From NCBI RefSeq assembly GCF_009914755.1, contig NC_060937.1: a stretch of DNA of 64,000 nt. The stretch is one strand, 5' to 3'. The first letter of the stretch is position 1; the number at the start of each line of letters is the position of its first letter. Origin of the DNA: the human T2T-CHM13v2.0 reference genome, Homo sapiens. A model generated the notes under the pieces. The model searched no databases. It was given only the letters and a program-made list of their open reading frames with translations, and had not been told where the DNA came from. Below, one piece after another: positions 1-64,000 of this stretch. The position numbers and the translations under genes were made by a program.

Positions 1-214
1 TTACTATCTGTTGTTTTGTTAATAACATAATATTTCTACACTGTCATTATATTATTAATTGAGCTTGTATAAATAAATAATGGCCAATGGATTATGGTTA
101 TATGTGGGGTCTATTAGTTATGAAATTTTAGTTTGCCATTTTAGGTCCCATACATAATTTGGCATCAACACTTTATTAATGCAAACAAGTAGAAAATTTG
201 AAACTTATCTCCAA

Positions 215-780
215 TGGAAGATGGAAGACTGGATGAGATCACCAAGGAAATGAGTGCATGTAGGGAAGAGTAGAGATCCAAGAACTCCAGCTTCAGAAAT
301 CTCAAAGAAATGGACAAATCAGCAAAGACGATTGAGGAAAAGAACCAATGAGACAGAAAGAACACCATGAAAACATGATGTTCTAGAATTCAAGTTTAAA
401 AACCTGTAGCACGGAGGAGGGAAGGAGGAGAAGCAAGTAACAGTTTGCAAAAGAGTATGAGAATGAGAATGGCCTGTCAAATTAGCCATGCAGAGCTCAT
501 TGGTGGTATCGACTAGCAGTTTTATTGGAGTAGTGGGGGTGAAAGTCTAAGTGGTTTTAGGGAAGAATAGGAGGAGAGTCACTGTGGGCAGCAAATGTAA
601 ACAAGACTTTTGAGGAATTTTGTTATAAAAAGGGAAGGGAGACATTGAAGCTAACTTCAAAGTAGAATAAAGGGAAAGAGGATTATTATCTAATACTATT
701 AATAGTAATGATTATTATTATGTTAAGATGAAAGAAATGAGAATTTGTATTGTGCTAATGGGAGTCAACGCAGAGAAAAA
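215..780 (-). mobile_element. L2 LINE fragment (old, antisense)
   Basis: Purine-rich tract 'gactggatgagatcaccaaggaaatgagtg...cagcaaagacgattgagg...ggagtagtgggggtgaaag' follows the antisense L2 consensus; boundaries approximate. Confidence 0.75.
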
Positions 781-1624
781 TTTCTAATGAACACTTCATT
801 AACTTAGGTCATCTCTTTAACATCTCTGTGGGGTCTATACTATTATATCTTCAATTTAATAGAAGCAGTAACATTACCCAGCTAGCATGTGGGCAATCTG
901 GTATTTTATTCTTGGCATTATTGTCCAGTCTTAGGTCTTAAGCACTTTCTCTTAAACAGTATCTATCTTTTAAAAATGCACAAACATGTACTTATACCAG
1001 CTAAATTATAATGTATCCACGTACCATTTTCTTTAGGGAATTTCTTAGTGATGTGTCTAATTGTTCTTTCATTTTCATGTATTTTACTGAAAAATAAACT
1101 ATTCAGTGTTATATTGGTTAATATAAGTTCTCATCAATTTCTGAAATGAATATAACTGCTTTATTACCAAGAAATGATTTTATAATCTGTAAATATTCAT
1201 TTGACAGGTTTTTACCTTCAATTGGCTTAAAGTAAAAGAAAGGAATATTTGGGTTTAAACTGAGAAAAAAGTTGGGTGATTTTTGTCCTAATTTACAGAT
1301 AAAGATTTCTCTTGTAGTAGTTCTATCTTGTAGTAGTTACCATTGTCTATCATTTTGACCAAGAGAAAGATAGCACGTATAATTACGCATCAGTAGTTTT
1401 CCCTTTGTACATATCTTTTTTGGGGAGAGCGGGGAGCACAATTCAAGTCTTAACAACCATAAGCATTTTATGTGCATTTTGATTTCTGTGAGCTACATTG
1501 GGAACTGTAGAAGGCATCTATAGAGTTCAGTAGCCTCATGACTGACTGACTCATGCCCTCCCACTCAGTCTCTTGACCACCCTGGAAATATATGAACTTG
1601 AAGAAAATGCTACAACAGCTAATG

Positions 1625-2110
1625 AATCAGTGGGTTCCCACTCATCTTAGAATAAACAAAAGTCCCCTTAACATGGTCACAAGGATCTCAACGGTCCCAT
1701 CTCAGCCACAATACTGGGACCTTCTGTGCCAGCACATCTGGCTGTATTTTATTTCTTTACATTCTCGGCCTTCCTACTTCCTCTCACCTTATGGTGTTAG
1801 CTTGTGTCATTTGTCCTCCTTCTTCCTTCCCATCAACTCTTAGCAGACATTTACTCATTCTTTAGACACTAGTACCAGCATTGTCTTCTCATGGAGTCAT
1901 CTTGGGCCACCCTAAATCAAATTCTTTCTTCAGAGGTTCTTAAGCAAAAATTCACCTCTTTGTCTTAATTATATCACATTGCAGTTTTGTGCTTGGTGTG
2001 TGTGGCTATTTGGTTGACATATACTTCTCATAGACCCTTAAAATAGGGACCATGTATGTCCAAGGCCTTATTAGCGCCAGGCTCACAGTAGACATTAAAT
2101 ACTTTCATGC
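1625..2110 (+). mobile_element. L2 3' fragment
   Basis: Pyrimidine-rich L2 3' motifs ending 'ttagcgccaggctcacagtagacattaaatac'. Confidence 0.6.
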
Positions 2111-2674
2111 ATTTTTTTAAACAAGGAGGTACATTAAATTGTTGGATTCTTTATTTCCACTCTCTTGAATGTGAGAAATAAAAGGCTCATTTTCATCTTT
2201 TCTTTGAAATAGGGTAGTTTTTTCTGGATATAATTTCAGTTAACTCATAGACCTAAATTTGGTGTTTAGCAATCTTTTACACAAATATATGTGGGTGATA
2301 ATGTGTCAGAATGAAGAACTTTGAAATTTCTGTGCAGAATGTCTCAGCATCATCCTTGGATGTGATGATGGACTTGGGGGCTTGTTCTGTATGATATTCT
2401 TATGTTTGCCTTACAATTTTTTTCTGGGACTTCAAGGTGGAAGTGGGATAGGCATTCCACATTAACTTGTGTATGTGTTACATGAAAAAAGATAAATTAG
2501 AATAATGAAGACTCTTGATCCTTAACTATCTTTATAGCTGGCCAAATCTGTCACAATTAATTCTATTGCACAAAATAACTATTATATAACAGCAATTTTG
2601 AATCTCATCTTTTCTTAGTTGCTCTCACTATAGCAAAATGAAAATATAATAACTCACTAAGTCATTTTTATCAT

Positions 2675-2925
2675 TAAAAGGGTGGGCTCAGGGAACAGGC
2701 ATTCTGGGTTTGCATGCAGGACTTGGAACTTCTACCTTCTAGTTGGGGACTGTGTTGCAGTTACATAACAGCTCTGTGTCTTGGAGGGTTTTTATGTATA
2801 AAATGGGAATACTAATACTACCTTACAGGATCGTTTTGAGGATTAACAGAGTAGATCCGTGTAAACCCCTTAGAACATTGTCTGGCCACAATATACATTA
2901 AAAATACTAGCTGTTATTCATAATA
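2675..2925 (+). mobile_element. MIR SINE
   Basis: MIR core 'tataaaatgggaatactaatactaccttacaggatcgttttgaggattaa...cttagaacattgtctggc'. Confidence 0.75.
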
Positions 2926-4930
2926 ATATTATTATTACAACTTGGTGAGAAGATGGGAACATTTTCTATTTCACAGTAGTAAAAAAAAAAAGAACTCTTT
3001 TGTATAAATTTCATGAAGATTTGTTGAGCACCTATTTTATGCCAGACACTGCATGTTTTGTGAATATAAATGAATAAGACATTCATTTCAAAATGCAGAC
3101 AAAAGTATGTATAATTTTGGACAGTGTGAATTTAGTGAAATCTTCAAGTACCTGGAGTTGTATATGTAAAAAAAAAAAAAGAAAATATTCATATCTAATT
3201 GTTAACTACAGAAAATATTATAAACCCTGATTTTATCCAAATGAGAAGACAGCCACTGAATGTAGATAGGACGGGCAAATAACAGGAAGCTCAGAGCCTA
3301 ATTCTCTCCCAACAAAATGTTTAAAGCTCTTATTTTAAGCCCATTTCTGGCACCTGGTGTCATTTACCCTTGAAAGGTTTTGCTTTTATTGCAGCTGGTT
3401 TACTCTGCGCTGTCTTTTGATGAATTTCATTATCTCATGTTGTCTCTTTAATTTCACATTGGTATATGAGCACAAAGTAGAGAACTATTGGAAAACAGTG
3501 AAAAGAACTCTGGTCTAAAAATCAGCCCCTTCCTGACTGTGGCAGCACCCTCTGACCTCTTTACTGGTCGAGTTACTTCATCCTTCTGGACCTTATTTTA
3601 CATCTTCTGTAAAACAAAAAGGTTGTATTAGGTGATCTAAAGTGTCGGAAGGTTATGCTTGCCTCTCTGCGCATCACTGTGCCCCTTCAGTAAGATAAGG
3701 AGACATGCCTGCCCTGAGCTGCTGCTAGGATTTCATGAGTCACCATGTCTGGAAGTGCCTGGGACATCACAAACCCTCTCTCTATCAGTGTTATTATTCA
3801 TGGAATGACGCTAAACCCACTTAGGAGTTCTCTTGGGTGATTATAGAAGTTTTTGTGCAATTTGGTTTTCAGAAATGACAGCACAGTAAAAGCAATGTGC
3901 TCTAGTGCCTAGGAAGCTCACCAAGATTGAATGAAGAGCAAATGTAATTCTATCAGTGCTGAATTTTTCTTAAGTTCTCTCCCACAGTAACAGCTAAATG
4001 CCATTTCTAAGGTATTTAGGAAGGCAGTGTCATGGAGTTTTCAGCATTCACATGAAAGTTTAGCTGACTTCTGGGGAAAATAAGCCAGCCTAAGAATGGA
4101 CTTTGCTCCATGCAGGGGAGATATTGCCACTTCTCTACTGCTCCGTGAGTTCATATTTAGGGGGGTTACATCGGGGGCTACTGGAGTGGAAAGGCTTTTA
4201 AGTATTGCATCTGATTCAGCCAGCAAGTTGAGTCACAAAGTGGATTACATAAAAGGAGGAGGAGGAGATTGTGGTGCATGTGTCCCAGAAAATATTTAAT
4301 TCAATTCAAAATCTCAACTCTGAAGATAAATACTGCCCTAATCTGCATCCCTGGGAACCATATATATACAACCCCCACCACATATAAGAAAGTAGCTCTA
4401 AAGAAAATAGTGCAAGCCTAAATATATTGGACAAGTGGGATTAGTTGCCACTGTATATAAAGGAGCAAATCCCATCAGGAAACTTCCAGAGTAATATCCC
4501 CGTTGACAGTTATTATTCCCTATGTTGCCACTGTAGTATATTCTGTTTGTTTCTCTGCTTTCTTTCCCTGTGAAGTGTATGGCCTTCCAAAGTATGTGCC
4601 ATTTGTTTTATCATTTTCTTTCTCTCTCTGGTTAGACCCACTCTTTTCATAACATCTTTTAAGATACAGAAAAGAGTGATGGCTTTTTCAACTCTGTATT
4701 CTCACTCATAACACTGTATCTGGCCCAAAGAATGAATCCTCGCATGTTGTGTGACCCATAGTGAAGAAAATATAGGAACAAGGATATGTCCCTTCCAGTT
4801 TTGGCCTCTCCTTGTTTATTTTAATCAAGGTGATATGATATGTGCTATGAAAACAAATACCCAATGCTACAAGGCTGACTAGAGACAACCAAACAGTAAG
4901 CTTTTCTTTTCAAATTAATTTATTGTAGAC

Positions 4931-5148
4931 TCTGGGTCATCAAACTACAGCCTGAAGACCAAAGCCATCTTGCAGTCTGTTTTTGTAAATGACATTTTAT
5001 TTGAACACAGTCACACTTATTTATTTTCATATGAGCCATGGTTTCTCTCTCCCTACAGAATTGGGTAGATTCAACAGAGACCATATGGCCTACAAAGTAA
5101 AAAATATTTACTATCAAGTTCTTTACAATTCATGTTCACCAATTTCTG
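4931..5148. mobile_element. MER58A-like hAT-Charlie MITE
   Basis: Matches recalled MER58A ('caaactacagcc...gtttttgtaaat...cagagaccatatggcctacaaag..aaaatatttactatc'); perfect 8-bp TSD ttgtagac at 4923-4930 and 5149-5156. Confidence 0.9.
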
Positions 5149-6349
5149 TTGTAGACTATTTAGAAGTAGAAAATGAAATAATTATCATTTCTCTTAGTAA
5201 TTTGTTAAATCCAAAGAAAACATGTTTTTATGTTACAGTTAGCCAAAGGCCTTATGTTTTTTCAGACTTTTAATATTCTCTAAGCATATTCTTCACACAT
5301 TATCTGTTAATGAAAACAGTAAACTGATTAGGCTCGATTTATGGTAAATGAAAATCTTCCCTTATAGCTAAATCGCATCCATCACTGGACCTTCATAAAT
5401 ATACAACTCCAGTTCATGGTGACATCATAAACTTCTCCTCTGTAGTTTACCCTGATGTAAATTGTCCTCCCCCTGGTATTTATGACCTACAGTTTCCCAA
5501 TACCAGAGTACAGTTTATGAGACAAATGAGTCTAGTCCTCCACTGTCATTCTTAGATTGACAAAGTCCTATATTAAATTGGGATCAACTATATATGATGT
5601 GCATTTGTGTTGCAAAAAGATACAGCAGTCTGCTGGATTTATCAGGAACGTTTTGGGAAATAAACATCCATGCCCTGGCTAAATAAAAGATGAAATCAGT
5701 ACTAGTCAAAAAAGTCTTAAAATATGACTGCTCTGTTTCTAAAATGTTTTCCCATCTTGCCTTTGTAGGGAACACTCTTAAAATGCATTGCTCTGTGATA
5801 ATGGGCTCAATTTAATGAGTAAAATTTCCTTAATTTTCTCTTGTATTTTGGATATACCATAATCCTACCTAATTTCAAATTAGCTACAATGGCAGATAGT
5901 TAGGCATTGTGAATAAAAATGCCCACCTTATAATAACCAAATTAATATTTGAATACTTCATTGTATGTAGTCATGTACTAGTTAAGTATAAGATGATAAC
6001 TGCCTTTCTCTTTCTTCCCGATCTGTGAAAGCTATGCTCAAATCCTCTGTCTACTGAGCAATCCTCCCAGACAAACCCAGTGCTGCTGCAACTGCTGTTG
6101 CATTAAATGATTGTTCTACACTATTAACACCACATCTTATACTTCTCATGAGTATGTGACACATCATTTAAACCTGACTTCCACCAGTGCAAAATGCTGA
6201 TAGTATACATCACTGCCTGGTACCCGCCTTGTGTCATTTCTCTGTAGACCTCAGCATGCCACCTCTCAGCCATATGAAATGATTCTGATGGAAGGAGATC
6301 TAACCCTCTGCTTATTTCTTTTGCACTCCAGAGGATGTAACAGGGCAGT

Positions 6350-6600
6350 AATAAAAGCTAATATTTATTGACCACTTGCTCTGTGCCAGGTATTTGTTAT
6401 CTCATTTTATCTTCACAATGACCTTATAAGATAGCTACTGTCTTTATAGTATCATTCTAGTTTTACAGATGGTAAACCTGAGGCACAATCAGGCTAAGCT
6501 AGTTGCATAAGGTCACAAAGCTAGCAAGAGGTAAAGCTAGAATTTGGCCTCTATGGGCTGACCCAAATGTAGAACTCTAACCACTGTACCACAGTGTAGT
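6350..6600 (-). mobile_element. MIR SINE (near full length)
   Basis: 'ttttacagatggtaaacctgaggcac...aaggtcacaaagctagcaagagg...actctaaccactg' is antisense MIR. Confidence 0.85.
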
Positions 6601-7939
6601 TGTCCAGGCGGTAAATCCTTTGTTGACTGGGTCACAAATGATGCATATAGATGGTTTTTACAGTGTAAAATCTCATGACTTAAGTTATTCAAATTTTGTG
6701 TAAAGATAATCAAAATATAAATTTCAAAATACACTCAGAAATAGGTTCATTTGTTTATGTAAAATATACTAAAAAGAGCTTAGGACATTAAGTGCCTCCA
6801 TGAATGGGCATTTCATCACAATTGGATTGCAGTGGGTGACACCATAAAAAAACTAAAATCAGTCAGGGAGATGTTTTAGAAGATATGGTTTGTAAAAGTT
6901 CCTTTGAGGCCCTTAGACTAGGCAGTAAATGTACTGCCCCCAAATCCTCCTCCTCTCCAGTTGGAAGATAAAATTGCTATTATAATCATGGGTCACTTCA
7001 AGTTCAATGGAACTTACTCTCTGGGGAAAAAAATGGCCAAATAAAAAGCAAGTTTTCTATCTATTTTCAATGATAAATGTCTGGCCTACTTCAAGAGCCT
7101 TTTGCCAGGGTTCAACTAATTTCCATGCAGCCAGGCCCAACATGCCAATAATGATGGACAGCGTGAGACACCAAAGGATTCTGCGGATTATGACTTCTGC
7201 TCTGCAGACAGACAGCACTTCGTTTAAGTGGCTTTCCAGATATCTCACTGTGGATCTGATGGAAGGATTTAGCTTAAAGCCAGAGGTTGTAACCTTTTGT
7301 CTGTGAGATGAAGCCTTTGACCAGAGGTGTAGCACAGAAACTGCTACCCTGTGTCATCCTTATTATGCAGCCAGCTTTGCAAGACTGCACTGTCTTTCAT
7401 ATATTTACCTTCTCTCATCAAGGCACATGATAATAAAGATATTGATTCTCATGCCCTGCAACTTTCTTTTTAACTAATTCAACATGTTTTCATTGCCTAT
7501 GGGAAAGAGAGCTAATTCAAAGGCAGGAGTCCATTAATTTTAGAAATTTAAGGCAAAAGAAGAACTGATGGATAATTTTGGAAAATTGTCCTGTCCTCTG
7601 CTTACTGTTACCATAATACCTTCAACTCCTGGTGACTGGATTGAGATATTATTTTAGGTCAATTTAGATGGGTGGGATTCTCTGAGGTCACATGATTTGA
7701 ATCAAACCAAAAGTCATAGACCAAAATTGGCTAAGTGCCATGCAGAAATAGAGGGCATGAGTCAAAGCTTAAGGGTACCGATGAGCAGAGGCGGAGTCCT
7801 TGAAGCCAGAATCAATGGCCTGATGTGTCCAAAACCAAAGAGTGGTGGACTCTGCAAGTTTTGAAAAACAGGTAAGTGGTGGGATGATTCACTGTAGCAT
7901 TCTTCTGAAAAGCAAGTGCCTATATGCCTTTTTGAAAGT

Positions 7940-8830
7940 AATGTTATTTACAGCCAACAACTAGAAACAACCCAACTATCCCTCAGTAGGAGACTGTGTA
8001 AACAATTGTAGTGTAGCCATACAAAGGAATACTACTGAACAGGAAAAAGGAACACAAAACCGATTCATGAATTGACATGGATGAATCTCAGAGATATACA
8101 GAGCTGTAGGGTCCAGAAACATGTATCTTTATAATAGAATGTTTTATATTCCTTTTAGTATATACCCAGTAATGGGCGTATGTTCACCGCAACGCCGTTC
8201 GCAATAGCAAAGACATGGAATCAACCTAAATTCCCATCAGTGATAGACTGAAAAAAGAAAACATGGTACATATATACCATGGAATACTGTGCAGCCATAA
8301 AAAAGAACAAGATCATTTCATTTGCAGGGACATGGATGGAGCTGGAGGCCATTGTCTTTAGCAAACTAACACAGGAACAGAAAACCAAATAGTGCATGTT
8401 CTCACTTATAAGTGGAAGCTAAATGATGAGAACACATGGACACACAGAAGGGAACAACACACAATGGGGACTTTTGGAGTGTGAAGAGTGGGAGTAGGGA
8501 GAAAATCAGGAAAAATAATTAATGGGTACCAGGCTAAATACCTGGGTGATGCAATAATCTGTATCACAAACCCCCATTACGTATGTTTACTATGTAACAA
8601 ACCTGCACATGTACCCCTGAACCTAAAAGTTTTTCTAAAAATTGTTAGTCAAAAAATAAACATTTCTAAAAATATATAATGTAAATAATTTTTAGCAAAA
8701 ATTAAAGTTCAGAAACAAAGGAACATCTTCTGTCTTATTCCTTTACTTGAAATGCAAAACCAAAGTTTAGCCTAGCAGAAAACACCTCAGTGCTTGTCCA
8801 GGGTTAGTGGTTGGGGTAGGAGATGACTGA
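7940..8830 (+). mobile_element. Old L1M (L1MC/ME-type) 3' fragment, split by the younger L1PA at 8122-8706
   Basis: 'cagccaacaactagaaacaacccaactatccctcagtagg...atggatgaatctcag' resumes as 'aaggaacatcttctgtcttattcc' after 8717. Confidence 0.7.
8122..8706 (+). mobile_element. L1PA13-16-type 3' end with short 5' inversion (8122-8177 antisense)
   Basis: Antisense 'tgtatctttataatagaatg...atatacccagtaatggg', then sense 'cgtatgttcacc...tgtacccctgaacctaaaa'; TSD gt(c/t)cagaaaca at 8111-8121 and 8707-8717. Confidence 0.85.
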
Positions 8831-9084
8831 AATGTATATCTCAGTATGTTGATTTTTTTTTAAGTGAGGCTATTTCCAAAAATTTCATTTACATGGAATA
8901 GTTCCAGGATATCCCCAATTCATGAAACAAGGTTGCTTATATTATGGTGAAATGTCTTTGGACAACAGTGTTATGTGTTACAGTTTGTTCTAGAAAACTC
9001 TTTGTAGAAAACTTGGAACATTTTACAGTTGGTTTAATAAACTCTGTTTGTTCCTTTGACGTCTCTCTAACATTGAGGTAGGGC

Positions 9085-9330
9085 ATGACAGCCTGTGTGT
9101 GAACTGAGAAGTCTGCAGACTGGAGTTGGACGTTGGACTTTGCCATTCTTTAGCTATGGGATGTTGGACAAGCTACTGAACATCTTCAAACCTTACTTTC
9201 CTTATCTCTAAAATAGGGTTATTAATAAAGCCTTCTGCATAATTCATTGAAAAGAGTAAATTAGAATGATTATAAAGCCCTCAGAACCATGTGTGTCCTG
9301 TAATAAGCTCTCAAGAAAGGCTAGTCATTC
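9085..9330 (+). mobile_element. MIR SINE
   Basis: 'tagctatgggatgttggacaagctactgaac...ccttatctctaaaataggg...ctcagaaccatgtg'. Confidence 0.65.
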
Positions 9331-12288
9331 CATTTGTATAAACTCTTCTCGGAAACCCTTGTCAACATGCCCCAAATGGATGGAATCAACACTCCATCTA
9401 TTACAGCCTTGACCGCTGACATCACTGGTAACCTATTTGCTTCTCCTGCTCCACTGTGAGCTTTTCAAGATGATTAACTCTGAGTCCTTTTCATCTCTCT
9501 ATTCCTGGTACCTAGCACCACAACTTTTAGAGTACACTCACCATCAGTGCAGGAACTTCATTCTTGAAGCTTAAATCATCAACATTTCTTTCAGTCTCAC
9601 GCTTTTCTTCAGAATGAGCTGCAAGAGAATCCATGTCTTGTTGTGGGACCCAGCTCCAAAGCCTGTATGGACCTGAAGAATTACACAAGGGCAGCAGGAG
9701 TTACACAGAGACGAGGTAACATATTTTTACATCTCTCCTCTTCACATTAGAAACATGAAAACCAGAGTGAAGTCCCTGAGGTTACTCGGGAGAATGCCTT
9801 GGTAAACCTTCCATGGATTTTCTGCAGAGTAGGATCAAGTGAAGAATGTTTCCACACTTGAGGGAGACTTCACACATGCTAAAAGTTTGATGCATAATAT
9901 TTTTGGGTTAGACCACAATGCTTCTTCCCATGGTGCCCGCTTGTCATATTCATAAACATGGACTTCATTTACTAGCTTTTGTTCTCTGCCAAACCTCATC
10001 TCATGCTTTTTCAGTAATGTTAGCTAGGTTGTCTGCACACTTGAATATTTAGGATAAGACCCTCAATCCTAATAGCCTATATTATAAATGTTAACATTTC
10101 TGTCTATATAGTTATATCTCCTTATGCTTCTTTTATTAAGTTAATAATAATTCAATTAATGATTGTAATGATAGATACAGAATAAAATTATAAAATAATA
10201 AGTTAATAATTTTGCTTACAGCATTGCTTAACTTAAGTGTACAATTTCACACAGAAATTTTTGATAGCATGTTCCTCTCCTCACGAGTGATATTTTAACT
10301 TTGGATATTTATGGAGAAAAGGAAGGAGTTAACTGGGATACAGGATTTATGTAAAGGTCTCTCTTTCCCTCTCTTTCACTGCCAAAAGGACAAAGAAATC
10401 CCTAGGCAAATATCTGGTACTACATAGAAGTATTTGTCTCACCAAGTTGTTGCTGAAGGGCACTTTTCATACTATTAATATTATTTGAGAGACGAGCAGA
10501 CACACCAAACCAAACATAATCCAAGACAAAGAAAATGGATTGATGTCAGATTTTAACCTGACTGAACCCTCTTTCGAGTATATCTAAGTGATATCTCCTC
10601 TGGCCAACAACAACATTAAATGCAAATATTTCTCTCTATTCCCTTTCCCTTTTCCACAACCCACAAATACTGTTGGCTGCAAGTAGGAGGAGAGAAGTTC
10701 GGAACTGCTTCTATTCTTTATGTAGTGCTCAATTGAGTAAGGCAGTCTTCCTGCACCATTTTAAAACTTAATTTTTGGTTGGGGTACAAGACCTTTAACA
10801 ATTCAGCTCCTTTTAATATACCCGTGCTACTAAGTAATGTAGCAAAATACATTGAAAGTGATTAGCCCTTTAATACTGCACACCATCTGCTTCAAGTCCC
10901 TTTCTTTTTACAGCCCACGGTTGGAAAATGTTTCACACATCCCTACACATTGCCAGTCGATGGTCTGATTCTCCAGTTTAACTTCAAAAGGGAAAAACAG
11001 GTTCAAATCAGTATAGAACATTGATGACCTTTGAGAAAATGATTTCCCTCAGTTGGAGCTTAGATAGAGCACAGAGATGTGGCATGTGTTTGCAGTTCAA
11101 CTAACCTGTCCAGTTTTGTCAGTAGTGGTAGACTTCTATCTGGCATGGTCCATCTGCCACCCCATGAGGCTGTCATAGCTAAGAAGGAGAGATTTGAAAC
11201 ACAAAAATCCTCTGCTAACATGATAGTATCAGCAATCAGTCATTTGATGTAGAACAAAGATCCAGTGATTTCTTTCCTTGGTGCTATTGTCAACTGTTAC
11301 TTCTAAAATACAAATGCTTCATAAGGAGTTCACCTAAAATGGCATTGCAGTCACTTCAGAATCCATGCCTGGCCTCACATCCCTATGATTTCTTAGAAAC
11401 TTAACATATTAATACATTCATGGATGTCCATGCATCTGAATATTTCAAATACAGGGCAATTTTAAATGGTGAACCAATAATTTTCCTAGCATGTTTCTTA
11501 ACTGAGGGGTATTTTCTACAGACCTAGGGCTGCATTCTCTCTAAATATGTTCTTTCCAGTGAGTGGCATGGTTTTGTAATTTTTGAATACAACGGAGGAA
11601 TGAAAGAGATAAGGAAATGAACACATTTTTCCTGGTATACTCCACAGCTGGTTTTAAAAGAATGTTTTTCAAAAGAGGACCACTGCAATGGAAGGAACAC
11701 AGTAACCTGAGGTGGGAGATGGCAATTTTGATCTCAGCTCAGCCTCACCTGAGCCTTACTTGACTTTAGGCAAGTCACTTATATGATGTTTCTCAAGATA
11801 AAAGTGTTTGGAAGATTCAGGATTTGAATCCTTAACTGCCTCCCAAGTGAAGCACCCTGACTTTCTTAAGGTTTTGGGACACCACTTTCTTCATTATCTC
11901 TTCTTCCTTCTATTTTCACATAGCCTCAAGTTGTCTTGACTATAACCCAAAGATGATACTACCTTATTGTTACATTGTTGTAAGAATTAAATGAGATCTT
12001 GTCTGCCAAGTACTTAGCAAGTGGTGTGGCTCATAGACATGTCTTGCTACATGAAGGTGCTCATCATTCTTCTTGCTGTTATTTTTTATGAGGATGCATG
12101 CCACTATTACGAAGAAAAAGTATTACTACTATTTTTCCAACCACAATTGCCTTGTGCACTGCTGACATCAGTATATTTCCTACATAAATATGCTGGAGAA
12201 TATAAATTTGGCTAGTTTTTATTATAGAATAGTCCAATTGTTTTTCTAGTTATATATTGCTGCATAACCAGGTACCCCAAAAACTTAC

Positions 12289-12685
<397 letters not shown>

Positions 12686-12904
12686 TAACTTATTTGAATT
12701 TACTTTGATATTTTAAAATCTTTATTTCAGCTATTCATTTTTTTTTCCTAAGTGAAAGCAGGACAGTTAAAAATTTTTTCACCGCTACTTTGAGTTTAGG
12801 TTTTGTATGACATCACTAATCCTTTGAGCAGTGGTGCATGATGTCTCTAAAATGAGGAAGAGGCAGGGAATAACGGGAGACACAAAGTATAGCCGACAAC
12901 ACAT

Positions 12905-13095
12905 GCTCTAGCATGAGACAGACTCTGTCTGCACGTTTCTGAATTCTGACTTTGTCACTTACAATTTGTCTGAACTTTGGCAAGTTATTTAAATACTCAG
13001 AGCTCCAAGTTTTTCAACTACAGAGTGGGGTGACTAACACCTGTCTCAAGAGGGTGTTGTGAGGATTAAATAAGAAATTATTTGTAAAGTTCCTA
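12905..13095 (+). mobile_element. MIR SINE
   Basis: 'gtcacttacaatttgtctgaactttggcaagttatttaa...gttgtgaggattaaataag'. Confidence 0.75.
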
Positions 13096-14136
13096 GCTTT
13101 GATCTTATCCTATTAATTATACTCCCCTTAGCTCTTTAAGGTAATACAACACAGATCAAAATATCACAGTTCGAGTTTATTCAACTGTAATGACTTCATA
13201 GAGGATAATCAGTTGTCCTTAAAATAACCTGTTTGATCTGTGCTCATCGTCTTTTCCAAAAATATTTGCATGACACCAGACTAAACGTCGCACTGGGATT
13301 TCACAATAACACTTCACTATAGAGTAAATTTTGATGTCAGACACATTTTGTCTTTTTTCCAACGTCTCTCATGTATCAAAACAGATTGGAAGTCAGGTGT
13401 TAAAGCACATCTTCAGTGAGTTCCACTTTTTAGTCCAAGAAGAATTTACAAGTTTATAGTATTTTTCCCTTGTAGAGACTACTGGTTTTACTTATTGTAA
13501 GTCACCATTACCAGTACAAGGAAGTGAAATATCCTCTTAATTTCTGAATGAGAATCAGTTTGAGTGAAGGAAAGCAAAAGCACAAAATTATGGTGATGGA
13601 GATTCAAATGTTAGACTTTTTTTTTACTTATATACTTGAAATTTTACCCCCAGTGTATTAATGAAGATTTTGCATTTCATTTTCACTGCATTTATTTTTT
13701 GATTAATGTAGTTTCTATTTTTCTAGATAAGAGGCACAAAAGAAATAAAACAAGTTTTCAGACTGATTGCTAATTTATATGAATTCATGTATTCAAATTT
13801 ATGATCTTTGAATCAAATAGAAGTGCTCAATGCTGTTTTTCAAATCTCTGACATTATTTACATAAAAGCCTTTTTGAAATATCAAAAGAGATTATTTGTC
13901 ACTGAGGAAATTTCAATAGTACCCTGATGCTTCCTGAAGATGTTTTGAGGTATGTGATAACAGAATGCCATTTGGAACTTAAAATTTGCCAGTAAAAAAC
14001 ACTTATGAACAGAAACACCCAAATGGATTTTTCATAGCTTTTTAGTATTTATCAAACTGTGATACAATGGTTAATCCAAAGATCTGTTTTTATAATTAAG
14101 AATAGCAACAGTTGTAACCTGTATTCTCATAAAGCA

Positions 14137-14570
14137 ATGCATCCATTTCTTATAACTGCTGTAAGAAATTACTGCAAATATGGCTTAAAACAACACAGAT
14201 TTATCCTATTACAGTTGTGGAAGTCAAAAGTCCAAAATGGGCCTTACTGGGCTAAAATCAAGGTGTTCTCAGTGCTGCGATTCTTCTTGGAGGCTCTAGG
14301 GAACAATCCATTCCTTGGCCCTGTCCAGCTGCTGGAGGACATCAGCAGCCCTTGGCTCGTGCCTTTTTCTCCCATCTTTGCCTCCAGCTTCCATCATTTA
14401 AGCATTCTTCTGATTACTCTGGGCCCACCCATGTGATCCCAGATAATGTCCTCATCTCAGGATCCTTAATTTTTTCACCTCTGCAAAATCCTTTTGGCCA
14501 TGCAACATAACCTATTAACAGATTCCCATGACTAAGAAATATGGGGGTCTGTTATTCTGCCTACCGCAGC
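14137..14570 (-). mobile_element. MLT1D/E-type MaLR LTR
   Basis: 'ggcttaaaacaacacagatttatc...gggctaaaatcaaggtg...ggaggctctaggg...ttattctgcctaccgca'. Confidence 0.85.
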
Positions 14571-15201
14571 AGCCACTTAGAAATGATTTGTGTTTGTTTC
14601 CAGAATGTCTTCTTAATTACTTTTTAAAATACAGAAAAATTATGCCATCGAATTTCAGATTTATTTTTCAAAATCTGAAACCTAACTTTGTGCTAAAAAT
14701 TCTCCACTGCTTCTCAAAACACTAAAGGCTGGCATGGATTCAACAAAAGCTACAAAATTGTAGCTTCATGTAAAACAATAATACAACAAAATGTAGAAAA
14801 AAATCCAACCATTTGCTAAACATACACCCTTTAACTACTTTTTTTTTTAGAGAAAAGGACATTTTGTGATTTTTTTTTTTAATTAATGAGGGAGGTCATA
14901 TGGTCACACACTTATGTAAACAGTCACTGAACTGTTTACTGTTCACATTGCTATTTGCCACAGGATTTTCTGTTAGAAAGCTTAAACATTGGAAAATTCT
15001 GCCTAATTCTAATTTACAAAATACTGACAGTTAATGCACTACATTTTAATTCTGTTTAACATTGCCTCTTTCTTTTTAATTTTTGGTGGGAGGAGTGACT
15101 AGCAGCTCATCTCTGTTATAGTCAGAGAAACGATTTTCCTTAGACTAGAGAAGAGGTCTGTCCTGACTTTGGTATTCTGCTCTTGTTCCATACATATAGA
15201 G

Positions 15202-15399
15202 CAATGGTTCTCAACTGGGGAGATTTTATATTTGACAATATCTGGAAGCCTTTTTATATGTTACAACCTGAAGGGTGCTATTGGTATCATTTGGGTAGAG
15301 GCCACAGGGATGCTACAAAGCATTCTGTGCACAAGACAGCCCCTATGACAAATAATCATCTGGCCCCACCTGTCAATAGTGCACACTTGGGAGACCTTG
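15202..15399. mobile_element. MER20 hAT-Charlie MITE
   Basis: 'caatggttctcaactgggg...gggtgctattggtatcatttgggtagaggcca...ctgtcaatagtgc...gagaccttg'. Confidence 0.85.
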
Positions 15400-15514
15400 A
15401 TGCAGACCGATCTGGAGCTTGAGATGAAAAAAATCTGTCAGTATTTCACTAGCATAATGAATACAACGTATTATTATAAACCAGAGTCTATCTGAAGACT
15501 TTTCAGATTTCAAC

Positions 15515-16810
15515 CCTTCATGAAACCAGTTCCTACCTCAATCATCCCTAATTCTAGTAAGGCCTCACTATCCATGAAGTGTTAATACAAAAGAACACAG
15601 AGGCATCCTTGAATCCTCTTTCTCTCACTGTGCACACTCTGACACGTCTGCCTTCAGAATCTATCCCCAATGTGAGCATTACCATCTCCACTGCTCCACC
15701 TTACTCTCAGCCACCATCATGTCTTGCCTGGATTCTGCAGTAGCCTCCTATCTGGTCTCCCTGCAGCCTTTCTTACACTTGGCAATGCATTGTCTGGCAG
15801 CCAGATTTTAAAAAGCTTTTATAATAGCTTCAGGGGTACATGTTCAGGTTAGCTATATAAGGTAAACTCATGTCACAGGGGCTTGTTATACAGATTATTT
15901 TATCACCAGGTACTAAGCCTAGTACCCAATAGTTATTTTTCCTGATCCTCTCCCTCCTCCCATCTGCTACCCTCAAGCAGGTTCCATCATTGTTCCTTCT
16001 TTGTGTTCATGTGTTTTATCATTTAGCTCCCACTTATAAGTGAGAACATGCACTATTTGGTTTTATGTTCCTCATTAATTTGCTAAAGACAACGGCCTCC
16101 AGCTCCATCCATGTTCCTGCAAAGGACATGACCTTGTTCTTTTTTATGGCTGCATAGCATTCCGTGGTGTATATGTACCATATTTTCTTTATGCAATCTG
16201 CCACTGATGGATGTTTAGGTTGATTCCATGTCTTTGCTACTGTGAATAGTGTAGCAGTCATGTTTTAAAGTTAGCATCAGGTCATGACACTGTATCCCAG
16301 GGCTTCTCATTGCAAATAGAAAGGGATCCACACTTCTTACCAGGGCATACCAGATCCTACCTCATGGAGCCCTACCGTAACTCTATATTCTTACCAGTCA
16401 TGACCGTGTCTGTCCAACTAGATAGACTCTGATTCTGTAGGTCTCATGGACACACTAAACTTGCTCCTGACACAAGCTCTTGTCCTTGTTGTTATTCCCA
16501 CCTGGAACAGTTCACATCTCCTGCTTCATATCTCCTAGTACCTGGTGTTCTCAGATCATCTCAGTGGCATCCTCTGACATGACCTTATCCTAGTTACATC
16601 TCCTCTACCATTTTATTTTCTCCTTAAAATTTGCCATTATCTAAAATCATCACATATAATTTTGTGCTTATCTTAACGTACTTCACTCCCTCTATCCTGA
16701 CACACACGTCTAGGAGGGAAGAGATTTAGTTCTATGTTGCCACTGCATCTCTTGCATAATATTAGAGACTATAATAAGTTCTCAAAAGAGAGAGAGAGAA
16801 TAAATGAGTT
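15515..16810 (+). mobile_element. L2 3' region interrupted by L1PA
   Basis: 'cagccaccatcatgtcttgcctggattctgcagtagcctcctatctggtctccctgc', resuming at ~16262 and ending in the L2 tail 'gaataaatgag'. Confidence 0.75.
15815..16258 (-). mobile_element. L1PA13-16-type 3' end
   Basis: Antisense 3'UTR and ORF2 C-terminus; ORF 16034-16261 (TVAKTWNQPK...GTWMELE) is an ORF2 remnant. Confidence 0.9.
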
Positions 16811-17934
16811 AGCTGATAAATTGATTCAATTAATAGTGTTGGGCTTTCTTCCATGCTAAGGATTCCAGAGCGCATCAGAATAAAGCAGAGTTTTCAAGTT
16901 TGGTGAAGGCCCCTCAAGTATTCAGAGATACTTGCATATGGGGCCTCAATTTCCATTTTGTTTCCCAAGACTTCTCTGCAAAACTATCCTGACCTGCCAT
17001 TTCTCCTTTTTCTCTTTTCAACACCTAATTCTACTTCTATTTACCCGCAAAATATGGCTTTGTTTAAGATGACTCTTCTCGGAAGGATCTCAACAGTTTT
17101 CACTTCGCTGTTGCAATTAGGTTTGATGATAACCACCACAATCTCCTTAATAACTTTTTTAAAAGAAACTTATCTTGTCTCAGTTACAAAAGCAATATAT
17201 CATGTGATCAATTCAAATGATCCAGAGGTGTGTAAAATTGTAATCAATAGTCTCTACCAGCCCACCTGCTTTAATTACCATCCATACCATGCACAAAGGT
17301 AAGATGCGTCAGGTCCCTGAGGAAAGGGAATGTGTCTTTCTTGTTTGATACTGTGTTTTTGTTCTGAGAGAAGTGCCTGGTCTTTTAGTAAATATCTGTA
17401 GCATGAATGAGATAATATAGAAAGAAAGCATTTAGCTTAGTATGTGACACCTGGCAGGTGCCCAATAAATGATTCATATGGCATGGGAGAGATATTCAAG
17501 CTAATCATCTGCCTCCTGCCAGTAATGAGGCCATTTGGGGAACCCACTAGAGGAACTATCATGGAGAAAGAAACAAGCTTCAGGGAACAGAGGGCCAGTT
17601 CCTTCCCCAGACAGAGATTCCATGGCAGTACTGAATGGGTCTTGTGAGGAAGGCTGGTGTCAAAATTAATAACATCTTTCTAACAAGGCTCAGGCATTTA
17701 ATTAAAATGAATTTAACAGCAAAGCTAGTCTGCAGCATTAAGGTTCCAGAGGCAAAAGCTGACCAGTAGTTGGACCCAGCCAGTGATAAGAGTCAGCATG
17801 CAAGTGCTGCTTACAGGGACCTTAGAAATCAAACAAATAGCTTGTGTCAGCTGGAATTAGTAAGAATTATACTAGACATAGGTATGATATTTGTAAGTTT
17901 CTAAAAAGCACCTATTTGCCCTCTTTTTGTGCAT

Positions 17935-17999
17935 TGCTTCATATAATAAATGCTTCATATAATAAATGCTTCATATAATAAATGAAGCATTTATTATAT
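17935..17999. repeat. 3x 16-bp tandem repeat plus one inverted copy
   Basis: tgcttcatataataaa at 17935, 17951 and 17967; 17982-17999 is the exact reverse complement of 17957-17974. Confidence 0.95.
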
Positions 18000-19921
18000 T
18001 GTTAATTTCTAGGGAAGCCATGATTTTGCACACAAAAAATGACTATAAACTTGATATCTGAACTTAGGGAAAAAAAAACCTAACTTTTGTCTTGAGCAAC
18101 TCTAAATCAAATAATACTCTTGCTTATTTTAAATAATAAAGCTACAGATAAGAGCCTACTAAATAAACTAACATTTGAAGGTAACTTCTTTGTGATAAGC
18201 ACACACGTCACTGTTCTATGACCTGGTTTCTCTGTATGAAAGACGTATGGTCTAGATTATAGAGGGCACGGAATACTTTTTGTTGCCTAAAAATGAGAGT
18301 TTCAGAATGAGTTAATACTTATTTCTCTTACCTATCTAAAAATTTCTTTTTAATATTCTTACATTGCTGTTAGAATCTGATAGTTGCCCAAAGGTAATTT
18401 TAAAACACTTCTCTCACTTTAGTCCAACCCATTTATTTCCTTTCTTGTCTTAAAAGAAAAGAGATTCTTTCTTCTAGAATTATCCAGGAAGAATTTTTTT
18501 CTTTTTTCTTTTTAAGAGATTTTTAAAAGTGAAATCTAGCAACCATTTTGCTCTTACATTAAATGCAAAATGACGGGCTCATTTAATATTGCACATGGTT
18601 TTCACAAGTTGATCCTGGGTATGTTGCACAGGCATGTAAGCCTCCGGTACTCAGGTTATACATCCCCAAACACTCACCATACGTTCCTCTTGATTGGAGA
18701 TCATTTCCAACAAAGTCTAAACTGTTGGTATATTTGGACATTGCCAGAAACTCTGTAGTTAAGGTGAAGGTAACATCATCCTATCTTCAATATGACAAAT
18801 TGTAGGAATGGGTATATCTTCCTGAGGGAAATATAACACTTTATAAATTTGATTCCCTAAGCAGTAGAAATATATCAGCTAAGTAAAATGGCTATGGATC
18901 GAATATGTTATTAGCACTAAAATTTAAGTATAAATTTCTGACTGACACATTTAATTAGAGGAAGAAGAATTTATTATACTACTACATATGGATACGGCCT
19001 ATTTTACAGTTAACCCTTATAACATGATCTGATGAATTCCTATAACTAGTGAATTGAATCCCAAAGTAAAAGTCATGTACCTAGAACATAGGTTGTTATC
19101 CATGGGTATGTTGGGAGACATTATTTATAAACCCACTGCAAATATTTTTAATTACCCCTTTAAAAATTTTTAGACATTTAAAAATAAACATTTTAATTAA
19201 AAAATATAACACACAACACAAATGAGGAATAATGTCACATAAATATCAAATGTGTTCCTCTTTCCCATTCCTATTTCAAAGGTGTTGTGAATTTTACACA
19301 GATATTATATTGTCTTGTAGCTTCATAAGTTAGTGTATGATAGACTTGTCAATCCCTAAGTCTATGTTAAGGAATCCAACCCGTTAGTCTGTATAAATCA
19401 ACAAATGCTTGCTTTATCAAGTTTGTCTTTAATGGTTCATAACAATCAGTATTTCAAAGATAAAGATGTATTTTATGTAATCACTAGGAGTTCTAGCTTT
19501 GTTAGAAGAGTTGTAAATTTAGAGTTTGTGATAGTGGAGATAATAAACGCCCTTTCTTTTACTTAGTCTTATGTGATAAAATCCTTTTCGTTGATTACAT
19601 TGGTGGAGACAGAATAGCATGGGGTGTTGATACTCATAAATGACTATGGGAGACTTGAGGAACTGTGATAGCATTAACAAATAGAAAAGTCAGAGGGTGG
19701 AGCTGGTGTCAGAGGGAACATTGTAAATTTGGTTTGAAAAGCAGTACATTTTAAAGTTATCTGGTAGGCAGAAGAAAATGTGAGAGTTTATCTTCAGGAC
19801 ACTATTGATGCTGAAAAAATAAGTTGTTATTTGTCTTTTTAAAAAAGTGTTGATTGTGAGAATTTTAGGTTGAATGAGTTTACAGGGAGAGCGATGGGGA
19901 GATAGAAGAAAAGAGGAGCAG

Positions 19922-20640
19922 TACTATGGTTTGAATGTTTATGTTCCCTCTAAAATTAATATTGAAACTTAACCCCAAGTACAATAGTACTAAAAGGTGG
20001 GGCATTTAGGAGGTAATTAGGCCATGAGGGTTCCACCCTCATGGATGAGATTATAAAGGTTGAGGGAATGAATTCAGTCCCTGTAGGTCTTCTGCTCTTC
20101 CACCAAGTGAGGACACAGTGTTCATTCCCTCTTACCTTTCAGACTCTTTTAGACGGAGTCTCGCACTGTCATCCAGGCTGGAGTGCAGTGGCACCATCTT
20201 GGCTCACTACAACAACCACCATCTCCTGGGTCAAGTGATTCTCCTGCCTCAGCCTCCCGAGTAACTGGGATTACAGCCATGCATCACCACACCTGGCTAA
20301 TTTTGTATTTTTAGTAGAGATGGGGTTTCACCATGTTGGCCAGGCTGGTCTCAAACTCCTGACCTCCAGTGATCCATGCACCTCAGCCTCCCAAAGTGCT
20401 AGGATTAAAGGCATGAGCCACCGCTCCTGGCCTACCCTTCAGACTCTTGTGCCATGTGAAGACAGAGCCTTCAAGGCATCATCTTGGAAGCAGAGACTGG
20501 GGCCCTCACCAGACACTGAACCTGCTGGTATTTTGAACTTGGACTACCCAGCCCTTAGAACTGTGAGAAATAAATTTCCATTGTTTATAAATTACCCTGT
20601 TGGCAGTATTTTGTTATATCAGCACAAATCGACCAAGAGA
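19922..20640 (+). mobile_element. MSTC/MSTD-type MaLR LTR, split by an Alu
   Basis: 'tactatggtttgaatgtt...ggccatgagggttccaccctcatggatgagatta...ccctcaccagacactgaacctgctgg...agaactgtgagaaataaattt'. Confidence 0.85.
20149..20432 (-). mobile_element. AluS (Sx-like), full length, almost no A tail
   Basis: Complete antisense dimer; TSD tacc(t/c)ttcagactctt at 20133-20148 and 20433-20448. Confidence 0.95.
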
Positions 20641-20810
20641 GGCAGGGATACAGTTTTGGGTAAAGATATATTTAGAAGAGCAAGAATTAGGAAAAGCAAA
20701 AACAGTGTTCAAAGGAGAGAAGGAAGAAACAAGAAAGCAACTGCAGAGCAGACAAGTGATAAGCGTTTCTCAAAAGTGGGAGCCAGAAGAGTAGTCAAAA
20801 AAGCAAGAAA

Positions 20811-22488
<1,678 letters not shown>

Positions 22489-22645
22489 TCATCGAACCAT
22501 TATTGCCTCACAGTAAAGCTGACTAATAAGAGAAAAGGTGTACAAATTTATTTAACCGTGTGCATGGGGAGAATCACAGAGTGATTACCCAATTTAAAAA
22601 ATAAATAAATAAAAATAAAAATAAAATAGCCTTTGCAACTAAAAA
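22489..22645 (+). other. L1 3'-transduced non-L1 sequence with further A tails
   Basis: Lies between the L1 A tail and the right TSD aaaaaagcaagaaa (22646-22659, identical to 20797-20810). Confidence 0.85.
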
Positions 22646-23319
22646 AAAAAAGCAAGAAAGATAAGAATTATGTGTATTCTTCAACCATAAAAAGGAAAGA
22701 ATTTCAAAAAGGAAGAGGTCAACAGTATAAAAATCCACGGCTCTCTAACCCCGTATTCTTTTCAATTCTTGGTGTAACAAGCCCAGCATCCTTCCTGCTA
22801 TTTTGCTGCTCTTTGCTTATTAGCCACGACCTTGAGAATCCTGGAACAATCTTTTGGATTTAATCTAATGGTGATGCAAGTTCGTTTCTTACCTTGATGG
22901 TGGAAATAGAATGTGAGTAGAGCTGGTGTGGGGTGCACTGGTGAGAAGTCCTGTCTCTTTTTCCCTTTGGGTTTTCATTTCCCCAGGTTTTATTTAAGTC
23001 ATTGCCAGGACCCTAGAAAGCAATTTAAATGTAATTATTTATTTGCAGTGATAGGTGTTTGCAATTAATAGTGGACAAAAGAATTGTGGTGAAAAAGACT
23101 TGCAGACGTAATGAGTAGCCTTCTTTCCCTGCTTCTTAACATATGCTATCTAGGCACATTGGTAACAAACACCTAAATTATATTGGAAGCTAATTTTCCA
23201 CATTTAAATGGCATAATATAATTTAGGGCCAATGTAGGCCTAAAAACGTTAGGCTTGACATTTTTCCAAGCAGCCTTGGTTTGTTTTACTGGACAATGAT
23301 TACTTGGAGTCAAGATCTG

Positions 23320-24437
23320 TACTCTGGGTATATTCATTGCTAATGGGGTGTCACTGCTGCTAGGCCCTCTCAGTGGACAGAGCTAGGAAATGTATGAGTG
23401 TTTAGTCACCCATGCATATGTAATACTTGCAATTATCTCTGTATCCATCCGTGTTTGTATAAACATATGGTTCAATATATATATATTAAACTAAACATGA
23501 ATTCATACTGTCTGAAGCTAATCCAATATCCTAGTGTTCATTCTAGCCTCAATGCCTTGCTTATTTGTAACTTTGTAACGTTCTCTGACAGGGAGAAACC
23601 TGGCTTCCATGATCTGCGGTTTATTCTCTTATTTGTTCAACCCTAGGACACATACAATGTAATTTCAGAATTGTTAACTTGTGACTCTGTAAGGAAAAAA
23701 TTAACCGAGGAGAGTATGATCCTTAGGTACAGTTCTTTTGTCTTTAGCCTTATAGTTTTCAATCAAAACATGGTTTTCCCAAGTATTTTTTTTCCTTACT
23801 TTCTCCTCCCTCCCTCCTTTCTTTTCTTTTCTCTTCTTTTTTTTCTTTCTTTCTTTTCTTTCGCGGATTTTAATTTTTTATTTATATTTTTGTTTTTGTT
23901 TTATTTTTGTTTTTTGTTTGTTTGTTTTTTGACAGGGTCTCACTCTTTCGCCAAAGCTGGAGTGCAGTGGCATGATCTCAACTCACTGCAGCCTTGACCT
24001 TCCAGACTCAAGGGACCTCAGCCTCCAGAGTTGCTGGGACTACAGGCACGTGCCACTACACCCAGCTAATTTTTGAATTTTGTGTAGAGACAGGGTTTCT
24101 CCATGTTGCCCAGGCTGGTCTCAAACTCCTGGGCTCAAACGACCCACCCCTCAGGCTCCCAAAGTGCTGGGATTAAAGGAGTGAGCCACCGTGCCTGGGC
24201 AGTTTTCCAAAGTTTAAGTCACCTCCCAATCCCTTCAGATTGTTTATATCATACATTAGTAACACTGTTAGATTTGTATGTTAGACTCTGTTCTAGTCTG
24301 GAATTCCTTGGTATCCTGGTTGATTTTTTTTTAATTTGTATACATTAGAGATCATTTTGTGTGATGTAAAGTTCTATGGGTTTTGACAAATGCTTAGAGT
24401 TATGTAAATACCACCCCAGTTTCAAATAGAACATTTT
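23320..24437 (-). mobile_element. L1MD/L1MC-type 3'UTR fragment, containing an AluJ and cut at 24437
   Basis: 'ttcattgctaatggggtgtcactgctgctaggccctctcagtggacagagctaggaaa' and 'gttctatgggttttgacaaatg'. Confidence 0.75.
23785..24199 (-). mobile_element. AluJ with long degenerate T/C-rich tail
   Basis: 'gacagggtctcactc...cactgcagccttgacct...ctcctgggctcaa'; TSD-like gttttcc(c/a)aagt near 23772 and 24202. Confidence 0.92.
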
Positions 24438-25142
24438 TTAAAAGATCTGTATCTGAAATTTATATAAAGAGATTTAGATTGTAAAAAATATGAAATAGAA
24501 ATGAAAGCCCTGTTCTGTCTTAAACCAAACTCAGTGTTTGGCTAAATTGGCATGTAAACCAGTTCTTTCTGACACCTGCAGTGAATTACCATAAACCTCA
24601 TGGAGGAGGTAGCCTTGAACAGACTCACTGAGAGTGGAACTTTAGCCTGTAATTTTTATTTTCAGTCATCTGTCGCAAGATAGGCAAACTTCTAAGAAAC
24701 GTCCCTTGTATTATTACGTCAATCTTACCAGAGGTTTTTAATTTTTTTCCAGGGCCTTGAATCTCTCGTATTTTCTTTTTTTCTCCTGCTTCCTTAAATA
24801 AAATCCAAATTCCCCAGAGAATTTTGTAAAATTCCCAATCTTACTGCAGCTTCCTCTTCTGTCTTTCTGGTCCTCTCTGTTCAATATGCACTGCTCAGTT
24901 TCCAGACCTGACAACTTTTTGTCTGGTAGCAAAAATAATGCATGATCAATAGTAAAATTGTAGAAAGAGTGGATCAAGGAAACCAGGCACCCAGAGATAA
25001 ATGGCTGGATGTCTAGAAGGAAGCTTGCTGGATCAAAGGGTATCCAAGTTTTCACAGCCTTTACATCACCAAATTGCCCTGCAGAATGGCTCTATTAATT
25101 TGCACTCTGCCAACATAGTTAATGGGCTGTAGTGTAATTGTC
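24438..25142 (-). repeat. Left arm of 705-bp inverted duplication (probably the derived copy)
   Basis: Base-by-base reverse complement of 26879-27583 with no indels; mismatches only at 24578/27443 and 24732/27289. Confidence 0.99.
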
Positions 25143-25422
25143 CATATACCAGCAGTGTAGAAGTATTCCTTTTTTACTGCATCCATGCCAACATCTATTT
25201 TTTTTATTTTTGATAATGGCCATTCTTGATAATATTTGCCATAATTCAGTATTGTCAAGACTAAGGTGGTATCACACTGTAGTTTTAATTTGCATTTCTC
25301 TAATCATTAGTGATGTTGAGCATTTTTTCATATGCTTGTTGGCCATTTGTGTATCTTCTTTTGAGAATTGTCTATTCATGTCCTTAGCCCACTTTTTGAG
25401 GAGATTCTTTGTTTTTTTCTTT
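25143..25422 (-). mobile_element. L1PB-type ORF2 3' fragment
   Basis: 'accagcagtgtagaagtattcc...catccatgccaacatcta...tgagaattgtctattcatgtccttagcccactttttga'. Confidence 0.85.
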
Positions 25423-26759
25423 AACTATTTCTTAACCATTTTAATCCTTCATGTCATTTTGTCCCTCTTCTAATTTTGACCCAACTATGGTTTTGCCAAA
25501 TACTTTTTGACTGCCAGGTGACTGTGGCTTAGATTCATTGTTTTGTAAATAATATAACTTGGCTCTCTATGAATAACTGAATATCTAAATTCATTACGCA
25601 TCAATTATTTATTAATTCAAAATATATTTACTAAGCACAGTGTAAAACAAAAACAATCCATCTTTTCAATGTTATTGATGAACACATAAAATATATGTAA
25701 ACATTGATAAAGCATAGGCTAAACTTAAATTGTTACATATAAAATCTGTAACAAAAGACACCGAAGTTTTTTGTCAGCTTGAAGTATTTGTCCACAGCTA
25801 TGTATTCGACATATGGCACATACTCAATAAATGTTTTTCATGTAAGAAAAGGTGCAGCTAAATTACTCATGTAGTTATGAGCATCATTCCCAGTAGGGAT
25901 CGTTAGAAAAATGTTTGAAATGGAAATGACATCTCAACTGGACCTTGACACATGAAATCATTCTAAGGCAAACTGTTTCCTCTTTTCCCCATAGAATTTT
26001 ATTTTTAATCTCTATCATGGCCGTTGTCTTACTATATTTTAGCTTATCTCTTCATATGCCTATCGTTTCTGTAGAATATGTAGAATGCAAGTTTATCAAT
26101 TGTTGTTCATCTTATTAAATCTTTGTATCCTTACCATAATGCATTCCTTCAAATCATAGATATTTGTTCTAGTCATGTTTAAGTAAGCTATTATGGATTT
26201 TTTTTATCTTTATAAACTCTCGTTCTTCACAAAAAAAGCATTGCAATATTTACATCATAACTTTACTGAAGATTTTGCATTCAAAGTAGATCCATTCCTT
26301 GAGGATTTTTAGAGATTTATTTATTTTTGTCCCAGAAACAAAACTATAATCTTACATAATATTTTTCAGTGATTGTCTTAGTAACATGCTCTCAAAATTT
26401 TCACCCTGAAGGAAGTTACTGAAATATCATTTACAAATATAGCTGGATTTTGGAAGATATTTATTTTAAACGTCCCTCCATACATACCCATGCATTTATG
26501 GTACTTCAGTGTTCAATGCTAAATTAACTTGAACAACACTTTCCATAGGGTTATCTAAAGCAACCTTCAAAAACGGCTGCATTTTGTATGTTAGACTTAA
26601 AAGAAAGATGTGAAACGTTACAAGAGCTTATGTGTGTGTTATCTTTTAGTGAAAAATTCTAGAATATTTTGCTGCTTTCCATACCTTATCACTCATGCAT
26701 ATATTCTATGATCTTACTTCACTTGTTTGGGGCTTCAAAGAATTTAGAGGTGGGAAAGG

Positions 26760-26895
26760 GAAGTGGGTTAATGAATGCCTATTCTATCAGGCTAAATGTT
26801 AGATGCTGGGTGGGCATTGAGAGATTAAAAAGTCCTTGAAGAGTATATACCCTAATGAGGAAAATAGATAGATAAACAGACAATTACACTACAGC
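26760..26895 (-). mobile_element. L2 fragment running into the right arm of the inverted duplication
   Basis: 'aatgaatgcctattctatcaggc...gatgctggg...gataaacagacaattacactacag' resembles the antisense L2 3' end. Confidence 0.55.
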
Positions 26896-27583
26896 CCATT
26901 AACTATGTTGGCAGAGTGCAAATTAATAGAGCCATTCTGCAGGGCAATTTGGTGATGTAAAGGCTGTGAAAACTTGGATACCCTTTGATCCAGCAAGCTT
27001 CCTTCTAGACATCCAGCCATTTATCTCTGGGTGCCTGGTTTCCTTGATCCACTCTTTCTACAATTTTACTATTGATCATGCATTATTTTTGCTACCAGAC
27101 AAAAAGTTGTCAGGTCTGGAAACTGAGCAGTGCATATTGAACAGAGAGGACCAGAAAGACAGAAGAGGAAGCTGCAGTAAGATTGGGAATTTTACAAAAT
27201 TCTCTGGGGAATTTGGATTTTATTTAAGGAAGCAGGAGAAAAAAAGAAAATACGAGAGATTCAAGGCCCTGGAAAAAAATTAAAAACCACTGGTAAGATT
27301 GACGTAATAATACAAGGGACGTTTCTTAGAAGTTTGCCTATCTTGCGACAGATGACTGAAAATAAAAATTACAGGCTAAAGTTCCACTCTCAGTGAGTCT
27401 GTTCAAGGCTACCTCCTCCATGAGGTTTATGGTAATTCACTGTAGGTGTCAGAAAGAACTGGTTTACATGCCAATTTAGCCAAACACTGAGTTTGGTTTA
27501 AGACAGAACAGGGCTTTCATTTCTATTTCATATTTTTTACAATCTAAATCTCTTTATATAAATTTCAGATACAGATCTTTTAA
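26879..27583 (+). repeat. Right arm of 705-bp inverted duplication (probable source copy; includes an L1ME-like ORF2 remnant at ~26905-27015)
   Basis: The same 105-aa ORF appears at 26966-27283 (+) and 24738-25055 (-); 'IPFDPASFLLDIQP' resembles L1 ORF2 '[14 protein letters not shown]'. Confidence 0.99.
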
Positions 27584-30500
27584 CAGTAAGTAAAATAGAG
27601 GAAACCAAACCAAAACAAAACAAAATGTGACCCACATAATGTGCTTGAAGAGAGATGAGATTTATGCCGGTGATGCAGGTGGTTGGTATATTCAGTAAAT
27701 TTGCTTTTAGTCGTGAGAAAATATAGAGAAGGCACTGTGTTTTATTTCATTTAGGAGAACATATAGAAGGCTCTGCACAGTTATTTTAATTTGAATGTTA
27801 TTGAAATAGTTCTGTGTGCATCTCACAAAATGAATAAAATATTGAATTTAAGTATAAAAATTATGGCTATGCCAAAGTTTTGGGGTTTTAAATTGGCAAA
27901 AGTATTCACAACTGTCATTATCAACACATTTTATTATGAAAGTTTCTCTGGATTTTAGAATATGGTCTTGTTTTGGACTTTAAAATGTGTGGTTGGAATA
28001 ATTGGAAGACTAGAATGGCAAGATTACATTGTTGAAAAGGCCCAAAAAATCCAAGCTAGGATACTAGGAACTTAGAAAGAGCTTTAAAAATCAGTGGTGG
28101 TATGTGTAGGATTGCCACAATTTGGTTATTCTTGGAGAAAAGATGCTGAGTGGCTGTCCCCAGTGCAGATTCTAATGGCTGTTTCCCACTGTGTTAAGTC
28201 TTGCAGCATAAAAGCCATTTGGAGGTATCAGGCTTAAGGTAAAAAACGAAAAAAAAAATTATTCTGATCTTGAAAATTTTGGCTATATTGAAGCATTATG
28301 TAGTCTCTGTCCTTTTACCTCTTGTTCTGAATGATGGCTAGCAAAACAAGGGTAAGGTACACTACCCATTCATATTGAAACTGACCTGTCCTTCATTGCA
28401 TAATGTCTATGTGACTTTCGGCCTCTTTTAACATTGATGGACAGGCATACAATGACGTTTGTAGATAGTTTGATGTCCATACATTGCCATTTTGAGCATC
28501 TGTCATTTTTTTTTTGTTTTTTTTTTTTTCATATTTTTAATCCCAAAACGATATTGCTAATAAAGTTTGGAATAGTGTACGTTTGATTCTCAAACTTCAA
28601 TTTTAGTCAGTCCATTCTGTTAACTGAGAAGAAGAAATTCTATGATTGATTTTAATTTTTTTTGTTTTGTTTTATGTGGAATACATGCTTCTAACTGGAC
28701 CTACTATGTAAATATACACATGGTACATGCATTATTCACTTTTTTTGTTTAACTCAATGATAATAAGAATGTATGTTTCCAAAGTGGAAGAGTCCAAATG
28801 TTTAGACACTGGATTATCTGTTTAGAATTCAGAAACCACAGAAAATAGATTCTAAACATATGCAGTCATATTTTAAAATATGATGAACACAACAAAGATA
28901 CATGCATAATCTGAAATTTATTTAGTTTCAAAAAGTCATTTGAGTCATTAAATGTAATAATATTTTTATTTTTAACATAGCAATAAAATGAGAAGAGGAG
29001 ACTACCAAAGTAAAAGGGAACAATAATGACTGAAATTTAGCTTGAATAAATATAGTCAAGAGTGATCTCAAACATGACAATTGATTGTCATGTAGCTTTG
29101 GAACTTAAGTATATATCTAAAAAGTAATTTTAATACTTATTAATCAAATTGTTATTTAATTAATAGGAAATTAGAAAATCGAAGACTGAAAGTTACTGAA
29201 CACAGAGATAACACCCACTAGAATTATTCATGACTGAATTTGAGATGATTCTGTCTTACGTGTTATATGGTATTTGCATTGGAACGTCTCACTAATACTA
29301 ATACCTCTTATCAGTGCAGATAGCTGCATTGACCTTAGAAGTAAAGAGATAATTTGGGGGAAATTATAGTAACACTTCAGTGATCCCTCTAAATACATCT
29401 TTCACTGTAACAAAAGAGCCTCTGTGGGGAATTAGTGACTTCGTGCCATGATTTCTGAATCGTGATACAACCTTATTGAATTTATGAAGGATGAGGTCAG
29501 AAAGCCAGACATCACTTCTAGGCTTAATAATCAGTTTGGATTTCTCATTGTGTAGAAGTAAACAAAAATGTAGTTGATTCCAGAGGTAGCAAAATTTTAT
29601 ATCTACAACTAAAAATATAATGGACCCATAAATGAACATAATTAGATCTGACCACCAAATGGCATCAGGACATTCTGACTACGGGTTGTGGCTTATGGCC
29701 AGCAGTCCATCTGGGGACCAGTCCATCTGGGGTCCACTCCATAGCATAAGTCACATGACCTGTGTAAAGCAGCTGACAGAAAAACAAAACCAAGAATGCC
29801 TTGAAACATCTTATATTTTATGAATGAATACTAGGAAGTCCTTTTTGTTTTTCTGTTCTTTGGTTTTAGGTATTTCAAAATCTGTTAAACAGGTGAGGCT
29901 GACTAGGGAAGCCAACAAATATAGCTTGTGATTTTGGACAGTTGTGTTTCCAAGTTGAGGGCACTTTTTTGATCAACTTCCAATCATTTATAAAGCAAAA
30001 GATAGTATCCAATTAGCGCAAATTTATGAAGTTTGTTTTATGTTACATGGGGATATCATAAAGAAGCATGTTTTTCATTACTGCTGAATACAGCCTGTAA
30101 GATATGCATAGCCTGATGGTCATCGTTCATTCCTACAGATATGATGCCTCTTGGCATATCTCTTAGGTGAAAGAGTTTCCCTTCTGGTAATGTCCTAGGG
30201 AAAAAGGTCACTTGTGTCCAGGAGATTAAAACCAATATTAACTTCTACAATATGTAGAGGACAGGTTAGTCTTGGAAAACACTTTTTAATTATCTGATCA
30301 TGTGGCTAGAATATGTAGGCTGATAATTAGACTACCTTGCTATCTGAACACCAGAAATCTCCCCTGAGCCCAGGCTGAGATACAGTACTTTCTTCTCTTA
30401 GATGCTTTTGGTTATAAGTTTTTTCCTGAAGTTGACAGGAACATGAAAACTACACAACATTTAATTTTTCCTTGAAGAAGTGCTTATATTTTCAGAACAC

Positions 30501-33352
30501 ATAGTCCCTAATTAGAGTAAATTACTCCTGATGGAATAAGCATTCTGCAAAAGCAGGAAAGAAACCAAATTTAATTTCCCAGTGCCATAGGGAGGTCTTG
30601 ACTATTCAAAAACTGTCTCTAAATCTTAGGAACTATGCTTTCAAGGGCTAAACTAATAGAACTGAGCAGGAAATAAGCCTGATTAGCATTTTGTAAGTAA
30701 TTTTGAGCACAAAAGATATATTTACAATAATAGCCAAGACTTATCATCTGCAATTGAACCCAAACACTAGCAAAAAGAAAAAAGTAAACTGAAACCATTA
30801 AAATGACATCAAATAAATTATGATATTCATTTTCTTGTATACTTCTTATCACTTTTTAATTTTAAAATATATGGTTGATATGTCTAGATCCTAATAAGGG
30901 GAATGGGTTAGCATTGATGTGGGTGGCTTATGAAACATTTATATACTCACTGCTCACTTGTTCTTAATTCATAATGCAGCTTTCTCAAGGCCCTCACTTT
31001 AATACAGCCTGTCAGTTGCTGCTATCTATAATCAGGAGGCCTGGAGGTATATATAGTTTTTTTCCCCAAACGATTTTAATGTATAACCTCTGGCTTATAA
31101 CGCATTATTTTGCATCCTTCCACTTGGCAAAGTGTGTTAGAAGTGATTCTGAATGTGGTTGGAAACACGTTTATAGTACTCAGCAAATGCAATCTAATAA
31201 CCATATTATTCACCAGTTTTGGAAAGGAAACAAGTATTTTATGGAGCTATGGTTATCATCAAAGGAAGAAAAAACCCTTTTTAATAGAATTTTAATATGG
31301 GTTTTCCCCCATTTATAGCATGTACTAGGTATCACTAAGATTACACTGTTACAGGTGTCTGTGGTACTTTGTAATGAAGCTGAATTTGTCAAAGAGAATA
31401 AGACTTTCATTTTCCATTGAGCACCTGTTTTCATCTTGAATTTTCAGAAGCAGTCAGCGAAAAGTCAAAGGTTTCTTTTTATTCTGGCCCCATGGGGAAA
31501 GATTTGCCATTTGATCAGCACAGTCTGCTTTTCTGTCTCTACTTGGAGTTTGCTATGGCCATATGGAGTCACTCCTCTGAACACTGATCTCTGCCTCTTG
31601 CTTTTATCTAAGGGTGATATGCAAAGGTGTATTTCTACCAACAAACCACACATTTCACTGTTTTGAAGGAACCAGTAATGCAGTGACATTCATAAAGATA
31701 CATACCATTCTATAGAATCATTAAATCAAAAAAAAATTCTACGCAGGAAAAAAAAATAGATGGCTTTTGCAGAGAAACCAAAGCATGCAGAAATCAAGAT
31801 GGTTACAGTAAAACCAGTTATCACTTCAGTGCCCAAAGTGTTTTCACATATGCTAGCTGTCTGTCTGACAGAATTAGGAATCTGAAGATTCCAGAGGCTG
31901 TGTCCCAAATATTTGCTGTGGTTCCTGATGGTTTCTATGCCAACAGTAGATTATTGTATTGCGCTGGAACTAATCTCTTTCTTCTCCAAACCACTAGGAT
32001 GCTTTACACATCTTCTTTGTGGTACTTAACACTGTAGGTTTACCTTAGGTAATTTCTTGTAGCCATGCACAGGTTCCTTATCTTAATAGTCTATCACAGA
32101 GGAAATAAGACAGAGTAGCTCTCTTGAGGGACTTCTGCATGCCTTTATATACCTTCAATTACTTGTTTACTGTAATCAATAAGTATTTGTCGATGGATGG
32201 GTGACTGGGTTTATGGATTCAGTTTTGAGTCAAAAACATATGCATAGGTTGTTACATCGAGTGCCTTTTGTTGTTATCGAAAGGGGCACCATCATGGGAT
32301 AGTTTTTACATGAAAATTTGGAATGGGGGTTAGGACATTTTACTTTGCTCTTTAAGTTCATCTGTGTGTATGATTTCTATGCATGATATACATCAGTAAT
32401 TTGTACCAGACTGCTTGAATAGCAAGCATATTACAAATGTGAATGTAGTTTTCTGTTATAAATTTTACTTAATTTTTTTTTTTTTTTTTGCTTAGAAAGT
32501 TATATTTTTCTGGGAGAAAAACTTCTCATTCCTTTCCTCTGCTACATAATTCCCCATGCCTTCTAGATTTTTTTCCAGTGCTAATAATGGAGACTCAATT
32601 TCTTGAGTGCTAAGATATATTTGCCATAGTTTATTATATAACCAGAAAAAATAAAATAATGTAGAAAGCTTAAATTATTAATGGGGCATTTGTTTTCTGT
32701 TAATCAAATTTATCTCATTTAACCCTGTAACACTAGCGAGACATGTCAAAAGATATAAAGAGGAGAAACAACTAAAATATGAACCTATCAGTGGAAATAC
32801 AAAGGTATAATTTTTAAAAAGCTTTAAAACATAAAAATGATATTAACAACTTTTTAAAAAAATGCATGCCCAAGTGGCTATTTGACAAGTATACTACACT
32901 TTCAGTCTACCCTATTACTTTAATGTTCACAGTGTATACTGCTATGTTTATTTTATTTTTCAAAGTATACCTAAAAAAGACATCAGAAAAAAGCAAATTA
33001 TGCTGATGTTATTATGTTTAGTAGTGTTTTATGCTGTGAGTCAACTGCCAGCAAAGATTTTTCTCATTTTATTTCAAACGTAGGTGAGGTTGCTTTGTTT
33101 GGCTTTCATTCTGTGTATCTCTATTAACATCTGAACCTCAGGAGAAATTACCTTTAAATTGGCTGTTAGACCTTGGCCATGCAATATGCTGACTCTTCTT
33201 CTTCATAGCCCTTCATCCATCAGAGAAAGATTTGCTCAATCAAGTCCCCTCTGCAGAAACACAGCTCTGGTCACCAGCTGTTTGAGGCAATACATTGAAA
33301 CAGTTGAAAGACTCTAAGAATTTGGTCTTTATACAATTTATTTAAAATCAAT

Positions 33353-33967
33353 TGCTTCTTGAAAACATATACACTTTGTTCATTAACCATTTATATACAC
33401 ACACACTATGTACACACACACATTCTATACACACTATATATACACATTTACAATGTGTATAGTGTATGTGTGCATACAGTGTGTGTGTGTATGTATACAT
33501 ACACATGTATATATAAATGGTCAATGAACAAAGTGTGTATGTTTTCAAGTATAGAGATGGCTTAGTATATCTGTCATACACATACTATATGTGTGTGTGT
33601 GTATATGTAGTGTGTATGTGTATATATAGTGTGTGTGTATATTGTGTGTATAGTGTGTGTATGGGTGTATGTATAGAGTGTGAGTATATAGTGTATGCAT
33701 GTGTGTATATATATAAAAATTGTCAATGAACAAAGTGTATTGTATATGTTTTTAAGAAGTATAGAGATGGCTTAGTATATCTGTCATATACACGTGCACA
33801 CACACTATACATACACACTATATATACACATGTACACACTACACATACACACATATATGGTGTGTATGTATAGTGTATGTGTATGTATATGCACATATAT
33901 AGTGTGTGTATGTATATTGTGTGTGTGGGACAGATATACTAAGCCATCCCTATAATTTGAAGAAGCA
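33353..33967. repeat. Compound fold-back of (CA/TA)n-(TG/TA)n microsatellites with duplicated and inverted unique spacers
   Basis: Block A is inverted at 33358-33397 vs 33510-33549 and recurs near 33710-33756; block B is at 33550-33575 and 33760-33785, and inverted at 33929-33954. Confidence 0.93.
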
Positions 33968-34815
33968 TATCTGTAAGTCACACTCATATTTGGTCTAGAG
34001 TGAACATGGATATGGGAAGCCCCAACGAAAGCATTCCAAAAATATTTACAGTGAAAGTTCCTACCTAACGGGTAGCAAAGAAAATGACAGCGCTTTGAAA
34101 ATCAGACTGCTATGTTCTTACATACCCTTTTATGACTTTTCTAAATACTATTCAGTGAGCTCATATGGATTTAATAATCAGGAAAGAAGTAGATATTTTG
34201 TCAATATGGATCTGAAATGGGACACTGCCCACATGTGATCTCTGTGATTCTGTAAATGCTTGTTTGACTATTTTAAATTTATTTTGCCACTTAGTTATAC
34301 AAATTATTAATTAGCAGTAAAACACACAAAAAGACACCCATAATTGCAATCAATATTTTTTTGCATAACATAACATACTCTTTTATATATACATAACCAT
34401 TATGTAATCACATGACATAGGTATAGATATAGATGCCAAGAGACACACAGATAAATACAAAAGAATTCACTCTTCTGTAATCTGCTTTCTTCACTCAACA
34501 ACATATCATTAACCTCTTTCCATTTCTATAAATCAGAATCTAGAATGAATGATGGCTCTGAAAATCTGCAGTGTTTCACTAAGGAGATGTGTTCTTCATA
34601 AGCCACTCAGCCTCCCCAGCACTCTCATAATCATGTGCAAACATGTGTGAACATATTTATGATTGTTTAGGGAAAATTTCTAAATATAAATTTGGAAATG
34701 CAAAGTATAAATATCAAAAATATGTGCTGTTAAAAAGCATTTAATGCATATTGTCGTGTTGTCCTTCAGCAACAGGTAAGAAATACCCAAATTTTTGCCA
34801 GTAATAACCATTAAA

Positions 34816-35111
<296 letters not shown>

Positions 35112-35257
35112 ATTAAAATCTTTTGATTTTTGACAGTTTATCAAAAAAGTAGCCTGATTTAATTTACTTTTTAAAAAATCACCAGCGATGCAGAAATATC
35201 TAAAACAATCTATTAATGCCTCTTTCAGTTGTAATAGAAAATTAAAGGAATACAGGC

Positions 35258-35290
35258 CTGGGATTACAGACATGAGCCACGTGCCAGCCA
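35258..35290 (-). mobile_element. Isolated ~33-bp Alu 5'-end stub
   Basis: 'ctgggattacagacatgagccacgtgccagcc'. Confidence 0.7.
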
Positions 35291-36817
35291 ACAAGGATGT
35301 TATTTAACCCTCTTGTGTTCAAGTTGTCCAATCAGCATTAAATTCACCTAATATTACTGTTATTCAGCTAATGTTTCTTCCACTCACCCACAAGGATTTC
35401 CTGATACACATTATCAAATGCCATGTTGAAGTCAGTTTCAGGTGGAAAAAGGATTCAACACAAAAATCAGAAGATCTGAGCTTTCCTCTCTCTTCCACTG
35501 TCACTGGCTGTTTAATTTCCCTATTGAGATTCGGTTGTCATCTCTAAAATATCAGACTTCTCTTAATTAATTTTTTTCATCTTTCAATTTTAGCAGCAGA
35601 ACACTTCAATCTATTTTCCAAAGCCCGTGATAACACTCTTCCACAAAAAACAGTTTTCAATAACCATTATCCAAGGCCTCTCACCTTTTCCTCAATTAAG
35701 AACACCGGTCCACATGCAGCTCATGTAAATATCAGATGCTTTAGACAGGAAGACAAACTCCATGATGGCACTTACTTGGTGCCCTAGACAGAAAGGGAAG
35801 TGCAACACATACCCTGTGGTCACTATGATGATACTACCTCTTTAGTAATAAATTGATTAATTTTTTTTGTTTCTTCTGGAAAACTAAATTATTGCTGCAT
35901 ATGTTTTTCCCCAGATTTCTGGATTTGGGGTGCCCTTTAGGAATTCCTGCCTGGTCTTAACTCTAACATGCTGCTTAGTCCCAGGACATAAATTTCAATT
36001 CTGTGAATATTACAATCTGTAGTTACTTCAGCCTGTGAAATAATTTTAAAAGAGAAGTTCTACACTTGTTTTTACTATTGGCTTCGTCATGGGATTAAGG
36101 TGTATATGGCCTTCCAAGGTGATGGTTTATACAGGGCATTTATTTTGCTGAATTATTAACCTATTATTTTGTAAGCTATTTATAGTTGAAGTTCATACAT
36201 CTCATTATGTTCATCAGACTACTTATTTTCCACATATGCATTGCAAACCAAAAAAAAATAAGCATGTAAGAAAAATAAATGTATGCTATGTATTTATGGA
36301 TAGCTGAGTGACACAATTTCAATCACAATTGGAGTAACATTGTTCCATGCTTTATTTAATATTTACTCATAGCTCCAAGTTTGTTTGGCCATTGACTCTT
36401 ATTCAGAGAAGATTGTCGGTTGTGGTTTCCCCCAGCCTGAGCACCTTAACTAACAGATTTGTAGCTGTTAATCAAATTCATTGCAGTTTCATAGGTTGAG
36501 AAAGGAAAATGGCCATCAAAGGTCACCAATTTATATTAATGCAATAGGATTTGGGAATACACATAAAAATTCAAACTGAGCCTCTGTGTTTTTTTTAACA
36601 ACTAGTATGTAAAATGATGTGTTATCTTGGTTTTCCATTTGAACTCCCACTTTTGATTTATGATAATATTATTCTGAAATACGTATTTCTCAACCATTTT
36701 TTAGTAACATTTTAAAGTTACTGAATGCATATAGAGTGGTTTATAACTTTCTTAATGTTGAGAGAAAGCCACTTTCTCTTTTAAGACGTATCCTCCCACA
36801 CCAACGTCTTACAGCAA

Positions 36818-36958
36818 ATATATATATTTTCACCTCTAAGTCCATATATGTCTATATATATATTTTCACCTCTAAGTCCATATATGTCTATATATATATT
36901 TTCACCTCTAAGTCCATATATGTCTATATATATTTTTTCACCTCTAAGTCCATATATA
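36818..36958. repeat. 36-bp minisatellite x4
   Basis: 'cacctctaagtccatatat' starts at 36831, 36867, 36903 and 36939. Confidence 0.97.
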
Positions 36959-36978
36959 TGTGTGTGTGTGTGTATGTA

Positions 36979-37017
<39 letters not shown>

Positions 37018-37020
37018 GTA
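36959..37020. repeat. (TG)n(TA)n microsatellite
   Basis: Read directly from sequence. Confidence 0.95.
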
Positions 37021-37582
37021 ACTGTTCACACAAGAATTTATAGTATGAACCCTGCATGAATTTGAGTCTGTGCTGGGCAATCATCTGTCAGGATTTATGA
37101 GGTAAATAAGTTACAGAAATAGAGGCACATTACAAACATAATGATTCCTCTAGGAGTCACTTCATTCTGGCTATCAATGTGGTTAGACTAAATAACTCTT
37201 TAAATTAAATGGAAGCCTTGCTTGGGAATTGATTCAAGTAAAAAGAAGCAACAGAAAATTCATTTTTAGTATTTTTCTTCCTTTGGTATTTCTTCACACC
37301 CCATCTCACCATCATCTATTTTAAGGCAAGTGCATTTATGTAAACCTCAATATTTTCCAGTGTTGTTTATATCAGACAATATCTTGTTTTTGTTATTTTA
37401 ATGAAACTGCATTATGAATCAGAACATGACATGCCACTTAATGTTATGGAAAAGTAACCTGCTATTACTGTTCTGCAAGAAATAATTCTCTGTTACAACA
37501 TAACCACCCACAGGTATGATCTGATGGATGGATTCAGGTTTGATTTTTGTGCCCAAACTTTTAAAATCTTACCAGAATCTTT

Positions 37583-37935
37583 AAGAGATACAGAGTAGAA
37601 TGATGGTTACCAGAGGGTGGGAAGAGCAGTGGAGATGGGGGAATACAGCGGGGTTGGTTTAAGGGTACAAAAGTCCAGTTAGATAGAACAGAATGAACAC
37701 AATCTAGTGTTTGGTAGCTTAATAGGGTGACTATAATTAACAATAACTTAGTGTATATTTAAAAATAACTACAGGCATAGAATTGGAACATTCCTAACAC
37801 AAAGAAATGATAAATGCTTGAGGTGATAGCTACCCTAATTGCCCTGATGTGATCATTACACATTGTATGCTTGTATCAAAACATCACATGTACCCCGATA
37901 AATACGTACAGCTATTATGTGGCCATAAAAATTAA
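37583..37935 (+). mobile_element. L1MA 3'UTR
   Basis: 'gagtagaatgatggttaccagagg...aacacaaagaaatgataaatgcttgaggtgat...catcacatgtacccc'. Confidence 0.9.
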
Positions 37936-38834
37936 CTATGATATGCTTTAAGACAGCTTTCAGGGAAGGAAATATTTCCCATTAAACTTATGAAACACAT
38001 TTTCCCCTCAATAGACATGGATAAATATTCTACAGTAGAAAAAAAATGTTTAAGCCGTACAGACGTTTTTTCACCTCTAAGTCCTTATAGAAATAATCCC
38101 CATATAAGTAGAGTTTTAAGTAAAACATAAGACACCACATTTTTAACCTCCAAAATTCTTTTAGATTCAGACCATTTCTGGCTAGTTTGTAAAATCAGAT
38201 GACTCGTATAAACTTCAGCAAGCAAGAAGGGAAAAATGATAGTCTCTCAAACTTTCAAAAAATTGTTTTTTGTCCAGAAATGGATAAAAGATGTGTAGCA
38301 GAAAATGTAGTTTAATACGTAAATGTTATATTTCAGAAGCAGGATAACGATTACCTATACACAAAATTATCATTTAAGTTGAATTTTAAATAAGGCAGAC
38401 AGACTAATGTATTAATATTTTCTCTTTTAAACTTTTGAGTTGATTTTGAAAGAAACAAAATATATGTTTCCTGTTAGCCTCTTACTCTCGCATCAGGTTC
38501 ATTTCATGTGACTATCACCTGGCTTAGCCATCTTTTTAAATCAACAGAAAAACTGAGAATTTTCCGTGAATCCTGGAAACACCAAGAGAAACAAAATAAA
38601 AATAGAGAGATGTAAAACACCTGTGGGCGTCTGCATCTACCTTGAACTTTTATTTATAGCTCATAATCAACTATTGAGACCTCAGAGTGAGGCTGGATAG
38701 AATGTGGGTTTAAACCTCATTATTCTTTTTTTTTTTTTTAACATTTTCTTATTGTAAAGGATTATTTTCTCAAGTATTAGCTATGTGTGTGTGTATTTTC
38801 AGCCAAATTATGTTTTTTTATTTTAAAAAAAGCA

Positions 38835-39210
38835 TACATAGGAGCTTAAAAAATAAAGTGGACCTCATGAAGTCAGAGAGATTGGTGGTTACCAGAGGCC
38901 GTGAAATGTGGCAGGGAGGAGAGTGATGAAGAAAGGTTGATTAATGGATACAAATAAACAGTTAAATAGAAGAAGGAAGACCTGGTACCCAATAGATCAG
39001 TAAGGTGGCTATAGTTAGTATTCACTGACTATACATTTCAAAATAGTTAGGAGAGAATAATTCAAATGTGTGTGTCAAATTTTTTTTAATCAGAAAGAGA
39101 AGATAAGCGTCTAAGGTGTTGGAGAGTCCAGTTACCCTGATTTGATTATGTGAATGTATCAAATTATCACATGTACCACAAAATGTGTGTACCAATAATA
39201 AAGAAAAATC
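38835..39210 (+). mobile_element. L1MA 3'UTR
   Basis: 'ggtggttaccagaggc...ggttgattaatggatacaaa...ttaccctgatttgatt...atcacatgtacc'. Confidence 0.85.
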
Positions 39211-39949
39211 AAATGAAACAATTCAACATCTTTAAAAAGCACACAAAAATTTAAAATGTAACTACAGCATATACCAATTAATAAATGACTTAAAAAACTA
39301 GCCTCTTCAGATTCACCATATAATTTTACATATATCTTTCACTTAAATATTGAAAGCATACATCCATGTGCCCCAGATATATGACATACCTTCTTAAATG
39401 GTGGCACATTCAGCATAGGCCCCTTCAACATTGAAAACAATCTGCTATGAGACACTAGTCTTCTGTCCCCCCCATCTGTTAAAAATCACCCACCAGGAGT
39501 GAATGACTTAACTGTCAGATGACTATATGTGGTACATAAGTGATATCCTCAAAAAGTGCCTAATAGGCTACCTTGTAAAAAATTCACTCATTCTCTTTTT
39601 AATGTATTTATTAGTTCACATATTTCACTACACTTTCCCAATTCCCTATATCTATCCTCGCTTTGCTTTCAGTCATATCATCTAAAACTTTAGTATATTT
39701 TTCACAAAAATGTGAGGAATACAAGAAGCATAAACAGCAAGATGGCAGCTGGGGGAGGTTTTTCTACCATCAGAAAATATTGTTTATTAATTTACTGTAA
39801 TTTAAAACATACAGTTGAGCCATCAGACTGTCTTTCTTGACCTCTACAATTGAAGCAATTATGTGAATATTTGGAGATTAGTGACTGGCTTATTGGATCA
39901 TATGGTCATATTAATGGTCCTAATAACGATCCAAGTTTGAGTTCAGAGT

Positions 39950-40210
39950 GTCCATTTATTCATTCGGCCATCACTGTCCTTATTGGTCACCGTATTGACA
40001 CCATAATGGTGCAATAAATACGGCATTGAGGAAAGAAACACAGTTCCTGCCTCTGTGGGCTCACATTCTAGAATAAATAGACATAAGCAAATAATGATGA
40101 ATGTAATCATTTTCAGACAGGAAAATGCCATGCCATAGGGAAGTATATAAGAGTCAGGAAGCCACAGTTGCCTTGGTGATGTTTACTTGAAGGCCACATG
40201 GATGAAACTG
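39950..40210 (-). mobile_element. L2 3' fragment
   Basis: 'catttattcattc...cacagttcctgcctctgtgggctcacattctag'. Confidence 0.6.
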
Positions 40211-40664
40211 TGCATGAAGCCTATTGTTGTTTAAAGCATGAAATGGAATCTAGTCCTGTACCTAAGCAGATTAATCAGCGGACTGTAACATTTGATTTAG
40301 GAGACTCTGAAGCCAGCAGCATATCAAACCAATTTCCAAAGCTTATATAATTTTTCCAAGTAACCATATTGTGTTTGTTTTTTTGTTGTTAAGGCAGTTA
40401 AATCTCTTGTCTAAATATTATCAGAGGGACATTTTCCTCAGCTAAAAACCAATGAAATTGAATAAGTTGTGAAGAAATATGGCCAAGTTTTATGTAAGAA
40501 AGAGTGGGATTAGGCAGGACAGATGTCACAGAGCACAGCTTAGGAAGGGCAAGCCCAGGTGAGCCCCAGGAAGAGGAAAGCAAGCATTGCTTGGAGTGAA
40601 AGAAGTTTCTGCAGTGAACACTACACTTTAACATTTCTGGACACAGCAGATTTGGGATATATAA

Positions 40665-40670
40665 AAATAT

Positions 40671-40714
<44 letters not shown>

Positions 40715-40730
40715 TATATATACATACATC
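40665..40730. repeat. (TA)n/(CA)n microsatellite
   Basis: Read directly from sequence. Confidence 0.95.
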
Positions 40731-40859
40731 CCAGATATATAGCTTTGCTTTTAATCTCCAATACCCATCTTCTAGTTTATCAACACCAGTGTTTCCCAGA
40801 CGTAAAAATGTGCTTTAATGACTTATGTGCTTTCATGACTTCTGGGCAACCACTCAGAT

Positions 40860-41250
40860 TTATTCCTTCACTGTCAGTCATTCGGCCATTTAATCATTCT
40901 TTCTTTCATTCAACACATAATCTTGACCATTAAATATTCACTGTGTTTAGTGCTGTGCAAAAAGCACTTCATAGGATCCCTAACGTGGAGCTTGCCTACT
41001 GGTAGACAAATAAGATATGTTTGACAAGGGAGTTAAGTAATTGTATAGGTCAGTTAAAAAAGATTAACTCAGATTTAGTGGCTAAGATCAGCGTAAGTTG
41101 GAGTGGTCAAAAACAAAAGTGGAACCAGAGTGAAACTTAAGCAGAGTCTTGAAGGATGGGTAAGAAGACATAGTTGGATGAAGGAAAAAAAAAAAAAGAG
41201 GAAATTCCATGGGGGGAGAGACATTTGCAGTGAAACTTGAGTCTGGTATA
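40860..41250 (-). mobile_element. L2 3' fragment
   Basis: 'ttcattcaacacataatcttgacc...ggagcttgcctactggtagac...cttaagcagagtcttgaaggatgggtaag'. Confidence 0.6.
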
Positions 41251-43359
41251 GCCAGGAAGCAGGGACATCAGCAATATGGTATATATTACCTGGAATATGT
41301 TAGATGTTTAATGAAAGAATGAATCAATGCATATACATACACAGGAACTGGAAGGAAATTTGGAAAGGGAAATGGTTGGCAGTACAATTTTAATGAAGAA
41401 GCACTCGTAAACGACATGATTGACAGAGAGCTATACCATAATAAAAAGGCCTGAAGAGGTTATTTCGCATTTGATCCAAAACAACCAGTTTTCATCTGCC
41501 ATCAATTTTACTTGTGTCTGTCAAGGCCTTTGAGGAAATTGAAAAATCATGTTATTTATCTAGTGAATATAAATATTAGGACAACATGTTTTAATTAAGG
41601 AATGTTGATCAGGCAATTGTGCTTTAAAAACATGTTTCCGATTATATGGAAGTTACAGGTTAATCAAGTAGTTTGGAAAATAATACATTAGATAATTATG
41701 CAGGTTAAATCATATTGTCAAGTCTCTCCCAGCCACACTAATGCATCACTTTTACTTCTGAAAATAATTTGTGGACTCAAACAAAATTTCTCAGTTTCAT
41801 CCTTCAACTATGAGTGTGAGATAGCTGATGAAATTCGTGTCCTAAATCTCTCTTCATTTTGCCGGACTATCTGTATGATTTAAGCACTTGCTTGTTTTTT
41901 TTAAGTGACTTAAGAATCTCCAGCATTCAAATAAAAATTATTAATCCATTAACTCTCAGACCTAAAGAGAATGAATGGCTTCATGAATCATAATTCAGTC
42001 TTCTAGTTTGGGGCACATAAAAAAAGCCAAACATTCAGTTGGCCTCTTCCATATCTAGCTGATTTGCTTTAGTGATTCATTTTTCATTTTCCTCACAATT
42101 AGACTCAAATTTCTGGGCTGACTTTCTAATTTTGAGTCTCTAAAGTTGTAAATTCTGTAGCCATAGAACAAAAATGACATAGAAACACAAGGTAACACAA
42201 TTGTATCTTTGAATGAAAACATACATATGTTGTCTTGACCCCGTTACCATTTTACAACTCTTACATAAAGAAATCACCAGATGTTTAAAAAATAGAACGC
42301 TGATGAATCTTTTGTTCTTCCCTAACCTTTATGTTTTTCTGCTGCAGTTTTATCTCAGTAAGAGTTATGCTCATAGCTTACTTATTCAAAAGTATTATGC
42401 TTATTTTCCTCACAAAGATTTTGTTAACAGAAGGTTTCTTTACATAATATTTGGAAAAATTTGGATACTCTATGAAGAAGAATGCAGTAGAGGTATGAGT
42501 ACAGAAAATAATCATGAGCAAATAAAGATGATGTGTGAAAAAATAAATAAAAAATTTTAAAAATTCACTGTAAGCTGGATTGCAGTTAGCAAAGCATCAG
42601 AGAAGAATTTCTGTGGAGAAATTGTAAATATTATTTTAAGGGAAGAAAGTTCCGTATGACACAGTTGTTTTCTGTTAGATGAGGCCCAGCTGTTCTATCC
42701 AGTTCTTGGTCACAGCTAATGGAAAAAACTCATTCTGATCATTTTCTAAAATTCCTACTCTAAATATGTACTCACGAAAGTAAAGAAATATACTTTCCTG
42801 AAATAGAGGTCTGTGCAGACTTTTTATATTCATATTTGCAGTTTTAAAAACGATGATCAATTGACTAAATGTCCAGCAAAGACTTAGACATGGTTGATAA
42901 GGATCTCAATATATATACTGATTTCTCTGCTTAGAAGTTCATCTTTCAAATTATGCAAAATATATACTCTACTGCAGAAAAACTAATACTAGTATTGTTT
43001 CTTTGTAAAATATGGCAAGCAAAATAAATAAAAATCCATGTATTTCTAAATATTTCTTCATCTGGATATTTACAAGTATTTGTATTATACTTTTATTCTT
43101 ATGGCCACACCTCACTACTTTTTTTTGTGTGTGAACCGAAGTGACTTTCATAAGGTTATGAAAAGTTATTAAGGGGCAGAAACTAGAACAAAAACCTTGA
43201 AAAGACTCCCGTTTAAAAAATATTTTTCAGTATTTTTAATACTGATTTTGTTCTGAAACCAATTGTTTGAAAATTCTGAATCAACTGGATGAAAACTGGG
43301 TAGAGTACAGATCCCTTTAACAGATCAAACAAGACATAACTCTTTAAAAAGATTTTAAA

Positions 43360-43657
<298 letters not shown>

Positions 43658-43666
43658 CTTTTAAAG

Positions 43667-44976
43667 TGTTTTCATTGACACATAATAATTATACATATGT
43701 ATGAAGTACAGTGTGTTTTGATACATTTATATTTTGTGTAAAAATCAAATCAGGGCAATTTAGCATATCTATAAATTATACATTTATAATTTCCTTGTGA
43801 TGAGAACATTCAAAATTCTCTCTTTTAGCTATTTTAAAATATACAATTACAGTATTGTTTTCCATAGTCATCCTACTGTGTGACAGAACACTGGAACTTA
43901 TCCCTCCAGCCTAACTGTAACTTTGCACCCATTGACCAGTCTCTCCCCATTCCCCTTCCCCTCTCCCCTCCTCAGCCTCTGTTCTACTCTACTTCATGAG
44001 AACAGCTTCCTTAGATTCCACATATGAGTGAGATCATGTGACATTTGTCTTTCTGTGCCTACTTTATTTCATTTACCATAATGTCCTCTAAGTTCATCCA
44101 CCTTTCTGTAGATAACAGGATTTCATTCATTTTTAATGGCTGAATGGTATCTCATTGTATATATATACCATATCTTCTTTACTCATTCATCCATTGGTGG
44201 ACAGACACTTCGGTTGATTCCTTATCTTGACTATTGTGAATAGTGTCACAATAAACATGGAGGTACAGGTATCTCTCACACTTATTGCCCTTCCTTTAGA
44301 TCTATAGCCAGTAGTGAGATTGCTGGATCATACGGTAATTCTGTTTTTAATTTTTTGAGGAAACGTCATCCTGTTTTCTATAATGGCTGTACTAATTTAT
44401 ATTCCCGCTAACAGTTTCCCTTTCTCCACATCTCCACCAGCACTTGTTAATTTTGTCTTTTTGAGAATAGTCAATCTAACAGGTGTTTCATTGTGGTTTT
44501 CATTTGCATTTTGCTGATGATTAGTGATGTTCCGCATTTTTTCATAAAACTGTTACACATTTGTGTGTCTTCTTTTGAGAAATATCTTTCTGGGTCTTTG
44601 CTGATTTTTAAATTGGATTATTGGAGGTTTTTTGCTATTGAGTTGATAACGCAGACATAAATCCATGCACTTATAGCCTACTGGTTTCAACAAAAGTGCC
44701 AAGAACATACAATGGAGAAAGGACAGTGTATTCAATAAATTGTGCTGCAAAAACTGGATATTCACACAGGTAGACCCCATCTCTCACCATATACAAAAAT
44801 CAACGCATAATGGATTAAAGACTTAAATATAAGACGTGAAACAATAAAACTACCAGAAGAAAACACAGGGGAAATGCTACATGACATTGGTCTGGGCAAG
44901 GTTTTTTTGGATACAGACCCCAAAAGCACAGGCAACAAAAGCAAAAGGAGATAAATGGAGTTACATACATCAAAGT
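43667..44976 (-). mobile_element. L1MA5-8-type element with 5' inversion (~44646-44976 reads L1-sense on +)
   Basis: Antisense 3'UTR/ORF2 up to '...gctattgagttg', then sense ORF2 'cagacataaatccatgcac...acatcaaagtaa'. Confidence 0.88.
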
Positions 44977-45289
44977 AAGATGTAGCCCTTTGACTGTTCT
45001 TTTTCAACGGCCTGAACAGGTTCCATTTTCTTTTCACTTCCTGCAGTAACTTCATGGTTTAGACCAATATTGTTACTTTTACTTGATCTTTATAACCAGT
45101 AATTTTTCTCCTTCAGTTTTTCCAAAACTTTATTTCCTCATATTCTTACCTTGCTGCAGAACTTTCAAAGATATCCATCCAACTTCTTGCAGTGGGGTCA
45201 AGTGCAAATTATTTCTACTTTTCTTAATGCTCTTACATTTAAAAATGTGTTTTGCATTTTTTTTCCATATCTTTGCTCAGACTATATAT

Positions 45290-45495
45290 TGTAGCATAAA
45301 CTTTAAGAGCATGAAAGATCTGTGTTTAAATTCCTATTCTTCCACAGGACAAATGACTTAATGGAGCCTGTGCTGCTTATCTGTAAAATTGGAGATTATC
45401 AATACAAACAATATGTTGTGGGGATTCATGGAGATGATGCATATAAAGTCCTTAGGACAGAGGTTGGGACCTAAGAAGTTTTTCTCAAGTAGTAG
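45290..45495 (+). mobile_element. MIR SINE
   Basis: 'ttaagagcatg...ttatctgtaaaattggagat...atataaagtccttaggacag'. Confidence 0.65.
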
Positions 45496-45774
45496 CTTCT
45501 GTATGCCGTCTAGTCTCCCCACCCCGCCCCAACTGTTTTTAAAATCCTACTCATCTTTCAGAACAAGTTCATTTCCCACATTCTCTGTGACCCTTTATGT
45601 GATCAGTTATTAGTGCCACTCATTTGGCTTGTATGTTGTCTTTCCCTGTGTGTAGTATCATCCCCCCAGCGAAATCACAAAGAAGAACATGTCCTGTCCT
45701 TTAACACTGTGTCTTGCACATTTTGTGTTGATTAATAGATTAAAGTGATACCTGTCATAACAGTTTTTCAGGGT

Positions 45775-46190
45775 TGTCCAAGCAGAGAATATGGATGACA
45801 ACAGGCTGCCCAAACAGCTGTTACAGGATGAGGTTAAGTGCAGTGACCACAGGAGGTTTATACAAACTACCTCAGAAAATGGAGCACAGCCACAGAATCC
45901 TGGGCTCTCACCACGTCTGGCAGATTACAGTGCTGTGCAGTAAGCAGAAATGGGACATCTCATTTTAAACAAATACTTTGGGTAGATTATGAGGTTCAAG
46001 AGTAGAACTGTAGACAAAAACAAGCCTTACAAATCGCAACTGCAGCTGCAAAGGAAAAGATGCATCTTTATGAGAACCTATTGTAGGAAGACATGCAGGT
46101 TACAAATCCATCTTTAGCGACATTTACACCCCCAAGAGCTCTAGCATTAGTAATGTTATCATCCACTAGGATTATAATATAGTGTGCAAT
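45775..46190 (+). mobile_element. Ancient RTE-clade LINE 3' fragment (L4/RTE-X-like)
   Basis: 45791-45835 translates MDDNRLPKQLLQDEV; 46082-46129 translates CRKTCRLQIHL*RHLH, resembling the RTE C-terminal motif and C2H2 finger. Confidence 0.7.
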
Positions 46191-46274
46191 GATAGCCTGT
46201 TATGATCTGTCAGAAGTGGAAAAACTTAACTTTTATTTTTAGAGCAGTCCAGTAAAAATGTTAACACTCTCTGG

Positions 46275-46490
46275 GACCACCAGCCTGAGCAATATAGAAA
46301 AACCCGTCTCTAGAAAAAATAAAAAAATTAACCCAGCATGTTGATGCATGCCTATTGTCCCAGCTACTAGGGAGGCTGAACTGGAAGGATCACAAGCCAG
46401 GGAGGTTGAGGCTGCACTGAGCCATGAGCATGCCACTGCACTCCAGCCTGGGTGACAGAGTGAGGCTGTGTCTCAAAAACAAAATTAAAT
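46275..46490 (+). mobile_element. AluJ, 5'-truncated
   Basis: 'ccagcctgagcaatatag...ggaggttgaggctgcactgagccatg...gtgtctcaaaaac'. Confidence 0.9.
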
Positions 46491-46523
46491 ATAAATGTGA
46501 TCTCTACTTTTTTTAAAATTTAT

Positions 46524-46784
46524 TATTGTTATACTTTAAGTTTTAGGGTACGTGTGCACAATGTGCAGGTTACTTACATATGTATACATGTGCCATGCTG
46601 GTGTGCTGCACCCACTAACTCGTCATCTAGCATTAGGTATATCTCCCAATGCTATCCCTTCCCCCTCCCCCCACCCCACAACAGTCCCCAGAGTGTGATG
46701 TTCCCCTTCCTGTGTCCATGTGTTCTCATTGTTCAATTCCCACCTAAGAGTGAGAATATGTGGTGTTTGGTTTTTTGTTCTTGC
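46524..46784 (-). mobile_element. L1PA2/3 short 3' end (~260 bp)
   Basis: 'atactttaagttttagggtac...actaactcgtcatctagcattagg'; aaatttat at 46516-46523 and 46785-46792 is a candidate TSD. Confidence 0.93.
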
Positions 46785-46949
46785 AAATTTATGTTAGCTT
46801 TTCTAAGCATTCTCTCTTTTTTTTTTTTTTTTGAAAGGGGGGTGCTTTCCAGATTGAGGGAAACTTTCTTTGTATTTTCCCTCATGTTCATTTTAGAATA
46901 AGTAGGGATGATTATTTATTTAGAAACTGCATTGTATGGTGGGAAAAAA

Positions 46950-47150
46950 GCACCTTAATGCTGAAATTCAGAGGGAATTGGATTCAAATCATAGCTTTGT
47001 CTCTTACTCTATATTCTTGGATAAGTAGTTTAACCTTAGTAAACCGCTCTGTGAATCCTCACAGGAAGGTTTCAGTGCTACACAAAAAATGCTCAGAATT
47101 ATGCCTAACCTATATGAGGCACTCAAGAAAGGTAGCTATTATTATATTTG
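46950..47150 (+). mobile_element. MIR SINE
   Basis: 'ggattcaaatcatagctttgtctcttact...cttggataagtagtttaacct...gcactcaagaaaggtagctattatt'. Confidence 0.6.
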
Positions 47151-47729
47151 ACTAATAAGAAGTTAGTTAATTTTGCAGCCAGTCATATTGTTTAAAAGGC
47201 TGGCACAAGTTACAATTTCCTGTAATTGTCTTAGAAACCACACCTTTCTAAATAGGAATGGGTATGCTCTCAGGTCAAATGCCTTATTTGTTCAACTTGC
47301 ATCTATCTGATTCTGCATAAAGTATTTGGCTGATCAGAACAGTCAGGAGGATAGAAGCTAATTTAATCAATAAATATGTTTTGGAATTTTGTTTTACAAC
47401 ACCAGAGTCTGGCAAAAGCAAATAAATTGCTTTCTCTCTTTGGGATTAGGTGAGAATAATCCAATTTGAAGGATCAGGTTTTAATTACCTAATGAATGAA
47501 TCCTGCTAGGAGTTCTGAATTTCATGTTTGGTCAAGATTGACAATGATGAAATAAGCAGAAAAACCCAGGCAAAGAGAAAAATAGTGAAAGCCTGAGATA
47601 AAGTATGAAGAAGGTATGTGAACAATATCACCCATGAATGGTGGTGCTACAAGTCATGGTTTATTTCTCTGAAAGGTTATCTGAAAATTAAAAATCAATG
47701 AATCTTAGAATAAATACTGACTTTGAGTA

Positions 47730-48135
47730 TCTGTAACATGTTGCATTAGAAATCTTAGGTTGGAGGCAACAGAAACCAAATTTGTTCACTTCAACAGGCA
47801 AAGGGGGAATGTATTATAAGGATGCAGGGGGTGTCTCAGAACCTCAGTGCAAGAGTGCAGTCTGGCTCCTGGACCCACAAAAAGTTTGTCTTTCTCTCTC
47901 ATTCTCTCTCTCTCTGTAGGTCAACTTCATCCTTTTACCCTTGGTTTTGGCAAATCATCTTCATCAATTACTCAGTTCACCTACTAAAAATGGCCATAGC
48001 TCTAGATTTTGCATCTTCTCTTACCAAGAGACCAGCCCTCACTGTAATTGAAACCTTCCAGTCCCAATTCCAAACTCTCAGAGAAGGAACCCCAAAAGGT
48101 TCACTGCATATACTGAACAGCTTATTATAGTTGGG
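47730..48135. mobile_element. Old MLT1 (K/L-like) MaLR LTR
   Basis: 'ggttggaggcaacagaaacc...aagggggaatgtattataaggat' resembles an old MLT1 terminus. Confidence 0.45.
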
Positions 48136-49560
48136 AATCAAATGATAATGCTGAAATAAATGCTCATGACAGTGTCTTACAAAGAGTCATTCATTTTCAA
48201 GCATGTTACCCAATGGTCCAAAATCCAATGCTCATTGAGATACCACTAAGATTATCATTATACATGACACAAAACTTTCCATTGATAATACCATTTTGTA
48301 TTGAATATTGTGTTATCAGATACTTAAGGCAACTGAGTCACCATCTTGATGTCTTTATATAGAAAAGCATTCAAATGAAATTCAGAGGTAAGAAATACAA
48401 AATGTAGAGGGAGAGGAGGTGTATTCAAATGACGTTTATATCCCCAGCACCAACTGTCATTTCCCTTTAGGTATCTTTGCTCCTCTGCAGAGCATTCTCA
48501 GCTTAATAGCTCTAAGATACTCAGCTGTGAACACAAAGGGGGATAAAACTCTGAATGAAAAAGATGAAGGATTCTTTGGTAGCTCTTACAAACTGAAAGA
48601 ACTGAGTCTAACAAGGAATTTGTTTTGTTAACTAGTAGATACATATATATTCTCTCCACTCCCCTTTTAGTCACTAGTTAATGTTTTTTGAATGCCTGTC
48701 AAAAATTTACATTCAAAGATGTAAACATGTGGAGATAAGAACTAGAGTTAACTTTTCAAACTGTGTCACAGTGATCTGATGAGACTAGAGATAGGAGAAA
48801 CTTAGTAAAAAGAAATAATTCATTTTGTAAGAAAATAAAAATCTACAAGTTTCTTGTGGGAAATTTATGTTTGAAATGATAAATAAGATCTACAATCCTT
48901 CAATTATTGAAAATAAATACCTCCAAAAAGAAATGTGTCTGCAGACCTGCTATAATCCTTTTCTTATGTATATCCCTTAATAATAAAATTTAACAACCAA
49001 AAATCCACTTATTATTCTAATAATCCACTGACTTAGCAATCTTGATGACATAATGTGGTGCAAAAATAAAATTTTCTCTTCCATTTTCAATGGGATACAT
49101 TATAGTTTTATTCAAATTGTTGTCTTGTTCTAGTTTTCCACCTAACATTAAAGACACTTGACCTGTACTTCTTGTTATTTTATTTTTAAATAATTGATAA
49201 ACGATCTGTATTCCTTAATCACTTATTTTTAAAGTACAGTTTTGTGACCGATTGTTTTTAATAACTGTCTGCAGACAGATCTATGGTTGGAATCTTCCTT
49301 TATCAAATAATACTTGGATACTACTAAAATTTTTAAACTCTTATTAACATTTATAGGTGAAGAAGTGGACAGAGATTAATAATTAGTTTAAGGATACCCA
49401 GCCAGACAGAGGTGCGACCAGACCAAGTCAGATCTCTGAAGCTGTGACTCTATTTAGTAGTTTTATCAGACTAATAAAACGAGTTAAATTTACTTGCCTT
49501 CGATAATCAGCATCAAAATTAAGAAACAATTTGCTGTTTAATCATATTAGTTATACAGTT

Positions 49561-49674
49561 TTTGTCTTAGTAATTGTCACTACCTATATTGTATATGTAT
49601 TTATTAACTTTGTCTCCTTTCCATTAGAATAAAATTTATGCAAAGGCAAGCACCTGAGTGTCTTCTTTACCTAT
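49561..49674 (+). repeat. 114-bp direct copy of 50729-50842 (L2-derived)
   Basis: Ungapped alignment, 105/114 identical, last 39 nt exact. Confidence 0.95.
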
Positions 49675-50469
49675 CTATTGGTATGACAGGAATTCCTTCT
49701 TAAATGTAAGTTTATGGGAATTATGATGTCTTTACTGCCTTACAGAAAAAACAAAAATATATTAAAATCTTTGATGGGAGACAGGAAGTGGCTATAGAGA
49801 ATGAAAAATATAAATTAAAAAAGGAGAGAGAGAGAGTGAATCTTATGACCCAAGATTTTCTCCATAAAAATTAGCCAGTTGAAAGTTTTATCACAGCAGT
49901 TTGTAGCCACATAGATTTCTGCCTAAAGGTAAAGGCAGATTAACCAAGTGTGAGCAACAGTTCAACCAATAACTCAGATTAAAAGAGAAAGGAATAAATT
50001 GCAGACTTCATAAATATTTTAAGTATGTCAAGGTCAGATAAGGACAAGAGTCTGAATAGAAATGATTTTCAAAGTCTGTGAATAGTTGTGATACTATGTG
50101 ATTAGAGCACAAATGAGTCCACCTACTGTATTTTGGAAATGACAGGTCATGTACTGACTAAACTGCAGAATTCCCAGATGATTTGGTAAATAAATCTCCT
50201 AAAGCCAGTGCGAAATCAAGCAACTAGAGTGGCAGGGTTTTCCCTTTGTGTTTGTAGCATTTACACTTGTTTGTGTTTGCAGTAATACAACAATGATGAT
50301 GACTTAGATGGTGATCCTAATTCTCTCCTTCTAAGACCTTGTCAGTGGCTGTTAGGTGGGGGAAGGAGTAACAAATGCTGCCTCAAATTTGACTTACCTA
50401 ACTCATTTTCCTGTATGGCTCCAGAGAATGTGACCCTCTCAGAAATTCTCTCCTGCGACTCTCAGGCTT

Positions 50470-50900
50470 TATTCCCCCATTTCTTTCTACTCCAGCTTTC
50501 TTACTGTTTCTTGAACAATTCAACCTTTTCCTGCCTTGCCTTTGTGCTTCCTAGTCCCACTGTCTGAGATGTTCTCTTTGCTGAGACCACCAGCTGGCTG
50601 ATTCCATCTTGTCCTTCTGGTATCTGTTTAAATGTCACCTGGCTAGAGGAGGCTTCCTGACTCTGCTGTGTAAGATAGATTACCCACTCCCTTCTCATCA
50701 CTCTCTAACCTCTTCTCTTGCTTTGGTGTTTGTCTTAGCAATTGTCACTACCTATATTGTATATATATTTATTATCTTTCTGTCTTTTACACTAGAATAA
50801 AAGTTATGCAAAGGCAAGCACCTGAGTGTCTTCTTTACCTATTTCCGTAGCCTATAACTGTGCCTGGCATACAATCAATATCTTCCAAATAAATGAGTGA
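50470..50900 (+). mobile_element. L2 3' end
   Basis: 'tactgtttcttgaac...ctgtttaaatgtcacc...ggcttcctgac...ctgtgcctggcatac...aataaatgagtga'. Confidence 0.8.
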
Positions 50901-51832
50901 TACTTGTGGTTTTGGCAAAATATACAGGTACGGACAACTTCAATTTCTCTAGGAGCCTTCTGCAAGTAAATGCTTGAATCATACAAAAACACACTCTATT
51001 CAAAGTAAAACATAAATTATAATATTGATCCTGATTAGAAAGCCTATTATTGAGTGTTTAGCCAGGATGAGTTATATCATTTTCGTGAAATATTACATAA
51101 ACTCGTTAAGTGAAGAAAATAAGAAAAACATAAAGAAGAACAAAATGAAAGGCAGGATATAGCACTGCACATATTAGTATCACACACACATACACAAATG
51201 GTAACTATCAAAAAAAAAGAAAAGTCTCAAGGGAAATTACTCTGGAAAAAGAAACGTGAAAACTGTGAGTAACAAATGGGAATTTCCAGCCAAGCCAGTT
51301 ATCACAATAAAAGTTCACTGTTATCCTTCTATCTGATCAAGCCCTGTTTGAAGTTGCTGACCCCTCTTAAGGAGATGCTAGTTATTGGCACCAGCCCCTT
51401 TAATTTGACCCATGATTGGGTACTCAGATATATTGAATGGAAGCAGAAGGATTTTAGGAAAAAAAAATCATAAAGTCATATTTCTTAACCTTTATTTGAG
51501 AAGCAATTATAAAGTTACTTTTCACACTATATTCTGATGCTTTCCAGTTTTCATTTTCCAAAAAGATATTTTTCGATTTATATATAATTTATCTCCCTCC
51601 TCTTCCTTCTCCCTTCCTGCCTCCCTCCTCTGCTCTCAGGTTCCATCCAATCAACAACGTAGATTCCTCCACCTCCCCGCTCCTACCCACCCCAGGGCCA
51701 GGGTACAGTAGCTTTTATTGAACTTTCTATGGGTTAGTTTTGAGAGGAATTCAGGGGAAGAATCAATGACAAAACTCTAAGAATTTACAGCTCGTGTGTT
51801 TGTGTGTGTGTGTGTGTGTCTTTGTGGCTGTG

Positions 51833-52189
51833 TGATATGGTTTGGCTGTGTTCCCACCCAAATATCATCTTGAATTGTAGCTCCCACAATTCCTACGTGT
51901 CATGCATGGAAGGGACCTGGTGGGAGGTTATTAAATCATGGGGGTGGGTCTTTCCCATGCTGTTCTTATGATAGTGAATAAGTCTCACAATTATAAAGCA
52001 GAGTTTCCCTGCACCAGCTATCTTTCTCTTGCCCACCACCATGTGAGAAGTCCCTTTGCTTTTCCTTCATCTTCCACCATGATTGTGAGGCCTCCCCAGC
52101 CACATGGAATGTGAGACCATTAAACCTCTTTCCTTTATAAATTATCTAGTCTCAGATATATCTTTATTAGCAGCATGAGAACTAATACA
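51833..52189 (+). mobile_element. THE1 (B/C-like) solo LTR between TG-rich tracts
   Basis: 'tgatatggtttggctgtgttcccacccaaat...gagaactaataca'; flanks ctgtg/atgtg. Confidence 0.93.
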
Positions 52190-53143
52190 ATGTGTGTGTG
52201 GCGGGGGGTGGGTGTGTGTTTGGAGATGTATTGCAGTGGAGGGAGTGATTGAGAGATAGATCCAATGGAGTATTTACCTCACCTCTAGGGAAATCACTTG
52301 GTATATTTTTATCCACGGTTTATCACCACTGGCCCAGATACTAGATTGGCCTCATTGGCTAATTCAGTGTGGTGTTCCAAAACAGCTCAGTCAATGGAAG
52401 ATATAAAATACCTCAAAGTTCTAGAATATGTATGAAGCATCAGGAAAGGGAGGGATTCAGCCTCCTAAAAGCCTTGCCCCCAACCCTTAATCCAGTCAAC
52501 CATTAAATACATCACCAACCCTGACAGTATCAGAAAATTCTAATGAATTATTCAGAATATTTATTTGTTTTCAGGTAAGACAAGCTCAGTTTCACAGACA
52601 GTATGGAAGCCTCAAAGGAACCCCCATAGTACTGTAGATCACAGTTCTCATAACAGAGAGCAATATATCAATTACCAGCTGCAGCAATTCAGCACTGTGC
52701 TGTATCCTCGAATACTGCATGTACTCAGACCTGGCTTTCTTTGAAATCAGAATCCAATATTGTCTCTGAGAGATGATTTAATAGAGAGTGTGAAGATGCT
52801 CTATTTCAAACTCAAATATCTTTTAAACTTTTAATGAAAGGTATAAAGAAGTGGTAGATGGGAAATCTTAATTAAATTCTATACAAAGAGGAACAGAGTT
52901 TAGAGAGGCATTCACAGGCAAAGTCATAATGACCAGAAAAGAGATCTGATGGAATTTCTTTACTAGAGAATCTATTTGTCAACCTCAGGTCTCATATATG
53001 TATCTGCCAGACCTAACAAGGACCGACAAGAGATAGCTATACCTTAAGAAAATGGAAGGACTGACCAAGGAAATAGATTAAGTCACTGATTCAGTGTCCA
53101 CAGAAACTTTATAGAACGTAACTACCATGAATAAAGATAATTG

Positions 53144-53145
<2 letters not shown>

Positions 53146-53174
<29 letters not shown>
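53146..53174. repeat. (TG)14 microsatellite
   Basis: Read directly from sequence. Confidence 0.97.
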
Positions 53175-53176
<2 letters not shown>

Positions 53177-53359
53177 TTCCTTAAATCTTTTTCCTTGGTC
53201 AATCACAAGGATATGTAGTCATAATTACAAGGATGTGAGGCATGATATTGAGATATAAACAGGGACAATAGCAGCCTGGAAGCACTGCATGGCAGTGTTG
53301 GGAAAACTTCCTACTAAGGCTTGAAGGATGCCTTGCAGCTCAACCAAAAAAGGAAAGGG

Positions 53360-53530
53360 CAGACATGGGCTTAGTTATCACAAAGTTCTAGATTCGGATC
53401 AAGATTTACTAACCGTTTGACCTTGGGCGTATTGCTTAACCATTATGACTGTTTCCCCACTTGTAAAATGGAAGTGATAATGTGTATCTTTCAGTGTTGT
53501 TATAAAAATTCAATGAGAAGTTTGTAAGTT
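53360..53530 (+). mobile_element. MIR SINE
   Basis: 'ttactaaccgtttgaccttgggcgtattgcttaacc...gtttccccacttgtaaaatggaa'. Confidence 0.7.
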
Positions 53531-54130
53531 AATGGAGTAAATGTCTAGCTTATTAACTGGTTGGTTACTGGTAGAAGCGATATAAGTGGTTACTGATATT
53601 AACTAATAGGTTTGGGTCAAATGAGAACAGTATGCAGAAAGGCATAGTGGTGTGAAGTGTAATGTACAAGTGATTTCATACAGCTGAGTGCAGAGAGCAA
53701 TTGAGGGAGTGATGGGAGATACTGCAGGAAGAGAAGCATCATCCAGATGACAGAGACTAGAACTTAGCCTGTGACACTAAGCATGAGAGCTTTATCCTGT
53801 AGTGCAGAGACAGCCCGTGAATGATTTGTTTGTTAATTACAATGGGATCCATTCTTAGGCTTGCATTAAGCCTCATTCTGAAAATATATGGGTATATGAA
53901 AATATTCTACCATTATTCTTTACCATATCAGAAGCACTTTTCCTCCAATTAGTTCAAACTAGTGATGTTTTGCTTGGAATGTTTATATCCAAGCATTTAC
54001 ACATTGGCTTCTTTCAAAATTACTTTCTTTCCAGCTCTAAATACTCTCATGATTCCAGAAGATAAAATACAATTAATGGCCTTTTCTGTTTTCTCCAAAA
54101 ACATATTTTTAATTCTTGTTCATGATAGGG

Positions 54131-54901
<771 letters not shown>

Positions 54902-55807
54902 TAGAGAATGAATTGAAACATGATTAAGAATCTCTTTTTACATGTTTCAGTTATCCTGCTGTATGTCTGCTGTATGTCTCTGCTCTGTTGAAAAGGCCAA
55001 AGGCGAGGAATGTGCCGGAAGATGGTGTTTGTTGAACAGCCCTTGGTCTCACTCCCTTTGCACAGAGGCCTTGGCTTTATTATGCCCCTCAAGGAAAAAG
55101 ACTAGCTTCACCTGAGAAAGGATGTTGGTGGTCACTTCTATGCAAAATACAGCAAGAGAAACACATCCTTTGCAAATCCTGGACCAATTTGAGAACAGCT
55201 TCACTCTCACAATGTTGGTTTTTTGTTTTGTTTTGTTTTGTTTTCTATAATGTTTTTGGAAATCCATCTTTAAATTTAGCCATTTTCTCTCATAGCATTT
55301 GCTTTTTGTCTGGAAATTGGAACTCCAATTTCTGTTACTGAAGGTTTCCAGTATTTCCTCTTTAACAAAATTTCATGTGGGAATTAAACTATTGTGCATT
55401 TTTTTCTTTCCTCTGTTTTTCTTTCATCGTTTTTTTGGAATGTATAAGGTAGAGTTATTATTTTTACACTGGTAAAGGAGCGTGATGGCAACAACCGCTG
55501 GTCATTCAGATGATTCACTATCGAAGGATTAACATTCATTTTGAAGCTTCAAGATGTTTTAAGTATGGACTGAGCACCCTGCCCCATCCTCCCAGGTAGA
55601 AGAGACAAAAACTTAGTTGGCTGCTGACAGGATTCACTCCACTGTTTCTCAGTTTTCTACTTTAAGCTCCCCACACCTTCCATTTCTAGATTTTCTTCTG
55701 CATTCTATGAATACCATTTGGCTGTGTTCAGTTTTACACTTAATTTCACTGTTTTATTCTATTGATCTATACCTTTAGTAAAATTTGTATCCTTTCTCAT
55801 AAGCTCC

Positions 55808-56181
55808 TTTTTTTTATTATACTTTAAGTTTTAGGGTACATGTGCACAACGTGCAGGTTAGTTACATATGTATACATGTGCCATGTTGGTGTGCTGCACC
55901 CATCAACTCGTCATTTAACATTAGGTATATCTCCTAATGCTATCCCTCCCCCCTCTCCCCACCCCACAACAGGCCCCGGTGTGTGATGTTCCCCTTCCTG
56001 TGTCCATGTGTTCTCATTGTTCAATTGCCGCCTATAAGTGAGAACATGCGGTGTTTGGTTTTTTTGTCCTTGCGATAGTTTGCTGAGAATGATGGTTTCC
56101 AGCTTCATCCATGTCCCTACAAAGGACATTAACTCATCATTTTTTATGGCTGCATAGTATTCCATGGTGTATATGTGCCAC
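55808..56181 (-). mobile_element. L1PA4/5-type 3' end
   Basis: T tail, antisense 3'UTR and ORF2 end ([16 protein letters not shown]...[16 protein letters not shown]). Confidence 0.93.
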
Positions 56182-57439
56182 CTTAAACTTCTGAAGAACA
56201 GAAACGGCATTGCTCTTTTAACTAATTTTATTCTTGCTACACTCTGTGGTAGCTATTCACCAAGTTTTTATTGGATCCATTGAAGTTAAAGACCCAAATT
56301 TATTTGAAATTTTCTCATCGGTCTTATTCCCAAATAAAGCACTGACCTCTGTGTTATTAGAATGCCATTTTATAACATCTGCTAATTAGGAGCAGGCCTT
56401 TCCTTTGTTAATTCTACTTAACTAATAAACAGCAGGAAGAGTAGAGTTGGCCAAGAGAGGAGGAAATAAATGGGATGTAAATGAGTAAACACCCAATGCT
56501 GGGAAAGTCAGATAAGAGAAAAAAATTAAGGACTGAGAGAATGTATGAGATTAGAGGAGAAATTCTGTAACTCAGTAGAGAAAGTCAGCTGTGTTCACCC
56601 TATACTGAAGCAATGTGCTAATAATTCAAGAATTTGAAATTTTCAAGACGCTTTTTCACCACAAAGAACCTGGATCCCCTAACCTCAATTTCCAAGCATA
56701 TTCTCAGTATTGGACATTTTCACATAAATCTCTTTTTGATCTCCCAAACTCAGCATGTCACAAACTGAAATAATCTTCCCTTTCAATGCAGCCCCTCCTG
56801 ATGATGTTGTTAAAGGTGCTCTATATTTTCTTAGCCTCCCGTGCTTTCAGTCTTGGAATTTCCCTGGGCTGTTGTCTCTCTTTCTCTGCCAAACTAGTGA
56901 AGAGTCATTAGCTGTCATTTATTGACCTTCAGATCTTATGTCACTAGAATTTTCTATAAGTTATTTTGTTAATTAATTCTTGTGATAACCCTATGTAGTA
57001 CATACTAACATCCCCAAAGAAGTTATGAAACTCACCCAGAGCATAAATGGTGCTGTAAATGTAGCAAAGTGCCTTTGAGAGAATGAATATTGTGGGACAC
57101 TGCCTGAAGGCCATGATAGGTACTCTTTTCCCTGTACACGTCAGCATTTATCACACCTCCACTGCCTTGCCAGCCCCCCTGTGCCATTTACCAAAACATG
57201 CTTTGTCAGCAAATCATTATCTAAAACTGAAGGGTTGAAAAACAGTGCAATGAAACTCATTATTTTATTTACTGTGAATGAGAACACTATTTATGCTTAC
57301 ATAGTGGCAGTGTTCCACTGGAAAAAATTCTCTGTGACTCAGTATCAGGAATGGCTGTATTCTGAGCAACCAGCTGGATCTTATTTAATGAATATCATGA
57401 ACCCTATTGCTCATAATGTTTCTTCCTGTTTTGTCTGTT

Positions 57440-58029
57440 GGAAATCTCAGAACCACCTCTTTGACCTGAATCTAAGAGTTGAATTGTACCCCATGGTGCA
57501 CTTTCTGAGGTTCCCTTGACCACCCTCTTATTTTTCTCTTGGCTGCCCCCCAGTTAAGCCATGCCTCTCTCCTTTTCTGAATTTGAATGGAAGACCTCAC
57601 TGCGCAGATTGGATTTAGCTTTGTGAGTGGCTGCAGAGGAGCTAGAAGTGTCCTGGAAGTGCCGGGAAAAGAGCGCCCCTTAGGTGAGCCATGACATGGG
57701 TGACTACAGGAAGCCAGGCCAAGATGCCGTCTCACTGCTGTCTTCTGTGGACCTCTCCAGGCAGTGTTTTCCCTGGGAGTCCTTCCCTAGAAGCCCAGCA
57801 TCACGGGAGTAGGCAGCCTTCAGAGGGACCTGCTCAGTTTCTTGGTGGCTCACTTTGACACAGTAGCCAGTGCAGTGATGTGTCATATCCCATTCTTTGC
57901 TTGTTTCTGTGTCTCATTTCTCCTTGATTCCTCAGTCGCCTTGCTTCGGGCTTGTATCTCTGAAATAAAACGTTAGCACCTTGATCCATGCTTCAGGCTC
58001 TGCTTCCTGGAGAACTTGGACTATGACAA
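57440..58029 (+). mobile_element. Old ERVL-type LTR, family not determined
   Basis: GC-richer block with AATAAA at ~57964, ending 'caggctctgcttcctggagaacttggactatgaca' like ERVL LTR 3' termini; left boundary uncertain. Confidence 0.5.
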
Positions 58030-59553
58030 ATGTAAGACTGTTTGTTACAGGCATAAATCGGCACTTCTTGCTGCTTTTTGGTTGGTGGCTTGGTGTTAAG
58101 GGTAGTAGTGGCCACCTTTTTTCATCACAGAACTGGAACTACATTGCCAAGAGTTTGTATTTGGCAGAAACTTTCCTTCGGATGTCTTTCTCAAGAGGAA
58201 ACTGACAGTAAGTGTAATTCCAGTGTTATCCCCCAAACTCCAACATTTTAACCCCTTATTTCTCATTGGTACTGTAGGAATGCCAGAAAGCACAAAAGAG
58301 CAACTGCCTGTAGCCTGCTGTTAATATAGTTGAAATAACTTGTCAGACTTCCACTATGAAAGCAGATTTTTTTTCTGCTGGCAAAAACTAGAAGAGGTGC
58401 CATAAAATCAGAAATAAGCTGTGAAATGCACTTTAAGTTAATACGAAACTGTGTTGTTCTATTGACCTAGCACTCTGAAAAACAAGCAGTGTTGTCTTTT
58501 GAAGGATGATAAAACTGCAATGAGGATTTCTTTGTGGCATGGGGGAGGGGAGGGGTGGGTTTATTTTATTATTATTATTTTGTTGCAAAATAAAAGAGAC
58601 AGCTCTCTGTGACCTCAGTGAGAAATAAATCCTAAAACAGAATATTAGTGATTTTGAAGGTATTTCCATCTTAGCCATCCTAACCATAAACTAGTTGCTG
58701 CTTTATGTGTATCATAAGCTCCCTTTTTGCCCCAAATTCGCTTTCCTTGTAGTTTTTCTAATTATTTTCTTCCATAATAAGTTAACAAGACATCTCTTTC
58801 ATAAACAAATGTGTGTGTTTGACATGAGAAATGCTTTATTTCCAGCTCAGAGGACTCTTTTTGGTCAAAGCAGAATAAGGCTTTGTACTGAGTCTTCTTC
58901 CAAAGACTATTTTAATTTTATTAGTTTTTTAATATTCAAAAACAAGTCATGGCAGGGGAATAGTCAGCTCATTTTTAAGTGAGGCCAATTTTTCTTCTTA
59001 TTTCTCATTCACTCTTATGAAAACTTAGTCAGAAATTGAAAAGAAAAAAGTTAGAGACTATCTACAAAGCAACATAGAGCAGCCACAGCGTGGAAAAACC
59101 CAGCACTGTTTTTTTTCAAGTTTCAAATCCTGCCACACACAAAAAAACATTGTATGGAGTTCTATTTTCATGAATTATAAGTCTTTTGGATGCACCATGA
59201 AATCTAATATAAGCTGGTAAAGAGAATTCACCTTGACCTTGTCTCCTAAGGTGCCATTTTGAAGAGACAGTGCTGAGTTTAGTGAAGAAATGATGGGATG
59301 GGGAGCTCTGTTCATGCCTGAGGGCATTTGGAGCAAAGAGAACCTGAAAGAATTGTTAGTTCTGACTCCATGACCTTGTGATTAGACTTTGCTTCAGACC
59401 TACACAGTGAAACCTTGAGAAGCATGGTTATGAGCCTGGCTTTGGAATGAAAGGTGTGGGTGCGACCCCAGCCACATGAGAACCCTGGGACATGTCACAT
59501 CATAAATCTGCGTAAGTGTCAAATTTCTCAGCAGTTAAAAAACAAAAATATTC

Positions 59554-59846
59554 GGCCAGCTGCGGTGGCTCACGCCTGTAATCCCAGCACTTTGGGAGGC
59601 TGAGGTGGGCGGATCACAAGCTCAGGAGTTCGAGACTAGCCTGGCCAATACGGTGAAACCCTGTCTCTACTAAAAATAGAAAAATTAGCCAGGTGTGGTG
59701 GCACATGCCTGTAACCCCAGCTACTCGGGAGGCTGAGGCAGAAAAATCACTTGAACCCGGGAGGCAGAGGTTGCGGTGAGCTGAGATCATGCCACTGGAC
59801 TTCATCCTGGGTGACATAGAGAGACTCCGTCAAAAAAAAAAAAAAA
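59554..59846 (+). mobile_element. AluS (Sg/Sc-like) inside a MIR remnant
   Basis: Full dimer with A15 tail; MIR-like flanks at ~59420-59540 and ~59847-59900. Confidence 0.93.
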
Positions 59847-60651
59847 TCACATCTAACTCATGATGTACTTGGAGATCGACGAGATGACTTTAGTATAGCT
59901 GATAGGCCATCATAAGTTCATAGGATGGTGGTGGGTATTTTGTCTTATTTTTTATCAGTGTATTTTCAGCACCTAATATGTAGCATGACTTCAAGATTTA
60001 TTTATCAAATATTTTAAAGGACTTAAGATTACCCTTGACTGACCCATGTGCCAGGCAATCTTCTATTATTATTGGGAATATTCAAGCACTATTTTGTTCA
60101 GGATTTGATTAGTTTCTTAGGGATGAGCAAAGAGGGCAGTTTTAAAGCTCCTTCAGAGCTAACTCAAAGTCGCTGCTAGCAATTAAAAGAAGGTTAAAAA
60201 AAAAAAGTGGGACATGGATCCTCTTTATTCTCCTGGACATTAAAACGTGCCTCGACTTGTATTCTCCAATGTCCCACATTAAAGTTTAGCTGATAAGAGA
60301 GTTCCAGTGCTAAAACACAGTTTGGAAGTTACTCATCTCATACACATCCATGTTGTACCAACCGATGGCCCTCTCAGAAACAACACCATCAGTTTTTGGA
60401 TGTCTGTAGTGTTCAGCTCTGTCAACAGGGCTTAGGAAGGGACTCTAGCCCCTGCGAACATCTGGAGAATCTGGACACCATCTCCATTAACCTGATCCAG
60501 CAGATGTTCCCACCACACATATCTATTTCAAGATCTTCATTGGGAGAGGTACCATCTTTCAACTGCTCCAAGTTATGGTCCATTTCCCACCAATTAGTAA
60601 AAGAAAGTGTCTGTCTTCATGAATCCTGAAGTATACACACTCAGTGGTCTG

Positions 60652-61041
60652 TGATATGGTTTGGATATATATCCCATCCAAATCTCAAGCTGAAGTGTGA
60701 TTCCCAGTGTGGGAGGCGGAACCTGGTGGGTGGTGATTGGATCATGGGACAGATCCTTCATGAATGGCGTAGCACCATCCCCTTGGTGACGAGTGAGTTC
60801 TTGGTCAGTTAGTTCATGTGAGATCTGGTTGTCTAAAAAGTCAGTACCTCCTCCCTCTCTCTCTTGCCCCTGCTCTTGCCTTGTCATGACTGTAAACTCC
60901 CTGAGACCTGACCAGAAGCTAAGCACATGTTGGTGCCATGTCTGTGCAGCCTGCAGAGCCATGAGCCATTAAACCCCTTTGCTTTATAAATTACCCAGTC
61001 TCAGATATTTCTTTATAGCAGCACAAGAAAGACCTAATGCA
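60652..61041 (+). mobile_element. MSTA solo LTR
   Basis: 'tgatatggtttggat...catgaatggcgtagcaccatcccc...ttataaattacccagtctcag...ctaatgca'; TSD gtctg/gtccg. Confidence 0.92.
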
Positions 61042-61899
61042 GTCCGTTGTTAAGGAAGGATAGGATTAGGCACCTCTATGGCAATCCTAGCCAAGTGCCT
61101 TTTCAATCTATAAAAAACACTGCTTCTGTGGCACTGCTGACAGCTTCATTCAGTAAATTAGGACATGGTTCACTAATGTGGGTCTTACCACATTACACCA
61201 TGTTCCTACATCTCCTTCAAAATTATAAAGTTTTCTTTGGCCTGCCTCCTTTCATAAAAATGTCAGACACATCAGATACTTTAGACATTTATTTGGAGTA
61301 AAGAGCATCAGAATCTTAGGAAACGGGCCTCTGAAAGGAAGCATTAATGAATGCTTTGATTAATGAACCTGGGAGTTTAGAAATGATACCAAAAAAATAT
61401 GAAGTTATATATTGTTCTTGCCTTATTTTTTATAGCATAAACCGAAAATGCTGATATTCCTGTGTCCATGTTTAACTTTGCTGCACTTGTTCCTGTTTCA
61501 TCTCATTTCTGTTTTTCATGTTCAAATTTTGTTTCTCATGACCACAGGCCAGGAATAAAAGGGAAAACAGAAGGCCAAAGAAGATGTAGCTTATTATTAA
61601 GAGTCAGTGACTTGGGCTCTTTTCTTGCTGCGTAGACTTGCTTAGAAGCCTCTCGCGTAGACACGCACTCACTCCACAAACTTCCTGTCTTTCTCTCCTC
61701 TGTTTCCTTTTTCAGCATTTACACCCTCCCTCATCTCTCTCTACAGATTTTACAATCCAGCCTCTCCCATAATAATCTACAGTTAATGTTTCCTCTGTGG
61801 TCCCTGGTAACTTCCTACTCATCAACCCACCGACCTTCCCTTAGCCTTTGTCCTCCTTGACCCTTCCTTAGTTTTAACGACCCCCTAATTTCTTCAAGT

Positions 61900-62865
61900 C
61901 TAATCTTTGCTTGGTTTTTATCTCACAGTTATATCCTCATTCTTCAGCAATCACTCTAATTCTTTTTTCTCTATCTTTTTCACTTGTTTCTATTCTATTT
62001 TCATGCCTTCAAATGAGAGCATCCCCCAAGGTCCTGTTTCCTTTTCTCTCCCTTCTTTCCCTCTGTAGTCTCATCCAGTTTCTGTGGCTTTAACTATCAT
62101 CACCATATAAATGACTCTCACCTTACCCTAAATTACATCTTCATTTCTAACCTCTCTTTAGCTTCATTCTAATATTCTGAATTGCACAATAGAAATGTCT
62201 ACTTGAAGGTTTCCCTAATATCTCAAGTTTAACAGGTTCAAAACTGAACTCATTCTATTTCCCCTATACTGCTCTTCTTTCTGAATTTGGATTTCTTTTA
62301 ATGAGTCCACCATCCTCTAAGAAGCCTTGAATCACCTCTAATTCAATCAGTCTTGTTTTTCACACTCTGTATGTAGTCCAAGGCCATTCTAACAACGTTT
62401 TCACAGTCTCACTTACTAATCCTCCTTCGTCTTCCCCAGTGCCAGCCCCCTAGTTCAAGCTCCTATTCCCTCACTAGTCCCCCATGTCAATTTTCTCTGC
62501 TTTCCACTGCATTCTGTCCAGGGCTACCTATACCAATCTTCCTTACATGCCTAAGTGCTTGTGGCAATCCCTTGCTCTGAAATCTTCAAGATTTTTTTTC
62601 TTCTCACCTAACAAAGCAGAAATTCTTTCATTAGCCTTAGGTCCCTCCATGTTCTATAGCCAACTATAGTTAAAGACTCTTGTGGTCTTTAATTATCAAT
62701 AGTTTCCAATGCAGCCCACAGTGCAAATACAGGACCATAAGCCATTCTCCAAGGATGCTCTGCCTTTTGCTAACACTGAACTTCTGCTCATCAGTTGTCT
62801 CTATCAGTCCTGCTAGAAAACCCTAGCTCTCCACCTATTTGCATTTTTAAAAAGTCACTCTAGGC
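61900..62865 (+). mobile_element. L2 fragment
   Basis: 'ctcatccagtttctgtggctttaactatcatc...tctcaagtttaacaggttcaaaactgaactc'. Confidence 0.75.
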
Positions 62866-62869
62866 ATGC

Positions 62870-63666
62870 TGAAACTGAAGAGTTTCCTGACCCCCCTTAC
62901 AGGACCTGTGGCAGGGGTGTGGGTCAAACTCTTACGGGAGGATGAACATACAGACAGACAGGTGCGGGAGTCGGGCCAAGTGCTTTTTGGCTCCGGCCCC
63001 ACAGTAGTGTCTAGAAGTGGATGCCTGTGACTCCTGAAGCCCCAGTGGGCATCTTACAGTGCTCCTTTATCTCTGCTGTCTGCTGACGGCTTAAGTGTTA
63101 ACCAGCTCAGTGCCCTCTTGGCACCCAGGTTCTTGTCTGACATACAGGAAGAATCAGGTCACACAGACAAAATGGAGGATAGTAAATGTAGGGGATTTTA
63201 TTGCCAGGTGGAGGTGGCTCTCAGCTGGATGGATGGGGAGCTAGAAAGGGGATGGAGTAGGAAGATGATCTTCCCCTGGATTTCAGCCATCCTGTGGCCG
63301 ATCTCTCTGAACTTCCCCAGCCGAATTCCTCTCAATATTCAGATGCTCCTCTTCTCTCCTTCTCTGTTGCACTGCTCTACTGTTCCTCTGCTCTTCTGCT
63401 TGTCGGCTCATGGAGCCTGGGGCTTGGGGTTTATATGGGTACAGGATAGAGGGGCATGGTGGGCCAAAAGGCAGCATTTGGGTGTGAAAACAGGAATGCC
63501 TGTTTCCATTTAGAGCCATTTACATTACCAGGTTTCCAGGCTTGGGGTGCGAAAACAGGAATGCCTGTACCCATTTAGGGCCACAGGTTTCCAAGCTTGA
63601 GGGTGGAGCCTTTGCTGGGGAACTGCCCTCTTCTAACCAGTATTTCCCTGTCTCCTGTCCGTATCA
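62870..63666 (-). mobile_element. LTR1-family (ERV1) solo LTR
   Basis: The minus strand begins 'tgatacggacaggagacagggaaatactggttagaagagggcagttcccc', the recalled LTR1 start; TG...CA termini. Confidence 0.85.
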
Positions 63667-64000
63667 ATATGCTAAGTGCCTGTGGGAGAAAAAAAAAATC
63701 TTCCTTGAGGGATATAAAAATACTCAATAGATATTTGTTACATAGAATTCAAATGAATACAATTGGACTAAGAAAATATTTTGAACTTGCATATTGAATC
63801 ACATCAGAGGGATCAAGAAAAAGAAAAAGAAAAAAATGAAGAAGAAAGAGGGTCGTGATAGTGAAAAGGTGTGGGAAAGAGATAGAGTATTAACTTTTAT
63901 TTGATGAATGTGAAATTTCATCCTTAGCATCTTGGCCCAATAAACAAATGCCTCCTTGATTCTATCTCGTTGGGGAGGCTACCCTGGAAAAGCCTGGAAC

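What the first reader, a model, noticed from the sequence alone, without database searches (positions are those of the whole stretch)
22489..22659. L1 3' transduction, apparently carried through two generations
Seen: the TSD aaaaaagcaagaaa (20797-20810) reappears only at 22646-22659, about 157 bp beyond the L1's own A tail, and the interrupted L2-like host seems to resume after it. The extra DNA is ~105 bp of non-L1 sequence, a second patterned A-rich tail (~22596-22626), 14 nt 'tagcctttgcaact' just downstream of an AATAAA, and a final A run. Established: read-through of the weak L1 polyA signal mobilises 3' flanking DNA. Inference: three A tracts record grandparent, parent and this insertion, so the tag identifies a source-element lineage. 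The tag faintly resembles MER4-group ERV sequence (low confidence).
Basis: partly seen in the sequence, partly recalled or inferred. Interest (0 to 1): 0.7.

Follow-up and report, generated by a model that had tools for sequence, protein, structure and literature searches.

The report
Two-step L1 transduction, source on chr12
An old jumping-gene (L1) copy inside an intron of GPC6 carries a 107-base piece that matches one spot on chromosome 12 plus a 14-base extra, likely souvenirs of two ancestral copies that are missing from this genome; this is a tidy example of a known process, not a new one.

Summary
The anatomy is real. An exact 14-nt target-site duplication (20797-20810, 22646-22659) encloses an L1PA2-type element followed by A tail / 107-nt tag / patterned A tail / 14-nt tag / A run. 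The 107-nt tag maps to one LTR copy at chr12:54,689,467-574, antisense, about 95% identical. Its first 28 nt match there at 26/28, against 13-16/28 in 28 other copies. That site holds no young L1, starts at an endonuclease-like A6 run and has no native A tract, so the first transduction is well supported (about 0.9) and its source L1 is absent from CHM13. A second round is likely (about 0.75) but not shown: no sibling carries the tag, and the 14-mer is too short to map. The best empty-site candidate, chr13:107,612,587, has a chance level of 0.03-0.35. Multigenerational transductions are described in print. New member of a known kind; low interest.

The parts
20797..20810 (+). Left target-site duplication, 14 nt; target reads as an L1 endonuclease-type site (TTTT/GA on the bottom strand; motif class recalled)
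   Evidence: (D8)
20811..21034 (-). Inverted L1 piece from the ORF1 coiled-coil region; 3-nt overlap with the TSD end, 2-nt overlap with the forward part
   Evidence: ORF1p match, E 6e-34; 96.5% to positions 1247-1473 of full-length copy L092
21033..22466 (+). Forward L1 part, from about ORF2p residue 867 through the 3' UTR; L1PA2-type; differs from all of three close copies at 23 of 1434 positions
22467..22488 (+). Tail 1, patterned A tract; its last six A's equal the A6 run at the chr12 junction
22489..22595 (+). Tag 1, 107 nt, copy of the antisense strand of one LTR at chr12:54,689,467-54,689,574; 5 substitutions and one 2-nt indel
22596..22626 (+). Tail 2, 31-nt patterned A tract with five AATAAA, absent from the chr12 source
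22627..22640 (+). Tag 2, 14 nt with only 3 A's; origin not uniquely mappable; best candidate chr13:107,612,591
22641..22645 (+). Remnant of tail 3 (5 A's; 11 counting the TSD's A run)
22646..22659 (+). Right target-site duplication
   Evidence: D8

Best explanation
This 1.86-kb L1 insertion carries 107 nt that match one LTR on chromosome 12 and a further 14-nt tag, likely picked up in two successive rounds of 3' transduction by source L1s that are absent from this genome. Step 1 (inferred): a full-length L1PA2-type element sat in the chr12 LTR, antisense to it, at the A6 run; transcription read 107 nt past its tail and was polyadenylated. Step 2 (inferred): that RNA inserted elsewhere as a full-length parent; the parent's transcript was cut 15 nt after an AATAAA in the new tail, taking 14 nt of its own flank, probably its target-site duplication. 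Step 3 (structure shown, mechanism inferred): this RNA was copied into the GPC6 intron by target-primed reverse transcription with twin priming, giving the 14-nt TSD and the 5' inversion. Grandparent and parent likely never fixed in the human line. Shown: TSD, tails, chr12 match, no young L1 at chr12, no sibling. Inferred: the existence and order of the two source elements.
For: Tag 1 best match chr12, E 1e-38, 94% over 110 nt; next best 89% over 79 nt. First 28 nt: 26/28 at chr12 against 13-16/28 in 28 of 28 other copies. The match starts in an A6 run (TTTT/CA on the other strand; such A>=6 runs number 7 in 3.1 kb) and ends where chr12 continues with non-A sequence. No L1 piece above 85% over more than 70 nt in 40 kb of chr12. 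Clock fits: 5 substitutions seen, 4.4-5.6 expected at 2-2.5% per lineage. chr12 has a 2-nt deletion that the tag and 26 of 28 other copies lack, so the tag is an old copy. The inverted ORF1 piece shows the template RNA reached at least 4.9 kb upstream, as a competent parent requires. Tag 2 has 11 non-A bases of 14 and no match within 2 mismatches elsewhere in the window or in the chr12 40 kb. In print: a multigenerational cascade with two tags (PMC13009371, section 10), transductions under 50 bp and source loci without a donor L1 (PMC4862182 passages).
Against: No sibling or parent carries the tag: DNA search with 40 of 116 candidates scored; a 20-mer at up to 2 mismatches gives only self, chr12 and one hit at control level; the tag/tail junction 21-mer gives self plus 7 two-mismatch hits, control 5. 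No poly(A) signal lies within 60 nt of the first cut; the nearest variants are 65 and 78 nt away, although 21% of transduction ends lacked one in PMC13009371. AATAAA in tail 2 is weak evidence, since any T in an A run creates it. The parent site is ambiguous: 26 other exact 14-mers exist and at least 4 of 16 one-mismatch 18-mer sites are also endonuclease-like. No ape genome or population data could be examined.
Confidence: 0.75

Rival explanations
1. One transduction only, from chr12. The 14-mer is filler inside the final poly(A) tail: a templated or untemplated insert made during integration, or a small later insertion.
For: No parent, no sibling and no unique source for the 14-mer. Templated inserts occur in L1 integration (22 cases, against 3,611 solo L1s, in bioRxiv 2024.08.27.596794 passages).
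Against: No local template within 2 mismatches. Short transductions are far commoner than templated inserts: 248 of 349 were under 100 bp. The 15-nt spacing from AATAAA is canonical.
Confidence: 0.13
2. Tag 1 joined the L1 by a template switch or RNA-level fusion between a polyadenylated antisense RNA from the chr12 LTR and an L1 RNA, using the A6 run; no L1 ever sat at chr12.
For: There is no L1 or scar at chr12. The A6 junction fits A-to-A microhomology equally well. L1 chimeras with other RNAs exist (PMC13174262 passages).
Against: The chimeras seen in those passages are mostly 5' fusions. The tag is antisense to the LTR's own direction, so no obvious transcript supplies it. Empty source sites are usual for germline transductions.
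Confidence: 0.07
3. Nested insertion: the L1 arrived with only the 14-nt tag, and a later 107-nt retrocopy from chr12 landed in its A tail, duplicating part of the tail.
For: Tail 1 and tail 2 share a 9-nt stretch that could be a second TSD. A tails are favoured endonuclease targets (recalled).
Against: Unrelated L1 tails share 5-15 nt with tail 2 (12 of 12), so the 9 nt carry no weight. A retrocopy hitting a 20-nt target is far less likely a priori than a second transduction (my estimate, about 1000-fold, from recalled rates). Tag and L1 body show matching divergence.
Confidence: 0.04

Closest known systems
Multigenerational L1 3' transduction cascade (PMC13009371, section 10 read)
   Same: One insertion holding the tag of the original source and a second tag from the intermediate element.
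   Different: There, source and intermediate were both observed and are L1HS. Here the element is an older L1PA2-type copy and neither source is present.
Proxy elements (PMC13009371) and source loci without donor L1 (PMC4862182 passages)
   Same: A truncated reference L1 holding the tag of a source that the reference lacks.
   Different: Their proxy sources are still polymorphic and active; this one is probably long lost from the human line (inferred from 1.6-2.5% divergence).
L1 transduction families (PMC6425141 passages; Szak 2003 and Macfarlane 2013 recalled, not held)
   Same: A shared 3' tag traces descent from a progenitor.
   Different: No second member was found in CHM13, so no family can be shown here.
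Twin-primed 5'-inverted L1 with internal deletion (bioRxiv 2024.08.27.596794 passages)
   Same: Inverted 5' piece, microhomology at both junctions, deletion at the inversion point (66% of inversions there).
   Different: The deletion is 3,276 nt against a reported median of 14.5 bp; a later genomic deletion cannot be excluded.

Membership tests
L1-mediated partnered 3' transduction | TSD encloses both the L1 and the extra DNA | tested here: met
L1-mediated partnered 3' transduction | Extra DNA lies between two A tails and maps to one other locus | tested here: met
   chr12:54,689,467-574
L1-mediated partnered 3' transduction | Second A tract is not templated by the source locus | tested here: met
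L1-mediated partnered 3' transduction | Full-length source L1 directly upstream of the tag, or its empty site | tested here: inconclusive
   No young L1 in 40 kb; junction falls on an endonuclease-like A6 run; other haplotypes and apes not available
L1-mediated partnered 3' transduction | Poly(A) signal 10-30 nt before the tag's end (usual, not obligatory: 274 of 349) | tested here: not met
   nearest variant hexamer 65 nt upstream of the first cut
Multigenerational (two-tag) transduction | Two non-A tags separated by A tracts inside one TSD pair | tested here: met
Multigenerational (two-tag) transduction | Second tag maps to a distinct intermediate locus | tested here: inconclusive
   one exact 19-nt candidate, chance 0.03-0.35 depending on the filter
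Multigenerational (two-tag) transduction | Intermediate or sibling element carrying tag 1 is observed | tested here: not met
   (one haploid genome only)
Twin-primed 5'-inverted L1 | Inverted 5' segment from upstream L1 sequence with junction microhomology | tested here: met
L1PA2 subfamily | Diagnostic 3' UTR bases and low divergence | tested here: inconclusive
   Shares the GAG triplet with 11 of 12 close copies but has A at 22382 with only 1 of 12; the link of these bases to subfamily names is recalled; no repeat library available
MER4-group ERV LTR (tag origin) | Match to a named repeat consensus | not testable with these tools
   LTR nature only: 80% twin 13 kb away in the same orientation; weak RVT_1 match between them, E 2e-5, below the curated cut-off, 1 of 15 frames scanned

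The most novel reading that the evidence does not exclude
The element records two ghost source L1s whose addresses can both be read: chr12:54,689,575 (grandparent) and chr13:107,612,587 (parent). One or both would still stand, full length, in an ape genome, giving a three-generation L1PA2-age pedigree split across species by lineage sorting, ending in a twin-primed copy with a 3.3-kb gap made at integration.
Probability: 0.12. Interest if true: 0.45.

Novelty: new member of a known kind. Interest (0 to 1): 0.25.

Why it matters
It shows that millions-of-years-old L1 copies still carry readable addresses of source elements missing from the genome, and it gives two exact coordinates to check in ape assemblies. 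Multiplied genome-wide, such tags could map lost active L1PA2 sources. As a single case it changes nothing: mapped transductions occur in 8.8% of polymorphic L1s (466 of 5,311) and 23% of somatic ones (349 of 1,531), so two in a row are expected in roughly 1-5% of insertions (my arithmetic). No effect on GPC6 is indicated; the window holds no GPC6 exon (hub annotation).

Tried and rejected
Sibling search by DNA and by two patterns: none. Tails of 16 close or tail-matching L1 copies show no tag (L079-L094); these are 16 of several thousand candidates. The chr2 copy L092 looked like a sibling over 368 nt but is 97.0% over the whole forward part and has no tag. Old L1 pieces near the chr12 site are 68-85% identical, apart from one 67-nt piece at 92.5%, and were rejected as source. 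Local template for the 14-mer: none. Tail decay as origin of the 14-mer: rejected, 11 non-A bases. Second-TSD test for nesting: uninformative. L2 host test: genome searches of both flanks returned only self, and local blast found only weak hits to the left flank. The reversed-pattern controls contain CpG and are too low to use. Literature: four full-text searches showed no description of this locus among the listed papers; one search listed 15 of 124, none containing GPC6. Supplements of PMC13174262 held none of five hg38 coordinate prefixes, which I estimated from recalled GPC6 coordinates. The supplement of PMC6191304 was listed but not read. Szak 2003, Macfarlane 2013 and Ostertag and Kazazian 2001 were not held, so a prior listing of this element there cannot be excluded.

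Full report
Observation. The structure is as described. An exact 14-nt repeat stands at 20797-20810 and 22646-22659 and occurs nowhere else in the window on either strand. Inside it lie an L1, a 22-nt patterned A tract, 107 nt of other DNA, a 31-nt patterned A tract, 14 nt with only three A's, and five more A's before the right repeat. The whole insertion is 1,863 nt including both repeats.

The L1. Its 5' 225 nt are inverted and encode part of the ORF1p coiled coil; the forward part begins at about ORF2p residue 867. Against a full-length copy (L092) the inverted piece maps to 1247-1473 and the forward part starts at 4750, a gap of 3,276 nt. There is a 3-nt overlap with the left TSD and a 2-nt overlap at the inner junction. 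This fits twin priming, where internal deletions are common but have a median of 14.5 bp (bioRxiv 2024.08.27.596794, passages); a later deletion is also possible. The forward part differs from all three close copies at 23 of 1,434 positions (counted) and, in its last 567 nt, from the commonest base of 12 close copies at 14 positions. It shares the GAG triplet of the 3' UTR with 11 of those 12; that this marks L1PA2 is recalled, not tested.

Source of tag 1. A genome search gave one outstanding hit, chr12:54,689,467-574 on the minus strand, 94% over 110 nt; other copies of the same repeat reach at most 90%, over shorter spans (40 of 116 candidates scored). The first 28 nt decide it: 26/28 at chr12, 13-16/28 in all 28 other copies examined. 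The differences are five substitutions and a 2-nt indel. At the indel 26 of 28 other copies side with the tag; at two substitutions most side with chr12. Both lineages have therefore drifted since copying, and five substitutions fit the 4.4-5.6 expected from the L1's own divergence. The chr12 sequence is an LTR: it has an 80% twin 13 kb away in the same orientation and a weak reverse-transcriptase match between the two (1 of 15 frames, below cut-off). The tag is antisense to it. The family name could not be tested.

State of the source. In the tag's direction chr12 reads non-L1 sequence, then six A's, then the tag, then non-A sequence. The six A's equal the last run of tail 1 and form an endonuclease-like site. 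No young L1 lies within 40 kb. This is the picture of an empty source site. Source loci without a donor L1 are usual for germline transductions in primates (PMC4862182, passages), and reference L1s tagged by absent sources are described as proxy elements (PMC13009371, section 10). One weakness: no poly(A) signal lies within 60 nt of the first cut. In PMC13009371, 274 of 349 ends had one, so a fifth did not (passages).

Tag 2 and the second round. The 14-mer occurs exactly at 27 places in the genome, self included. Of the 26 others, only chr13:107,612,591 has four A's in front, preceded by a pyrimidine, and an A behind, a 19-nt match with no L1 nearby. The chance of at least one such site among 26 is 0.35 for the A's alone, 0.15 with the pyrimidine, and 0.03 with the trailing A; the stricter filters were chosen after seeing the site. 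Sixteen further sites match the 18-mer with one mismatch; all were read, none has an L1 or A tail in the 60 nt upstream, and at least four are also endonuclease-like. A true site would stay exact only about half the time. I put the chr13 candidate at roughly even odds if two rounds occurred. The case for two rounds rests on the architecture, on the lack of a local template, on canonical spacing from AATAAA and on the high frequency of short transductions (248 of 349 under 100 bp).

Against. No sibling or parent was found by DNA search or by two patterns, nor among 16 L1 tails read. Only one haploid human genome was available; no ape sequence. The nested-insertion rival cannot be excluded by sequence, but its 9-nt candidate duplication is no longer than what unrelated tails give. 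The L2 host could not be confirmed.

Comparison and novelty. It works like, and by the tested features is, a partnered 3' transduction. As a two-tag event it meets the structural feature, is inconclusive on mapping the intermediate and fails to show a relative. A cascade with two tags is described in PMC13009371 and transduction families in PMC6425141 (passages). Four searches (listings only) showed no report of this locus, but three classic papers were not held and most supplements were not seen. Papers seen: PMC13009371 passages and section 10; passages only of PMC4862182, PMC6191304, PMC6425141, PMC12350158, PMC13174262 (plus one search of its six supplements) and bioRxiv 2024.08.27.596794.

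Verdict. Real, largely as read. First transduction about 0.9, second round about 0.75 overall. New member of a known kind; interest 0.25.

Noticed in passing
window 20811-21034 / 21033: 5' inversion with a 3,276-nt gap at the junction, over 200 times the reported median; made at integration or by a later deletion.
   Followed up: partly
G000:C13:93,048,484-93,049,760 (about 33 kb before the element, outside the window): A second close L1 copy whose two matched parts lie on opposite strands, so likely also 5'-inverted; its tail has no tag (L091).
   Followed up: partly
L059:1403-1637 (chr12:54,689,550-54,689,785): The source LTR has a 118-nt tandem duplication (88% identical) at its end, and about 50 nt next to the tag junction that other copies lack.
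   Followed up: partly
window 20130-20450: An antisense Alu with a near-identical 16-nt flanking repeat interrupts what looks like a MaLR-type LTR (name recalled), just left of the L1.
   Followed up: no
L081, L087, L089 tails: Several close L1 copies have short non-A interruptions between A runs, possibly very short transductions.
   Followed up: no
L043, L045, L052, L057: Four of the 26 chance 14-mer hits share similar flanks, so the 14-mer is part of an old repeat family there; none has an A run upstream.
   Followed up: no
L092 = G000:C2:53,583,200-53,589,700: A full-length L1 of the same type, used as the coordinate reference; no tag.
   Followed up: yes

What the first reader, a model, noticed from the sequence alone, without database searches (positions are those of the whole stretch)
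24438..27583. 705-bp, 99.7%-identical inverted duplication of mostly unique DNA around a 1736-bp spacer
Seen: 24438-25142 is the reverse complement of 26879-27583 (paired coordinates always sum to 52021, no indels, 2 mismatches). The arms are not a young transposon family, so this is a local duplication. Established: near-identical inverted repeats drive recurrent NAHR inversion of the spacer and gene conversion between arms, and if transcribed they form long dsRNA (ADAR substrate, MDA5/PKR ligand, back-splicing aid). Inference: the event is either very recent, possibly polymorphic, or older and homogenised by conversion. The predicted ~700-bp near-perfect duplex would be more perfect than typical Alu-Alu pairs.
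Basis: partly seen in the sequence, partly recalled or inferred. Interest (0 to 1): 0.8.

Follow-up and report, generated by a model that had tools for sequence, protein, structure and literature searches.

The report
Young inverted duplication in a GPC6 intron
A 705-base stretch inside an intron of the human GPC6 gene has been copied recently, flipped and re-inserted 1.7 kb away; this is a known kind of small structural change that could let the DNA between the copies flip and the intron RNA fold into a long double strand, though neither effect has been shown.

Summary
Bases 24438-25142 are the reverse complement of 26879-27583: 705 bases, 2 mismatches, no indels, sharp ends, 1736-base spacer. 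The whole T2T genome holds only these two copies, so this is not a transposon family.

The arm is a mosaic:
- The outer 46 bases continue an old L1 3' element that runs up to the left arm. A chr17 paralogue shows this continuity in register.
- About 520 bases in the middle are unique.
- The inner about 100-140 bases are a decayed L1 ORF2 relic.

The right arm lies in unique DNA between two A-rich flanks, with no target-site duplication and no clean poly(A).

Best reading: a recent, one-step, DNA-level templated insertion (an inverted dispersed duplication). The left arm is the likely source and the right arm the copy. No outgroup was available, so this direction is not proven.

Two differences in 705 bases suggest an age of about 0.3-10 million years, or an older event kept uniform by gene conversion. 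The flipping of the spacer and the RNA duplex (703 of 705 bases paired) are predictions only. This is an ordinary kind of variant and a clean example of it.

The parts
24438..25142 (+). Left arm of the inverted duplication (705 nt); the probable source copy
   Evidence: 703 of 705 complementary to the right arm. (only 2 places in the genome).
26879..27583 (-). Right arm (the reverse complement of the left arm); the probable derived copy
   Evidence: Its flanks are unique in the genome and hold no L1 homology.
25143..26878 (.). Spacer of 1736 nt; it would be the loop of an RNA hairpin, or the segment inverted by recombination between the arms
   Evidence: It has no internal inverted symmetry. 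Bases 26450-26878 are unique in the genome.
24438..24483 (-). Outer 46 nt of the arm: the continuation of the old L1 3' element that lies to the left, in register
   Evidence: The chr17 paralogue L024 aligns 24201-24482 without a break across the arm edge, at 76% identity. In the right arm only this isolated piece (27539-27581) matches L024.
24484..25002 (.). Central part of the arm with no detectable relative anywhere in the genome
   Evidence: A genome search with 24760-25142 finds 2 of 2 candidates, both the arms themselves. A search with 24340-24760 finds nothing that passes 24483. There is no homology to L024 downstream of the 46 nt: score 12 against a null of 12.8 +/- 1.8.
25003..25142 (-). 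Inner end of the arm: a strongly decayed L1 ORF2 C-terminal relic
   Evidence: nhmmer matches profile positions 1259-1366, with E 2.5e-4 and 4.2e-4 when the arm is searched alone. tblastn with translated L1 copies hits 26914-27019 in the right arm, best E 0.002. Identity is 0.71 to the young-L1 majority and 0.65 to the old-L1 majority.
25143..25421 (-). Younger L1 ORF2 fragment that abuts the left arm. It repeats about 39 nt of L1 coordinates already present at the arm's inner end
   Evidence: 37 of 39 genomic L1 paralogues start aligning at 25147-25154. nhmmer gives E 1.7e-88 and places a 38-nt insertion across the arm edge. At diagnostic columns it carries the young state 44 times and the old state 5 times, of 51. 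The translation is shown.
23259..24437 (-). Old L1-type 3' element left of the arm, interrupted by an Alu-like insertion at about 23800-24200
   Evidence: Bases 23259-23795 and 24201-24482 align to L024 962-1756 at 76-77% identity. 39 paralogues at 70-86%. Profile hit 24207-24437, E 6.4e-47. Identity to the old-L1 majority is 0.77, equal to the mean of 9 copies.
26854..26878 (+). A-rich flank directly left of the right arm (15 of 25 bases are A)
   Evidence: Windows this A-rich make up 1.6% of the 64-kb window.
27584..27625 (+). A-rich flank directly right of the right arm (27 of 42 bases are A); with the left flank, the putative target tract
   Evidence: 42-nt windows this A-rich make up 0.13% of the window. 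The two flanks together hold 42 A in 67 bases, a density found in 0.04% of 67-nt windows.

Best explanation
This is a young, local, inverted dispersed duplication made at the DNA level in one repair or replication event. It is not a transposon and not a retrocopy.

Proposed event: a 705-base stretch (24438-25142) was copied and placed in reverse orientation into a break in an A-rich tract of unique DNA 1.7 kb downstream (between 26878 and 27584). That stretch is itself an old mosaic of an L1 3' tail piece, unique DNA and a decayed L1 ORF2 relic. The source stayed intact. Both new junctions are blunt, with no target-site duplication and no poly(A). This fits a templated patch joined by end-joining, or a template switch after fork collapse.

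Shown:
- The structure, the copy number and the sharp ends.
- The outer 46 bases are native to the left locus.
- The right flanks are unique and A-rich.

Inferred:
- The direction, left to right, for the whole arm.
- The repair mechanism.
- The age: about 3 million years from 2 differences in 705 bases, with a range of 0.3-10 million years from my own arithmetic with a recalled mutation rate of about 0.5e-9 per base per year. The event could be younger if the copying itself was error-prone.
- The consequences. The pair is long and similar enough to mediate inversion of the spacer and arm-to-arm conversion. GPC6 pre-mRNA carrying both arms would fold into a 703-of-705 base-pair intronic duplex.
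For: Structure. Only 2 genomic places. No homology beyond the arms.

Direction:
- The left flank and the first 46 nt of the arm form one contiguous old L1-type element. It aligns in register with the chr17 paralogue L024 over 540 + 286 nt at 76-77% identity.
- The left flank has typical divergence for that family: 0.77 against a mean of 0.77 for 9 copies.
- In the right locus the same 46 nt stand alone, between flanks that are unique in the genome and free of L1 signal at E up to 50.
- The two flanks of the right arm are both A-rich (15 of 25 and 27 of 42) and share the word AAAATAGA. Together they look like one low-complexity tract split by an insertion.

Not a retrocopy or transposon: the flanks abutting the arm share no duplicated bases beyond 'CA', and the right arm is followed by CAGTAAGT... 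rather than an A run.

Duplex: ViennaRNA pairs 703 of 705 arm bases with their mirror partner. Duplex energy is -1317.6 kcal/mol and the longest perfect run is 410 bp.

Context from papers (passages read): class 2 templated sequence insertions are break patches without target-site duplication or poly(A) (PMC5110952). Recurrent human inversions use inverted repeats from 654 bp upward (PMC6748972).
Against: No outgroup or second haplotype could be examined, so the ancestral state was never observed. Several points weigh against the proposed direction:
- The inner edge of the arm coincides to within 0-4 nt with the junction between the decayed L1 relic and a younger L1 fragment in the left locus. 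If the left arm is the source, that is an unexplained coincidence.
- 16 of 37 other paralogues of the left flank stop aligning within 5 nt of the outer edge and none passes it. Only one paralogue (chr17) shows continuity. I attribute the stops to a T6A4 run and a small indel, but that is my reading.
- The right arm ends 27 nt after the start of a TATAAA hexamer and is followed by a 64%-A stretch. This also resembles the decayed tail of an old retroposon native to the right locus.
- I found no microhomology at either junction by eye, so a microhomology-driven template switch has no direct support.
Confidence: 0.55

Rival explanations
1. The direction is reversed. The right arm is the original, in unique DNA. 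The left arm is the derived copy, which replaced part of the L1-rich left locus (a dispersed duplication with a deletion at the insertion site).
For: Strong L1 homology is lost at both edges of the left arm: the profile hit ends at 24437, 16 of 37 paralogues end within 5 nt of that edge, and 37 of 39 L1 paralogues of the spacer start at 25147-25154. The arm's L1 relic and the neighbouring L1 fragment differ in age and overlap by about 39 nt of L1 coordinates, as a fresh junction would. The right arm sits in unique DNA and is followed by a tail-like 64%-A stretch after a TATAAA hexamer.
Against: The first 46 nt of the left arm continue the flanking L1-type element in exact register, as in the independent chr17 paralogue. 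A foreign insert would do this only through homology-guided joining over 46 nt at roughly 75% similarity. In the right locus those 46 nt are an orphan. The left flank and the spacer-side L1 fragment are not one element: old type, 0.77 to the old majority, against young type, 44 of 51 diagnostic columns. So the idea of an L1 interrupted by the arm does not hold.
Confidence: 0.15
2. The duplication is old, or it began as two related L1 relics in inverted orientation. Repeated gene conversion between the arms keeps them nearly identical, so 0.28% divergence does not date the event.
For: Junction-like features on both sides look ancient: in-register L1 continuity at the left outer edge, and decayed A-rich flanks with a degenerate shared 8-mer at the right arm. 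Arms of 705 nt at 99.7% identity are adequate conversion substrates (general knowledge; range in PMC6748972).
Against: No diverged homology remains beyond the arms. The central 520 nt are not L1 and have no other relative, so two independent L1 insertions cannot explain them. Conversion between sequences only about 70-75% alike would be strongly disfavoured (general knowledge).
Confidence: 0.15
3. An inversion made by staggered breaks or a serial template switch inverted the spacer and created the flanking inverted duplication in the same event.
For: The left outer edge looks ancestral, as this model requires. Non-homologous human inversions often carry small gains or losses made in one complex FoSTeS/MMBIR event (PMC6748972, passage).
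Against: The two A-rich flanks of the right arm look like halves of one tract. Under this model they were never adjacent. The stretch right of the right arm does not continue the spacer-side L1 fragment: no L1 signal in 27584-28100.
Confidence: 0.07
4. It is an assembly artefact, or a mobile element with 705-nt terminal inverted repeats.
For: None from the calls. Both are listed for completeness.
Against: Against a mobile element: there are only two arm copies and no third in 3.1 Gb, no target-site duplication, and the spacer end is unique. Against an artefact: the 3.1-kb structure is shorter than a single long read of the kind used for this assembly (general knowledge, not tested), and the two arms differ at 2 sites, so they are not one collapsed sequence.
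Confidence: 0.03

Closest known systems
Class 2 templated sequence insertion (a break repaired with a copied patch), also called a dispersed inverted duplication in structural-variant catalogues
   Same: The donor is left intact. The insert has no target-site duplication and no poly(A). The junctions look like end-joining (definition in PMC5110952, passages).
   Different: Described cases draw on distant, often RNA-derived donors. Here the donor is 1.7 kb away in the same intron and the copy is inverted. Whether RNA or DNA was the template is unknown.
Inverted-repeat pairs that mediate recurrent human inversions by non-allelic homologous recombination (the InvFEST HsInv set)
   Same: Arm length and identity lie within the reported range: more than 90% identical, 654 bp to 24.2 kb. 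The ratio of arm to spacer is high (0.41), a feature that correlates with inversion frequency (PMC6748972).
   Different: No inversion is recorded here. The two chr13 inversions in PMC3961182 lie at 63 and 79 Mb in hg18. The supplements of PMC13629690 give no match to the estimated hg38 position or to GPC6. Most known pairs are segmental duplications or young transposons, not a fresh 705-nt copy.
Long, highly paired predicted intramolecular dsRNAs of the human genome (dsRNAscan)
   Same: At 703 of 705 paired it exceeds the paper's cut-off of more than 300 bp and more than 96% paired. Only 2,018 of 5,134,754 predictions meet that cut-off (PMC11838218, section 10 read).
   Different: Most of those form between inverted LINE elements and 88% are intergenic. 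This one is mostly unique DNA inside a gene's intron. I could not see the paper's table of these structures, so I do not know whether this one is listed (one small file held, no match).
L1 twin-priming inversions
   Same: The scale is small. By one preprint's abstract, about 85% of human inversions under 2 kb are of this kind (10.1101/2021.12.20.472354, search listing only). L1 pieces with adjoining coordinates do occur at the left arm's inner edge.
   Different: The arms are two copies of the same, mostly non-L1 sequence. The spacer is unique DNA. The two L1 pieces differ in age. There is no poly(A) or target-site duplication.

Membership tests
Inverted-repeat substrate for NAHR inversion | Inverted arms more than 90% identical and at least about 650 bp long | tested here: met
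   705 nt at 99.7% identity. Threshold taken from PMC6748972.
Inverted-repeat substrate for NAHR inversion | Both spacer orientations are seen among haplotypes or species | not testable with these tools
   Only one human assembly is held. No record in the papers and supplements searched.
DNA transposon with terminal inverted repeats | Several copies in the genome | tested here: not met
   2 of 2 candidates are the two arms themselves. The spacer end is unique.
DNA transposon with terminal inverted repeats | A target-site duplication flanks the whole unit | tested here: not met
   The outer flanks read ...ACATTTT and CAGTAAG..., with no shared word at the edges.
L1-mediated retrocopy (class 1 templated insertion) | A target-site duplication of at least 5 bp at both junctions | tested here: not met
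   The right arm is flanked by ...ATAAACA and CAGTAAG.... Only a displaced 8-mer, AAAATAGA, is shared.
L1-mediated retrocopy (class 1 templated insertion) | A poly(A) tract directly after the insert | tested here: not met
   There is no A run. The next 42 nt are 64% A, too decayed for arms that are 99.7% alike.
L1-mediated retrocopy (class 1 templated insertion) | A cryptic poly(A) signal 10-30 nt upstream of the insert's end | tested here: inconclusive
   A TATAAA hexamer starts 27 nt before the arm's end. Such hexamers are common in DNA this AT-rich.
Class 2 templated insertion / dispersed inverted duplication | The donor is retained; the insert has no target-site duplication and no poly(A) | tested here: met
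Class 2 templated insertion / dispersed inverted duplication | An empty pre-insertion site exists in an outgroup or another haplotype | not testable with these tools
   No second genome of this lineage is held.
Segmental duplication (usual definition: at least 1 kb and at least 90% identity) | Length of at least 1 kb | tested here: not met
   705 nt. The definition is as quoted in PMC13629690.
L1 twin-priming inversion | Two parts of a single L1 in opposite orientation, with a poly(A) tail and a target-site duplication | tested here: not met
   The arms are duplicates and about 520 of their 705 nt are not L1. The adjoining L1 pieces differ in age.
Known RNA family | A match to an Rfam model at its gathering score | tested here: not met
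   0 matches in 23000-29000 on either strand.

The most novel reading that the evidence does not exclude
The pair is a human-lineage-specific and possibly still polymorphic cassette with two effects. It toggles its 1.7-kb spacer by recombination between the arms. In cells that express GPC6 it also yields one of the most perfect long intronic double-stranded RNAs of any human gene (703 of 705 bp, with a 410-bp perfect run). Such an RNA would be heavily edited or diced and could measurably affect GPC6 intron processing or innate-immune sensing when intron turnover fails.
Probability: 0.1. Interest if true: 0.55.

Novelty: new member of a known kind. Interest (0 to 1): 0.3.

Why it matters
It is a clean natural example of how a near-perfect inverted repeat arises from non-repetitive DNA. 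It has sharp blunt junctions, an identifiable probable source and a probable A-rich target. If it is polymorphic or lineage-specific, three things could be measured at a simple locus: the rate of inversion by recombination at the lower limit of arm length, arm-to-arm conversion, and the fate of a near-perfect 700-bp intronic RNA duplex. As it stands it is an ordinary small structural variant with no shown function.

Tried and rejected
- **A single L1 interrupted by the arm:** rejected. The left flank is old type and the spacer-side fragment is young type.
- **The arm as one uninterrupted L1 fragment:** rejected. Two L1 profiles built here detect only positions 1259-1366 inside it. The central 520 nt match neither the chr17 paralogue nor anything else in the genome.
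- **L1 continuing beyond the right arm:** no hit in 26300-26878, 25422-26300 or 27584-28100 at E up to 50 with filters off.
- **Recent retrocopy of a local transcript:** rejected. There is no clean poly(A) and no target-site duplication.
- **Finding the 3' end and target-site duplication of the old L1, to test which locus owns the unique part:** failed. Seven of the 12 distinct relative loci that align to 22500-23800 start aligning at 23259-23260, and no T run lies there.
- **Pfam on read-through translations, with X at stops, of the right arm and the L1 fragment:** 0 families for 6 of 6 frames.
- **Rfam:** nothing.
- **Exact 39-mer from the arm in bacterial/archaeal genome contigs and in viral contigs,** hoping for stray primate DNA: 0 and 0.
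- **Paper searches:** GPC6 with 'polymorphic inversion' and 'inverted repeats', 0 papers. GPC6 with dsRNA, 'inverted repeat' and ADAR, 0 papers. GPC6 with 'inverted duplication', 4 papers; by their titles and abstract starts (search listing only), two are about large 13q marker chromosomes and two about limb or skeletal disorders, none about this site.
- **Supplement searches:** I looked for 93882-93886 and GPC6. These are estimated hg38 positions derived from recalled GPC6 coordinates, so they are approximate. No match in PMC13629690 (3 files) or PMC11838218 (1 small file). A table that writes numbers with commas would have been missed.
Full report
**Observation.** The inverted repeat is real and is placed as stated. 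The repeat finder on 22000-30000 reports one inverted pair: 24438-25142 against 26879-27583, 705 nt, with 1736 nt between the arms. A direct comparison finds 703 of 705 matches and no indels. The mismatches are at 24578/27443 (G against A in left-arm sense) and at 24732/27289 (A against T). Identity ends abruptly. Ungapped extension gives 16 of 79 matches outward and 20 of 79 inward. Gapped local alignments of the outer flanks, the inner flanks and the two spacer halves score no better than shuffled controls. Of the 20 inverted pairs of 80 nt or more in the window, the other 19 are 73-93% complementary.

**Copy number.** A search of the window's own 3.1-Gb assembly with the whole arm returns only the two arms, 2 of 2 candidates. 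A search with the inner 383 nt gives the same result. The 429 nt left of the right arm and the 467 nt right of it are single-copy. The arms are therefore not a repeat family, and the right arm lies in unique DNA.

**Anatomy of the left locus.**
- The 228 nt left of the arm have 39 scored paralogues at 70-86% identity, out of 259 candidates.
- The 303 nt right of the arm have 39 scored paralogues at 77-92%, out of 4610 candidates. 37 of them start aligning at 25147-25154.
- I built two L1 profiles from these loci.
  - The profile from 19 copies places 25003-25421 on positions 1260-1618 (E 1.7e-88), with a 38-nt insertion that straddles the arm edge.
  - The profile from 9 older copies places 24207-24437 on positions 77-322 (E 6.4e-47) and 25004-25375 on positions 714-1025.
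- Read with X at stops, the spacer-side fragment translates to a well-kept L1 ORF2 C-terminal stretch ending ...LLHCWYM at the arm edge.
- The arm's inner end, read from the right arm, gives ...LCWQSAN..SHSAGQFGDVKAVKTWIPFDPASFLLDIQP.
- That these stretches are ORF2 rests on tblastn with translated L1 copies (26914-27019, best E 0.002) and on my recollection of the ORF2 sequence. Pfam gave no family for any of the 6 frames.
- The two pieces repeat about 39 nt of L1 coordinates.

**Three L1-derived pieces of different origin.** I measured identity to the majority base of the 19 younger copies.
- The arm piece scores 0.71, against 0.86 and 0.94 for the two parts of the adjoining fragment.
- Nine older copies score 0.62-0.81 across all three regions.
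- At columns where the old and young majorities differ, the adjoining fragment carries the young state in 24 of 27 and 20 of 24 columns. The arm piece is mixed: 12 young, 6 old, of 24. The arm piece is only 0.65 identical to the old majority, where old copies average 0.79.
- The left flank is a typical old copy: 0.77 against a mean of 0.77.

So the left flank, the arm's relic and the adjoining fragment are not one L1 split by the arm. I held that reading at first and dropped it.

**The outer edge.**
- One paralogue, on chr17 (L024), aligns from 24201 to 24482 at 76% identity. It runs across the arm edge without a shift, and 35 of the 46 arm bases match.
- The same paralogue also matches 23259-23795 at 77% over 540 nt. 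That stretch lies on the far side of an Alu-like insertion flanked by a short duplication.
- The window and chr17 therefore share a contiguous element of about 800 nt that ends 46 nt inside the arm.
- Past that point there is no similarity: score 12 against a null of 12.8 +/- 1.8.
- In the right arm only the orphan 46 nt (27539-27581) match L024. Filter-free profile searches find no L1 signal on either side of the right arm.

From this I infer that these 46 nt are native to the left locus and were carried to the right.

**Evidence pulling the other way.**
- In the search with 24340-24760, none of the other 37 scored paralogues passes the outer arm edge, and 16 of them stop within 5 nt of it. 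In one search, 5 of 19 loci do the same. A multiple alignment shows a T6A4 run and a small deletion there, which may end local alignments, but only one locus demonstrates continuity.
- The inner arm edge coincides with the junction between the decayed relic and the younger fragment.
- The right arm ends 27 nt after the start of a TATAAA hexamer. It is followed by 42 nt that are 64% A, and only 0.13% of 42-nt windows in the window are that A-rich. By itself this resembles the decayed tail of an old retroposon.
- However, the 25 nt before the right arm are also A-rich (15 of 25) and share AAAATAGA with the far side. The two flanks together hold 42 A in 67 nt, a density reached by 0.04% of 67-nt windows. 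I read this as one low-complexity tract split by the insertion. That reading is an inference.

**Mechanism.**
- No duplicated target bases flank either arm, no A run follows the right arm, and I see no microhomology at the two right-hand junctions.
- This excludes recent L1-mediated retrocopying and transposition.
- It points to a DNA-level patch: either a copied fragment captured by end-joining at a break, or a template switch after fork collapse, with a nearby donor and inverted orientation.
- The closest described class is the class 2 templated sequence insertion, which has no target-site duplication, no poly(A) and end-joining features (PMC5110952, passages). The local donor is a difference from that class.
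- Because GPC6 is transcribed through the source, an RNA-templated patch is possible but untested.

**Age.** Two differences in 705 nt is 0.28%. With a recalled rate of about 0.5e-9 per base per year acting on two copies, this gives about 3 million years. The Poisson range for two events is 0.3-10 million years. This is my own arithmetic, not a tool result. Error-prone copying would make the event younger, and gene conversion would make it older.

**Consequences (predicted only).**
- The arms fall within the range of repeats that mediate recurrent human inversions: more than 90% identical, 654 bp to 24.2 kb. In that study a high arm-to-inversion ratio goes with higher inversion frequency (PMC6748972, passages).
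- No inversion is recorded at this site in what I could search.
- Folded as RNA, the 3146-nt plus strand pairs 703 of 705 arm bases with their mirror partners. Duplex energy is -1317.6 kcal/mol, and the perfect runs are 140, 153 and 410 bp.
- One genome-wide survey counts only 2,018 predicted duplexes longer than 300 bp and more than 96% paired. Most of them form between inverted LINEs and 88% are intergenic (PMC11838218, section 10). A mostly unique, intronic example is therefore uncommon but not unprecedented.
- Because it is intronic, the duplex would be nuclear or part of the excised intron.
- No Rfam family matches the region.

**Verdict.** This is a genuine, young, local inverted duplication of a known kind. 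The probable source and target can be read from the sequence, but confirmation needs an outgroup. It is of moderate interest as a clean test locus, and no function has been shown.

Noticed in passing
window 44010-44957: An L1 whose 3' part (44010-44641, plus strand of the profile, positions 969-1623) is followed directly by an oppositely oriented, more 5' part (44636-44957, positions 1774-2104). This is the layout expected from twin priming.
   Followed up: no
window 23773-24213: An Alu-like insertion with a long T-rich, low-complexity stretch (23818-23932) splits the old L1-type element. A short direct repeat, GTTTTCC(C)AAGT, flanks it, and the chr17 paralogue's coordinates overlap by 24 nt across it.
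   Followed up: partly
window 21034-22664: A well-kept L1 3' end in the opposite orientation (profile positions 707-2205, E 4.7e-289), followed by A-rich tracts at 22465-22664. It is 82% complementary to the L1 fragment at 25264-25421, so it is a separate insertion.
   Followed up: partly
window 23259: Seven of the 12 distinct relative loci that align to 22500-23800 start aligning at 23259-23260, although no T run lies there. The old L1-type element seems to be cut on its 3' side as well.
   Followed up: partly
L005 (C16:76720351-76723618) and L006 (C1:148002330-148005597): These two loci gave almost identical alignment coordinates and identities in every comparison. They probably lie in a chr1/chr16 segmental duplication.
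   Followed up: no
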